Shown here: positions 1 through 64,000 of the stretch, piece by piece
How the letters are laid out: the number at the start of each line of letters is the position of its first letter
How positions within the stretch are numbered: position 1 is the first letter of the stretch
Assembly (NCBI GenBank): GCA_963747235.1
Contig: CAVVEU010000002.1
Location: 32,001 to 96,000 of the forward strand
Direction of reading: 5' to 3'
Length of the DNA stretch: 64,000 bases
DNA from: an uncultured Candidatus Rokubacteria bacterium
Lineage (GTDB): Bacteria; Methylomirabilota; Methylomirabilia; Rokubacteriales; CSP1-6
The notes under the pieces: generated by a model
Databases searched by the model: none
Seen by the model: the letters and a program-made list of their open reading frames with translations, nothing else
What the model was told of the DNA's origin: nothing
Program-made: the position numbers and the translations under genes

Positions 1-972
1 CGGGTGAACTGGGAGGCGCTCGAGAAGCGAATCGGCGAGAGCGAGACCGCCTACCAGCGCCCGGTCATCCGCCGGAAGATCGACGAGCTCGTGGCCTACT
101 ACCGCGACTGCAAGGACGCGGGCACCCTGCCCGCCATTCCCGGCGCGGTGATCATCACCTCCGAGAAGCGCTTCACCTTCACGCCGATGGCGAGCCAGCA
201 CGACCTGGGCCTGCTCCAGATCCCGGAGGAGCACGGCGTGCTGCGCGTGCTGGATGGCCAGCACCGGCTGCTCGCGCTGCACGCGCTGACCCAGGCGGGC
301 GAGAATCTCGGCATCGAGGTGCCCGCGGTGCTCTTCGACCGGCTGGACGCGCGCCAGATCGTCGAGCTGTTCGTCACGATCAACGCCAAGCACACGCGGC
401 TCAATCCCTCGCACATCGTGAGCCTCGCCGGGCGCAAGCTCTACCCGGATCCCAACCAGGCGCTCGCCCACGACGTGATCCGCTCGCTGAACGAGGACGA
501 GACCTCCCCGCTCTCGGGCGACATCAAGATGCTCGGCACCGGCCGCGGGCGCGTCTCGCAGGCCCCGCTCGCCGAGGAGATCGTGGACTTCCTCGACGCG
601 GTCGAGAAGATCGGCGGCGGCGCGCGCATGAACGAGGTGCGCCACCACGCCAAGCGCTTCTTCCTGAACTACATGAAGGCGGTGGCGGGCGTGTTCCCGA
701 CCGCGTGGGCCGGGCGCAAGTACTCCATCAAGACCGGCGCGGCGCTGCGCGCCTTCATCCGCGTGGCCCCCGACGTCATGGCCCGCGCCCGCGAGCTCAA
801 GCGTGACGCCTTCGACTTCCACGCCATCCGCGAGGCGGTGAAGCCCTGGAGCGACCGCCTCAAGGACCGCCGCTTCGAGACCGAGGGCGAGTGGAAGAAC
901 AAGCTGCAGGGCGGGACGCGGGGGACGGTGGAGGCGCTGACGCGGGAGCTGCGCGAGGCACTGCGCAACTAG
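1..972 (+). CDS. DGQHR-domain protein (DndB/ParB-like superfamily), 5'-truncated by window edge
   Basis: LRVLDGQHRLLAL motif, then ELFVTIN; frame is open at position 1. Confidence 0.85.
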   Translation, partial: RVNWEALEKRIGESETAYQRPVIRRKIDELVAYYRDCKDAGTLPAIPGAVIITSEKRFTFTPMASQHDLGLLQIPEEHGVLRVLDGQHRLLALHALTQAGENLGIEVPAVLFDRLDARQIVELFVTINAKHTRLNPSHIVSLAGRKLYPDPNQALAHDVIRSLNEDETSPLSGDIKMLGTGRGRVSQAPLAEEIVDFLDAVEKIGGGARMNEVRHHAKRFFLNYMKAVAGVFPTAWAGRKYSIKTGAALRAFIRVAPDVMARARELKRDAFDFHAIREAVKPWSDRLKDRRFETEGEWKNKLQGGTRGTVEALTRELREALRN

Positions 973-975
973 CTT

Positions 976-1455
976 CTAAAGCTTCAAAGGGAAGTTTGCC
1001 GCAAGAATGTCGAAGGTTTTCTGACCCGCGGGAAGCGTGGCGGTGACGGTGTCGCCGACTTTCTTGCCGATGATGGTGCGGGCGAGCGGGGACATGATCG
1101 AGATCAGCCCGCGCTTGGGATCCGCCTCGTCCGAGCCCACGATCTGGTAGATCGCCTCCTTGCCGTCCTCGTCCTCGAGGCGCACCGTGGAGCCGAAGGT
1201 CACCCGGTCCCCGGAGGTCGGCGGCTCGATCACCTCGGCGGTGCTGACCTTGCTCTCCAGATCGGAGATGCGCGCCTCGACGAAGCCCTGCCGCTCGCGC
1301 GCCGCGTGGTACTCCGCGTTCTCGCTGAGGTCGCCGTGGGCCCGCGCCTCCGCGATGGCCCGCACGATGTTGGGGCGCTCCTTCTTGAGCCGCTCCACTT
1401 CCTCCCGCAGGCGCTCGTAGCCCGGGCGCGTCATCGGCGTGCGCTGGACGCTCAT
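976..1455 (-). CDS. greA: Transcription elongation factor GreA
   Basis: [16 protein letters not shown] and [14 protein letters not shown] motifs; ATG at 1455. Confidence 0.97.
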
Positions 1456-2018
1456 GAGCCGGTCCATGCGCCGATCACCTCGGCGGTCCGCTTCACCTCG
1501 GCGAGGAAGCCGTTGAGGCTGCCCAGGTGCGTGCGGTGGACCTGATCGTGGGGGATGACCGCGCCGTCGGGCCCCTTGACGTCCATGGCCGCGGTGGCGT
1601 CGGAGAGCAGCGTCACCTTGAAGCCGCGATGCGCCGCTTCCCGCGCGGTGGTGTCGCAGCACATCTGGGTCATGAACCCGGAGACGATCACCCGCTCGAT
1701 GCCGAGATCCCGCAGCGCCGACTCGAGCGACGTGTTCGTGAACGAGCCCGGCAGGTGCTTGGTGATCACCGGCTCGCCCGCCACGGGCGCCACCGCGTCG
1801 TGGATCGCGAGCGCGGGGCTACCCGGCACGAAGGTGGCGGCGCCGGGCCGCTGGCTCTCGTGCACGATGTGGAAGACCGGCATCCGGCTCGCGCGCGCCC
1901 ACCGCAGGGTCTCCGCGATGCGCGCCACCGCCTTGGGCCCGTCCGGCAGCACCACCTTGCCGATCGGGGCGAAGTACTCCTGCTGGGCGTCGATGATGAG
2001 GAGCGCGGTCCTGTCCAT
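1452..2018 (-). CDS. Isochorismatase-family cysteine hydrolase
   Basis: [19 protein letters not shown] and [13 protein letters not shown] give the D-K-C triad. Confidence 0.92.
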
Positions 2019-2035
2019 CGCGGGGCCCTGGTCGC

Positions 2036-3952
2036 TCAGCGGGTGAGGGTGGCGGGCTGACCGCCGACCTGCACCTTCGAATCCGCGAGGCGGCCCCGGA
2101 TCCAGTTGTCCCACGCGAGCCCGCGCTTCTGCTCGAGCACCTGCTTCTCCAGCTCCGGGCGCTCCTTCTCGAGGCCGTCGGGGGCGGCCGCCGCGCGCTC
2201 CAGCGTCTTGACCACGTAGACGCCCCCGTCGGCGCGCACCGGCTCCGCGACCTGGCCCGCGGGGGTCTGCAGCGCGGCCACGAGCACGCCCCCGGGCAGG
2301 CTGCCCCGCTCCTTCGGCGGATCCGAGCGCGAGAACATCGGGATGCTCCCGGTGCTGAAGCCGTCGGCCTTGGCGGCGGCCGCGAAATCGCCGCCCTTGC
2401 CCAGCGCGGTGACCAGGGCCTTCGCCTTGTCGGTCACCTGCTGCTCGGCGCGCTCGCGCTTGATGGCTTCCACCACGCGGTCCCGGATGTCGGCCACCGG
2501 CGGCACTCCGGCCGGGATCTGCTGCACGATCTTGACGATCGCGACGCCGCCCGCGGTCTTGATCGGCGTGGAGACGCCGCCGACCGTGAGGCCGAAGAGG
2601 GTCTCGTCGAGCTGCGGATCGCGGCCCGCCTCGCCGAGCGCGTCGCCGCGGCCGAAGGTGGCCTCCTGGGCTTCGAGCCCGAGACGCTTGGCCTCGGCGG
2701 GGAAGTCCTTGGCCGAGAGCAGCGTGGCCCGCACCTCGTCGGCCCGGGTCTGCGCGGCCTGCTCGCTCTTCTGCCCGGTGAGCGTCTCCTTGATCTTGGG
2801 GGCGACGTCCTTGAGCGGGATCTTGCCGCCCTCCTTCACGTCGAGCACGCGGATCGCGTGATAGCCGAAGGGGGTGCGGACCGGGGCCGAGATCTCGCCC
2901 TTCTTGAGCGCGAAGGCGGCCTGCTCGAAGGGCGCCACCAGCTCGCCGGGTCCCACGAAGCCCAGGTCGCCGCCCTGGACCGCGCTGGCCTTGTCCTCGG
3001 AGAGCTCGCGGGCGAGCTTGGCGAAGTCCTCGCCACCCTTCGCGCGCTTGATGACGTCCTCCACCTTGGCCTTCGCCGCGTTCTCCGCGTCGCTGCCACC
3101 CACCGGCGGCACCCGCACGAGCACGTGGGCCACCCGCAGGCGCTTCGGCTCGTCGAATTCGGCGGCGTGCTCCTTGTAATAGGCCTCCACCTCCGCGTCC
3201 GACACGGTGACCGCGAGCTTCTTGGGGTTGAGGATCACGTACTGCAGCTTCCGCCGCTCGGGCTGGCTGAACTGCGGCTGGTGCGCCTTCACGTAGGGCT
3301 CGAGGTCCGCGTCGGCCACCTGCACCGCGGCCATCACCGGCTTCACGTCCGCGTAGGCCCACGCGGCGCGCACGCGCTCGTGCCGCTGGCGGTAGGCCTG
3401 CTGGACCTCCTCGTCGGACACCTTCACGCCCTGCTTGATCAGGCCCTCCATCTTGCGGCGCACGAGCTGCCGGCGGACCTCGTTCTCGAACTCGCCCGGA
3501 TCGAGCCGGAGCTGCTTCAGCACCTTGATGTACTCGTCGCGCGAGAAGCGCCCGGCTTCCTGGAACTCGCGGATCTGCTGGATGGTGGTGCGGAGCTCGT
3601 CGTCGCTCACGAGCACGCCTTCCTTGGCCGCGCCCTGGATCACCACCGCCTCGGTGACGAGCTCGTTGACCACCTGCTGCGAGAGGCCGAGCCGCTCCGC
3701 GAGCTCGGGGGTGAGGCGCTGGCGGGACATCCGCTCGTAGGCCGCGATGATGTTGGCCTGGGCGCGCCGGAACCGCTCGAACGGGATCTCCTCGCCGTTG
3801 ACCACCGCCACCGTGTTGGCCGGGGCGCCGCCGGAGGGGCCGCTGCCCCAGTAGAAGAGCACGCCCGAGGTCAGGATGAAGACCACGACGACGATCAGGA
3901 GCACGATCTTCAGGCTCCTGGCGTATTCACGCATCATGCTGATCACTGCCAC
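2036..3952 (-). CDS. ppiD: SurA-N/parvulin peptidyl-prolyl isomerase (PpiD-like)
   Basis: N-terminal TM anchor, VAVVNGEEI, parvulin motifs DFAKLARELSED, GGDLG, TPFGYH; AGGAGG SD favours the GTG at 3946. Confidence 0.88.
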   Translation of the reverse strand: MAVISMMREYARSLKIVLLIVVVVFILTSGVLFYWGSGPSGGAPANTVAVVNGEEIPFERFRRAQANIIAAYERMSRQRLTPELAERLGLSQQVVNELVTEAVVIQGAAKEGVLVSDDELRTTIQQIREFQEAGRFSRDEYIKVLKQLRLDPGEFENEVRRQLVRRKMEGLIKQGVKVSDEEVQQAYRQRHERVRAAWAYADVKPVMAAVQVADADLEPYVKAHQPQFSQPERRKLQYVILNPKKLAVTVSDAEVEAYYKEHAAEFDEPKRLRVAHVLVRVPPVGGSDAENAAKAKVEDVIKRAKGGEDFAKLARELSEDKASAVQGGDLGFVGPGELVAPFEQAAFALKKGEISAPVRTPFGYHAIRVLDVKEGGKIPLKDVAPKIKETLTGQKSEQAAQTRADEVRATLLSAKDFPAEAKRLGLEAQEATFGRGDALGEAGRDPQLDETLFGLTVGGVSTPIKTAGGVAIVKIVQQIPAGVPPVADIRDRVVEAIKRERAEQQVTDKAKALVTALGKGGDFAAAAKADGFSTGSIPMFSRSDPPKERGSLPGGVLVAALQTPAGQVAEPVRADGGVYVVKTLERAAAAPDGLEKERPELEKQVLEQKRGLAWDNWIRGRLADSKVQVGGQPATLTR

Positions 3953-3958
3953 GACCTC

Positions 3959-3994
3959 CTAGAACTTGGGCTAGAACTTTGGCTAGAAATTGGT
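3959..3994. repeat. Three imperfect 12-bp tandem repeats in the ppiD leader
   Basis: ctagaacttggg / ctagaactttgg / ctagaaattggt. Confidence 0.8.
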
Positions 3995-4047
3995 GAACGC
4001 GGTCAAGGCCTTAGCCTACCACAGCCCGCCCCGCGTCCCGGCCGGCC

Positions 4048-5434
4048 TCAGCCGGCGAGCAGGCGCTGGATCAGGGGCAGGGCGAAGTAGATCACGAAGG
4101 CGAGCGCCGCCGCGTACATCATCGGCGCCACCTCGCGCCCGCGGCCGCGGACGAGCTTGATGAAGCAGTAGCTCACGAAGCCGGCCCCGATCCCGTTGGT
4201 GATCGAGTAGGTGAACGCCATCATGGTCAGGGTCAGGAGGGCCGGGAACCCCTCCTCGAAGTCGTCGAAGGGGATCTCGCGCACGAGGCGGCTCATCAGG
4301 TAGCCGACCACGATGAGGGCCGGCGCGGTGGCCTGGGCCGGGACGACGCCGGCCAGCGGCGCGAAGAAGAGCGCGAGGAGGAAGCAGGCGCCGGTCACCA
4401 CCGAGGCCAGCCCGGTGCGCGCGCCCGCGGCCACGCCGGCCGCCGACTCGATGTAGGTCGTGGCGGACGACGCGCCCGCCGCGCCGCCCGCCACCGCGCC
4501 CAGCGAGTCCACCAGCAGCACGCGATTGAGCCGCGGCAGGCGGCCGTCCGGCGTGAGCCAGCCCGCCTCGCCGCCGATCCCGATCACGGTGCCCATGGTG
4601 TCGAAGAAGTCCGAGAGCATCAGCGAGAAGATCGTGACCAGCGCGGTGATGAGCCCGAGCCGGACGAAGACCGAGAAATCGAAGCCGGCGCCCAGGCTCG
4701 AGAAGTCGGGCAGCGCCACCAGCGCCGTCGGCCACACCGCCTGCCCGGGCAGCGGGAAGGCGCGGCCGACCGTGGCGGTGTTGACCGCGATGGCGAGAAC
4801 GGTGGTCACCAGGATGCCGACCAGGAGCGCCCCGGTGAACTTTCTCGCGGTCAGCCAGACGGTCAGCAGCAGGCCGAAGAGCGCCACCGCCACCGGGGCG
4901 GCGGTGAGATCGCCCAGCGTGACCGGCACGCCCGGCGGGCCCGGCTTCACGATGCCGGCCGCGCCGAGCCCGATGAAGAGGATGAACAGCCCGATGCCCA
5001 CGCCGATGGCGCGCTTCAGCGTCGCGCGGGATCGCGTGCATGATCGCCTCGCGGAAGCCGGTGAGCACCAGCACCGTGATCGCGAGCCCCTCCAGCAGCA
5101 CCACGCCCATCGCGGCCGTCCAGGGCAGCTTGAGCGTGGCCACGAGCTGGAAGGCGACCACCGCGTTGATGCCCATGCCCGAGGCGATCGCCAGCGGGTA
5201 ATTGGTGGCCAACCCCATGGCAATGGTCAGCGCGCCCGCCACGAGGCAGGTGGCGGCCTGGGTGGCCGCGAACGCCGGGCCCTGGCCGGCCAGGGGCGGG
5301 ATGCCCGCGAACGAGAGGATCGCGGGATTCACGAAGATGATGTAGGCCATCACCATGAAGGTGGTGAGGCCGCCGCGGATCTCGCCGCCCACCGTCGCGC
5401 GGCGCCGGCTCAGCTCGAACCAGCGCTCGAGCAC
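4048..5434 (-). CDS. NCS2/AzgA-type purine permease (single indel near 5025)
   Basis: GLTTFMVMAYIIFVNP, DFFDTMGT and TYIESAAG split over two frames. Confidence 0.9.
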
Positions 5435-5437
5435 CGG

Positions 5438-6267
5438 TCAGTCGCTTTCCGGGTCCGCCACCCGCGGGAGGGCGACACCCTCTTCCGGCACCACGCGCCG
5501 GGCCACCGTGAGGAACCCGGTGTGCGCGACCATCCGGTGGAACGGACGCACCGACGTGCCGTCGATGTTCCACGGCCGCAGCAGCGTCTCGAACGTCTCC
5601 ACGAGCGCGTAGCCGCGGTTGCGGCGGAGCGTCTCGGTGAGCGTGTGCGACTGGATGATCGTCGGCAGGTAGGAGAGGAAGATCCCGCCGGGCCGCAGCA
5701 CGGTCGCCACCAGGTCCACGAGCTTCCAGGGCTCCGGCAGGTCGAAGACGGCGCGATCCACCGGCTCTTCCTCGGGGAGGCCATCCTCGACCGGGCGGAT
5801 GCGCACGTTCAGGTTGCCGACCTCGCCCATGCGCATGTGGATGTTGGCCAGGGCGCGGCGGCAGAAATCCTCGCGCTGCTCGTAGCTCACCACGCGGCCC
5901 TCGGGCCCACCGCGCGCAGCAGCGCGAGCGTGAGCGCGCCCGAGCCCATGCCGGCCTCGAGCACGCGGGCGCCCGGGAAGATGTCGGCCCAGAACATGAC
6001 CATCGCCAGGTCCTTGGGATAGATCACCTGGGCGCCGCGCGGCATGTCGAGCACGTACTCGGCCAGCGTGGGACGCAGCGCGAGATACCGCGTGCCCTTG
6101 GAGGTGCGCACCCAGGAGCCGTCGGGGTGCCCGATGATGGCCTCGTGGGTCACCCAGCCCCGGTCGGAGTGGTAGGTGTCGCCCGTGCGCAGCAGCAGCA
6201 GATGCCGCCGACCACGCTGGTCGATCAGCAGGACCTGCTCGCCGTCCTGGAACTTATCCGACGCCAC
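5438..6267 (-). CDS. trmI: tRNA (adenine-58-N1)-methyltransferase (single indel near 5900)
   Basis: MPRGAQVIYPKD, VLEAGMGSGALT, DLPEPW, HTGFL. Confidence 0.92.
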
Positions 6268-7483
6268 CGGTCTTGGGATCCGGGAGGAACAGGGCGACCA
6301 GGAAACCGGCCAGCGGCATGACCGCGGAGATGCCGAGGGCCGCCGTGAGCCCCCAGTGATCGGCCACCCACCCGAGCGCGCTCGCGCCGACGCCGCCCGC
6401 GCCGATCGCGAAGCCGACGATGAGTCCGGAGGCCATGCCCGGATGCTTGGGCAGATAGGCCTGGCCGAGCACCACCGACACCGTGAAGGTCGACACGAGC
6501 ACGAAGCCCAGCAGGCCCAGGAGCACGAACACGAGCGGGCCGCCGGTCACGAACAGGAAGCCCACCGCGAGCGGGGTGGCGAGCAGGAACACGCTGACCA
6601 CGTAGCGTCGCACGCCGACCCGATCCGCGATGGGTCCGGCCGCGAGCGTGCCGACGACGCCCGCGCCCAGGAACACCGCGAGCAGGGTGCCGACCAGCCG
6701 CGGGTCGCCGTGCAGCACGTCCTTCCAGTAGAACGGCATGAACGTCGTGAAGCCGAGCTGCGTCCACGAGCGGATCGCGACCACCAGGATCAGCAGGCTC
6801 ATCGCGCCGACCATGGTCTGGGCGCCCGCCGCGCTCGCGCGGTCGCGGGCCACCGTGGGCGCGGGCGCGGACAGCCGCGGCAGCACCGCGGTGAGCAATG
6901 CGGCCACGAGGAGTCCCGGGATCAGCATGCCGAGGCTGCCGGGCAGGCCGTAGGTGGTGAGCAGCACCGTGAGCAGCGGCGGGCCCAGCGCGATGCCGAT
7001 ATTGCCGCCGGTGGAGAAGATCGAGACCCCGGTGGCCTTGCGATCGCCCGCCACCGCGGTGGCGGTGCGGTAGCCCTCCGGATGGTAGGCGGCGACGCCG
7101 AAGCCGGTGATCACCACCAGCGCGAGCACGGCGCCGTAGGACGGCGCCAGCCCGAGAAAGCCCAGGCCTATCGCGGAGAGGAGCACCGAGATCGGCAGCA
7201 GCCAGCGCCGCGCCGTCTTGTCGGCCAGGTAGCCGAAGAGCGGCTGGATCAGCGACGAGGTGATGTTCGCGGCCAGGACGATCAGGCCGGTGGCCGCGTA
7301 CGAGAGATTGAGCGCGTCCTTGAGGAACGGCAGGATGACCGGGAACGAGCCCTGGTTGATGTCGATGACCATGTGGCCCAGGGCCAGGAAGCCGAGCAGC
7401 CGCATGTCCGGCTTCACGCGCGCGGCGGGAGCGCGCCCGGGGCGGGCAGGGCAACGGCCGCGGCACGACGAGTCAGGAGTCAT
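6254..7483 (-). CDS. MFS transporter, Fsr (fosmidomycin resistance)-like
   Basis: HMVIDINQG, SSLIQPLFGYLADK, AYHPEG; about 12 TM segments. Confidence 0.9.
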   Translation of the reverse strand: MTPDSSCRGRCPARPGRAPAARVKPDMRLLGFLALGHMVIDINQGSFPVILPFLKDALNLSYAATGLIVLAANITSSLIQPLFGYLADKTARRWLLPISVLLSAIGLGFLGLAPSYGAVLALVVITGFGVAAYHPEGYRTATAVAGDRKATGVSIFSTGGNIGIALGPPLLTVLLTTYGLPGSLGMLIPGLLVAALLTAVLPRLSAPAPTVARDRASAAGAQTMVGAMSLLILVVAIRSWTQLGFTTFMPFYWKDVLHGDPRLVGTLLAVFLGAGVVGTLAAGPIADRVGVRRYVVSVFLLATPLAVGFLFVTGGPLVFVLLGLLGFVLVSTFTVSVVLGQAYLPKHPGMASGLIVGFAIGAGGVGASALGWVADHWGLTAALGISAVMPLAGFLVALFLPDPKTGGVG

Positions 7484-7509
7484 AGGGCCCTATGCTACAC
7501 CAGGCTGCG

Positions 7510-7595
7510 CCCCTCACCCTGCCCTCTCCCCTCAGGGGAGAGGGTGGCCACGCGCGACTCCCTCTCCCCGCTGGGGAGAGGGCCGGGGTAAGGGG
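7510..7595. repeat. REP-like double-hairpin palindromic element (CCCTCTCCCC-n-GGGGAGAGGG)
   Basis: Two inverted units flanked by CCCTCACCC and GGGGTAAGGGG; related copy at 52408-52440. Confidence 0.85.
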
Positions 7596-7599
7596 TGAT

Positions 7600-8775
7600 C
7601 TAGATACCGAAGGCGTCGAGGCCCGTGATGTCGCGGCCCACGATCAGGGTGTGGATGTCGTGGGTGCCCTCGTAGGTGTTCACGGTCTCCAGATTCATCA
7701 TGTGCCGGATGATCGGGTGCTCGTCCACGATGCCGGCCGCGCCCAGGATGTCCCGCGCGAGCCGCGCGCCGTCGAGCGCCATCTGCACGTTGTTCATCTT
7801 GGCCATCGAGATCTGCTGCGGCCGCACCCGGCCCGCGTCCTTGAGCTGGCCGAGCCGGAGGCAGAGGAGCTGGGCCTTGGTGATCTCGGTGATCATCCAC
7901 ACGAGCTTCTGCTGCACGAGCTGGAACGAGCCGATCGGCTTGTTGAACTGGATGCGCTGCTGGGAGTACTGGAGCGACCAGTCGTAGCAGGCCATCGCGG
8001 CGCCGATGGCGCCCCACGCGATGCCGTAGCGCGCCTGGGAGAGGCAGGAGAGCGGGCCCTTGAGCCCCTTCACCCCGGGCAGCTTGTTCTCCAGCGGGAT
8101 GCGGCAGTCCGCGAAGGCCAGCTCGGAGGTGATGGACGCGCGCATCGAGAACTTCCCGTGGATGTCCATCGTGCTGTAGCCCGGCGTGCCCTTCTCCACC
8201 AGATAGCCGCCGATCTCGCCGTCGTCGCCCTTGGCCCACACCACCGCCACGTCGGACACCGAGCCGTTGGTGATCCAGAGCTTGGTGCCGTTCAGCACGT
8301 ACTCGTTGCCCTTCTTCTGGGCGCGCGTCTTCATCCCGCCCGGGTCGGAGCCGTGGTCGGGCTCGGTGAGGCCGAAGCAGCCGAGCGCGGCGCCGGACTG
8401 CAGCCGCGGCAGCCACTTCTCCTTCTGCGCGTCGGAGCCGTAGCTGTAGATCGGGTACATGACGAGGCCGCTCTGCACCGAGGCGAAGGACCGCAGGCCC
8501 GAATCGCCGCGCTCCAGCTCCTGCATGATGAGCCCGTAGGCCACGTTGTCGAGGCCGGCGCAGCCGTAGCCCTTGAGCGTGGCGCCGAACACGCCCATCT
8601 CGCCCAGGTCCTTCGCGAGCTCCAGGGGGAAGGTGCCGTCGCGGTGGTGCTGGCTCACGATGGGGAGGAACTTCGCCTCGACCCAGTCGCGGACCGCGTC
8701 GCGCATCATGCGCTGCTCTTCGGTCAGGAGCTCGTCGAACCCGTAGTAGTCCACGCCGCGGAACTTTTCCATCAC
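7600..8775 (-). CDS. gcdH: Acyl-CoA dehydrogenase, glutaryl-CoA dehydrogenase type
   Basis: ELERGDSGLRSFASVQ, CFGLTEPDHGSDP, TYEGTHDIH. Confidence 0.88.
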   Translation of the reverse strand: MMEKFRGVDYYGFDELLTEEQRMMRDAVRDWVEAKFLPIVSQHHRDGTFPLELAKDLGEMGVFGATLKGYGCAGLDNVAYGLIMQELERGDSGLRSFASVQSGLVMYPIYSYGSDAQKEKWLPRLQSGAALGCFGLTEPDHGSDPGGMKTRAQKKGNEYVLNGTKLWITNGSVSDVAVVWAKGDDGEIGGYLVEKGTPGYSTMDIHGKFSMRASITSELAFADCRIPLENKLPGVKGLKGPLSCLSQARYGIAWGAIGAAMACYDWSLQYSQQRIQFNKPIGSFQLVQQKLVWMITEITKAQLLCLRLGQLKDAGRVRPQQISMAKMNNVQMALDGARLARDILGAAGIVDEHPIIRHMMNLETVNTYEGTHDIHTLIVGRDITGLDAFGI

Positions 8776-8797
8776 GCTGTCCTTGCTCGATCTGGAG

Positions 8798-10201
8798 TTA
8801 AAGGTTGGTGGGGTGCGCGGGGCGGTCCTCGCCGAGCGCCTCGTTCAGCGCGCGGGCGAGCTGCTGATCGTGCTCGTGGCTCATCGCGAAGATCCGGCAC
8901 TGGGCCACCTTGCCGGGCAGGTACTTCAGCAGCTCCTTGAGCGGCTCGGCCGACACGCTGCGGTCCGCCGCGTCGTACACGTAGATCTGCCGGTCCTTCA
9001 TGCCGATCGGGTTCAGCGGGCGCGGATCCTGCTGGGCCATGTCGATCTTGAACGGGAAGTTGCGGAGCCCGGGCGGCAGGAGGTCCTTCACCCGCTGCTC
9101 GACCTCCTCCGCCTTCATGAAGCTCTGCCCGCGGCGCGGCTCGAAGAGATCGAGGACCACCTCGTGGGACATCCGCCACTTGAGCCGGCGGTCGAGGATC
9201 TGCCGCCACTCCCGGCCGAGATCGCGGCGCTCCCCGTCGTCGGAGTGCTCCCAGCGCGCGACCTCCTCGAGCAGCGTCCACTCCGTCATGTTGAGATACG
9301 GCTGGAGCTCCTTGTTGAGGTCGTGGGGGAAGATCAGCCGCATGGTGTCGCGGAAGATGTCCTTGAGGTGCAGGTCGATGCCGCGCGTCGTCCGGTGGTA
9401 GTAGACGTTGGTGTAGAGGTAGAACCGCGCGTTCAGGAACATGATGAACGCCTGGATGCCGCCGCGATCGAGCGTGAGCCCCTTCTCGCTGAAGAAGGAG
9501 TAGTACATGATGCGCTCGATGTCGATCGGCCCCACCGCGACCCCGCACATGTAGGAGTCGCGCAGCACGTAGTCCATGTTGTCGGCGGTGTAGATGCCCG
9601 AGAGCAGCGGCTTGAGATGCGCGAGCCAGCGCGGGTGCTCGGCGGTGGGAAACGTGTAGCTCTTGCCCATCAGGTAGCAGATCCACTCCGGGTCGATGCG
9701 CTCGCCGTTCTCGAAGGGGCCCGACGGGCTGCGCCGGAGCCCGCGGATCAGCTCGCCCAGCTCTTCTCTGATGATGCGTTGCCCCACCTTCTCGTGGGTG
9801 AGGTCGAAGTCGGCCAGGAAATTATCGTCGAAGAAGTGGCCGAAGGGGCCGTGGCCCACGTCGTGGAGCAGGCCCGCCATGCGGAGCAGCTCCTCGAAGA
9901 GCGGCGCCGACGGGCCGTCGGAGAACTCGGCCTTGAGCGAGGCGTGGAGCTGCTGGGCGAAGCGCCCGGCCAGGTGCATCGCGCCCAGCGAGTGCTGGAA
10001 GCGGCTGTGCTCGGCGGCCGGGAACACCCAGCGCGCGGACTGCAGCTGCGGCACCCGCCGCAGGCGCTGCATCCAGGCCGAGTCGATGAGGTCCTGCTCG
10101 GTGGCTTCCCCGGGCACCCCGTCGGGCCGCGTGTAGAGGATGTACTGGTGAATCGGGTCGGCGATGAGACCACGACCCTGGTAGGTGTCCACGCCCTTCA
10201 T
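8798..10201 (-). CDS. HD-domain phosphohydrolase, SAMHD1-like dNTP triphosphohydrolase
   Basis: QRLRRVPQL, EHSRFQHSLG, LLHDVGHGPFGH, ADNMDYVLRD. Confidence 0.9.
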   Translation of the reverse strand: MKGVDTYQGRGLIADPIHQYILYTRPDGVPGEATEQDLIDSAWMQRLRRVPQLQSARWVFPAAEHSRFQHSLGAMHLAGRFAQQLHASLKAEFSDGPSAPLFEELLRMAGLLHDVGHGPFGHFFDDNFLADFDLTHEKVGQRIIREELGELIRGLRRSPSGPFENGERIDPEWICYLMGKSYTFPTAEHPRWLAHLKPLLSGIYTADNMDYVLRDSYMCGVAVGPIDIERIMYYSFFSEKGLTLDRGGIQAFIMFLNARFYLYTNVYYHRTTRGIDLHLKDIFRDTMRLIFPHDLNKELQPYLNMTEWTLLEEVARWEHSDDGERRDLGREWRQILDRRLKWRMSHEVVLDLFEPRRGQSFMKAEEVEQRVKDLLPPGLRNFPFKIDMAQQDPRPLNPIGMKDRQIYVYDAADRSVSAEPLKELLKYLPGKVAQCRIFAMSHEHDQQLARALNEALGEDRPAHPTNL

Positions 10202-10231
10202 GGCTAGAGCCTAACCTACTTGGAGCCCAAC

Positions 10232-11254
10232 TTACTCGTCGGAGGTGCGATAGAAACGGTAGCGGTCCATCGGGCGGACCGTGATGGCCTCCGTCGCGCC
10301 GGCCCGGCGCACGGTCACCCGCACGTCCTGATCCATCGGCGCCTGCCAGAGCTCGCGGTAGAACTCCTCGCGGCTCACCACCTGCCGCCCGTTGAGCTGG
10401 ACGATCACGTCGCCCGCCCGCAGGCCGGCCGCGCGCGCGGGGCTGAGCGGCGACATGCCGGCCACCACGACGCCGCCGTCCACCGACTCCGTGTAGAGCC
10501 CGAGCCAGGGTCGCGGCGCGCGGCTGGTGACGCGGCCCTGCGCCAGCAGCTCGTCCTTGCCGGCCAGGAACTTGTCAATCGGGATGGCCAGGTTGACGTG
10601 GGGCGCCTCTCCCAGGCGCAGCGAGGTCACGCCGATCACGCGGCCCGCCGCGTTGACGAGCGCGGCGCCGCCGAAGGCGGCATTGTACGGGGTCACGATG
10701 AAGGCGCGATCCAGCATGTACTCCCAGGCGGCCGCGAAGGGCCGCACCGCCTGGACCCGGCTCGGCGTCGCCACCAGGTCGCCGTCGTCCGACACGCCCA
10801 CCGTCCCGGTGGTGTCCCCGGCCGCCACCATCGTCGAATCGCCCAGCTCCGCGGCCGGCCACGGGCCGCGCCCCTCGAGCCGGGCCACGCCGACCCCGAC
10901 CTCGAGATCGAGCCCGACGAGCCGCGCGGGCACCTTGCGGCCGTCGCGCAGCGAGACCTCGATGCGCGAGGCGTCGAGCAGGACATAGCTCACGGTCAGC
11001 AGGTAGCCCTGGTCGGCGTCGAAGATGACGCCGCTGCCCCAGCGCTCGACGCCGAGCGTGGCCGCCGACGGCCGGTCGCGCGGCACTTCCACGCGGATCC
11101 CCACCACCGCCGGCTCGACGCGGCGGATCTGGGAGGCCAGCGGGGAGATCTGGCGGGGATCGAGGCGGCGCTCGGCGTCGCGGGGCGCGGCCGCCGCGGG
11201 GACGGCCAGGGCGAGCAGGGCGACGGCGGCCCAGCGGATCGACGCGCGCGACAT
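10232..11254 (-). CDS. Exported trypsin-like (S1C) plus PDZ protein with degenerate catalytic motifs
   Basis: Signal peptide, GSGVIF, C-terminal PDZ (WLGL...SPARAAGLRAGDVIV); His and Ser motifs replaced. Confidence 0.85.
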   Translation of the reverse strand: MSRASIRWAAVALLALAVPAAAAPRDAERRLDPRQISPLASQIRRVEPAVVGIRVEVPRDRPSAATLGVERWGSGVIFDADQGYLLTVSYVLLDASRIEVSLRDGRKVPARLVGLDLEVGVGVARLEGRGPWPAAELGDSTMVAAGDTTGTVGVSDDGDLVATPSRVQAVRPFAAAWEYMLDRAFIVTPYNAAFGGAALVNAAGRVIGVTSLRLGEAPHVNLAIPIDKFLAGKDELLAQGRVTSRAPRPWLGLYTESVDGGVVVAGMSPLSPARAAGLRAGDVIVQLNGRQVVSREEFYRELWQAPMDQDVRVTVRRAGATEAITVRPMDRYRFYRTSDE

Positions 11255-11259
11255 GGCGG

Positions 11260-12259
11260 TTACCTCGCGGTGTACTGCGTCTGGTAGTACTGCCGGAACG
11301 CGCCCGACTTGATGGGCTTCCACCACGCGTCGTGCGTGCGATACCACTCCACCGTCGCGGCCAGCGCGTCCTCGAAGCTCGCGGCGGGCGCCCAGCCGAG
11401 CGCGTGGACCTTGCTCGAGTCGAGCGCGTAGCGGCGATCGTGCCCGGGCCGGTCCGCCACCGGCGTGATCAGGCTCTCCGGCTTGCCGAGCAGGCTCAGG
11501 ATCCGGCGCGTGAGCGTCACGTTCTGCACTTCCGCGGCGCCGCCGATGTTGTAGATCTCGCCGTCCACGCCCTTGCGGAGGACGAGGTCGATCGCCGCGC
11601 AGTTGTCCAGCACGTAGAGCCAGTCGCGCACGTTGCGGCCGTCGCCGTAGAGCGGCAGCGGCCGGTCCTCGATCGCGTTGGTGACGAAGAGCGGGATGAC
11701 CTTCTCCGGGTACTGGTAGGGCCCGAAGTTGTTGCTGCTCCGGGTGACGAGCGCGGGCAGCCGGTGGGTGGTCCAGTAGGCGCGGACCAGCAGATCGGCG
11801 GCCGCCTTCGAGGCCGAGTAGGGATTCGACGGGTTCAGCACGTCGCCCTCGCGGGCCGCGCCCTCCGCGATGCTCCCGTAGACCTCGTCCGTGCTCACCG
11901 CGAGGAAGCGGCCGATCGTGAGCTCACGCGCGGCCTCCAGCAGCGTGAAGGTGCCGTTCACGTTGGTGCGGAGGAAGTCGTCGGCGCCCAGGTTCGAGCG
12001 GTCCACGTGGGTCTCGGCCGCGAAGTGCACGACCGCGTCCATCCCGGCCATCGCCTCGCGGACCACCGCCCCGTCGCAGATGTCGCCCTTCACGAAGCGG
12101 TAGCGGGGATTCGCTTCGACGTCGCGGAGGTTCTCGAGGTTGCCCGCGTAGGTGAGCTTGTCGAGATTGACGACCGAGTCGGCGGGATGGCTCGCGAGGA
12201 CGTGGCGGACGAAGTTGGAGCCGATGAAGCCGGCGCCCGCCGGTGACGAGGATCTTCAT
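11260..12259 (-). CDS. rfbB: dTDP-glucose 4,6-dehydratase (extra G near 12237)
   Basis: ILVTGG(A)GFIGSNF, HFAAETHVDRS, STDEVYG, PYSASKA. Confidence 0.95.
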
Positions 12260-12276
12260 CTTATCTCTCGCGGGGG

Positions 12277-12831
12277 TCAGCCGCGGGTGACGTCCCAGAT
12301 GTCGGCCCCGGCGAAGTCCCAGGGCAGCCGCCCCTCCTCGGTCTGATCGGGATCCGTGGAGAACTGGACGTCTACCAGATAGATGATGCGGCCGCGTGAG
12401 GCCGCGAGGTTCTTCACCCCGTGCGCGACCCCGGGCGGGATGCGCAGCAGCCGCGTCTGGCCGTCACCCAGCACGATCCGCCGCTGCGCCCCGTGGCTCT
12501 TCGAGTGGGCCCGCACGTCGAGCAGGACCACCAGCATCTTGTCGCCGGGGGGCACGAACCACACGTCGGTCTGGCGGCGATGCAGGTGGAACGCCTTGAT
12601 CACGCCCGGGTCCATCTCGCTGTAGTTCACCTGGCGGCACTCGAAGCCGGGCAGCGCCGCCGGGACGCCCTGCTGCAGCCGCGCCAGCTCCATGAAGGAG
12701 CCGCCGTCGTCGGTGAACCGCTTGAGGTCCACCACCTGCACGCCGTCGATCTCGGGCGCGGGCCCGTAGTGCTGCAGCGCGAAGGCGCGCTTGGCCGCGT
12801 CGCTCAGCTCGATCGGGTCGCGGGAGGCCAT
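12277..12831 (-). CDS. rfbC: dTDP-4-dehydrorhamnose 3,5-epimerase family (cupin)
   Basis: DDGGSFMEL, GVIKAFHLH, LRIPPGVAHG; lies between rfbA and rfbB. Confidence 0.85.
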   Translation of the reverse strand: MASRDPIELSDAAKRAFALQHYGPAPEIDGVQVVDLKRFTDDGGSFMELARLQQGVPAALPGFECRQVNYSEMDPGVIKAFHLHRRQTDVWFVPPGDKMLVVLLDVRAHSKSHGAQRRIVLGDGQTRLLRIPPGVAHGVKNLAASRGRIIYLVDVQFSTDPDQTEEGRLPWDFAGADIWDVTRG

Positions 12832-13892
12832 CAGATCAGGCCGACCTCGCTGCGATCGCCCAGCATGAAGTTGAAGGAGCGCGGCTTGGACGCGGTCCGG
12901 TAGATGGACACGTTGCGCCCGATGAGGCTCGACTCGATGCGGCCCCCCACGTCGGTCACGCTCGCGCCTTCCAGCAGGATCGAGTGCTCGACCTCGCTGG
13001 CCCGCAGCACCACGCGATCGCCGATCGACGTGAACGGCCCCACGTAGGCGCTCTCGATGACCGCGTCGCGGCCGATGATCGCCGGGCCCCGGACGGTGCT
13101 CTTGATGACGCGCGCGCCCGCCTCGATCACCACGCGGCCGACGATCTCGCTGTCCACCACGGTGCCGTCGGTGCGCGGCAGCAGGGTGTCGAGGATGATC
13201 CGGTTGGCCTCGAGCATGTCCTCGAGCTTGCCGGTGTCCTTCCACCAGCCCTCGATGACGTGCGGCCGCACCACGTAGCCCTGGTCGATCAGCCACTGGA
13301 TCGCGTCGGTGATCTCGAGCTCGCCGCGCGCCGAGGGCTTGATGGCCTTGACCGCCTTGAAGACCGTCGCGTCGAACATGTAGACGCCGACGAGCCCCAG
13401 GTTGGACGGCGGCTCCTTCGGCTTCTCCACCAGGCGCACCACCTGCCCGTCCTTGAGCACCGCGACGCCGAACTGGGTCGGGTCGGGCACGGCGGCGAGC
13501 AGGATCTGGCAATTCGGCTTCTCGTCGCGGAAGCGCGTCACCAGGGGCTCGAGCCGCTCGCGGATCAGGTTGTCGCCCAGGTACATGCAGAACGGCTCGG
13601 TGCCGAGGAACGGCTCCGAGACGAGCACGGCGTGGGCGAGACCGAGCGGCGCCTCTTGCTCGATATAGGTGACGGACACGCCGAACCGGCTGCCGTCGCC
13701 GACCGCGTCGCGGATCTCCTGCTTGGTGTCGCCGACCACGATGCCGATCTCGCTGATCCCCGACGCGGCCAGCGCCTCGATCCCGTAGAAGAGGATGGGC
13801 TTGTTGGCCACGGGGACGAGCTGCTTCGCCGAGGTGAAGGTGATCGGACGGAGCCGCGTGCCGCGGCCGCCGGAGAGGATTAAGCCTTTCAT
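12831..13892 (-). CDS. rfbA: Glucose-1-phosphate thymidylyltransferase, long form
   Basis: GLILSGGRGTRLRP, KQLVPVANKP, SARGELEITD, WWKDTG. Confidence 0.95.
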   Translation of the reverse strand: MKGLILSGGRGTRLRPITFTSAKQLVPVANKPILFYGIEALAASGISEIGIVVGDTKQEIRDAVGDGSRFGVSVTYIEQEAPLGLAHAVLVSEPFLGTEPFCMYLGDNLIRERLEPLVTRFRDEKPNCQILLAAVPDPTQFGVAVLKDGQVVRLVEKPKEPPSNLGLVGVYMFDATVFKAVKAIKPSARGELEITDAIQWLIDQGYVVRPHVIEGWWKDTGKLEDMLEANRIILDTLLPRTDGTVVDSEIVGRVVIEAGARVIKSTVRGPAIIGRDAVIESAYVGPFTSIGDRVVLRASEVEHSILLEGASVTDVGGRIESSLIGRNVSIYRTASKPRSFNFMLGDRSEVGLI

Positions 13893-14021
13893 TTAGCGGC
13901 CAATTATAGCAGTCTTAGCCTGCCTCAAACAGCGAACCCTCCCGGGCTTGCCAGATCCGACCGGATTGGGTGGTATTATGAACCCACTGAAATTGCAGCA
14001 ACTTTCTTCCAGGAGCGGGCG

Positions 14022-15257
14022 ATGAAGACGTTGAAGGAGATGCTGGCGGACGCCCGGCAGGTGGTGCCCGAACAGGGGCCGGCCGAGGTGAAGAAGCGGA
14101 TCGACGCGGGAGAGCCGCTCGTCCTGATCGACGTGCGCGATCCCGACGAGTACCGCGACGGCTTCATCGAGCCCGCGACCAATATCAGCCGCGGCTTCCT
14201 CGAGTTCCGCATCGGCGGCGCGGCGGCGGATCCGACGACGCCCATCGTGCTGTACTGCCAGAGCGGCCTCCGCTCCATGCTCGCCGCCAAGGCCCTCCGG
14301 GATCTCGGCTACGAGAACGTGACCAACCTGCAGGGCGGCTTCCAGAAGTGGGCGCAGTCCGGCCTGCCGGTGGTCAAGGACCGCCCGATGAACGCCGACC
14401 AGATCCAGCGCTACAGCCGGCACTTCCTGCTGCCCCAGGTGGGCGAGAAGGGCCAGCGCAAGCTGCTGCGCTCGAAGGTGCTGCTGATCGGCGCGGGCGG
14501 GCTCGGCTCGCCGACCGCGCTGTACCTGGCCGCGGCGGGCGTCGGCACGATGGGCCTGATGGACGGCGACGTGGTGGACGTGTCGAACCTGCAGCGGCAG
14601 ATCCTCCACACCACCGCGAACGTGGGGCGGCCCAAGGTCGAGTCGGGCACCGAGATGATCCGGGCGCTGAACCCGGACGTCAACGTCATCCCGCTGCCGA
14701 CGCGCATCACCGTCGACAACGTGATGGACATCATCAAGGACTACGACCTGGTCATCGACGGGTCGGACAATTTTGATACGCGCTACTTGATGAACGACGC
14801 GTGCTATCTCGCGGGCAAGACCAACGTGCACGGCTCGATCTTCCAGTTCGAGGGCATGGCCACCGTGCTCGCCCCGAACCAGGGCCCGTGCTACCGCTGC
14901 CTCTACCCGACGCCGCCGCCCCCGGGGCTCGTCCCCAGCTGAAGCGAGGCCGGCGTCCTGGGCGTGCTCCCAGGAATCATCGGAGTGATCCAGGCCACCG
15001 AGGCCATCAAGGTGCTGCTCGGCATCGGCGAGCCCCTGATCGGCCGGCTCCTCACCTACGACGCGCTCGGCATGCGCTTCCGCGAGGTCAAGCTCCGCCG
15101 CGACCCCAAGTGCCCCCTCTGCGGCGAGCACCCGACCATCACGGACCTGTCGATCCACCGCAGCGGCGACGCGGCGGCCTGCGAGGTGAGCGACAACGGC
15201 CACGCGGCGCCGGCTTCCGCGCCTGCGGGCACGCCGGGCGCGAAGGCGGGCGGCTAG
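14022..15257 (+). CDS. moeB: Rhodanese-MoeB/ThiF adenylyltransferase fusion, predicted selenoprotein (UGA at codon 307)
   Basis: Rhodanese YCQSGLRS, RYSRH, GAGGLGS, SNLQRQ, CYRC; TGA at 14940-14942 in VPS*SEAGVLG; same frame continues to CPLCG and TAG at 15257. Confidence 0.85.
14956..14975 (+). promoter_or_regulatory. Putative bacterial SECIS hairpin
   Basis: TCCTGGG-CGTGCT-CCCAGGA, perfect 7-bp stem; 20 nt between the UGA and the loop; G at second loop position. Confidence 0.7.
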
Positions 15258-15327
15258 CTCGCTCGCGTCGCGGAACTCGCGCCGGTTGCTAGTCGCCGGC
15301 GCGGCGATGTCGGGTGGTGAAATGAGT

Positions 15328-15404
15328 TGGCGCGCCTGGAGGGATTCGAACCCCCGACCCTCGGCTTAGAAGGCCGATGCTCTATCCAACTGAGCTACAG
15401 GCGC
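15328..15404 (-). tRNA. tRNA-Arg(TCT)
   Basis: Full cloverleaf, anticodon loop CTTCTAA, GGTTCGAATC, CCA end. Confidence 0.97.
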
Positions 15405-15414
15405 ACGCCGGTAG

Positions 15415-15543
15415 CTACGATACACCAGCTCGCTCCGCCCGGACGCTACGACGGCGAGCCGCGCGATGCGGGTGATCGAAGCGATCGTGACCAATGCGCC
15501 CCGCCGCGATGGAGATCAAGCACAACGCTATGCCTTCGATCAT
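15415..15543 (-). CDS. Small hypothetical peptide with hydrophobic N-terminus (42 aa)
   Basis: AAGGAGG 6 nt before ATG; MIEGIALCLISIAAG. Confidence 0.4.
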   Translation of the reverse strand: MIEGIALCLISIAAGRIGHDRFDHPHRAARRRSVRAERAGVS

Positions 15544-15728
15544 GGCCGCCCTCCTTGCGGGCGTGATTCGCACGGGGCATGCCGGGCCCGAACCGCTGAT
15601 AAACATTGCCCAGTGCTCTCCAGTGAGGACTCGGGGTGCCGGGCAAGCCCTGCCGACACGGACTATTGCTCCCTCGGTAACCCGCGGGGGCATAGGTGCC
15701 AAACGCCCGTAGGAAGACTGCCCCTGAG

Positions 15729-15813
15729 CGGCACGGCGTGAGGTGGATTGACACCGCGGAGTAGGCGAAGGTCGCCTTCGAAAGCCGATGCTCTATCCAG
15801 GAGCTACAGGCGT
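15729..15813 (-). pseudogene. Decayed tRNA-Arg-like sequence, anticodon TCG
   Basis: 15772-15813 closely matches the 5' half of the tRNA-Arg at 15361-15404; 3' half only weakly tRNA-like. Confidence 0.65.
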
Positions 15814-15897
15814 GGCAGGGACTTGTGCTGCACGGGCTCAATTGAGCGGCGCATATGCCATGCAAGTCCTGCGAGGATCGGCGCCCGGCCAAGCGTC

Positions 15898-15912
15898 TGG
15901 CATCCGGCTTGC
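15898..15912 (+). promoter_or_regulatory. Putative sigma54 (-24/-12) promoter
   Basis: TGGCAT-CCGGC-TTGC; GG-N10-GC spacing. Confidence 0.55.
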
Positions 15913-15918
15913 CGTCAC

Positions 15919-16236
15919 ATGGACTCCATGTCGGTTCAGGTCGGCCGGTGGGGAGTGGGCATCGCGGCCGCGATCGGCGGCGGCGCGGCGTGGCTTCTCG
16001 AGTGGCCGCCCGCGGCGAGCGCGGCCTTCGGCGCGCTGCTGGTGCCACTTGTGGCCGTGGTCGCGGGCGCCATATTCTCGCAGCGCCAAGCGTCTCCCGT
16101 CGTGCAAGCGCCGCCGCGCGGTCTCTGCGAATGCGGCCATGTCATGAGCATGCACTGCGCGAGTGACGGCTCCGGCCCCTGCGCGGCCGCGGATTGCCAC
16201 TGCGCCGGACGTGACCGCGTCGCCTCCACGCAGTAA
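15919..16236 (+). CDS. Hypothetical 2-TM protein with Cys/His-rich C-terminus (alternative start 15928)
   Basis: Two hydrophobic segments, then CECGHVMSMHC...C...CHC. Confidence 0.6.
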   Translation: MDSMSVQVGRWGVGIAAAIGGGAAWLLEWPPAASAAFGALLVPLVAVVAGAIFSQRQASPVVQAPPRGLCECGHVMSMHCASDGSGPCAAADCHCAGRDRVASTQ

Positions 16237-16250
16237 GCACAAGATGTGGG

Positions 16251-16279
16251 TTGACACGCGGGTGCACCCACGATAGGCT
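16251..16279 (+). promoter_or_regulatory. Putative sigma70 promoter
   Basis: TTGACA-N17-TAGGCT. Confidence 0.6.
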
Positions 16280-16372
16280 GCGGTCATCATTCACACCGGC
16301 TCGGACACAACTACGGCATCAAGCAGTGGTATCACGCACGATCGTATCCTGTCCGCTCCCGCGCCTTCCGCG

Positions 16373-16582
16373 ATGGGCATCACGGCGGAGGCTTTGCTCC
16401 TCGAGCTGCGGAGCTCCCGCACCGATCTCGCGCGTCTGGTCGAGGCGGTTTCGCGGGATCAGTTCACGAAGCTCGTGGTGCCGCAGCAGAGCGTGGACGC
16501 CTGGGAGCGGCGGGAGCCCGAGACCTGGCGGAAGGTCAGCGCCTGGCTGGCCGAGCGGGGAGTCCCGATCCACCGGGTCTAA
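16373..16582 (+). CDS. Small hypothetical protein (69 aa)
   Basis: Host-like G/C-ending codons, globular-looking sequence, upstream sigma70 motif. Confidence 0.7.
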   Translation: MGITAEALLLELRSSRTDLARLVEAVSRDQFTKLVVPQQSVDAWERREPETWRKVSAWLAERGVPIHRV

Positions 16583-16645
16583 CGGGGCGACGCCCTGCGA
16601 CCGGATCCGCACGCGCGTGGTCCGAGGGCCAGACGGTCGACTGAA

Positions 16646-16722
16646 TGGTCGGGGTGAGAGGATTTGAACCTCCGACTCCCTGCTCCCAAAGCAGGTGCGC
16701 TACCGGGCTGCGCCACACCCCG
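16646..16722 (-). tRNA. tRNA-Pro(TGG)
   Basis: CGGGGTG acceptor stem, loop TTTGGGA, CCA end. Confidence 0.97.
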
Positions 16723-16745
16723 ATTCCGACCGCGTGAGCAGTATA

Positions 16746-17367
16746 TCAACCCGCCCAGCGCTGCAGTAGCTCGCGCGCCAGGCGCATCGCGCGGCCGCGA
16801 TGGCTGACCGCGTGCTTGGCCGCCGCCGAGATCTCCGCGAAGGTGGCGTCGAGCGGCGGGTAGTAGAAGAGCGGGTCGTAGCCGAAGCCGCCGGCGCCCC
16901 GCGGCGCTTCCAGCAACACCCCCTCGACCGTCCCCTCCATGGTGACCTCGCGGCCATCGGGCGCGGTCACCGCGATCACCGCGCGGTAGCGGGCGGTGCG
17001 CCGGGCGGCGGGAACGCCCTCGAGCTCCCGCAGCATGAGGGCGTTGCGCTCGGGATCGGTCAGCCCCTCGCCACCGTAGCGGGCGGAGAGCACGCCCGGG
17101 CCGCCCGTCGAAGGCGTCCACCTCGATGCCCGAGTCGTCGGCCAGCGCCAGCAGCCCCGTGGCGGCGGTGACGGCGCGCGCCTTGCCCAGCGCGTTCTCG
17201 GCATAGGAGGTCTCGCCCTCGGGCGGCAGGACGACGCCGGGGAACTCGGCGAGGTCCTGGATGCGATAGGGCAGGTCGGCCAGGAGGGCGGCCATCTCCC
17301 GGCCCTTGGCCCGGTTGGCCGTGGCCAGGACCAGCCGCCGGTCAGAGGGTGAAGGTCTTGTCGTCAC
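16746..17367 (-). CDS. rdgB: Non-canonical purine NTP pyrophosphatase (indel near 17100; start uncertain)
   Basis: [42 protein letters not shown]. Confidence 0.93.
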
Positions 17368-18088
17368 GCGCCGCGAGGGCGCGGCGCTGCAGGCCGACCA
17401 GCCGGGCGATGCCGTCGCCGGCCAGGACCAGCAGCTCGTCGAGGCGCGCCTTCGAGAACGGCGTCTGCTCGGCCGTGCCCTGCACCTCCACGAAGGCCCC
17501 CGCGCCGGTCATCACCACGTTCATGTCCACCTCGGCGGTGGAATCCTCGACGTAGTTGAGATCGAGCACGGGCCGGTTGCCCACCATGCCCACGCTGATC
17601 GCGGCCACGCAGTCCCGGATCGGCGAGCCCGCCAGCGTCCCCGCCTTCACGAGGCTGCCGATGGCATCGCCCAGGGCCACGAAGGCGCCGGTGATCGCGG
17701 CGGTGCGGGTGCCGCCGTCGGCCTGGATGACGTCGCAGTCGAGCCACACCGTGCGCTCGCCGAGCTTGGCCATCTCGACGACCGAGCGCAGCGAGCGGCC
17801 GACCAGCCGCTGGATCTCCTGGGAGCGCCCGCTCGGGCCGCTCCGCTCGCGCGACATGCGCGTGTTGGTCGAGCGCGGCAGCATGCCGTACTCCGCGGTG
17901 ACCCAGCCCTTCCCCTGCCCCTTGAGGAAGGCCGGCACCTTCTCCTCCAGCGAGGCGGTGCAGAGCACCTTGGTGTCGCCGAACTCGACGAGGACCGAGC
18001 CCTCGGGGTGGCGCAGGTAGTCCCGCGTGATCGTGACCGGCCGGAGCTGATCCGGTCGCCGGCCGTCGTGGCGCAGATGGGTGGTCAT
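17342..18088 (-). CDS. rph: Ribonuclease PH
   Basis: [35 protein letters not shown]. Confidence 0.98.
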
Positions 18089-19614
18089 CGGGTCGGCCCG
18101 CCCTTGGCCGGCTGGCTCTGCGCGGTGCGCAGGCGCTGATCGTAACGGCGCTTGTACTCGGCGAGCCCGGAGTAGATCGCGCGCGCGATCGCCTCCCGGT
18201 GCTCCGGCGTGGCCAGCTTCCGCTCCTCTTTGCGATTCGTGAGAAAGCCGATCTCGATGAGGATGGCCGGCATGGCCGCGCCGCCCAGCACGTAGAACCC
18301 GGCCTGCTTGACGCCGCGATTGACCAGGTTCAGCGACTTGCTCATCGAGTCCAGCACCGTCTCGGCCATGTAGCTCGATTCCTCCTGGAACTCGGACTGG
18401 GCCAGGTCCCAGAGGATGCTCTTGAGCACGTCGCCCCGCTGGCGCGAGCCCGGGCTCTCGAGCTGGACCACGCCGTTCTCGATGGCCGCCACCTGCCGCG
18501 CGCCGCTGTCGGACGCCTCGGAGGAGAGAAAGTAGGTCTCGACGCCCTCCGACACCGACTGCGGATGGGCATTGGCGTGGATGGACACGAAGAGGTCGGC
18601 GCGCTGCTTGTTGGCGAAGTTGGTGCGATCGCGCAGCGGGACGAACACGTCGCTGTCGCGGCTCAGCACGACCTTCACCCCGAGGCCGGCCTCGACCTTC
18701 TTGGCCACCCGGCGCGTCACGTCCAGCACCACTTCCTTCTCCTGGACTCCGGTCGGGCCGACCGCGCCCGAGTCGTGGCCGCCGTGGCCGGCGTCCATCA
18801 CGATCAGCCGGAGCGGCTGCATCGTGCCGCGCCCCGGCTCGCCCGCGCCGCCGCTCTCCTTCGGCCGGTGGATGTCGAGCACGAGGCGGTACGGATCCTG
18901 GAGCACGGTGTGCTTCACCTCGCCCGCGGTGCCCTGGAGCACCACGCGCAGCACCGCGGTGTCGCCCACCGGCTCGAGGCGGACCTCCTGCACGAGGCCG
19001 TCGTTGATCTCCTCGACGCGGGCGCGGGCGAGCGCCAGGCCGGGCAGCCGCACCCGCACCTCCTCGTCGCCGGTGACCACCGCGTAGGCCAGCCGCGCGC
19101 CGGTCTCGATGACGATGCGCGTGAACGAGGGATAGGAGCGGTAGCGCAGCTCCTCGAGCGGCACCGCGGCCTGCACCGTCCTGGCCGCGGGCTTCCGCGC
19201 CTCGGTCGGCAAGGCGAGCGAGACGCCCGGCGCCAGCCGTGGCAGGCCCTTGCCCAGGAAATCACGCGACACGAGCCACTCCCGCCCGCTCACCCGCGGG
19301 GGCAGGTCGAGCGCGACGGCCTGGCCGTGCACGGTGGCGCGCGTCTGGCCGCGCGTGAACTCGGCCACGCGGGTGCCGACGGTCAGGGTGCCGCGGTCTC
19401 CCTTCACCGCCCAGGCGCCCTTGAGGAGCGCGGCCAGGTGGTCGGGGGCGATGTAGGCGCTGCCGTCGTCCATGACCGTGATGGTCAGGAGCCCACGGCT
19501 GGCGCCCCGGTCGCGTACCTCCAGAGACTCCGGGCGCGCGGCCTGGGCCGAGCCGACGAGGCAGCCCATCAGCGCCAGGACCAGCCAGACGGGCATCGAG
19601 AGTCGTCGCATCAT
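18085..19614 (-). CDS. N-acetylmuramoyl-L-alanine amidase (AmiC-like, AMIN + Amidase_3)
   Basis: Signal peptide, [34 protein letters not shown]. Confidence 0.93.
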
Positions 19615-19699
19615 GATCGAAGGGGGCGCAGCGAAGCCATTCTAGCAACGGAGCGAGGGGGCGGCGAAGGATCAATTTGTGGTAGGCTTCGCCTCCGAC

Positions 19700-22045
19700 A
19701 TGGGCGAGTTCGGCATCGGGCAGTCCGTCAAGCGATTCGAGGACGTCCGACTGCTGCGGGGCGAGGGGCGCTTTCACGCCGACGTGAACCTCCCCGGCCA
19801 GGTCCACGCGGTGCTGGTGCGCTCCCCCCACGCCCACGCGCGCATCCGCGCGATCGACACGGCCCCCGCGCTCAAGGCCCCGGGGGTGCTCGCCGTCTAC
19901 ACCGGCGCCGACGTGGCGCGCGACGGCCTCGGCACCATGAAGATGACGCTCAAGCGCAGCCGGCCCGACGGCTCGCCGATGTTCGCGCCGCCGCACCGCG
20001 GCCTCGCGCTGGACCGGGCGCGTCACGTGGGTGACGCGGTGGCGATGGTCATCGCGGAGACTCGCGCCCAGGCCGAGGACGCCGCCGACCTGGTGCGCGT
20101 GGACTATGACCCGCTCCCCTCCGTGACCGACACCGCGGCCGCCGCCGAGCCCGGGGCTCCCGCGGTCTGGGACGAGTGCCCGGATAACATCTCCAACCTG
20201 TACCCGGCGGGCGACGCGGCGGCCACCGACGCCGCCTTCGCGCGCGCCCACCGCGTGGTCCGGCGCCGCTACGTGATCACCCGCGTGCACGCCCAGTTCA
20301 TGGAAGCGCGCGGCGCCCTCGGGGCCTACGACCCGGGCGAGGATCGCTACACGCTCCACGCCGACGTGCAGTACCCGCACCGCGTGCGCAACGCGCTCGC
20401 GACCAACATCTTCAAGATCCCGGAGCACCAGATCCGGGTCATCGCGGGCGACGTGGGCGGCGCCTTCGGGACCAAGGGCTGGCAGTACGTCGAGCACCGG
20501 CTCGTGCTGTGGGCCGCCCGCAAGCTCGGCCGGCCGGTGAAGTGGCTCTGCGAGCGGCGCGAGGCGATCCCGGCCGACGAGCACGCGCGCGACAACGTGA
20601 CCGACGCCGAGCTGGCGCTCGACGCCCAGGGGCGCTTCCTCGCCCTGCGCGTGCGCACCCTCGCCAACGTGGGCGCCTACGTCTCGTCCGACCGCAACCT
20701 GCTCGCCACCTTCAGCAACGTGGCGACCCTCGTCGGCGTCTATACCTTCCCGGCCGCCCACGTCGAGGTCCGCTGCATGCTGACCAATACCAACTCCACC
20801 GCGCCCTACCGCGGCGCGGGGCGGCCCGAGGCCACCTACGTCATCGAGCGGTTGATCGACGACGCGGCCCGCGAGCTCGGCATGGATCGCCTGGCCCTGC
20901 GGCGCGCGAACCTGATCCCGGCCGCCGCGATGCCGTACAAGACCGCGCTCGGCGTCACCTACGACTGCGGCGAGTTCGAGAAGTCCATGGACGCCGCGCT
21001 GCGGCTCGCGGACGTCGCCGGCTTCGCGGCGCGGCGGGAAGCGTCGAAGGCGCGCGGCCGGCTGCGGGGGCTGGCGGTGGTGAATGCCATCGAGCAGGCG
21101 GCGGGCCCGCAGCCCGAGTTCGCGGAGATCCGCTTCGCGCCGAGCGGCAGCGCCACCGTCTTCATGGGCACCAAGAACCAGGGCCAGGGGCACGAGACCA
21201 CCTTCAAGCAGGTCCTCCACGAGCGGCTCGGGCTCGACCCCGCCGACGTGCGCTACATCGACGGCGACACCGATCGCGTCGGCTTCGGCATGGGGTCGAT
21301 GGGCTCGCGCTCGACCGTGATCGGGGGCACCGCGCTCTGGATGGCCGCGGACAAGGTCATCGCCAAGGGCCGCAAGATCGCGGCGCGCCTGCTGGAGGCC
21401 GCGGAGGCGGACATCGGTTTCGGCGACGGGAAGTTCTCGGTGGTGGGCACGGACCGGACGCTCTCGCTGAAGGAGGTGGCGCGCGCCGCCTTCCAGCCCG
21501 CGCAGCTCCCGCCCGGCCTCGAGCCCGGCTTCTACGAGACCGGCACCTTCTCACCCAAGCAGGCCACGTGGCCCAACGGCTGCCACGTCTGCGAGGTCGA
21601 GGTGGACCCGGAGACCGGCGACGTGGCCCTGGTGCGCTACGGGATCGCCGACGACGTGGGCACCGTCATCAATCCGTTGACGCTGAAGGGCCAGATCCAC
21701 GGCGGGGTCGCCCAGGGCGTCGGGCAGGCGCTCATGGAGCAGGTCGTCTACGAGCCGGGCTCCGGCCAGTTGCTGACCGCGTCCTTCATGGAGTACGCGA
21801 TGCCGCGGGCCGATACCTTCTGCGACATGGTCATCGAGAGCCACCCGGTGCCCACCAAGCTCAATCCGCTCGGAGCCAAGGGCGCCGGCGAGGCCGGCAC
21901 GGTCGGCGCGCTGCCCGCGGTGATCAACGCGGTGATGGACGCGCTGGCGCCGCTCGGCGTGCGCCAGCTCGACATGCCCGCGAGCAGCGATCGCGTGTGG
22001 CAGGCGATCCAGCGCGCGCGGGCGGGCGGAGCGCGCCCGGCCTAG
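19700..22045 (+). CDS. Xanthine dehydrogenase-family molybdopterin-binding large subunit (form II CoxL-like)
   Basis: DVGGAFGTK, PYRGAGRPE, QGQGHET, GQIHGGVAQG, KGAGEAG. Confidence 0.93.
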   Translation: MGEFGIGQSVKRFEDVRLLRGEGRFHADVNLPGQVHAVLVRSPHAHARIRAIDTAPALKAPGVLAVYTGADVARDGLGTMKMTLKRSRPDGSPMFAPPHRGLALDRARHVGDAVAMVIAETRAQAEDAADLVRVDYDPLPSVTDTAAAAEPGAPAVWDECPDNISNLYPAGDAAATDAAFARAHRVVRRRYVITRVHAQFMEARGALGAYDPGEDRYTLHADVQYPHRVRNALATNIFKIPEHQIRVIAGDVGGAFGTKGWQYVEHRLVLWAARKLGRPVKWLCERREAIPADEHARDNVTDAELALDAQGRFLALRVRTLANVGAYVSSDRNLLATFSNVATLVGVYTFPAAHVEVRCMLTNTNSTAPYRGAGRPEATYVIERLIDDAARELGMDRLALRRANLIPAAAMPYKTALGVTYDCGEFEKSMDAALRLADVAGFAARREASKARGRLRGLAVVNAIEQAAGPQPEFAEIRFAPSGSATVFMGTKNQGQGHETTFKQVLHERLGLDPADVRYIDGDTDRVGFGMGSMGSRSTVIGGTALWMAADKVIAKGRKIAARLLEAAEADIGFGDGKFSVVGTDRTLSLKEVARAAFQPAQLPPGLEPGFYETGTFSPKQATWPNGCHVCEVEVDPETGDVALVRYGIADDVGTVINPLTLKGQIHGGVAQGVGQALMEQVVYEPGSGQLLTASFMEYAMPRADTFCDMVIESHPVPTKLNPLGAKGAGEAGTVGALPAVINAVMDALAPLGVRQLDMPASSDRVWQAIQRARAGGARPA

Positions 22046-22614
22046 AAGCGGTAGCGGACGCCGACCTCCAGCACGTTGGAGCCGCTGTGGGAGAAGAGGC
22101 CGAAGATGCCGGAGCGGTGGTGGACGCGGCCCACGAGGCTCCACCGCGAGTTCGGCAACCCGACCGCCGCCTCGAGCAGGAGGTAGTGGAGCAGGGTCGC
22201 GGCCTGGCTGTTCTCGGGGTCGCGCTTCTCGAGCACCGGCACCTCACTCGTCACCGAGAGGCCCCCGCCGATGGCCACCGAGGTGTCGAGATAGCGGTTC
22301 CACGGAAACGTGATCCAGCGCACGTTGATGGAGGACGTGAACTCCACGTGCTCCTGCTCGCCGAAGTGCTTGAGCATCTGCCCTTCCAGCTCCCAGCGCA
22401 TGTGCCGGCCCCAGTCCACGAACTGGTAGGAGACGGCGAGCCCCGCGGTGTAGGAGTCCTTGAAGTCCGCCTTCCCGCCTAGCTCGAGGAGCCTGCTCCC
22501 CGAGTACTGACCGCCCAGCAGGGTCAGCGCCCACTCCTGCTCCGCGAAGGCGGCGGGGGCGGAGGCCAGCGGCAGCAGCGCGACCAGGGCGGCGAGGACG
22601 AGCTTCGCGATCAT
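22042..22614 (-). CDS. Small outer-membrane beta-barrel protein, PagL/acyloxyacyl hydrolase-like
   Basis: Signal peptide, amphipathic strands, RVHHRSG motif, C-terminal GVRYRF. Confidence 0.7.
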   Translation of the reverse strand: MIAKLVLAALVALLPLASAPAAFAEQEWALTLLGGQYSGSRLLELGGKADFKDSYTAGLAVSYQFVDWGRHMRWELEGQMLKHFGEQEHVEFTSSINVRWITFPWNRYLDTSVAIGGGLSVTSEVPVLEKRDPENSQAATLLHYLLLEAAVGLPNSRWSLVGRVHHRSGIFGLFSHSGSNVLEVGVRYRF

Positions 22615-23264
22615 GCGCGGGGCGCGAGACCGAGCATGACGCAATCGGTGATCGTGTGCGCCAGCCGCTCCGCCTCCGCGGTGGTGCGCGCGCGGTCCTT
22701 CAGCTTGCCGTCGACGAGCAGCGCGGCCAGCCCGTGGACGATGGACCAGGCCGCCACCGCGAACGCCTCGGGGTCGCCGCCGCGCACCTGCCCGGCCGCC
22801 TGGCACTCGGTGATCGCCTGGACGAGCATCGTGAACGTGCGCTCGCCCGCGGCCTTGAGCGCGGGATGCTCCGCCTTGTCCGGCACCTCGGAGCCGAACA
22901 TCACCCGCAGGTACGACGGCTGCGCGAGGGCGAAGCGCACGTACCCGATGCCGAGCGCCCGGAAGCGCTCCGCCGGCTCGGCCGCCCGCGACCAGATCTC
23001 CATCATCCCCTTGGCCATCTCCTCGAACCCGCGCTCCGCCACCGCGGCCAGCAACGCCTCGCGATCCGCGAAGTGCCAGTAGGGCGCGGCCTCCGACACC
23101 CGCGCACGCCGGGCGACTTCTCGAAGGCTGAAGCCTTGAGGGCCCTTGCGCGCGATCAGGGCCACCGCCGCGTCCACCAGCGTGTCGCGCAGGCTCCCGC
23201 CGGCCGCGCCGGACCGGGCGCGGCGGGGCGACGGCTTCTTCCGGCGACGGCGCTTGACAGGCAT
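22611..23264 (-). CDS. TetR/AcrR regulator with WHG-type C-terminal domain
   Basis: FSLREVARRARVSEAAPYWHF HTH; AWSIVHGLA. Confidence 0.95.
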   Translation of the reverse strand: MPVKRRRRKKPSPRRARSGAAGGSLRDTLVDAAVALIARKGPQGFSLREVARRARVSEAAPYWHFADREALLAAVAERGFEEMAKGMMEIWSRAAEPAERFRALGIGYVRFALAQPSYLRVMFGSEVPDKAEHPALKAAGERTFTMLVQAITECQAAGQVRGGDPEAFAVAAWSIVHGLAALLVDGKLKDRARTTAEAERLAHTITDCVMLGLAPRA

Positions 23265-23283
23265 TACTTAACAGCGTTAATGT
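23254..23283 (+). promoter_or_regulatory. Promoter overlapped by putative TetR operator
   Basis: TTGACA-N18-TAATGT; palindrome TTAAC-AGC-GTTAA at 23268-23280. Confidence 0.65.
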
Positions 23284-23341
23284 GCGGCATGACATTCGTG
23301 GCGGCGGGGCGGAACGCCCGAACCTCGCGCGGGAGGGTACC

Positions 23342-24337
23342 ATGATCCGACCGCGAGTGCTCCGGGGAACGCTCCTCGGCGCCGCCCTGGTGATCGTCGT
23401 GGCCGCCGCGGGCTGCGGCCGGCTTGCGGTGTGGTCGGCGCCGGCCAAGACCGCGACCACGGAGCGGACCGCGGCCGCGGTCGAGGCCGACAAGCTCTTC
23501 TGGAAGACGCTCCACGCCGGCGAGTACGATCGCATCCCGGTCGCGCTCACCGCGCTGAAGGCCGCCTACCTCGAGAACCCGCGCGACGCGGTCACCGCCG
23601 CCCACGTCGGGTGGCTGCACATCTGGCGGCTCGGCGAGCGGGCCCGACAGGCCGCGCTCCGCCCCGACATCACGGACGACGCGGTGCTCGGCCGGAAGTA
23701 CTTCGAGGAAGCGGTCCGGCTCGATCCCGGCGAGGCGCGGTACCTGGGCTTCTACGCCGGACTGCTGATGGCCGAGGGCACCATCCACAAGGACGAGAAG
23801 ATGGTCCGGCAGGGGTTCTACGCGATGAAGGACGCGGTCTCCGCGTGGCCGGAGTTCAACTACTTCACGGCCGGCTACACCGCCTCCGGGCAGCCCGTCG
23901 AGTCCGATCGCTTCCGGGAAGCGCTCGAGCAGCAGTGGCTGAACCTCGACGTGTGCACGGGACAGAAGGTGGATCGGGCCAACCCCGACTATGCGAAATA
24001 CATGGGGCTGGAGACGAAGGAGGGCCCCCGGCGCGTGTGCTGGAACTCCTGGATCGCCCCGCACAACTTCGAGGGCTTCTTCCTCAACTTCGGCGACATG
24101 CTGGTGAAGGCGGGCCAGCCCGACCTCGCGGTGCCGATGTACCGCAACGCCCAGCACGCGCGCGAGTACGCGACCTGGCCCTACAAGGCCGTGCTGGAGG
24201 CCCGCATCCGCGACGCCGCGAAGAACGTGGAGGCGTTTCGCCGGATTGAGCCCGCGCCCGACGCGGCCACGCTCCCCGACGCGGCCACGCTCATGGTCCG
24301 CTCGACCTTCGCGTGCATGGGTTGCCACCAGGAGTGA
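23342..24337 (+). CDS. Uncharacterised exported (lipo)protein with C-terminal CxxCH heme c motif
   Basis: GGAGG SD; signal ending AAGC; helical TPR-like body; ends CMGCHQE. Confidence 0.8.
   Translation: MIRPRVLRGTLLGAALVIVVAAAGCGRLAVWSAPAKTATTERTAAAVEADKLFWKTLHAGEYDRIPVALTALKAAYLENPRDAVTAAHVGWLHIWRLGERARQAALRPDITDDAVLGRKYFEEAVRLDPGEARYLGFYAGLLMAEGTIHKDEKMVRQGFYAMKDAVSAWPEFNYFTAGYTASGQPVESDRFREALEQQWLNLDVCTGQKVDRANPDYAKYMGLETKEGPRRVCWNSWIAPHNFEGFFLNFGDMLVKAGQPDLAVPMYRNAQHAREYATWPYKAVLEARIRDAAKNVEAFRRIEPAPDAATLPDAATLMVRSTFACMGCHQE
24257..24292 (+). repeat. Exact in-frame 18-bp tandem duplication (PDAATL x2)
   Basis: cccgacgcggccacgctc repeated twice. Confidence 0.9.
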
Positions 24338-24356
24338 GCGGGGGCTCGAACGGGGA

Positions 24357-24391
24357 CCGCCCGCCGGGCCTGGTGTCGGCCCGGCGGGCGG
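24357..24391. terminator. 14-bp hairpin between the convergent heme-protein gene and ssrA
   Basis: ccgcccgccgggcc-N7-ggcccggcgggcgg; no U-tract. Confidence 0.6.
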
Positions 24392-24402
24392 CTGCTACGA
24401 AT

Positions 24403-24758
24403 TGGTGGAGGCGGTGGGCATCGAACCCACGTCCGGAAACCCTCGGCAACAGGCATCTACATCATTAGCCGGTTATCTAGAGCGTCTCGCCTCTCGGCCC
24501 CCCAACCGGCCGGGTCACCGATCAGCCAGCTCCTGTTGTTCTCGCCCCGCACCCCGGAGCAGGGTTTGGAGCCAGTCACCAGAATATGACGCCCTGACCC
24601 GGACCCTGGTAACCCAATCCGGAGGACGCTGGCGGGTGTTAGGCCGCCAGAGCTAGCTGGTTGTCGGCAGCTATAACCGTGCCCCCAGTTTTACGAGGAG
24701 AGAGCACCTCGTGATGCCACCTGTGCGTCACTGATCCCCGTCGAAACCAGTCGCCCCC
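24403..24758 (-). ncRNA. ssrA: tmRNA
   Basis: 5' GGGGGCG pairs with 3' CGCCTCC-ACCA; T-arm GTGGGTTCGATGCCCAC; tag frame ADNQLALAA-stop; adjacent to smpB. Confidence 0.96.
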
Positions 24759-24760
24759 TT

Positions 24761-25231
24761 TTACGCCCGAGATCGGGCGCGTGATTCCTTTTCCATCTCC
24801 CGCCGGCTTTCGCGCTCGCGGAGGGACGCGCGCTTGTCGTGGAGCTTCTTGCCGCGGGCCAGCCCCAGCTCGACCTTCACGCGCCCTGCCTTGAAGTATA
24901 GACGAAGCGGGATGAGGGTCAACCCGCGCTCGGCGATCTTTCCGAGCAGGCGCGCGATCTCCCGCTTGTGCAGCAGCAGCTTCCGCCGACGCTCCGGATC
25001 GTGATTGGCGTCGGTGCCGTGGTGATACGGGCTGATGTAGCAGCCGACGAGCCACGCCTCGTCGTTGTCGATCGTCGCGTAGCTGTCCTTGAAGTTGACC
25101 TGCGCCTCGCGGAGGGACTTGACCTCGGTCCCCCGCAGCACGAGCCCCGCCTCGTACGTCTCGAGAATCGCGTAGTCGTGGAAGGCCCTGCGGTTGGTGG
25201 AGATGACCTTCGCGTCCGTCTCGTCCGCCAT
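24761..25231 (-). CDS. smpB: SsrA-binding protein
   Basis: NRRAFHDY, EAGLVLRGTEVKSLR, RKLLLHKREI, GKKLHDKR. Confidence 0.98.
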   Translation of the reverse strand: MADETDAKVISTNRRAFHDYAILETYEAGLVLRGTEVKSLREAQVNFKDSYATIDNDEAWLVGCYISPYHHGTDANHDPERRRKLLLHKREIARLLGKIAERGLTLIPLRLYFKAGRVKVELGLARGKKLHDKRASLRERESRREMEKESRARSRA

Positions 25232-25265
25232 GGCGCTCAGGCTCCCGACCGCCGCCGCGGGGCCC

Positions 25266-25293
25266 TTGACTTCATACCCGCAGTCCGTAAGAT
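25266..25293 (+). promoter_or_regulatory. sigma70 promoter of tRNA-Leu
   Basis: TTGACT-N16-TAAGAT, 15 nt before the tRNA. Confidence 0.6.
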
Positions 25294-25308
25294 GGGGACC
25301 TTGTCCGA

Positions 25309-25395
25309 GCCGAAGTGGCGGAATTGGCAGACGCGCATGATTCAGGGTCATGTGCCCGCAAGGGTGTGGGGGTTCGAGTCCCCCCTTCGGCACCA
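25309..25395 (+). tRNA. tRNA-Leu(CAG)
   Basis: GCCGAAG acceptor, loop TTCAGGG, long variable arm, CCA end. Confidence 0.97.
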
Positions 25396-25447
25396 GTAGA
25401 ATCCCCGCCCGGATACTCATCGCCATCATCCCGAGTGTACGGCGGAA

Positions 25448-26423
25448 CTACGCCAGCTCGGCGAGCGCGACGCGACGGCCCAGTGAGGACGAGCGCTGCG
25501 CCGCCTCCACCGTGCGGAGCGCGTCGAGCCCCGCCTGCACGTCCACCGCGGGAGGGCACCGGCGGGTCACCGCGTCCAGGAACCCCTCGAGCTCGTGGCG
25601 GAGCGGCTCGGGCCCGGAGGCCTTGAAGCTCTCCACCGCGCCCTCCGGCGCCTGCCAGCCCGACGGCGTCTCCACGTGGCGGTTGGCGAGCACGCGCACC
25701 TCGGAGGTGCCGAAGTCGGCGGCGAGCGTCCCCTGCTCGCCCACGATCACGCAGTCGCGGGCGGTCCCGGGGGCGAAGTAGCCGGCCTCCACGAAGGCGG
25801 GGACGTCGCCGTACTCCACCGTGGTGAACGAGCAATCGTCGAGGCCACGGCCGAGGTGATCGCGCAGGGTGGCGGTGACCGCGGTGGCCGGGCGCCCGAG
25901 CAGATGGGCGAAGAGGTCGAAGTAGTGGATGGCGTCCGTCTGCGTCACGCCGACGTCGGTGCGCGGGCGCTTGAAGCCGGCGAAGCGGCCCGGTGCAGTA
26001 GCGCACGCGCCCGATCGCGCCCGCGGCCAGCCGCTCGCGGAGCGCCGTCGTCACCGGATGGAAGCGGAAGATGTGCCCGACCTGCAGCACGCGGAGCGTC
26101 TGGGCCACGATCGCGGCGAGACGGCGGCCCTCGTCCACCGTCAGCGTGAGCGGCTTCTCGACGAAGCAGTCGCGGCCCGCGCGCAGGCACTCCGCGGCGA
26201 GGGCCAGGTGATTGTCGGCCGGCGTCACGATGTCCACCGCGTCCACGTGCGGCAGCGCCTGGCGGAAGTCCTCGACCGCGCGCGCCGCCGCCACGCCGGC
26301 CTTGATCGCGAAGGCGCGCCGCTCCGCCGAGACGTCGGCCACCCAGAGCTCGACGCCCAGCTCGCCGAGCACGCGCAGGTGCTTCTCGCCCCAGCGCCCC
26401 AGGCCGACCAGCAGCACCTTCAC
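25448..26423 (-). CDS. Gfo/Idh/MocA family oxidoreductase (indel near 25990)
   Basis: LVGLGRWG, FVEKPL, VGHIFRF, DAIHYFD. Confidence 0.9.
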
Positions 26424-27200
26424 CGGCCGCCCCCGGGCTCGCCGCCCAGGTCCTCGGCGATCTCGTAGCGCAGGAGCCGGTCCTTCATCCAGCGGACCAC
26501 CAGGAGGTCCACGAACGCGCGCAGCGCGCGGTTGCCGATGCCGTACTTGGACTGGCCGAACCGGCGCGGCCGGTGATTCACCGGCACCTCGAGCACCCGG
26601 AAGCCCCGCATCTTCAGCAGCGTGGGAATGAACCGGTGAAAGCCCTTGTAGAGCACGAGATCGCGCAGGCACTCGCGGCGGAAGGCCCGGAAGGTGCAGC
26701 CGCTGTCCTGGATGGTCTCCTCGCTCAGGCGATTGCGTACCCGGTTGGCGATGCGGGAGGAGAGGCGCCGCACCCAGGAGTCGCCCGCCGCGCGGTTCAC
26801 GCGCCAGCCGGTCACCGCGTCCCAGCGGTCGAGCTGCGCGAGCATCGCGGGAATGTCGTGCGGATCGTTCTGGAGATCCGCGTCCATGACGACCACGTGC
26901 CGGCCGCGCACCGCCTTCAGGCCCGCGTCGGTGGCCGCGGTCTCCCCCGCGTTCGCCTTCAGGCGCACGAGCCGCACGCGCCCGTCCCGCTCGCGGAACT
27001 CGCGGACGATCTCGGCGCTGCGGTCGCGGCTCCCGTCGTCCACGAAGATGACCTCGTAGCGCAGGCCGGTCGGCTCGAGCACCTCGCGGATCTCCGGCCA
27101 GAGGAGCGGGAGATTCTCCTCCTCGTTGTACACCGGCACGACGATGGAGAGGTCCAGCGACGGCGGGCGCGGCGTCCGGGCGCGCGGCGGGCGGCGTCAA
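26420..27200 (-). CDS. GT2 glycosyltransferase, ArnC/DPM-like (start uncertain, probable indel just after TTG at 27200)
   Basis: VVPVYNEE, FVDDGSRD, MDADLQNDP, HRFIP. Confidence 0.9.
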
Positions 27201-27790
27201 CTGCGGGGCGGCCCCGGCACGCGCGGCGGCGCGCCCTGCCACTCCGGCGCCAGCGAATGCGGGAGGCCGAGCCGGTCGAGCACGCGCGCGAGCGTCTGGA
27301 CGACGAGGTCGTCGATCTGCTTCGGCCGGTTGTAGAAGGCCGGCATCGGCGGCAGGACCACCGCGCCCATCTCGGCCAGCGCGGTGAGCACCCGGAGGTG
27401 TCCGAGATGCAGCGGGGTCTCGCGGACCACCAGGATGAGCGCCCGGCCCTCCTTGAGCGTCACGTCGGCCGCGCGCGCCATCAGCGTGTCGGAGACGCAG
27501 TGGGCCACCGCGGCCGCGGTCTTGATGCTGCACGGCACGATGACCATGCCGTCCGTCTTGAACGAGCCGGAGGCGAGCGCCGCGCCGATGTCCCGGTTGC
27601 GGTAGCGGCGGGTGGCGAGCGCCTCGACGTCGGCGACCGTGTAGTCGGTCTCCTCGACGATGGTGCGCCGCCCGGCGTCGGAGATGACGAGGTGCGCCTC
27701 GACGTCCGGGATCCCGCGCAGCAGCTCCAGGAAGCGGATGCCGTAGATCGCGCCCGAGGCGCCGCTCAGCCCGACGACCACGCGCTTCAT
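27197..27790 (-). CDS. ubiX: Flavin prenyltransferase
   Basis: GLSGASGAIYG, ASGSF, VPCS, RAADVTLKE, VRETPL. Confidence 0.96.
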   Translation of the reverse strand: MKRVVVGLSGASGAIYGIRFLELLRGIPDVEAHLVISDAGRRTIVEETDYTVADVEALATRRYRNRDIGAALASGSFKTDGMVIVPCSIKTAAAVAHCVSDTLMARAADVTLKEGRALILVVRETPLHLGHLRVLTALAEMGAVVLPPMPAFYNRPKQIDDLVVQTLARVLDRLGLPHSLAPEWQGAPPRVPGPPRS

Positions 27791-28080
27791 AGCCGGAACC
27801 GGCGCCGGTAGACCTCGTCGCGGGTCTTCTGGTAGAGCAGCTCCCACTCCGAGCTGCCCTCGGGCGCCGGGCGCGAATAGGTGCTGAGCGCGCGGCGCAC
27901 CTCCTGGTCGATCGATTCCTCGAGCTTCGACTCGTCCTCCAGGACCCGGAACACCTCGGTGCGGAGGTGGCCGTGGGCCTTCTCGTCGTCGCCCTTGATC
28001 GAGACGCTCTCGGTCGCGGCCAGGTCGGCCACGATGCGGTCGGCCAGCGCGAACATGCGCTCGCGGCTCATCCGCGTCAC
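27787..28080 (-). CDS. DUF507-like small protein
   Basis: MSRERM...LADRI, EESIDQEVRRAL; tandem paralog pair. Confidence 0.7.
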   Translation of the reverse strand: MTRMSRERMFALADRIVADLAATESVSIKGDDEKAHGHLRTEVFRVLEDESKLEESIDQEVRRALSTYSRPAPEGSSEWELLYQKTRDEVYRRRFRL

Positions 28081-28355
28081 AGCGTGAACCCCCGTTCCTT
28101 GGCGAGCTTGGTCTTGACGAGCGCGAAGAGGCGCTTGTAGTCGGAGGCGGAGTCGCGGATCAGCTTGGCATTGTCCATCAGGAGGGTGCGCGCGTCGGCG
28201 TCGAGCTTCTCCTCGGCCTGGAAGTTCTCGGCCAGGATGCGTCGGACCACCTCGCGCGCCCGCGTCTCGTCCCGGACGTCGGCGAGCTTGCGCCCGACCA
28301 GCCGCTTCACCACGGCCTCCGCCATCCGCCCAGCTACCTCGTCCCGTCGCGCCAT
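28077..28355 (-). CDS. DUF507-like small protein
   Basis: EEKLDADARTLL, YKRLFALVKTKLAKERGF. Confidence 0.75.
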   Translation of the reverse strand: MARRDEVAGRMAEAVVKRLVGRKLADVRDETRAREVVRRILAENFQAEEKLDADARTLLMDNAKLIRDSASDYKRLFALVKTKLAKERGFTL

Positions 28356-28417
28356 GCCCGGAGAGATAGGGTACACGGCCGCGAACGCGAGTGTCAACAA
28401 CTATACGGAAATATGGA

Positions 28418-29944
28418 TCAAAAGTCTCGGACGCCTCCCGGGAGAAGCAGGCGAAATCGGGACCCTTTTCCGGGCAGACTGTCCACTTCGACCCGTCCCC
28501 CGTGGGCCTCCGCGAGGGCCTTCACCAGGCTCAGGCCCAAGCCCAGGCCGCGGGCCGCGGCAGTCTCGGGATGGGGCACGCGGACGTACTTGTCGAAGAT
28601 GCGCGGGAGCTGATCGGCCGGGATGCCGACACCGTCGTCCTCGACGGCCAGCTCGATCATCCCCGGCTGATCCTCGGCCGCGCCCGCGGAGACGCAGACC
28701 TGGCCGCCGCGCGGTGAGTACTTGACCGCGTTGGAGAGCAGGTTCTTGACCATCCGGTCCAGCGCGTCGGGATCCGCGCGCAGGGCCACCTCGGATCCGC
28801 TCGCGGTCCAGCGGAAGTGGTGCCCGCGATGCTCGGCCGCGAAGATCTCGAGGTTGCGCTCGATCAGCCCGGCCAGGTCGACCAGCTCCGGTCTGAGCTC
28901 GAGCGGGCGCCCGGCCTCGATCCGCGACAGATCCAGCAGCTCCCCGACGATGCGGCCCAGCGTGCACGCCTCGGTGTGGAGGTAGACGAGGCAGCGCTGG
29001 GCGCGCTCCGGAGACAGCGCCGAGCGCAGCAGCAGCTCGCTGAAGCCCTGCAGCGCGGTCAGCGGCGTGCGCAGCTCGTGCGAGACCACCGAGAGGAACT
29101 CGGTCTTCGCCTGGTCCAGCTCGCGGAGGCGCGCGGTGGCCGCCGATACTTTCTCCGCGAGCTCCTCCGCGAAATGCTGCTGGCGAAGGGTGAGGCGCGC
29201 GTTCTCGACCGCCAGGGCCATGTGCAGCGCCAGCTCCTCGGCCGCGGCGCGCGTGGCGCGCGACAGCTCCCCGCTCCACTCGACCGCCATCACCCCGACG
29301 ACGCCCGCGCCCGAGACGAGCGGCACCGCGAGGGCGCGCACGGGCGTCGGGCCGACCGGCTCGTCCGCCCACACGCGGGGATCCGCCGCCAGATCCACGC
29401 TGCTCACGCGCTGGCCGGTGGCGAGGGCGAAGGCCGCCGCCGACTCGGGATCGACAAGCGTCCCCACCGGCACGCTGGCGAGGAGCGCGGTGCGCACGTC
29501 GGCGCCGACCAGCAGCGCGAGGCGCCGGGCCCGGAGGGCGGCGCGCAGCTCGCGGGCCGCGCTCACCAGCTTGTCCTCCATCGCGTCCGGCCCGTCCAGC
29601 CGGCGCTGGATCGCGAGCACCGCGGCCAGCCGCGCCGCGCGCGCGCGGGAGCCGTCCACCAGCCGGCCGACGAGCACGCCCGCCACGATCGGCAGGCCGA
29701 GCGACAGCAGGCCGTCGAGCGTCTGGGAGGTGAGGCCGAGCCGCTCCACCGCGGGCAGGACCACCGGCGCGTGCAGCAGGCCGGCCAGCGCGCCGACGAG
29801 CCCGCCGCCGACCGCGCCCCGGGTGAGCGCAGCCCAGAGCGTCGGCACCAGGTAGAGATGCCGGAGCACGGAGGCGGGGCCCTGGTCCGTGACGTCCAGG
29901 GCCAGGGCCAGGGCGGCCAGCAGGGCGACCGGGAGCGCGATCAC
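28418..29944 (-). CDS. Membrane sensor histidine kinase (TM-GAF-HisKA-HATPase)
   Basis: VSHELRTPLT, NLLSNAVKYS, DDGVGI, GLGLGL; GTG at 29944. Confidence 0.93.
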   Translation of the reverse strand: MIALPVALLAALALALDVTDQGPASVLRHLYLVPTLWAALTRGAVGGGLVGALAGLLHAPVVLPAVERLGLTSQTLDGLLSLGLPIVAGVLVGRLVDGSRARAARLAAVLAIQRRLDGPDAMEDKLVSAARELRAALRARRLALLVGADVRTALLASVPVGTLVDPESAAAFALATGQRVSSVDLAADPRVWADEPVGPTPVRALAVPLVSGAGVVGVMAVEWSGELSRATRAAAEELALHMALAVENARLTLRQQHFAEELAEKVSAATARLRELDQAKTEFLSVVSHELRTPLTALQGFSELLLRSALSPERAQRCLVYLHTEACTLGRIVGELLDLSRIEAGRPLELRPELVDLAGLIERNLEIFAAEHRGHHFRWTASGSEVALRADPDALDRMVKNLLSNAVKYSPRGGQVCVSAGAAEDQPGMIELAVEDDGVGIPADQLPRIFDKYVRVPHPETAAARGLGLGLSLVKALAEAHGGRVEVDSLPGKGSRFRLLLPGGVRDF

Positions 29945-30766
29945 GGCGCGAGCATCCGGTAGGCCGCGAAGAACGCGAGCGCGGCCAGGTAGCCGGGCAG
30001 GAGGCTGCCGCTCCAGGCGCGCAGCGCGCAGGCGATCAGCCCAACCAGGCCCAGGTAGAACACGGCCCCCGCGCGCGCCTCCGCCGCGTGCGGCAGGGCG
30101 GGATCGACCAGGTAGCGCAGGAGCGACAGCGCCGTCGTCAGCAGCGCGGCCGGCCAGAACGACCAGCGCCGCCAGAGCAGCGAGAACACCGCGCCCCGGA
30201 ACAGCCACTCCGCGCTGAGGCGCGTTGGCGCCCACGTCGTACGCGAGCGCCGAGAGATACGGCGGCAGGCCGCCCGGGTGCAGCCGATAGCCGAAGGTCC
30301 GCGACGCGGTGACGAGCAGGTGCGCGCCGAGGAATGCCCCGACCGCCAGGCCCGCCGCCGCGTGGACCGGCCGGGCGCCCCCGAGCCCGAGGGCGCGCAG
30401 GCGCGGCCGCCGCCGCGCTTCGAGCAGCAGCAGTCCGGGCACGAGAAGGAACGCGAGGGCGCCCAGCGGGTGCAGACGCGCGGTCACCGAGGCCAGGAGC
30501 AGCGCGGCACCGAGCCGGACGACCGGCCCGGGCCAGCCGGCGGCCGCGTCGGTCGCGAGCAGCCAGCCCAGCGCGAGCAGTCCCCCGTGGACGGCCCCGC
30601 TGGCCAGGGCGTGGCCGAGCGAGAGCGGAGCCACCCCGGTCCACTCCAGCGCAAGGCCCGCCGTCGCGAGCAGCGCGACCGCGCCCGCCACCTGCCCGTA
30701 GGCCCGGGCCGGCCCGCGCGGCGGCGCCAGCGCGCCGGGCTCAAACGGCGCGCTCAGGAGCCGCAT
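29941..30766 (-). CDS. CPBP/Abi-like membrane protein with degenerate motifs (extra C near 30220)
   Basis: Multi-TM; SAEWLFRG in place of EExxFRG; WSGSLLPG. Confidence 0.7.
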
Positions 30767-31497
30767 CGTCGGTCAGGCGGAGACAGAGGGCGGCCAGGCG
30801 GGCATCGAGCGTCTCGCCCGCTTCCGATTCGAGGTGGCGCACCACGTCGGCCCGCGGCCAGGCGCGGCCGATAGGGGCGATCCGAGGTGAGCGCGTCGTA
30901 GACGTCGGCCACCGCCACGATGCGCGCGCCCAGGGGGATCAGCTCGCCGCGCAGGCCGTCGGGGTAGCCGCTGCCGTCGTGCCGCTCGTGATGGTGCCGC
31001 ACGATGACCGCGCCGTCGGCGAAGAACTCGAGCGGGGCGACGATCTGGGCGCCGACGATCGGATGCCGGCGCATCACCGCCCACTCCTCGTCGCTGAGCG
31101 GGCCGGGCTTGCGCAGGACCGACTCCGGGATGCCGATCTTCCCCAGATCGTGCAGGAGCCCGGCCTGCGCGATGGTGTCGGCGGCCCCGGGCGCGACGCC
31201 GGCGGCGAGCGCGAGGCGCCGCGCGAGCGCCGCGACGCGCTCGGAGTGCCCGCGCGTGTAGACGTCCTTGGCCTCGAGCGCGTTGGCCAGGCCGAGCAGG
31301 CTCTGGAAGCTCGACTGCTGCAGGCGCCGGTACGTCTTGCGGAGATCGATCGCGTACTGCAGCGACTGCTGATACGCCGCGCGCAGGCGCGCCTGCGTCT
31401 GCTCGAGCTCGCGCTCCCGCGCCCGCGAGGTCTCGTAGAGCGACTTGAGATCGCGCGCGTAGGACAGCGCCTGCGAGAGCCCTACCTGGCCGGCCAT
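30741..31497 (-). CDS. HD-GYP phosphodiesterase with N-terminal coiled coil (extra G near 30858)
   Basis: YTRGHSERV, LHDLGKIG, HHERHDGSGYP, VADVYDALTSDRPY; corrected frame ends at TGA 30741. Confidence 0.92.
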
Positions 31498-31868
31498 ACC
31501 GAGGCCTCCGGCACGAGCGAGCGCACCAGCGTCAGCAGGGCGAGCGGCGAGAAGGGCTTGGTCAGGTAGTGATCGGCGCCCGCCTCGAGCCCGCGGCGGC
31601 GGTCGGCCGCCTGCGCCGCCGCGGTGAGCATGACGATGCGGGTATGCGCGCACTCGGGCACCTGACGGAGCTGCCGGCAGGCCTCCAGCCCGTTGAGGCG
31701 CGGCATCTGCACGTCGAGCAGGGCCACGTCGGGGCGCTCGCGCCGCGCCAGGGCCACCGCGGCGGCCCCGTCGGCGGCGTCCACGATCCGCACGTGCGCG
31801 TCTTCGAGGGTGAAGCGAACCAGGTCCACGATTGCGGGTTCATCGTCGGCGATCAGGATGGTCATCAT
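31482..31868 (-). CDS. Single-domain response regulator (REC)
   Basis: ILIADDE, LLDVQMP, MLTA, YLTKPF. Confidence 0.95.
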   Translation of the reverse strand: MMTILIADDEPAIVDLVRFTLEDAHVRIVDAADGAAAVALARRERPDVALLDVQMPRLNGLEACRQLRQVPECAHTRIVMLTAAAQAADRRRGLEAGADHYLTKPFSPLALLTLVRSLVPEASVWPAR

Positions 31869-31882
31869 GCCCGCTCGTAGAT

Positions 31883-31898
31883 TGCGAGGGGCGTGCCA
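31883..31898 (-). promoter_or_regulatory. Putative sigma54 (-24/-12) promoter
   Basis: TGGCACG-CCCC-TCGCA on the minus strand; GG-N10-GC. Confidence 0.55.
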
Positions 31899-32006
31899 CG
31901 GGAGAAGCCGCACGGAATCAGCCGCTTGCGATCAGATCGCGGCGGGGAATGCCTGAGGCGCTGGGCAGCGCGCGGGCGCCTCCTGCCCCGCGCGAAGGGC
32001 AGCGGG

Positions 32007-34767
<2,761 letters not shown>

Positions 34768-34779
34768 GGCGATCCGTCT

Positions 34780-36306
<1,527 letters not shown>

Positions 36307-36309
36307 GTC

Positions 36310-36855
36310 CTATCCCCTTGCGAGCCGCTGGCGCATGCGCGCGAGCTGCCCGTCGAGACTGCCGTCGAAGATGAGGCTGCCGACCTGCGCGATGAAGCCG
36401 CCCAGCAGCGTGGCGTCGACCTGCTCTTCCAGGATGATGCGCTTGCCGAGCGCGCGCTCGAGCTTGCCCGAGAGCTCCCGCTTCTCGCCGTCGGTGAGGG
36501 CGACCGCGGTCCGCACCTGGGCGCGGGCGCGGCCGAGCTCGTCGTCCACGAGGGTCCGGTAGGCCCCGACGATCTCGGGCAGATGATCGGCCCGGCCGCG
36601 CTCGGCCACGAGGCCCGCGAAGTCCTGCACGAGCTTGCCCGCGCCGGTCTTCTGCGCGATGGCCATCGCCACCCCGCGGCGATCGGCCGGCTTGATCCAC
36701 GGGCGGGTCAGCACGTCGTGGGCCCCGGCGTCGCCGGCGCAGATGGCCGCGACCTGCTCCATCTCCCGCCCGATCGCTTCCGTGGCGCCGGTCTCGCGCG
36801 CCACGTCGTAGAGGGCCTTGGCGTAGCGCCGGGCGGTCCGCTCGTGGGATCGCAC
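36310..36855 (-). CDS. atpH: ATP synthase delta subunit
   Basis: ARRYAKALY, VDATLLGG, DGSL. Confidence 0.95.
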   Translation of the reverse strand: MRSHERTARRYAKALYDVARETGATEAIGREMEQVAAICAGDAGAHDVLTRPWIKPADRRGVAMAIAQKTGAGKLVQDFAGLVAERGRADHLPEIVGAYRTLVDDELGRARAQVRTAVALTDGEKRELSGKLERALGKRIILEEQVDATLLGGFIAQVGSLIFDGSLDGQLARMRQRLARG

Positions 36856-36857
36856 GG

Positions 36858-37425
36858 CTAGTTGACCTTGTCCACCCGGCCGATCGCGTCCTGCACGATG
36901 CGGCGATGGTCCTCGTCGCGCAGGCTCTTGCGGATGAGTCGCTCCGCCGCGGTGATGGCGAGGTCGACCACTTCCTGGCGCAGCGCCTGCCGCGCGCGGG
37001 TGACCTCCTGCGGCCATCTCGCTCCGTGCCGATTCCACCAGGCGCCCCGCTTCCGCCCGCGCGCCCTCCACCAGCCGGCGCTGCTCCTCGGCCGCTTCCT
37101 TGAGCGCGGTGGCCCGGATGGCCTGCGCCTCGGCGTACGCGGCCTGCAGCTTCCCCGCGTGCTCCTCGCGCTCGCGCTGGGCGTCGGCCCGCGCGGCCTG
37201 CGCTTCCTCGAGCGACTTGCGGATGGCCTGGGTGCGCTCCTCCATCTTGGCGAGCAGCGGCTTGTAGAGCAGCTTGCCCAGGATGAGCAGCAGCAGGGCG
37301 AAGTTGATCATCTGGATGACGATCGACCGGTCCAGGTTGATGAGGCCGCCTCCGCCCTCGGAGGCCAGCGCCGCCGCCGGCAACACCCCGAGCAGAAGCG
37401 CAGCGATGGCGAGTACGCGAATCAT
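36858..37425 (-). CDS. atpF: ATP synthase Fo subunit b (indel near 37012)
   Basis: QMINFALLLLIL..LLYKPL plus coiled coil; TAG at 36858 in corrected frame. Confidence 0.92.
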
Positions 37426-37500
37426 GGTGAGTTCTCCGGCTAGCGCTTTTGTGAAAGAAGGAACAAACGGTACACGAGTATCACGCGGGCGGGAAAACTG

Positions 37501-39462
<1,962 letters not shown>

Positions 39463-39470
<8 letters not shown>

Positions 39471-40224
39471 GGGAGATCACCTCTCTGGCGAGATCGAGAT
39501 AGGCCGTCGAGCCGGCCGATTTGAGGTCGTACAGCATGATGGGCTTCCCATGGCTCGGAGCCTCGCTAAGCCTTATATTTCGCGGGATTATGGTGGTCAT
39601 GACCTGCTTGCCCAGGTGCCGCTGGGCCTCCGCGCGAACCTGGCCCGCCAGGCTGGTCCTTCCGTCGAACATCGTCAGGACGACCCCTTCGACCTTCAGG
39701 TTCGGATTGAGCCGCTCATGCACCAGTCCAATGGTTCGGATGATGTGGGCGAGCCCCTCCATGGCGTAGTACTCACACTGGAGCGGCACCAGAGCCGATT
39801 CGGCGGCAGCCAGCGCATTGAGGGTCAGGATCCCGAGAGAAGGCGGGCAGTCGATGATCACGTAGTCATAGGACTGACTGACCGCGGCCAGGGCCTGCTT
39901 CAGCCGCCCTTCACGGTTGTCGAGGGTCACCAGCTCGATCTCGGCCCCGACCAGGTCGATATCGGACGGGACCAGGTGCAGGAACGGGAGCATGGTCGGC
40001 TTGACCACGTCAGCGAGCGGGACGCCCTCGAGCAGGACGTGGTAGATGGTGCGCTCGAGCGCGGCCTTGTCTATGCCCATGCCGGTCGTGGCGTTGCCCT
40101 GGGGATCAAGGTCGACCAGGAGGGTGCGCCGCTCGGCCAGGGCGAGGCCCGCCGCCAGGTTGACCGCGGTCGTGGTCTTCCCGACTCCGCCCTTCTGATT
40201 GACGACGGCCAGCGTCCGACCCAC
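39463..40224 (-). CDS. parA: Chromosome partitioning ATPase ParA/Soj
   Basis: NQKGGVGKTT, DLDPQGNAT, DCPPSLG, LSEAPSHG. Confidence 0.97.
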
Positions 40225-40240
40225 CAGATGCCCCCCGGGC

Positions 40241-40256
40241 TGTTCCACGTGGAACA
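40241..40256. promoter_or_regulatory. parS: parS site 1
   Basis: Perfect palindrome TGTTCCACGTGGAACA. Confidence 0.96.
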
Positions 40257-40266
40257 TCGCCCTCCG

Positions 40267-40282
40267 TGTTCCACGTGGAACA
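40267..40282. promoter_or_regulatory. parS: parS site 2
   Basis: Perfect palindrome TGTTCCACGTGGAACA. Confidence 0.96.
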
Positions 40283-40305
40283 TTACCCAGGAGCCGGGGT
40301 TGAAT

Positions 40306-40948
40306 TCAACTTTCTTTAACGGACTTGAGGAATACTCGGCTCTTGCGCGTTCCGGGGATCGTAACCCGAACCACCTCAAACGCCTTCTGGGGGAGGGGAT
40401 TCGGGGGTCCAGACACCACAAAGAGGCCCCCCACCTTCAAATACTTACGGGCCAGCGGCAGGAGCGTCGCGGCGGGGCCGACTGACCGAGCGACCACGAT
40501 ATCGAAGCCGGCGGCAAGATCTGGCTCCTGCTCGAGCAGCACCTCGGCTCGGCCCTCCTTCACGACCACATTGTTCAGCGCGAGCTCTCGCTGAGCCGCC
40601 AACAGGAAGGAGACGCGCTTTCGCCTGGCCTCCACGAGAGTCACCGCGATCGACGGATCGGCCAGGCTGAGGGGCAGCCCGGGAATCCCGGCGCCGGCAC
40701 CGATGTCCACCAGGGCGAGCGGGCGAGGAGGCAGGAGCGCGAGAAACAGCAGCGAGTCGATGAAGAGATCCTGGACGACGGCGGCGGCGGAGTCGAGGGC
40801 GGTCATGCGATGGGTCCCGTTCCAGCGAAGGAACAGGTCGAGGTACTGCTGGAATCGCTGCCGATCGGCGCGGGCCTGCCGGGTGCCCGGTGAGGGACCG
40901 GAGCGCGACCATCAGCTCGTCGAGCGGATCGTGGCTCCGCCTGCTCAA
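40306..40948 (-). CDS. rsmG: 16S rRNA m7G527 methyltransferase (indel near 40871)
   Basis: RWNGTHRMTA, DIGAGAGIPG, VEARRKRVSFL, GRAE. Confidence 0.92.
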
Positions 40949-42706
40949 GCCTTCTTCGTGGCTCGCCCCGCCGGAACCTTCTCCGTCTTGCCCATCCGCT
41001 CCATGTACTTCTGCTGGGCGATCTGCAGGACGTTGGACAGGGTCCAGTACAGAACCAGGCCCGCGGGCAGATTGAAGAACATGAACGTGAAGACCACGGG
41101 CATGAACAGCATCATCTTCGCCTGGCGTGGATCGCCCATCACCGGGGTCATCTTCTGCTGAACGAACATGGAAACACCCATGAGGATCGGCAGCACGTAC
41201 GTGGGATCGTGCCGCGCGAGATCGCAGATCCAGAAGTCGATCCCGAAGATGCGACCGAAGCAGATGAACGACGCGTTCTGCAGGTCCACCGAGACCGAGA
41301 GCGCGTCGTACAGCGCGTAAAAGATGGGAACCTGGACCACCATCGGCAGACAGCCGCCGAGCGGGTTCACCTTGTGGGCGCGGTAGAGCTCCATCGTCTC
41401 GCGCTGCAGGCGCTGCGGATCGCTCTTGTGCTTGGAGCGCAGCGCATTGATCTGCGGCTGGAGCGCCTGCATGGCCTTCATCGAGGTCATGCTCTTCACC
41501 GTGAGCGGAAAGAGCAGCACCTTCGTGATCAGCGTCAGCAGGATGATCGCGACACCGTAGTTCGGGACGAAGTGATAGAACCACCGCATGATGGCCAGGG
41601 TGGGCACCACGATGTATTCCATCGGGAACGTGGGGAGGTTGTAGTGAACCGCCCACGATTCGGGGAACGGGAAGCCGCCGAAGTAGATGGCCTTCTCCAG
41701 GCCCACGCCCAATGCCTTCAGGCGCTCGTACTCCATCGGGCCCATATAGCTCTGGAGCTGCCCTTCCCAGACCTTCCCGGGCTCGAGTGCTGGGACCGCG
41801 GCGCGGACCCCGATCTCTGCCGTATGTAACACTGTAGATTCATTCTCTTTTTTCAGCTCACGTCGCGCCTCGACCACGCCGATGCCCTTACTCTTGGGGA
41901 TCAGGGCGGTCAAGTACACCCCGTTCTGGCCAACCGGGGCGATCCCGCTCTCGAAGCCGACCCAGCGGTCCTCGCCCGGCGTAGTCCATCGCCTTGTTCA
42001 GGTACTCGCGGCGAGACCAGAGGGAGCCTTGCGGGAGCCGGACGACGTGGATCGGCCGCGCCCCGGCAAACTGCTCCTGCGCCTTCGGCCACTCCGCCGG
42101 GGCGCTCCACACCTGCGCCAGCTCGACGGCTTGCGCGACCGTGTGGCGGTTCTCCACCTTCAGCTCGTGCTCCACCACGTAGCTATCCGCCCGAAAGCGG
42201 AGCACCTGGGTGACCCGGATGCCGAACCCGTCCTCGCCGACCATCCGCAGCTCGCCCGTCGGCGTGTCCTTGTCGAGCTTGATGGACTCGGTGGACAGCG
42301 CGAAGGCAATGGCCCGCGCCGGCTGGCCGGGTCGCTTCACGACCCATCCCGCCGTGTCAACGGTGCCGGGCAGCACCAGCGGCTTCTCGCCGCGGAAGTG
42401 GAGGTCCCAGGCCTTGACCTGGCCGCCGGTGGTGGCGATCGACGCGCGGTACAGCGGCGTCTCGATGACGGCCGCGCGCTCCGGGACCGCCGGCGCATCC
42501 TTCGGGGAGGGCGGGGAGAGCGGTGAGGGCGGCACGCTCACCGCCGCGCCCGCAGCGGGCGTCGCAGGGGCCGGCGTGGGCGCGGCCGACGTCTCGGACT
42601 TCTGGGCGGGCTTCTGCTCCGGCGTGGGCTCGCGCATGAAGATCGCCGGGTAGATCATCAGGAGCGCGGCCATCAGCAGCAGCGCCAGGGTCGTCCGCTT
42701 GTCCAT
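40945..42706 (-). CDS. yidC: Membrane protein insertase YidC (extra G near 41976)
   Basis: NYGVAIILLT, NPLGGCLP, GLVLYW; long periplasmic domain. Confidence 0.95.
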
Positions 42707-42939
42707 TAGCCTCTCGATCGCTCCACCGGCGGTGGGTCGTATCCGCCCGGATTCCACGGATGGCACCGGGTGACGCGCCGGATTCCCAGCCACCCTCCGC
42801 GCAGCAAACCATGGTGCAGCAGGCTCTCCCGGGCGTACTCCGAGCACCCCGGCACGAACCGGCAGGCCGATGGGAGCAGCGGCCGGAGCAGTAGCTGATA
42901 CCCCCGGACGGCCTGCGCCGCCATCCAGCCCGGGCTCAT
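42706..42939 (-). CDS. yidD: Membrane protein insertion efficiency factor
   Basis: CRFVPGCSEY, RCHPWNPGGYDP. Confidence 0.95.
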   Translation of the reverse strand: MSPGWMAAQAVRGYQLLLRPLLPSACRFVPGCSEYARESLLHHGLLRGGWLGIRRVTRCHPWNPGGYDPPPVERSRG

Positions 42940-43316
42940 GCTTGTGTCTCCGCCGCGGCGCGTGACGCGCGCGCCAGGTTCTCCGCCAGCCGCCGCATAT
43001 CCTCCACCAGCTCGGGAAATGGCCGCCGCGCCGCGCTCGGCCGGGCCACCACGACCAGCTCGACGTCCGCCACGATCAGCGCGCGCACCTGGCGATACGC
43101 CTCACGCACCCGCCGCCGCGCCCGATTCCGCTTCGCGGCTCCACGGAGCTGCCGGCTGACCGCGAAGCCCGCCCGCCGGGTCTCCGCGCGCCGCCACAGC
43201 GCGACGAAGCTGGGGCGCTCGAGCCGGCTACCGTGCTGGAAGACCGCCTGGAATTCTGCCGCCCGCCGGAGGCGCTCGCCTCGCGGCAGCGTGAGTACCG
43301 CCGGGGATGTTGGCAC
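42936..43316 (-). CDS. rnpA: RNase P protein component
   Basis: ERLRRAAEF, GFAVSR, AAKRNRARRRVRE. Confidence 0.95.
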   Translation of the reverse strand: MPTSPAVLTLPRGERLRRAAEFQAVFQHGSRLERPSFVALWRRAETRRAGFAVSRQLRGAAKRNRARRRVREAYRQVRALIVADVELVVVARPSAARRPFPELVEDMRRLAENLARASRAAAETQA

Positions 43317-43325
43317 TGCGTCGGG

Positions 43326-43460
43326 TTAGACCGTCAGCCGCTTGCGACCCTTCGCGCGCCGACGCTTGAGCACCTTCCGCCCGCCCGGCGTCTTCATCCG
43401 CGAGCGAAATCCGTGCGTCTTCTTCCGCCGTCGCACATTTGGTTGGAACGTCCTCTTCAT
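43326..43460 (-). CDS. rpmH: 50S ribosomal protein L34 (not in ORF track)
   Basis: [44 protein letters not shown]. Confidence 0.98.
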
Positions 43461-43736
43461 GGACAAACTCTCCTCATGGGTGGAAGAACCCACGTAGTCT
43501 ACGGACCGCCCTCGACCAAGTCAAGGCACGCAAGCCCCTTGCGACCGTCCGCGCCGCTATGGTACGGTCGCCTCCCGCATCGAGCACCGCACGCTCCGGG
43601 CGATCCCGGCGCGCGTGGTTCCCGAGCGGTGCAGAAACTGAAGCGCGCGTTCGTCGCTGACCGAATCAATGAAGACGCTGCGACCCGGCCGGCTGTTTCG
43701 CAATCCGCACGACCAGGCCGCTCGGAACGCTCCCGG

Positions 43737-43756
43737 TTATCCACACCTGTGGATAA
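43737..43756. promoter_or_regulatory. Inverted pair of perfect DnaA boxes upstream of dnaA
   Basis: TTATCCACA-cc-TGTGGATAA. Confidence 0.93.
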
Positions 43757-43801
43757 GTCTGTGTGTAACTTTTTGCCGCGCCGCCAACCAAGAGCCCGAG
43801 A

Positions 43802-45112
43802 ATGCTTGACTCTTTGTGGACCCGTGTTCTGACCGCGCTCGAGGGGCGGATCCCCGAGACCGCCATCGAGTCGTGGCTGCGGCCGTGCCGCGTCACCGCG
43901 ATGGACGGCGACGCCATCCGCATCGCGGCGCCCAACAAGTACAGCCGCGACTGGCTCGTCCAGCACTACACCGAGACGATCCAGAGCGCGGCCCGCACGG
44001 TGCTGGGCGGCAATCCCGTCGTGACCTTCGAGATCGATCGGGAGCCCGAGCGCGCGCCCGCGCCGGCCCGCGAGCTCCCCGCGGTCCCGCTCTCGAACGG
44101 CCTGTCCCCGCGCTACACGTTCGAATCCTTCGTCATCGGCAACTCCAACCAGTTCGCCCAGGCCGCCAGCCAGGCGGTGGCGGAGCTGCCGTCGAAGGCC
44201 TACAACCCGCTCTTCATCTATGGCGGGGTCGGTCTCGGCAAGACCCACCTGCTGCATGCGGTCGGGCACGAGATCGCGCGGCTCTACCCCTCGCTCCGCC
44301 TGCTCTACCTCTCGACCGAGCGCTTCACCAACGACCTGATCAACGCGATCCGCTACGACCGCACCGCGGAGTTCCGCGCCAAGTACCGCACCATCGACCT
44401 GCTCCTGATCGACGACATCCAGTTCATCTCGGGCAAGGAACGGACGCAGGAGGAGTTCTTCCACACCTTCAACGACCTCTACGAGGCGCGGAAGCAGATC
44501 GTGGTCTCCTCCGACTCGGCCCCCAAGGAGATCCCGGAGATCGAGGAGCGCCTCCGCTCCCGCTTCGAGTGGGGCCTGATCGCGGACATCCAGCCGCCCG
44601 ACTTCGAGACGCGCGTGGCGATTCTCAAGAAGAAGGCGGAGATCGAGCGGGTCCGGCTCCCCGACGACGTCGCCTACCTCATCGCGAGCCGGATCAAGGC
44701 CAACATCCGCGAGATCGAAGGCTCGCTGACCCGCATGATCGCCTTCTGCTCGCTCAGCGGGCGTGAGATGAGCGTGGAGCTCGCCCAGGAAGTCCTCTCC
44801 GATCTCTGGGGCGAGGAAGAGAAGATCATCACGATCGAGCACATCCAGCGCAAGGCGGCCGAGTTCTTCGGCATCAAGCTGTCGGACATGCGCGCGAAGA
44901 ACCGCACCAAGGCGGTCGCCTTCCCCCGCCAGATCGCGATGTATCTCGCTCGCCATCTCACCCACGCCTCCCTCACCGAGGTCGGCCGGTCCTTCGGCGG
45001 CAAGGACCACACCACCGTGCTGCACGCGGTCGAGAAGATCCAGGGGATGCTCCAGGACGATCCCAAATTCAAGAAGACCGTCGACACACTTACCCAGAGC
45101 ATCACCCTGTGA
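43802..45112 (+). CDS. dnaA: Chromosomal replication initiator
   Basis: YNPLFIYGGVGLGKTHL, LLIDDIQF, RLRSRFEWG, KDHTTVLHA. Confidence 0.99.
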   Translation: MLDSLWTRVLTALEGRIPETAIESWLRPCRVTAMDGDAIRIAAPNKYSRDWLVQHYTETIQSAARTVLGGNPVVTFEIDREPERAPAPARELPAVPLSNGLSPRYTFESFVIGNSNQFAQAASQAVAELPSKAYNPLFIYGGVGLGKTHLLHAVGHEIARLYPSLRLLYLSTERFTNDLINAIRYDRTAEFRAKYRTIDLLLIDDIQFISGKERTQEEFFHTFNDLYEARKQIVVSSDSAPKEIPEIEERLRSRFEWGLIADIQPPDFETRVAILKKKAEIERVRLPDDVAYLIASRIKANIREIEGSLTRMIAFCSLSGREMSVELAQEVLSDLWGEEEKIITIEHIQRKAAEFFGIKLSDMRAKNRTKAVAFPRQIAMYLARHLTHASLTEVGRSFGGKDHTTVLHAVEKIQGMLQDDPKFKKTVDTLTQSITL

Positions 45113-45279
45113 TCCGCCGCGTCCCCCGGCTCATCCCCAGCGCAATCCACCGGCGCGACACCGCTAACTCCGCGTCCACCGACGACCTTTTATCGCTGCG
45201 CGGCTATCCACACGTCCGCCTGTCCCTACGACGACGAATTCTTCTGTTTCTTTCTACAATCTGAACAACGGAGATACTT
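45113..45279. other. oriC: oriC unwinding subregion (dnaA-dnaN intergenic)
   Basis: Degenerate DnaA boxes (CTATCCACA at 45204-45212, TCATCCCCA), GC spacer, trio-like TAC GAC GAC GAA TTC TTC and AT-rich tract; gene orientation switches near here. Confidence 0.75.
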
Positions 45280-46374
45280 ATGGAAGTGCATGTGGATCGT
45301 GATGCATTCATGCGCGGACTCCAGATGGCACACAACGTGGTCGAGCCGCGTCAGACGTTGCCGGTGCTGGCCAACGTGCTGCTCGAGGCTCAGGGTGACT
45401 CCCTGAAGGTGACCGCGACCGATCTCGAGGTCAGCGTGCGCGTGACCGGGCCCGCCAAGGTGGTCAAGCCCGGGACGATCACGATCTCGGCGCGCAAGCT
45501 GATGGAGATCGTCAAGGAGCTGCCGTCGGCCCCGCTCGCCCTGAAGGTGCAGGAGAACGCCTGGGTCGCGCTTCGGTGCGCGGGCGCGTCGTACCGGCTG
45601 GTCGGACTCACGCCGGAGGAGTTTCCCGCGGTGGGCGATGGGGCGACCACCGGCTGGCTGACGATCGACGGCAAGGTCCTGCGCGACATGCTGGGCCAGA
45701 CGACCTTCGCGATCTCCCACGACGAGAGCCGCTATGCCCTCAACGGGATCCTGTTCGCGGTGCAGGACAAGGAGCTCCGCATGGTGGCCACCGATGGGCA
45801 TCGGCTGGCCCTGGCGGTCCGCCAGCTCCCGGGTGCGGGGCCGGCGATGTCGGGGATCGTTCCGCGCAAGGCGGTCCAGGAAGTCGCCCGCATCGTGGGG
45901 TCCGGCGAGGAAGTGGAGATCGCGGTCAGCGACAATCAGTTCATGATCCGCATGCCGAACGTGCTCCTGATGGCACGGCTGATCGAGGGCACGTTCCCGA
46001 ACTATGAGCAGGTCGTGCCGCGCGCGCATCCGCACCGGGTGACCCTGTCGCGCGCGGCGCTGACTGCCGCGCTGCGTCGGGTTTCGGTCCTGTCCGAGGA
46101 GCGGACGAAGCCGGTGCGGTTCCTGCTGTCGCCGGGGCAGCTCAAGCTGACCGCGAATAGCCCGGATTACGGCGAAGCCGAGGAGCAGATGGAGGCGCAG
46201 TTCGCGGGAGAAGAGATCGCGATCGGGTTCAACTCGCGCTACGTGCTCGATGCGCTGAACGCGCAGGGTGGCGAGCAGGTTCTGATCGAGTTGAAGGACG
46301 GTTTGAGCCCCGGAGTGTTCAAAAGCTTCGAGGACGAGGGAACCCTCTGTGTTATCATGCCCATGAGGATTTAA
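45280..46374 (+). CDS. dnaN: DNA polymerase III beta clamp
   Basis: ATDLE, VATDGHRLA, IVPRK, GTFPNY, VIMPMR. Confidence 0.98.
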   Translation: MEVHVDRDAFMRGLQMAHNVVEPRQTLPVLANVLLEAQGDSLKVTATDLEVSVRVTGPAKVVKPGTITISARKLMEIVKELPSAPLALKVQENAWVALRCAGASYRLVGLTPEEFPAVGDGATTGWLTIDGKVLRDMLGQTTFAISHDESRYALNGILFAVQDKELRMVATDGHRLALAVRQLPGAGPAMSGIVPRKAVQEVARIVGSGEEVEIAVSDNQFMIRMPNVLLMARLIEGTFPNYEQVVPRAHPHRVTLSRAALTAALRRVSVLSEERTKPVRFLLSPGQLKLTANSPDYGEAEEQMEAQFAGEEIAIGFNSRYVLDALNAQGGEQVLIELKDGLSPGVFKSFEDEGTLCVIMPMRI

Positions 46375-46398
46375 CACCTCTCATGGGAGCGAAAATCG

Positions 46399-49865
<3,467 letters not shown>

Positions 49866-49883
49866 GAGACGCGGAGCCGGTCC

Positions 49884-52331
<2,448 letters not shown>

Positions 52332-52365
52332 GCCCCGCCGGCGTGCCGCGCCGGACGGGGTGACG

Positions 52366-52393
52366 GAGGCCGCGCAGCTGCGGCCTCTTTTTT
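52366..52393 (+). terminator. Rho-independent terminator after gyrA
   Basis: GAGGCCGC-N6-GCGGCCTC followed by T6. Confidence 0.88.
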
Positions 52394-52407
52394 GTTATGG
52401 TGTCCCT

Positions 52408-52440
52408 CCTCTCCCCTGGGGGAGAGGGCAGGGTGAGGGG
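52408..52440. repeat. Single unit of the REP-like palindrome in the serS leader
   Basis: cctctcccctgggggagagggcagggtgagggg, near reverse complement of 7510-7544. Confidence 0.8.
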
Positions 52441-52453
52441 TGGAGGTAACACG

Positions 52454-53743
52454 ATGCTCGACATCAAGCTGATCCGAGAAGATCCCGCGGCGGTGGAGCG
52501 CGCCCTCGCGACGCGCGGCGCCCCCGTGTCGCTCGCGCCCGTGCTCGCGGTGGACGCGGAGCGCCGGCGCCTGCTGACCGAGGCCGAGGAGCTCAAGGCC
52601 GAGCGCAACCGCGCCTCCGAGGCCATCGGCCAGGCCAAGCGCCGCGGCGAGGCCGCGCAGGCCGCGACGGCGCTCATGCGCGAGGTCTCCGACCGCATCA
52701 AGGCGCTCGACGCGCGGGTCAAGGAGGCCGACGCGCGCCTCGAGGCGCTGCTGCTGGAGATCCCGAACGTCCCGCACGCGAGCGTGCCGGTGGGGCGCTC
52801 GGCCGACGACAACGTGGAGGTGCGCCGCTGGGGCACGCCGCGGCAGTTCGGGTTCGAGCCGAAGCAGCACTTCGAGCTCGGCGAGGCGCTCGGCCTCCTC
52901 GACTTCGATCGCGCGAGCAAGATCGCCAAGGCGCGGTTCACCGTCATGTGGGGCGCGGCCGCCCGACTCAGCCGCGCGCTCGCGCAGCTCATGCTCGATC
53001 TGCACACGCGCGAGCACGGCTTCACCGAGGTGTGGGTGCCGCATCTGGTGAACGCGGAGACCATGACCGGGGTCGCCATGCTGCCCAAGTTCGAGGAGCA
53101 GATGTTCAAGACGGTGGAGCCGGACGCGGGCCGCACGCTCTACCTGATCCCGACCGCGGAGGTCGCGCTCACCGCGCTGCACGGCGGCGAGATCCTGCCC
53201 GAGGCCGAGCTGCCCCGGCGCTACTGCGCCTTCACGCCCTGCTACCGCCGCGAGGCCGGCACTTACGGGCAGGACACCAAGGGCATGATCCGGCAGCACC
53301 AGTTCGACAAGGTCGAGATGGTCAAGCTGGCCGTGCCCGGGCAGTCGTACGACGAGCTCGAAGCAATGGTCGGGAGCGCGGAAGCGGTGCTCCAGCGGCT
53401 CGAGCTGCCGTACCGGGTGATGGCGCTCTGCACCGGCGACATGGGCTTCCACTCCGCCAAGACCTACGACCTGGAGGTCTGGCTGCCGGGGCAGGGGAAG
53501 TACCGCGAGATCTCCTCGTGCTCGAACTGCGAGGCGTATCAGGCGCGGCGGCTCGACATCAAGTACCGGCCCGCGGGCGGCGGTCGGGTGGAGCTCTGCC
53601 ACACGCTCAACGGCTCCGGGCTCGCGGTGGGGCGCACGCTGATCGCGGTGCTGGAGAACTACCAGGAGGCCGACGGGTCCATCACGGTGCCGACCGCGCT
53701 CCGTCCCTACATGGGGGGCCTCGAGCGCATCACGGCCCGATAG
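52454..53743 (+). CDS. serS: Serine--tRNA ligase
   Basis: [35 protein letters not shown]. Confidence 0.98.
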
Positions 53744-53753
53744 TCAGCGACGC

Positions 53754-53843
53754 GGAGGGGTGGCCGAGTCCGGTTGAAGGCGCCGGTCTTGAAAACCGGA
53801 ATCCCGCAAGGGATCGGGGGTTCGAATCCCTCCCCCTCCGCCA
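53754..53843 (+). tRNA. tRNA-Ser(TGA)
   Basis: Loop CTTGAAA, long variable arm, GCCA end. Confidence 0.97.
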
Positions 53844-53853
53844 TTTTCCGGCT

Positions 53854-55587
53854 TCAGCCGCGGCCCGCGGTCTCCTCGACGGTGGCCGCGCCGTTCGCGT
53901 GCGGCGTCACGACCAGGTTCCGCGCATGGAACGGCCGCAGCGTGCTCCGGTGGCCGACGCTCACCAGGGTGACGCCGGGGAGCCGCTCGCGCAGGAGCGT
54001 GTAGAGCCGGACCTCGCTCGCCTCGTCCAGCGCCGAGGTGGCCTCGTCGAGGAAGAGCCAGGCGGGCTTCTGCACCAGGGCGCGCGCGAAGGCGATGCGC
54101 TGCTGCTCGCCCGGGGACAGGGCGAGCGCCCAGTGGGCGGGCTCGCCGAGCCGCCCGGCCAACGCCGGCAGCCCGACCGCCTCGAGCGCCTCCCGGAGCG
54201 CGGCGTCGTCGATGCCGCCCGGCGGAGTGGGATAGCTGACCACCTCGCGCAGGGTGCCGATCGGCAGGTAGGGCTTCTGAGGCAGGAAGAGCACGCGGCC
54301 GTCGCGCGGCAGGCTGATCGCGCCGGTGCCGAAGGGCCAGATGCCCGCGATGGCGCGGAACAGCGTGCTCTTGCCCACGCCGGACGGGCCGCTGATCAGC
54401 GCGGAGTCGCCGGGCCGGAAGTCGAGCGTCGCGGCCTCGAGGAGCGGCCCGCCGCCGGGGAGCTTCAGGTCCACGCGGTCGAGCGCGAGCGCCTCACCCG
54501 CGCCCGGAGTCCGCCGCACGCCGTCGCGGGCCGCGTCCGCGCGCATCCGCGCGAGCGTCCGCTCGAAGCCCACCAGCCGCTGCACGACGGAGCGCCACTG
54601 CGCGATGTCGGTGTAGGCGCTGATGATGAACGACAGCGAGTCCTGCACCTGGCCGAACGCGGACGCGACCTGCATGAGGCCGCCCAGCGGCATCTCCCCG
54701 CGGAAGTAGCGGGGCGCGGCGACCACGAACGGGAAGATGATCGCGGCCTGCCCGTAGCCGGCGGTGAACCAGGTGAGCCGCTTCTGCTGGCGCATGATGG
54801 CCCACCAGTTGCCGACCACCTCGCCGAAGCGATCGCGGAAGCTGCGCAGCTCGTCGGCCTCGCCCCGGTAGAGCGCGACCCCCTCGGCGTTCTCGCGGAA
54901 GCGCACGAGGCCGAAGCGGAAATCGGCCTCGTAGCGCTGCTGGTCGAAGTTCAGACGCACGAGCGGCCGGCCGATCAGGTTGGTGAGCCACGTGCCGACG
55001 ATCGCGTAGAGGAGCGCGGCCCACACCATGTAGCCGGGGATGGTCCAGCCCGCGCCGACGGGAATGGTGATCGAGCCCGAGAGCCCCCAGAGAATGCCGA
55101 GGAAGGCCACGAGGGTCACCACCGCGCGCATCCCGCCGATCCCGAGGGTGAGCGTGGCGCCCACGAAGAGCCGCAGATCCTCCGCGATGCGCTGGTCGGG
55201 GTTGTCGGTCTCCGAGGCCGTGAGCTGCATGCGGTAGTAGGCGCCGTCGGCGAGCCAGGCGCCGAGGTAGCGCTCGGTGAGCCAGCGCCGCCACCGGATC
55301 TGGAGCATCTGATTGAGGTAGATCTGATACACCGCGGCCACGATGAACAGGGCGGCGAGCCAGGTGAACCGGACGAGCTGGCTCCAGAAGACGGCGTAGT
55401 CCTTGTCCTGGAGCGCGTTGTAGAAGGCGTTGTTCCACTGGTTGAGGAGCACGTTGATGTAGACGATGCCCAGGTTGAGCCCGATCACCAGGATGAGGAG
55501 GCCGCGCCCGGCCCAGCGGTCCTCCGAGGACCAGTAGGGACGGACGAGAGTCCAGGTATCGTGCAGCAGTTCGCGCAGGCGAGCCAT
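53854..55587 (-). CDS. Fused ABC permease/ATPase (YddA/ABCD family)
   Basis: DNPDQRI, EADFRF, GPSGVGKST, LSPGEQQR, LDEATSALD. Confidence 0.93.
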   Translation of the reverse strand: MARLRELLHDTWTLVRPYWSSEDRWAGRGLLILVIGLNLGIVYINVLLNQWNNAFYNALQDKDYAVFWSQLVRFTWLAALFIVAAVYQIYLNQMLQIRWRRWLTERYLGAWLADGAYYRMQLTASETDNPDQRIAEDLRLFVGATLTLGIGGMRAVVTLVAFLGILWGLSGSITIPVGAGWTIPGYMVWAALLYAIVGTWLTNLIGRPLVRLNFDQQRYEADFRFGLVRFRENAEGVALYRGEADELRSFRDRFGEVVGNWWAIMRQQKRLTWFTAGYGQAAIIFPFVVAAPRYFRGEMPLGGLMQVASAFGQVQDSLSFIISAYTDIAQWRSVVQRLVGFERTLARMRADAARDGVRRTPGAGEALALDRVDLKLPGGGPLLEAATLDFRPGDSALISGPSGVGKSTLFRAIAGIWPFGTGAISLPRDGRVLFLPQKPYLPIGTLREVVSYPTPPGGIDDAALREALEAVGLPALAGRLGEPAHWALALSPGEQQRIAFARALVQKPAWLFLDEATSALDEASEVRLYTLLRERLPGVTLVSVGHRSTLRPFHARNLVVTPHANGAATVEETAGRG

Positions 55588-55687
55588 GTCGAAGGAACCT
55601 CCTCGGCCACAGCATAGCCCCGCCCGCCCGCCCCTTCCCGGTAGTCCGCCCGGCTCGAATGGCATATACTCTGTGGGCTTGACAGTT

Positions 55688-55781
55688 GGAGAGGTGGCCG
55701 AGTCGGCCGAAGGCAGCCGCCTGCTAAGCGGTTATAGGGGCAAAACCTCTATCCCGGGTTCGAATCCCGGCCTCTCCGCCA
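55688..55781 (+). tRNA. tRNA-Ser(GCT)
   Basis: Loop CTGCTAA, long variable arm, GCCA end. Confidence 0.97.
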
Positions 55782-55784
55782 TGC

Positions 55785-55861
55785 GCGCCCTTAGCTCAGA
55801 TGGATAGAGCGTCGGACTACGAATCCGAAGGCCAGAGGTTCGATTCCTCTAGGGCGCACCA
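55785..55861 (+). tRNA. tRNA-Arg(ACG)
   Basis: Loop CTACGAA, ACCA end. Confidence 0.97.
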
Positions 55862-55952
55862 TTTCACGACGCATCTTTGCCCTATCCTCGACCCGGTGGG
55901 GAGAGGGTAGGGCAGAGGGCGTCGCCCCCGCCGAGCCCGCCGACCGTACACC

Positions 55953-56402
55953 ATGGATGACGAGCACTGGATGGGCCTGGCCCTCGACGAAGCCGCGCGC
56001 GCGGCCCAGGGCGGCGAGGTCCCGATCGGCGCGGTGGTGGTGCTGGACGGCCGGCTCCTCGCGTCCGGCCACAACACGCCGATCGCCAGCCACGATCCCA
56101 CCGCGCACGCCGAGATCGTGGCGCTGCGCGCGGCGGCGCGGGCGGCGGGCAACTACCGGCTGACCGGCGCGACCCTCTACGCCACCATCGAGCCCTGCGT
56201 GATGTGCTGCGGGGCGGCGCTGCACGCGCGCATCGCGCGGCTGGTCTACGGCGCCGACGACGCGAAGGCCGGCGCGGTGCGCAGCGTCTACCGCCTGCTC
56301 GACGATGCGCGGCTCAATCACCACGTCGAGGTGACCGCCGGCGTGCGCGCGACGGAGTGCGGGGCGCGCCTCAGCGAGTTCTTCCGGGCGAAGCGGGCGT
56401 GA
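55953..56402 (+). CDS. tadA: tRNA adenosine(34) deaminase
   Basis: GEVPIGA, DPTAHAE, EPCVMC; directly follows its substrate tRNA-Arg(ACG). Confidence 0.97.
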
Positions 56403-56493
56403 GGGGCACGCTCGGTAGGGATGGACTCTCCCGTGCCCAGCGGCTACACTTGGGCACTTGAGATAGGGTGGAAGTGACCGTGACATCAGTCGC

Positions 56494-56585
56494 GGAGGGG
56501 TGGCCGAGCCCGGTTGAAGGCGTCCGACTCGAAATCGGATAGGGGCGCAAGTCCCTCGGGGGTTCAAATCCTCTCCCCTCCGCCA
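56494..56585 (+). tRNA. tRNA-Ser(CGA)
   Basis: Loop CTCGAAA, long variable arm, GCCA end. Confidence 0.97.
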
Positions 56586-56622
56586 ATTTAGCGCACCTTC
56601 ACGAAGTGCCCGACAGTGGCGC

Positions 56623-56712
56623 GGAGGGGTGGCCGAGTGGCCGAAGGTGCGGCACTGGAAATGCCGTGTACGGGCAACTGTACCGTGGGTTCGAATCCCA
56701 CCCCCTCCGCCA
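56623..56712 (+). tRNA. tRNA-Ser(GGA)
   Basis: Loop CTGGAAA, long variable arm, GCCA end. Confidence 0.97.
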
Positions 56713-56732
56713 TTTTTCTCGCTCACAGCTTG

Positions 56733-56999
56733 GCCGTGCTAGACGGGGAGGTAGCGGTGCCCTGTAACCCGCAATCCGCTATAGCGGGGTTGAATTCCCT
56801 CTCGAGGGCCGGTCGTGTCGAATGAGCCGTACGGGACGGCGTTGAAGGTTGGGCCCCACGCAACGGGATGCGTCGAACCCCGCCAGGCCCGGAAGGGAGC
56901 AACGGTAAGGCGCCCCTCTCGTGTGCCGTGGGAGTACCTGACCGGAGCAGGTTTCGTGCGGCGATCGCGGTATGGTCGGTTCGATTGAGGGTGCACGGT
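56733..56999 (+). ncRNA. ffs: Signal recognition particle RNA, large (Alu-domain) type
   Basis: 5' GCCGTGCTAGACGGGGAGGTAGCGGTGCCCTGT; helix 8 CAGGCCCGGAAGGGAGCAAC; 3' GCACGGT pairs with the 5' end. Confidence 0.93.
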
Positions 57000-57001
57000 C
57001 T

Positions 57002-58776
57002 TTGACTTATCAGGTGCTGGCGCGGAAGTGGCGGCCGCAGGTCTTCGACGCGGTCGTCGGGCAGGATCCCGTCACGCGCACGCTGCGCAACGCGCTCGCC
57101 TCGGGCCGCGTGGCGCACGCCTATCTCTTCACCGGTCCGCGCGGCGTCGGCAAGACCACCACCGCGCGCCTCCTGGCCAAGGCGCTGGCGTGCACCGCGC
57201 GCACCGGGACCGAGGCCTGCGGCGCCTGCCCGTCCTGCCTGGACTTCGCCTCGGGCGCGCCGGTGGACGTGATGGAGATCGACGCGGCGTCCAACACGAG
57301 CGTGGACGACATCCGGACGCTCCGCGAGAACGTCAAGTATTCCCCCGCGCGCGGCCGCTTCAAGGTCTACATCGTGGACGAGGTCCACATGCTCTCCGGC
57401 GCGGCCTTCAACGCGTTCCTGAAGACGCTCGAAGAGCCGCCCGCGCACGTGGTCTTCATCCTCGCCACCACCGACCCCAAGAAGATCCCCGCCACCGTGC
57501 TCTCGCGCTGCCAGCGCTTCGACTTCCGCCCGATCTCGCCCGAGCTCCTGACCGCGAGCCTCACCCGCATCCTCGAGGCGGAGCGCGTGCCCTTCGAGCC
57601 GGGCGCGCTGCCGCTGCTCATCCGCGCCGCCGAGGGCAGCCTGCGGGACGCGCTCTCGCTGCTCGACACCGCGATCGCCTACGGCGAGGGCAAGCTCGAC
57701 GAGGCGAGCGTGGCCCGGCTGCTCGGCTCGTCGTCCCCGGTGCACGTGCGCGGCTTCGTGGGCGCCCTGCTCGCGGGCGACGGCGCCGCCGCGCTGGAGG
57801 CGGTGGACCGCGCCGCGACCGCGGGCGAGGACCTGGGCACGCTCTGCCGCGAGGCGGTCGAGATGACGCGCCGCCTGCTCGTGACCAAGGTCGCCCCGGG
57901 CGCGCCCTTCGTGGACCTGACGCCCGCCGAGGCGGCCGAGCTGAAGGCCGTCGCGGAGCCGGTGTCGGCCGACGAGCTGCTCTACGTGCTGCGCGCCTTC
58001 CTGGACGCCGACGCCGAGATGCGCCGCTCGCCGCATCCGCGCGTCGAGCTCGAGATCGCGGCGGTGCGCGCCACGCGGCGCCCGCGGCCGCAGGCCATCG
58101 AGACGCTGATCGGCAAGCTCGAGGAGGCGGAGGCGAGGCTGCGCCAGATGCCGGCCGCCGCGCCGAGCGTGACCGGTCGCCCCGTGGTCGTGCAGGAGAC
58201 GCTGCTCGACGCGCGCCCGGCCCCCGCGTCGACACCGCGCGCGCCGGCCCCGGCGCCGCCCGAGCCGTCCCCCGCGCGCCCGTCCAGTCCAGGCCAGCGT
58301 CGCCCGCGCCCCCGGCCTCGAGCGGCAGCAGCCGGTCGGCCGAGGCGGAGCCCCTGATGGAGGCCGCGGCCGCCGACATGGTGGCCACCGAGCCCGCGCT
58401 GCCCCCGGCCGCCGGGCTCGAAGCCGCGTGGGAGCGGGTCGTCACCGAGGTCATGAAGCGCAAGGCGGTGCTGGGCTCGGTGCTCCAGCACGCCACGCCG
58501 CTCCGCGTGGAGGACGGCGTGCTCACGCTGGCGCTCCAGGCCAGCGGCTTCCACCGGGAGATGCTGAACGATCGCGGCAGCAAGGAGCTGATCAACGAGG
58601 CCGTGCAGCGCCACGTGGCGTCGGCGCGGCGCTTCGAGCTCGACGTCAATGGCGGCGCGGTGAGCAGCGGCGGGGGAGCCCGGAACCACCCGGCGGTGCA
58701 GGCCGCGCTGAGCGCATTCCAGGGCGAGGTGGTCGCGGTGCGGCCGCGCAGCCCGGAGGAAGGAGAGTCACGGTGA
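57002..58776 (+). CDS. dnaX: DNA polymerase III gamma/tau (frame break in Pro-rich linker, about 58270-58315)
   Basis: YQVLARKWRP, GPRGVGKTT, DEVHML, SRCQ; C-terminal domain in the -1 frame. Confidence 0.95.
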
Positions 58777-59087
58777 AAGGCTTCGGCAACATCATGAAGG
58801 AGGCGCAGAAGCTCCAGGCCCAGATGGAGCAGCTCCAGGCGGAGGCGGGCAAGAAGACGGTGGAGGCCACCGCGGGCGGGGGCATGGTCACGGTGGTGGC
58901 GAACGGCAAGCAGGAGATCGTGTCCATCAAGATCGACCGCGAGGTCATCAATCCCGAGGACGCGCAGATGCTCGAGGATCTCGTGCTGGCCGCGAGCAAC
59001 GAGGCGCTGCGCAAGTCCAAGGAGATGGTCCAGGGCGAGATGAGCAAGATCACGGCCGGGCTCAAGATCCCCGGCCTCGGCATGTAA
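58773..59087 (+). CDS. ybaB: YbaB/EbfC nucleoid-associated protein
   Basis: MKEAQKLQ, AGGGMVTV, MLEDLVLAA. Confidence 0.95.
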   Translation: MKGFGNIMKEAQKLQAQMEQLQAEAGKKTVEATAGGGMVTVVANGKQEIVSIKIDREVINPEDAQMLEDLVLAASNEALRKSKEMVQGEMSKITAGLKIPGLGM

Positions 59088-59689
59088 TGGCCTACTACCC
59101 GGAGCCGGTGGCGCGCCTCATCGACGCGCTGCAGCGCCTGCCCGGCATCGGGCCCAAGACGGCCCAGCGGCTCACCTTCTTCCTCCTCAAGCGGCCGGCC
59201 CCCGAGGTCGCCGCGCTCGGCGAGGCGCTGACCCAGCTCAAGCAGCGCATCGTCCACTGCTCGGTGTGCTTCAACGTCACCGAGCTGGATCCCTGCCGCA
59301 TCTGCGAGGATCCCCAGCGCGATCAGCGGACGCTCTGCGTGGTGGAGGAGCCCAACGACCTGCTCGCGCTCGAGCGCACCGGCGAGTTCCGCGGCCGCTA
59401 CCACGTGCTGCTGGGCGCGCTGTCGCCGCTCGACGGCATCGGGCCCGAGGATCTGCGAGTGCGCGAGCTGCTGGTCCGGCTGGAGAACGACCAGGTCGAG
59501 GAAGTGATCCTGGCCACCAACCCGAGCGTGGAGGGCGAGGCCACCGCGATCTACCTGGCCAAGCTGCTCAAGCCGTTCGGCATGCGCATCACCCGCATCG
59601 CCCGCGGGCTGCCGGTGGGCGGCGACCTCGAGTACGCCGACGAGGTGACGCTGTCCAAGGCCATGGAGGGGCGGCGCGAGATGGGGTAG
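59087..59689 (+). CDS. recR: Recombination mediator RecR
   Basis: LPGIGPKTAQRL, C4 zinc finger, ILATNPSVEGEATA. Confidence 0.98.
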   Translation: MAYYPEPVARLIDALQRLPGIGPKTAQRLTFFLLKRPAPEVAALGEALTQLKQRIVHCSVCFNVTELDPCRICEDPQRDQRTLCVVEEPNDLLALERTGEFRGRYHVLLGALSPLDGIGPEDLRVRELLVRLENDQVEEVILATNPSVEGEATAIYLAKLLKPFGMRITRIARGLPVGGDLEYADEVTLSKAMEGRREMG

Positions 59690-59748
59690 GGAGGCTTGGC
59701 GACGGTCGGGGCGTGTGATAAAACTGACCCGACGGTTCCCTCCCTGAT

Positions 59749-59823
59749 TCCCCGATAGCTCAATGGTAGAGCATCCGGCTGTTAACCGGAGGGTTGCAGG
59801 TTCGAGTCCTGCTCGGGGAGCCA
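59749..59823 (+). tRNA. tRNA-Asn(GTT)
   Basis: TCCCCGA acceptor, loop CTGTTAA, GCCA end. Confidence 0.97.
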
Positions 59824-59861
59824 CCCCTTCCGGCCGAGACCCCGATGCTATAATCGGCCCC

Positions 59862-61334
59862 GTGACCCCCCTGAGCCCGGCCCGGAAGACGCTCCTCCGT
59901 CGCGAGATGGAGGCCCTGCTCGGCCCGGGTGGCGTGCTCTCCGATCCGGAAGAGCTGCTGGTCTACGAGTCCGACGGGCTCACCCTCTTCCGCGCCCTCG
60001 CCGACTTCGTGGTGTTCCCGCGGAGCGCGGAGCAGGTGGCGGCCCTGGTCAAGATCGCCAGCCGGGAGGGCATCCCCTTCGTGGCCCGCGGCGCGGGCAC
60101 CGGGCTCTCCGGCGGCTGCCTGCCGTCGGAAGGCGGCCTCGTCATCTCGCTGATGCGGATGAATCGCGTGCTCGAGGTGGACTACGAGAACCAGATCGCG
60201 GTGGTGGAGCCGGGGCTGGTGAACCTCCACCTCTCGTGGGCGGTGGGGCCGCAGGGCTTCTACTATGCGCCCGATCCCTCGAGCCAGCAGGCCTGCACGA
60301 TCGGCGGCAACATCGCGAACAACTCGGGCGGCCCGCACACGCTCAAGTACGGCGTGACGACCAATCACGTGCTCGGCCTCGAAGTGGTCCTGCCGGACGG
60401 CGAGCTGATGTGGCTCGGCGGCAAGACGCGCGACGCGCAGGGCTACGACCTGGTCGGCCTCTTCGTCGGCTCCGAGGGCACCTTCGGCATCGCGACCAAG
60501 ATCGTGGTGCGCATCCTCAAGAAGCCGCAGGCGGTCAAGACCGTGTTGGCCGTCTTCGACCAGGTGGACCAGGCCTCGGCGGCGGTGTCCGCCATCATCG
60601 CGCGCGGCCTCGTGCCCGCCGCGATGGAGATGATCGACCAGCTCACGATCGAGGCGGTGGAGGACGCGTTCGGCTGCGGCTACCCGCGCGACGCGGCGGC
60701 CGCCCTCCTGATCGAGCTGGACGGCCTCGCGGCCGGCATGGAGGCGCAGGCCGAGCGGGTGGTCCAGGCCTGCCGCGATTGCGGCGCCCGCGACGTGCGC
60801 GCCGCGCGCGACGAGGCCGAGCGCCAGCTCCTCTGGAAGGGCCGCAAGTCCGCCTTCGGCGCGTATGGCCGCATCTCGCCCGCCTACATGGTGATGGACG
60901 GCGTGATCCCGCGCACCAAGCTGCCCTACGTGCTCGGGCGCGTGAACGCGATCGTGGCCGCCCACGGCCTGCGCGTCGGCAACGTGTTCCACGCCGGCGA
61001 CGGCAATCTGCACCCGAACATCCTCTACGACCCGCGCAAGCCGGGCGAGGAGGCGCGGGTGGTGGCGGCGGGCGCGGAGATCCTGAAGGTCTGCGCCGAG
61101 GTGGGCGGCTCCATCTCGGGCGAGCACGGCATCGGGCTCGAGAAGGCGGACTACATGCCGTTCATCTTCTCGGAGGCCGATCTCGCGTGCATGCGGCTGG
61201 TGAAGGAGGCCTTCAATCCGACCGGCCTCTGCAATCCCGGCAAGATCTTCCCCAGCAACAAGGCCTGCGTCGAGGTCGGCCCGGCCTATCGTCCGCATCC
61301 GATCGAAGAGAAGGGCCTCGCTCAGCGCTTCTAG
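59862..61334 (+). CDS. glcD: Glycolate oxidase FAD subunit GlcD-like
   Basis: ARGAGTGLSGG, PDPSS, HAGDGNLHP, GEHGIG. Confidence 0.92.
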   Translation: MTPLSPARKTLLRREMEALLGPGGVLSDPEELLVYESDGLTLFRALADFVVFPRSAEQVAALVKIASREGIPFVARGAGTGLSGGCLPSEGGLVISLMRMNRVLEVDYENQIAVVEPGLVNLHLSWAVGPQGFYYAPDPSSQQACTIGGNIANNSGGPHTLKYGVTTNHVLGLEVVLPDGELMWLGGKTRDAQGYDLVGLFVGSEGTFGIATKIVVRILKKPQAVKTVLAVFDQVDQASAAVSAIIARGLVPAAMEMIDQLTIEAVEDAFGCGYPRDAAAALLIELDGLAAGMEAQAERVVQACRDCGARDVRAARDEAERQLLWKGRKSAFGAYGRISPAYMVMDGVIPRTKLPYVLGRVNAIVAAHGLRVGNVFHAGDGNLHPNILYDPRKPGEEARVVAAGAEILKVCAEVGGSISGEHGIGLEKADYMPFIFSEADLACMRLVKEAFNPTGLCNPGKIFPSNKACVEVGPAYRPHPIEEKGLAQRF

Positions 61335-61355
61335 CGCGGGAATCCGGAGCTGCCC

Positions 61356-62675
61356 GTGCCGTCAGCCCTGCCGGACAAGCTGCGCAGTATCGTCGGCGCC
61401 CCCCATGTGCTCACGGGCGTGGACTGCTCGCCGTATCTGGTCGAGGGCCGCACGCCGGACGCGGTGGTCTTCCCGGGCACGAAGGAAGAGGTCGCCGCGG
61501 TGCTGGTGGCGGCCGGCGAGGCGGGCCTGCCGGTCACCCCGTGGGGCGGCGGCACCCGGATGGCGATCGGCTCGCCGCCCAACCGCATCGGGCTCGTGCT
61601 GGGGCTCAAGCGGCTCGACCGGATCCTCGAGCACGAGCCGGGCGATCTCACGGTCACCGTCGAGGCCGGGCTGCCGTTCGACACCCTGCAGGCCGAGCTG
61701 GGCAAGCGCGGGCAGTGGCTCTCGCTCGACGCGGGCGCGTCCAACCGGTCCACCGTGGGCGGCATGCTCGCCAGCGACGCCTCGGGCCCGCGCCGGCACC
61801 TCTACGGCACCGCGCGCGATCTGGTGATCGGGCTCACCGTGGTGATGGCCGACGGCAGCCTCGTGCACGGCGGCGGCAAGGTGGTCAAGAACGTGGCCGG
61901 GTACGATCTGCCGAAGCTCTACATCGGCTCCTTCGGCACGCTCGGCGTGCTGGTGGAGGCGACGCTGAAGCTCCGGCCGCGCGTGGACGTGGACCGGCTG
62001 GTGGTCGCGCGCTTCGATCGGCTCAAGGCCGCGGGCGCGGCCGCGCGCGCGGTGCTGGGCTCCGACCTCATTCCGTCCGCGCTCGAGCTCGCCGACGGGG
62101 AGGCGCTGCGGCGCCTCGGGCTGGGCGGCGGCGCCGCGCTCCTGGTCGGCCTCGACGGCATCGCGGAGCAGGTGGAGTGGGAAGTGGCCGAGCTCTCGCG
62201 CCTGCTCGGCCCGATCGGCCTCGGGGAGACCACCGTGCTCGACGGCGCCGCGCGGGATGACGCCTGGCGCGGGCTGGCCGGCCTCGGGCGTCCGGGCCAC
62301 GAGCGGGTCGCGGCGGTGATGAAGTGGGCGGTGCTGCCCACCCAGGTCGCCGAGCTGATGGAAGCGGGCGCGGCGGCCGCGCAGCGCAATGGCCTCGTGG
62401 GCGCGCTCACCGCGCACGCCGGCGTCGGCATCGTCACCGCGGTGCTGGCGGGCGGCACCAATCCGAACGCGGTGGTGTCCACGCTCACCGAGTGGCGCGC
62501 CCTGGTCAACCGCGTGGACGGGCACGCGATGATCGAGTGGGCCCCGCTCGCGGTGAAGGAACGGGTGGCGGTCTGGGACGCCGCGGGGCCCACGCTGCGC
62601 TTGATGAAGGGCATCAAGGAGCGCCTCGATCCGCGCGGCATCCTGAACCCGGGTCGCTTCGTGGGAGACATCTGA
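61356..62675 (+). CDS. glcE: Glycolate oxidase FAD-binding subunit GlcE-like
   Basis: GGKVVKNVAGYDL, GSFGTLG, DPRGILNPGR. Confidence 0.92.
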   Translation: MPSALPDKLRSIVGAPHVLTGVDCSPYLVEGRTPDAVVFPGTKEEVAAVLVAAGEAGLPVTPWGGGTRMAIGSPPNRIGLVLGLKRLDRILEHEPGDLTVTVEAGLPFDTLQAELGKRGQWLSLDAGASNRSTVGGMLASDASGPRRHLYGTARDLVIGLTVVMADGSLVHGGGKVVKNVAGYDLPKLYIGSFGTLGVLVEATLKLRPRVDVDRLVVARFDRLKAAGAAARAVLGSDLIPSALELADGEALRRLGLGGGAALLVGLDGIAEQVEWEVAELSRLLGPIGLGETTVLDGAARDDAWRGLAGLGRPGHERVAAVMKWAVLPTQVAELMEAGAAAAQRNGLVGALTAHAGVGIVTAVLAGGTNPNAVVSTLTEWRALVNRVDGHAMIEWAPLAVKERVAVWDAAGPTLRLMKGIKERLDPRGILNPGRFVGDI

Positions 62676-62679
62676 GCCG

Positions 62680-64000
62680 ATGGCACACCCGCCCGTGACC
62701 GAGACGAAGCCGTCGCAGCCCCTCACCCTGCACGGGCTCCCCGTGGACGGGGTGGACCGCTGCGTGCACTGCGGGCTCTGCCTCGCCTACTGCCCGACCT
62801 TTTCCGAGCTCGGCACCGAGATGGACTCACCGCGCGGCCGCATCATGCTGATCAAGTCGCTCGCCGAGGGGCGCATCAACTTGACCGACTCCACGGTCGC
62901 GCATCTCGATCTCTGCCTGGGCTGCCGCGCGTGCGAGACGGTCTGCCCGTCCGGCGTGCCGTACGGCCAGCTCATCGAGGCCGCGCGCGCCGAGATCGAG
63001 CGGCAGCGGCCCGGTGGCCTCCTGCGCCGGGCGTTCCGCTGGGTCAACTTCTCGCTGCTGCTGCCGAACCCGGCGCTCCTGCGCCTGGCCGCCACCGGGC
63101 TCCGCTTCTACCAGGTCAGCGGCCTGCGGCGATTGGTGCGCACCTCCGGGCTGCTGCGGTTCCTGCCCGAGCCGCTGCGCCACTGGGAGCCCTTGCTGCC
63201 GGATCTGCCGTCGGGCGCCGATCGCGCGCCCCTGGCCGAGGTGACGCCGGCCACCGGCGTGCGCCGGGTCCGCGTGGGGCTGCTCACCGGGTGCATCCAG
63301 CAGGTGGCCTTCGGCCCGCAGAATCAGGCGACCGCCCGCGTGCTCGCCCGGAATGGCGCCGAGGTGGTCGCGCCGCGGACGCAGGCCTGCTGTGGCGCGC
63401 TCCACGCCCACGCGGGGGAGCACGAGACCGCGCTGGCCCTGGCGCGGCGCACCATCGAGACCTTCGAGGCCGCGGGCGTGGAGCACGTCATCGTGAACAC
63501 GTCCGGCTGCGGCGCGCACATGAAGGCCTACGGCACGCTGCTGGCGGGCGATCCGGCCTGGCGCGGGCGCGCCGAGCGCTTCGCGGCGAGCGTGCGCGAC
63601 GTCTCCGAGTTCCTGGCCGCCGAGCCGCTGCGCGGGCCGCTGCGCGAGGTGAAGCGGACCGTCACGTATCACGATCCGTGTCACGTGGCGCACGGGCAGA
63701 AGATCCGCGCGCAGCCGCGCGCGCTGCTCGGGCAGATCCCGGGGTTACGGATAGTCGAGCTCCCGGAAGCCGACTGGTGCTGCGGCTCCGCCGGCACCTA
63801 CAACCTGACCCAGCCGGAGATGGCCACGCGGCTGCAGGCGCGGAAGATCGCGCACGTGCGGGCCACCGGCGCCGACGCGGTGGTGACCGCCAACCCGGGC
63901 TGCATCATCCAGATCGTCCAGGGGCTGCGCGCGAAGGGCTCGCCGATCCAGGTGCTCCACATCGTGGAGCTCCTCGATCAGGCCTACCGTGGACACCCTC
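62680..64000 (+). CDS. glcF: Glycolate oxidase Fe-S subunit GlcF-like, 3'-truncated (not in ORF track)
   Basis: CVHCGLCLAYCP, CLGCRACETVCP, CCGALH, CCGSAG, ANPGC. Confidence 0.92.
   Translation, partial: MAHPPVTETKPSQPLTLHGLPVDGVDRCVHCGLCLAYCPTFSELGTEMDSPRGRIMLIKSLAEGRINLTDSTVAHLDLCLGCRACETVCPSGVPYGQLIEAARAEIERQRPGGLLRRAFRWVNFSLLLPNPALLRLAATGLRFYQVSGLRRLVRTSGLLRFLPEPLRHWEPLLPDLPSGADRAPLAEVTPATGVRRVRVGLLTGCIQQVAFGPQNQATARVLARNGAEVVAPRTQACCGALHAHAGEHETALALARRTIETFEAAGVEHVIVNTSGCGAHMKAYGTLLAGDPAWRGRAERFAASVRDVSEFLAAEPLRGPLREVKRTVTYHDPCHVAHGQKIRAQPRALLGQIPGLRIVELPEADWCCGSAGTYNLTQPEMATRLQARKIAHVRATGADAVVTANPGCIIQIVQGLRAKGSPIQVLHIVELLDQAYRGHP

Follow-up and report, generated by a model that had tools for sequence, protein, structure and literature searches.

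We identified a selenoprotein gene at positions 14022 to 15257 of the window, the 64,000-nucleotide stretch of DNA from an uncultured Candidatus Rokubacteria bacterium that we analyzed. Judged by comparison of sequences, this is a genuine selenoprotein gene, and selenocysteine (Sec) is predicted to replace the key cysteine of a sulfur-carrier-activating enzyme. We hold with high confidence that a 411-residue selenoprotein is overall the best explanation of the locus. The frame is open from ATG at 14022 to TAG at 15255-15257, and its sole break is the TGA at 14940-14942. Translation table 11 divides the locus into ORFs of 306 aa (14022-14942) and 97 aa (14964-15257). When the TGA is read through, a 411-aa sequence results that includes PPPPGLVPS-U-SEAGVLGVLPG...RRDPKCPLCG. 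This matches exactly the original prediction, which had the ORFs split at TGA 14940-14942 with the same frame running on. The features of the gene, all on the plus strand, are as follows.

14022..15257, plus strand: predicted complete selenoprotein gene for a rhodanese-MoeB/ThiF adenylyltransferase, 411 codons including Sec307, then TAG
14079..14357, plus strand: rhodanese domain, residues 20-112 (PF00581, E 8e-21, above cut-off)
14256-14258, plus strand: TGC codon of the rhodanese catalytic Cys79, in the loop CQSGLRS
14412..15116, plus strand: ThiF/MoeB adenylation domain, residues 131-365 (PF00899), spanning the TGA
14889..14900, plus strand: CxxC of the first presumed zinc site, C290-Y-R-C293, 5′ of the TGA, aligned with CyrC in both MoeB and ThiF of E. 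coli
14940..14942, plus strand: predicted Sec codon UGA, residue 307, at the crossover-loop Cys position, assigned from the frame, orthologues and alignments
14956..14975, plus strand: predicted SECIS hairpin, 7 bp (UCCUGGG/CCCAGGA) with the 6-nt loop CGUGCU, assigned from the fold and comparative data
15111..15122, plus strand: CxxC of the second presumed zinc site, C364-P-L-C367, 3′ of the TGA, aligned with the C-terminal CxxC of E. coli MoeB and ThiF

The read-through protein matches PF00899 at 281.5 bits against a cut-off of 28.1 and covers positions 1-237 of the 238 in the profile. The NCBIfam model for MoeB with an N-terminal rhodanese domain, NF006444, gave 535.2 bits (cut-off 449; profile positions 3-375 of 387). 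With the MoeZ model NF005902, the score of 398.7 bits fell under the cut-off of 647, below the threshold for MoeZ/Uba4-type membership. The rhodanese domain is N-terminal here, opposite to the MoeZ/Uba4 order. A Gly-rich nucleotide loop, IGAGGLGS, and both CxxC motifs are present and align with E. coli MoeB and ThiF; presumably, the loop binds ATP, and C290xxC293 and C364xxC367 bind zinc. Sequence identity to solved E1-like enzymes fixes the E1-like fold. Since C364 and C367 are encoded past the TGA, a 306-aa product would be left without the second zinc CxxC. The relevance of this second motif had been pointed out in the original prediction, together with a 411-aa Sec307 enzyme carrying a Cys rhodanese, and the downstream CxxC, the Pfam domains and Cys79 agree with both. 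The gene lies among dTDP-sugar genes, a protease, an HD protein, and tRNA-Arg and tRNA-Pro, and none of these neighbors is a ubiquitin-like gene, as had also been noted.

We aligned the protein with enzymes of solved structure using HMMER. Residue 307 falls on Cys184 of ThiF (motif nCrtaG) and on Cys187 of MoeB (motif tCveaG), both numbers being counted from the printed alignment, and on the crossover-loop Cys of Uba4 (motif SCGEAG). All three alignments place the TGA at the conserved Cys of E1-type enzymes, where it had been predicted to lie. In the rhodanese domain, HMMER aligned Cys79 with the Cys of the Uba4 rhodanese domain. The crossover-loop Cys of Uba4, C202, forms a thioester with Urm1, which the rhodanese persulfide then attacks (PMC7527816). 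Cys184 of ThiF makes an acyl disulfide with ThiS (PMC12596934).

An internal TGA might simply be a nonsense mutation in a pseudogene or an assembly error, and this assembly does have other frame lesions: selD is spread over two frames, and a permease at about 4016-5437 loses its frame. These two losses fit the remark in the original prediction that every other lesion in the window is an indel. We searched 41 related genomes and found full-length loci at 65-96% protein identity, nearly all with one internal TGA. At precisely this codon position, TGA stands in 29 of 30 related loci and TGC in the other. Genomes of named species, nearly all of them carrying the label Candidatus Rokubacteria, Rokuibacteriota or Methylomirabilota, contributed 80 loci, and here the column reads TGA in 77 and TGC in 3. 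Wherever one of these 110 loci, related or named, departs from TGA, it has TGC. A phylum-wide search of 251 genomes returned a match at E <= 1e-60 in 227, with TGA in all but 8 rows among the matches listed. Four genomes flagged as unpublished (G116, G233, G084 and G074) are counted only in the phylum-wide and locus tallies. Three rhodanese-MoeB orthologues that are 57-65% identical and represent two other families of the class were examined, and all 3 have TGA; two further families include members with the Cys form. Outside the phylum, a scan with a degenerate DNA pattern yielded 15 MoeB-like genes with TGA in the same column, from Latescibacterota, Verrucomicrobiota and other metagenome-assembled genomes. 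The order is rhodanese and then ThiF in 11 of these 15 and Uba4-like in 3, all Verrucomicrobial; one locus ends before the rhodanese region.

Overall, the column holds TGA in the Sec genes versus TGC or TGT in the Cys genes, which is the alternation among orthologues that had been proposed as a check. The near-universality of the predicted Sec form in Rokubacteriales is new here. A pseudogene or an assembly error is refuted by these comparisons, and we assign it a negligible chance: the same TGA is present in 99 distinct sequences from independent assemblies, as well as in other phyla, and both halves of the gene are under purifying selection, with the downstream half better conserved.

We then considered that the TGA may be a true stop in a split gene. 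In this case, a protein of 306 aa and one of about 97 aa, started at GTG 14964, would assemble into a Sec-free enzyme, and the constrained codons after the TGA would be a translational-coupling signal. That table 11 yields both ORFs fits this possibility, as do codon +8, a nearly invariant GTG (96 of 99 sequences), and a GAGG upstream of GTG 14964. What decides against it is the stretch between the TGA and any possible restart. Codons +2 to +4 lie in this stretch, which has no start, and spell xEAGV, the motif best conserved in the family. In the 99 distinct Sec-type sequences, they are GAG (94) or GAA (5) at +2; GCC (66), GCT (20), GCG (12) or GCA (1) at +3; and GGC (69), GGG (15), GGT (14) or GGA (1) at +4. 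Because these codons vary only synonymously, the region 3′ of the TGA must be translated, and translation of these codons effectively excludes both a split gene and a pseudogene. Moreover, three deviant Sec genes have GTC in place of GTG and yet keep the hairpin, and the exceptions to TGA carry TGC and no other kind of sense codon. A split gene is thus very improbable, and reading of the TGA as a sense codon remains our preferred explanation.

The hairpin that follows the TGA is formed by seven perfect pairs between UCCUGGG (5′ arm, 14956-14962) and CCCAGGA (3′ arm, 14969-14975), which enclose the loop CGUGCU (14963-14968). It begins 13 nt past the UGA, the distance from the UGA to the apical loop is 20 nt, and G occupies loop position 2. 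The hairpin had been described with this position, spacing and loop G, and we found every element in place. In isolation it folds at -11.9 kcal/mol. Published criteria for bacterial SECIS elements ask for a loop of 3-9 nt, a stem of 4-16 bp with G in the first two loop positions, a distance of 16-37 nt from the UGA, and a minimum free energy of -7.5 kcal/mol or lower (PMC13188914), and the hairpin passes all four. The same holds for 90 of 93 distinct Sec segments (the failures are L157, L165 and L181) and for 3 of 10 Cys-type genes. Cys genes can pass since the peptide VLGVLPG itself encodes CUGG/CCNGG complementarity, whatever codons are used, and the presence of a hairpin alone therefore discriminates poorly. 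Nor does the fold of the surrounding 66 nt rise above chance in DNA of 70% G+C (z +0.62; 144 of 200 shuffles were equally or more stable). An Rfam search of 14850-15100 at E values up to 10 gave only a chance IRES hit and none at the hairpin. Folding energy not being significant, the case for a SECIS rests on comparison between genes.

This comparison was informative. For codons +5 to +9 (V L G V L), synonymous diversity in the 99 Sec genes is 0.06, 0, 0.06, 0.06 and 0.06, and in 9 distinct Cys genes it is 0.49, 0.49, 0.37, 0.20 and 0. The flanking codons in the Sec genes have a synonymous diversity of 0.4-0.55. In 28 orthologues aligned over the whole gene, codons 311-317 form the second-lowest synonymous window, the lowest being 231-243. 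CCA is found in the 3′ arm of 88 of 99 Sec genes versus 0 of 7 Cys genes. CCA and GGA had been called rare codons in this DNA, and indeed, in six Pfam-confirmed ORFs of the window, CCA accounts for 2 of 153 Pro codons and GGA for 5 of 243 Gly codons.

Lineages that depart from these codons rebuild the structure. The three deviant Sec sequences switch jointly to GUG CUG GGG GUC ... CCC GGC, which gives a different 7-bp stem with its 5′ arm in the same position and a GGUC-type loop. The Latescibacterial genes have an alternative hairpin at the same offset, with a stem of 9 to 10 bp and a GUUUU-type loop. From the codon patterns, we conclude that the hairpin codons are frozen in the Sec genes and vary at three of the five codons in the Cys genes, and that the predicted SECIS is under selection in the TGA genes only. 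The covariation proposed as a check thus took the form of a hairpin selected in TGA genes and made from other codons in distant lineages.

Decoding of UGA as Sec requires its own machinery, so the original prediction had asked whether selA, selB, selC and selD are in the genome. All four are present. The assembly (42 contigs, 88% complete, 4.9% contamination) contains selA, found at 500 bits in a genome profile search, and the wing domain of selB adjoining it. A tRNA-SeC with anticodon tca lies on contig C14, 1.7 kb from selA. The selD gene, in two frames as noted above, is of the Cys type and scored 227.8 bits against a cut-off of 125. An Rfam search over the selA/selB loci gave no match. The genome also encodes an fdhA (1122 bits) with one TGA inside and its own SECIS, GGUCCC-AGCUCUG-GGGACC, the apical loop of which is 17 nt past the UGA. 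Among the long high-GC3 ORFs of the window, 19 of 41 end in TGA, so TGA is not globally reassigned. A scan of the window raised TGA 5438 on the minus strand as a second Sec candidate, flanked by coding signal and accompanied by a 10-bp hairpin. This TGA proved to be an ordinary stop that separates two genes in a common frame, one for a GCD14-like tRNA methyltransferase and one for a xanthine/uracil permease.

Could the UGA be read through with another amino acid, by near-cognate suppression or by insertion of Cys by the Sec machinery? The Cys versions of this enzyme evidently work, and the support for Sec itself is comparative. Against this stand the full selABCD set and the fdhA selenoprotein in the same genome, a SECIS selected only in TGA genes, and the use of TGA as an ordinary stop elsewhere; we consider such readthrough very unlikely. 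With comparative sequence support for decoding as Sec, we infer that selenium is inserted: the SECIS hairpin would direct SelB and tRNA-Sec to decode UGA 14940-14942 as selenocysteine.

The genome of the window has two PF00899 matches and no others, the TGA gene and a Cys copy that is 79% identical, on contig C36. The two loci share the gene and not the flanks. The Cys copy may be a second copy or come from a foreign contig, the latter being possible given the 4.9% contamination of the bin. In two genus-mates, both 100% complete (G001 and G002), the TGA gene is the sole PF00899 match. We built a quick maximum-likelihood tree of 106 rows with the Sec/Cys column masked and SH-aLRT as the only support measure. 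Five Rokubacterial Cys forms, including the C36 copy, fall in one clade with 99% support, and a sixth stands alone. Both Cys groups are inside the Sec clade, and the Cys outgroup is outside it. The tree demands at least three Sec/Cys changes, two of them forced by well-supported branches. Sec-to-Cys reversions in Rokubacteria, as read from this tree, are new here. Some paralogues (f4) appeared to have "3-4 TGA" and were considered as multi-Sec proteins. Their translation is an ordinary Cys MoeB (PTCEAAGVLG), and the TGAs are explained by a search alignment that overran the genes' real TGA stop.

The Rokubacterial enzyme belongs to a family that is already known, the purely computational Sec-MoeB. 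Sec-containing MoeB was first predicted in the Sargasso Sea, with 11 sequences (Zhang, Fomenko & Gladyshev 2005, PMC1088965). The GOS data of 2008 list MoeB with 19 Sec versus 2,262 Cys sequences, Sec-MoeB is included in catalogues of 2022 and 2026, and a 2026 review reports a Methylomirabilota metagenome-assembled genome with 63 predicted selenoprotein genes. These reports bear out the statement in the original prediction that Sec-MoeB had been predicted computationally before. It had also named no biochemical study, and our literature searches on selenoprotein MoeB, sulfur-carrier adenylyltransferases, Rokubacteria and Methylomirabilota found no biochemistry of Sec-MoeB. MoeB is not mentioned in the main texts of BSepDB and deep-Sep. 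The text portions of the Sec-MoeB literature that we drew on give no Sec position, rhodanese fusion or Rokubacterial members; figures or supplements may tabulate some.

The published family and our gene are alike in being MoeB/ThiF (COG0476/PF00899) with an in-frame UGA where homologues have Cys and a bacterial SECIS, described from sequence only. The published examples are marine, whereas the Rokubacterial gene comes from a lineage of soil and groundwater whose members normally have the Sec form. Because the cross-phylum genes have TGA in the same column, the Sec column is probably also the same as in the published examples. The Cys form described by NF006444 (PRK08762) matches over the full length and has the same domain order; it differs from our gene in having a Cys codon where residue 307 is TGA, and our gene holds a SECIS inside the coding sequence. 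Uba4, MOCS3 and MoeZ share both domains, with a crossover-loop Cys corresponding to residue 307 and a rhodanese Cys corresponding to Cys79. Unlike our gene, they place the E1-like domain first and the rhodanese second and have Cys where the Rokubacterial gene has Sec; the Verrucomicrobial genes combine this Uba4-like order with TGA in the same column. E. coli ThiF and MoeB align with residues 123-369 at E about 5e-57, both CxxC motifs included, but are without a rhodanese domain and without Sec.

Characterized homologues suggest a likely mechanism for this E1-like MoeB/ThiF adenylyltransferase with an N-terminal rhodanese (NF006444). First, a small sulfur carrier of the beta-grasp fold would be adenylated at its C-terminal glycine by the ThiF domain. 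The crossover-loop residue Sec307 would then attack the acyl-adenylate to form an acyl-selenoester, comparable to the thioester of Uba4 Cys202. In a third step, the persulfide on rhodanese Cys79 would attack the selenoester, and the carrier would finally be set free as a thiocarboxylate. Another route, following E. coli ThiF, would have the selenol resolve an acyl-persulfide via a selenenyl-sulfide. ThiF and MoeB do not use this Cys in the same way, and C187 of E. coli MoeB is dispensable. The catalytic need for this Cys is therefore not universal in the family, and the selenoester step is one that we infer. The "Se-assisted sulfur-carrier activation" of the original prediction is likewise a proposal.

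Which carriers might this enzyme serve? The ThiS-family genes of the genome include a MoaD-MoaE fusion and two ThiS-like (CysO-like) genes beside PLP enzymes, one of which is joined to a JAB domain. Further members are one beside a molybdoenzyme and one that is Mut7-C-like. Going by their presence in the genome, the MoaD-MoaE fusion and the CysO-like ThiS proteins are candidate carriers. MoeZ of M. tuberculosis serves two carriers. By analogy, the Rokubacterial protein may be a MoeZ-like multi-carrier activator in which Sec307 replaces the thioester or acyl-disulfide Cys. It probably has a dual role, in molybdenum-cofactor synthesis and in CysO-type sulfur transfer, since it is the sole E1-like gene in several Rokubacterial genomes. 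A bolder proposal is that in Rokubacteria the Sec enzyme is the sole activator of all sulfur carriers, forms an acyl-selenoester on Sec307 and makes the Mo-cofactor and CysO pathways conditional on selenium. We regard this as tentative and somewhat unlikely. If it is true, all molybdoenzymes and CysO-type sulfur assimilation would depend on selenium supply, and the acyl-selenoester on Sec307 would be the first selenium-based E1-type intermediate.

In public collections, this gene is routinely mis-annotated as truncated, an observation that is new here. Of the best 120 protein clusters matching our sequence, 71 are stubs of 306 or 307 aa that end in ...GLVPS, at 90-94% identity, and one such cluster stands for 565 member sequences. 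The full-length matches among these 120 clusters are Cys forms at 75-86% identity. CA or CG follows the Cys in 44 of 45 full-length forms; the remaining one, P0004, reads CS and may represent a Sec record displayed with C. Public sequencing runs that contain the stretch are soil metagenomes, and six runs recorded as RNA hold 25-46% of the sampled words; we did not count these runs as evidence. Given the stub annotation, pathway reconstructions for this abundant soil phylum see a broken MoeB.

The status of the predicted Sec gene as the only E1-like gene in some complete Rokubacterial genomes is also new here. Sec would take the place of the residue on which Uba4 forms its thioester and ThiF its acyl disulfide, and the enzyme would thus be a natural test of a selenol in E1-type chemistry. 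In those Rokubacteria where it is the sole E1-like gene, cofactor and sulfur metabolism would be tied to the availability of selenium.

The genome from which the window comes holds other selenium genes, together with a small gene near its tRNA-Sec:

C8:590703-593795, formate dehydrogenase alpha subunit (1122 bits)
C27:46033-46945, minus strand, Cys form of selD, its match split over two frames
C8:303114-303868, plus strand, second selD-like stretch, split over three frames
C14:47693-47863, minus strand, small Ub-Mut7C/ThiS-like gene

The formate dehydrogenase gene has one in-frame TGA, at C8:591273, and its SECIS reads GGUCCC-AGCUCUG-GGGACC; an Rrf2 regulator, a PLP enzyme and a ThiS-JAB gene follow some 10 kb further downstream. 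The selD on C27 is fused to an N-terminal oxidoreductase-like region, and both it and the stretch on C8 look like assembly indel lesions or decayed copies. As for the Ub-Mut7C/ThiS-like gene, which lies about 2.2 kb from tRNA-Sec and adjoins an SLT/LysM transglycosylase, no functional tie to the sel genes is evident.

Two regions of the window itself were also noted:

4016-6253, minus strand, GCD14-like tRNA methyltransferase and xanthine/uracil permease in one shared frame
11260-12093, minus strand, rmlB-like dehydratase ORF with Pfam profile matches

A single TGA (5438-5440, minus strand), followed by a 10-bp hairpin, divides the methyltransferase from the permease. The arrangement looks like a selenoprotein gene, but we rejected this TGA as a selenocysteine codon: it is an ordinary stop between two same-frame genes. 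The permease is matched only over profile positions 3-120, after which the frame is lost, probably through an indel. In the rmlB-like ORF, the Pfam matches begin only at position ~47-58; the N-terminus is therefore absent from its frame, and this is probably another indel lesion.

Outside the window, six loci (L048, L049, L050, L064, L091 and L124) are 78-96% identical to its Rokubacterial rhodanese-MoeB gene and come from MAGs whose record titles read Acidoferrum, Limnocylindria, Dormiibacterota, Binatia or Nitrosocosmicus. Their contigs are probably mis-binned or mislabelled. Three genes from Verrucomicrobiota, L157, L181 and L197, in which ThiF precedes rhodanese as in Uba4/MoeZ, likewise have TGA at the crossover-loop Cys; the first two failed a simple check against published bacterial SECIS criteria.

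Cys-type copies of MoeB were found as well:

C36:8537-9703 of the window's genome, rhodanese-MoeB with TGC at the Sec column
L041 500-1720 (G036:C5), plain MoeB, likewise present in G034, G027 and G040

The C36 copy shares 79% protein identity with the window's Sec gene and no flanks. In a quick maximum-likelihood tree with the Sec/Cys column masked, it clusters with Cys forms from other genera, apart from that Sec gene. The copy could be a genuine second gene, or it could stem from contamination of the bin (4.9%). The four genomes with the plain form belong to family f4 and carry it in addition to a Sec-type rhodanese-MoeB, directly 3′ of a MoaD/ThiS-like ORF ending in ...AIAGGR.
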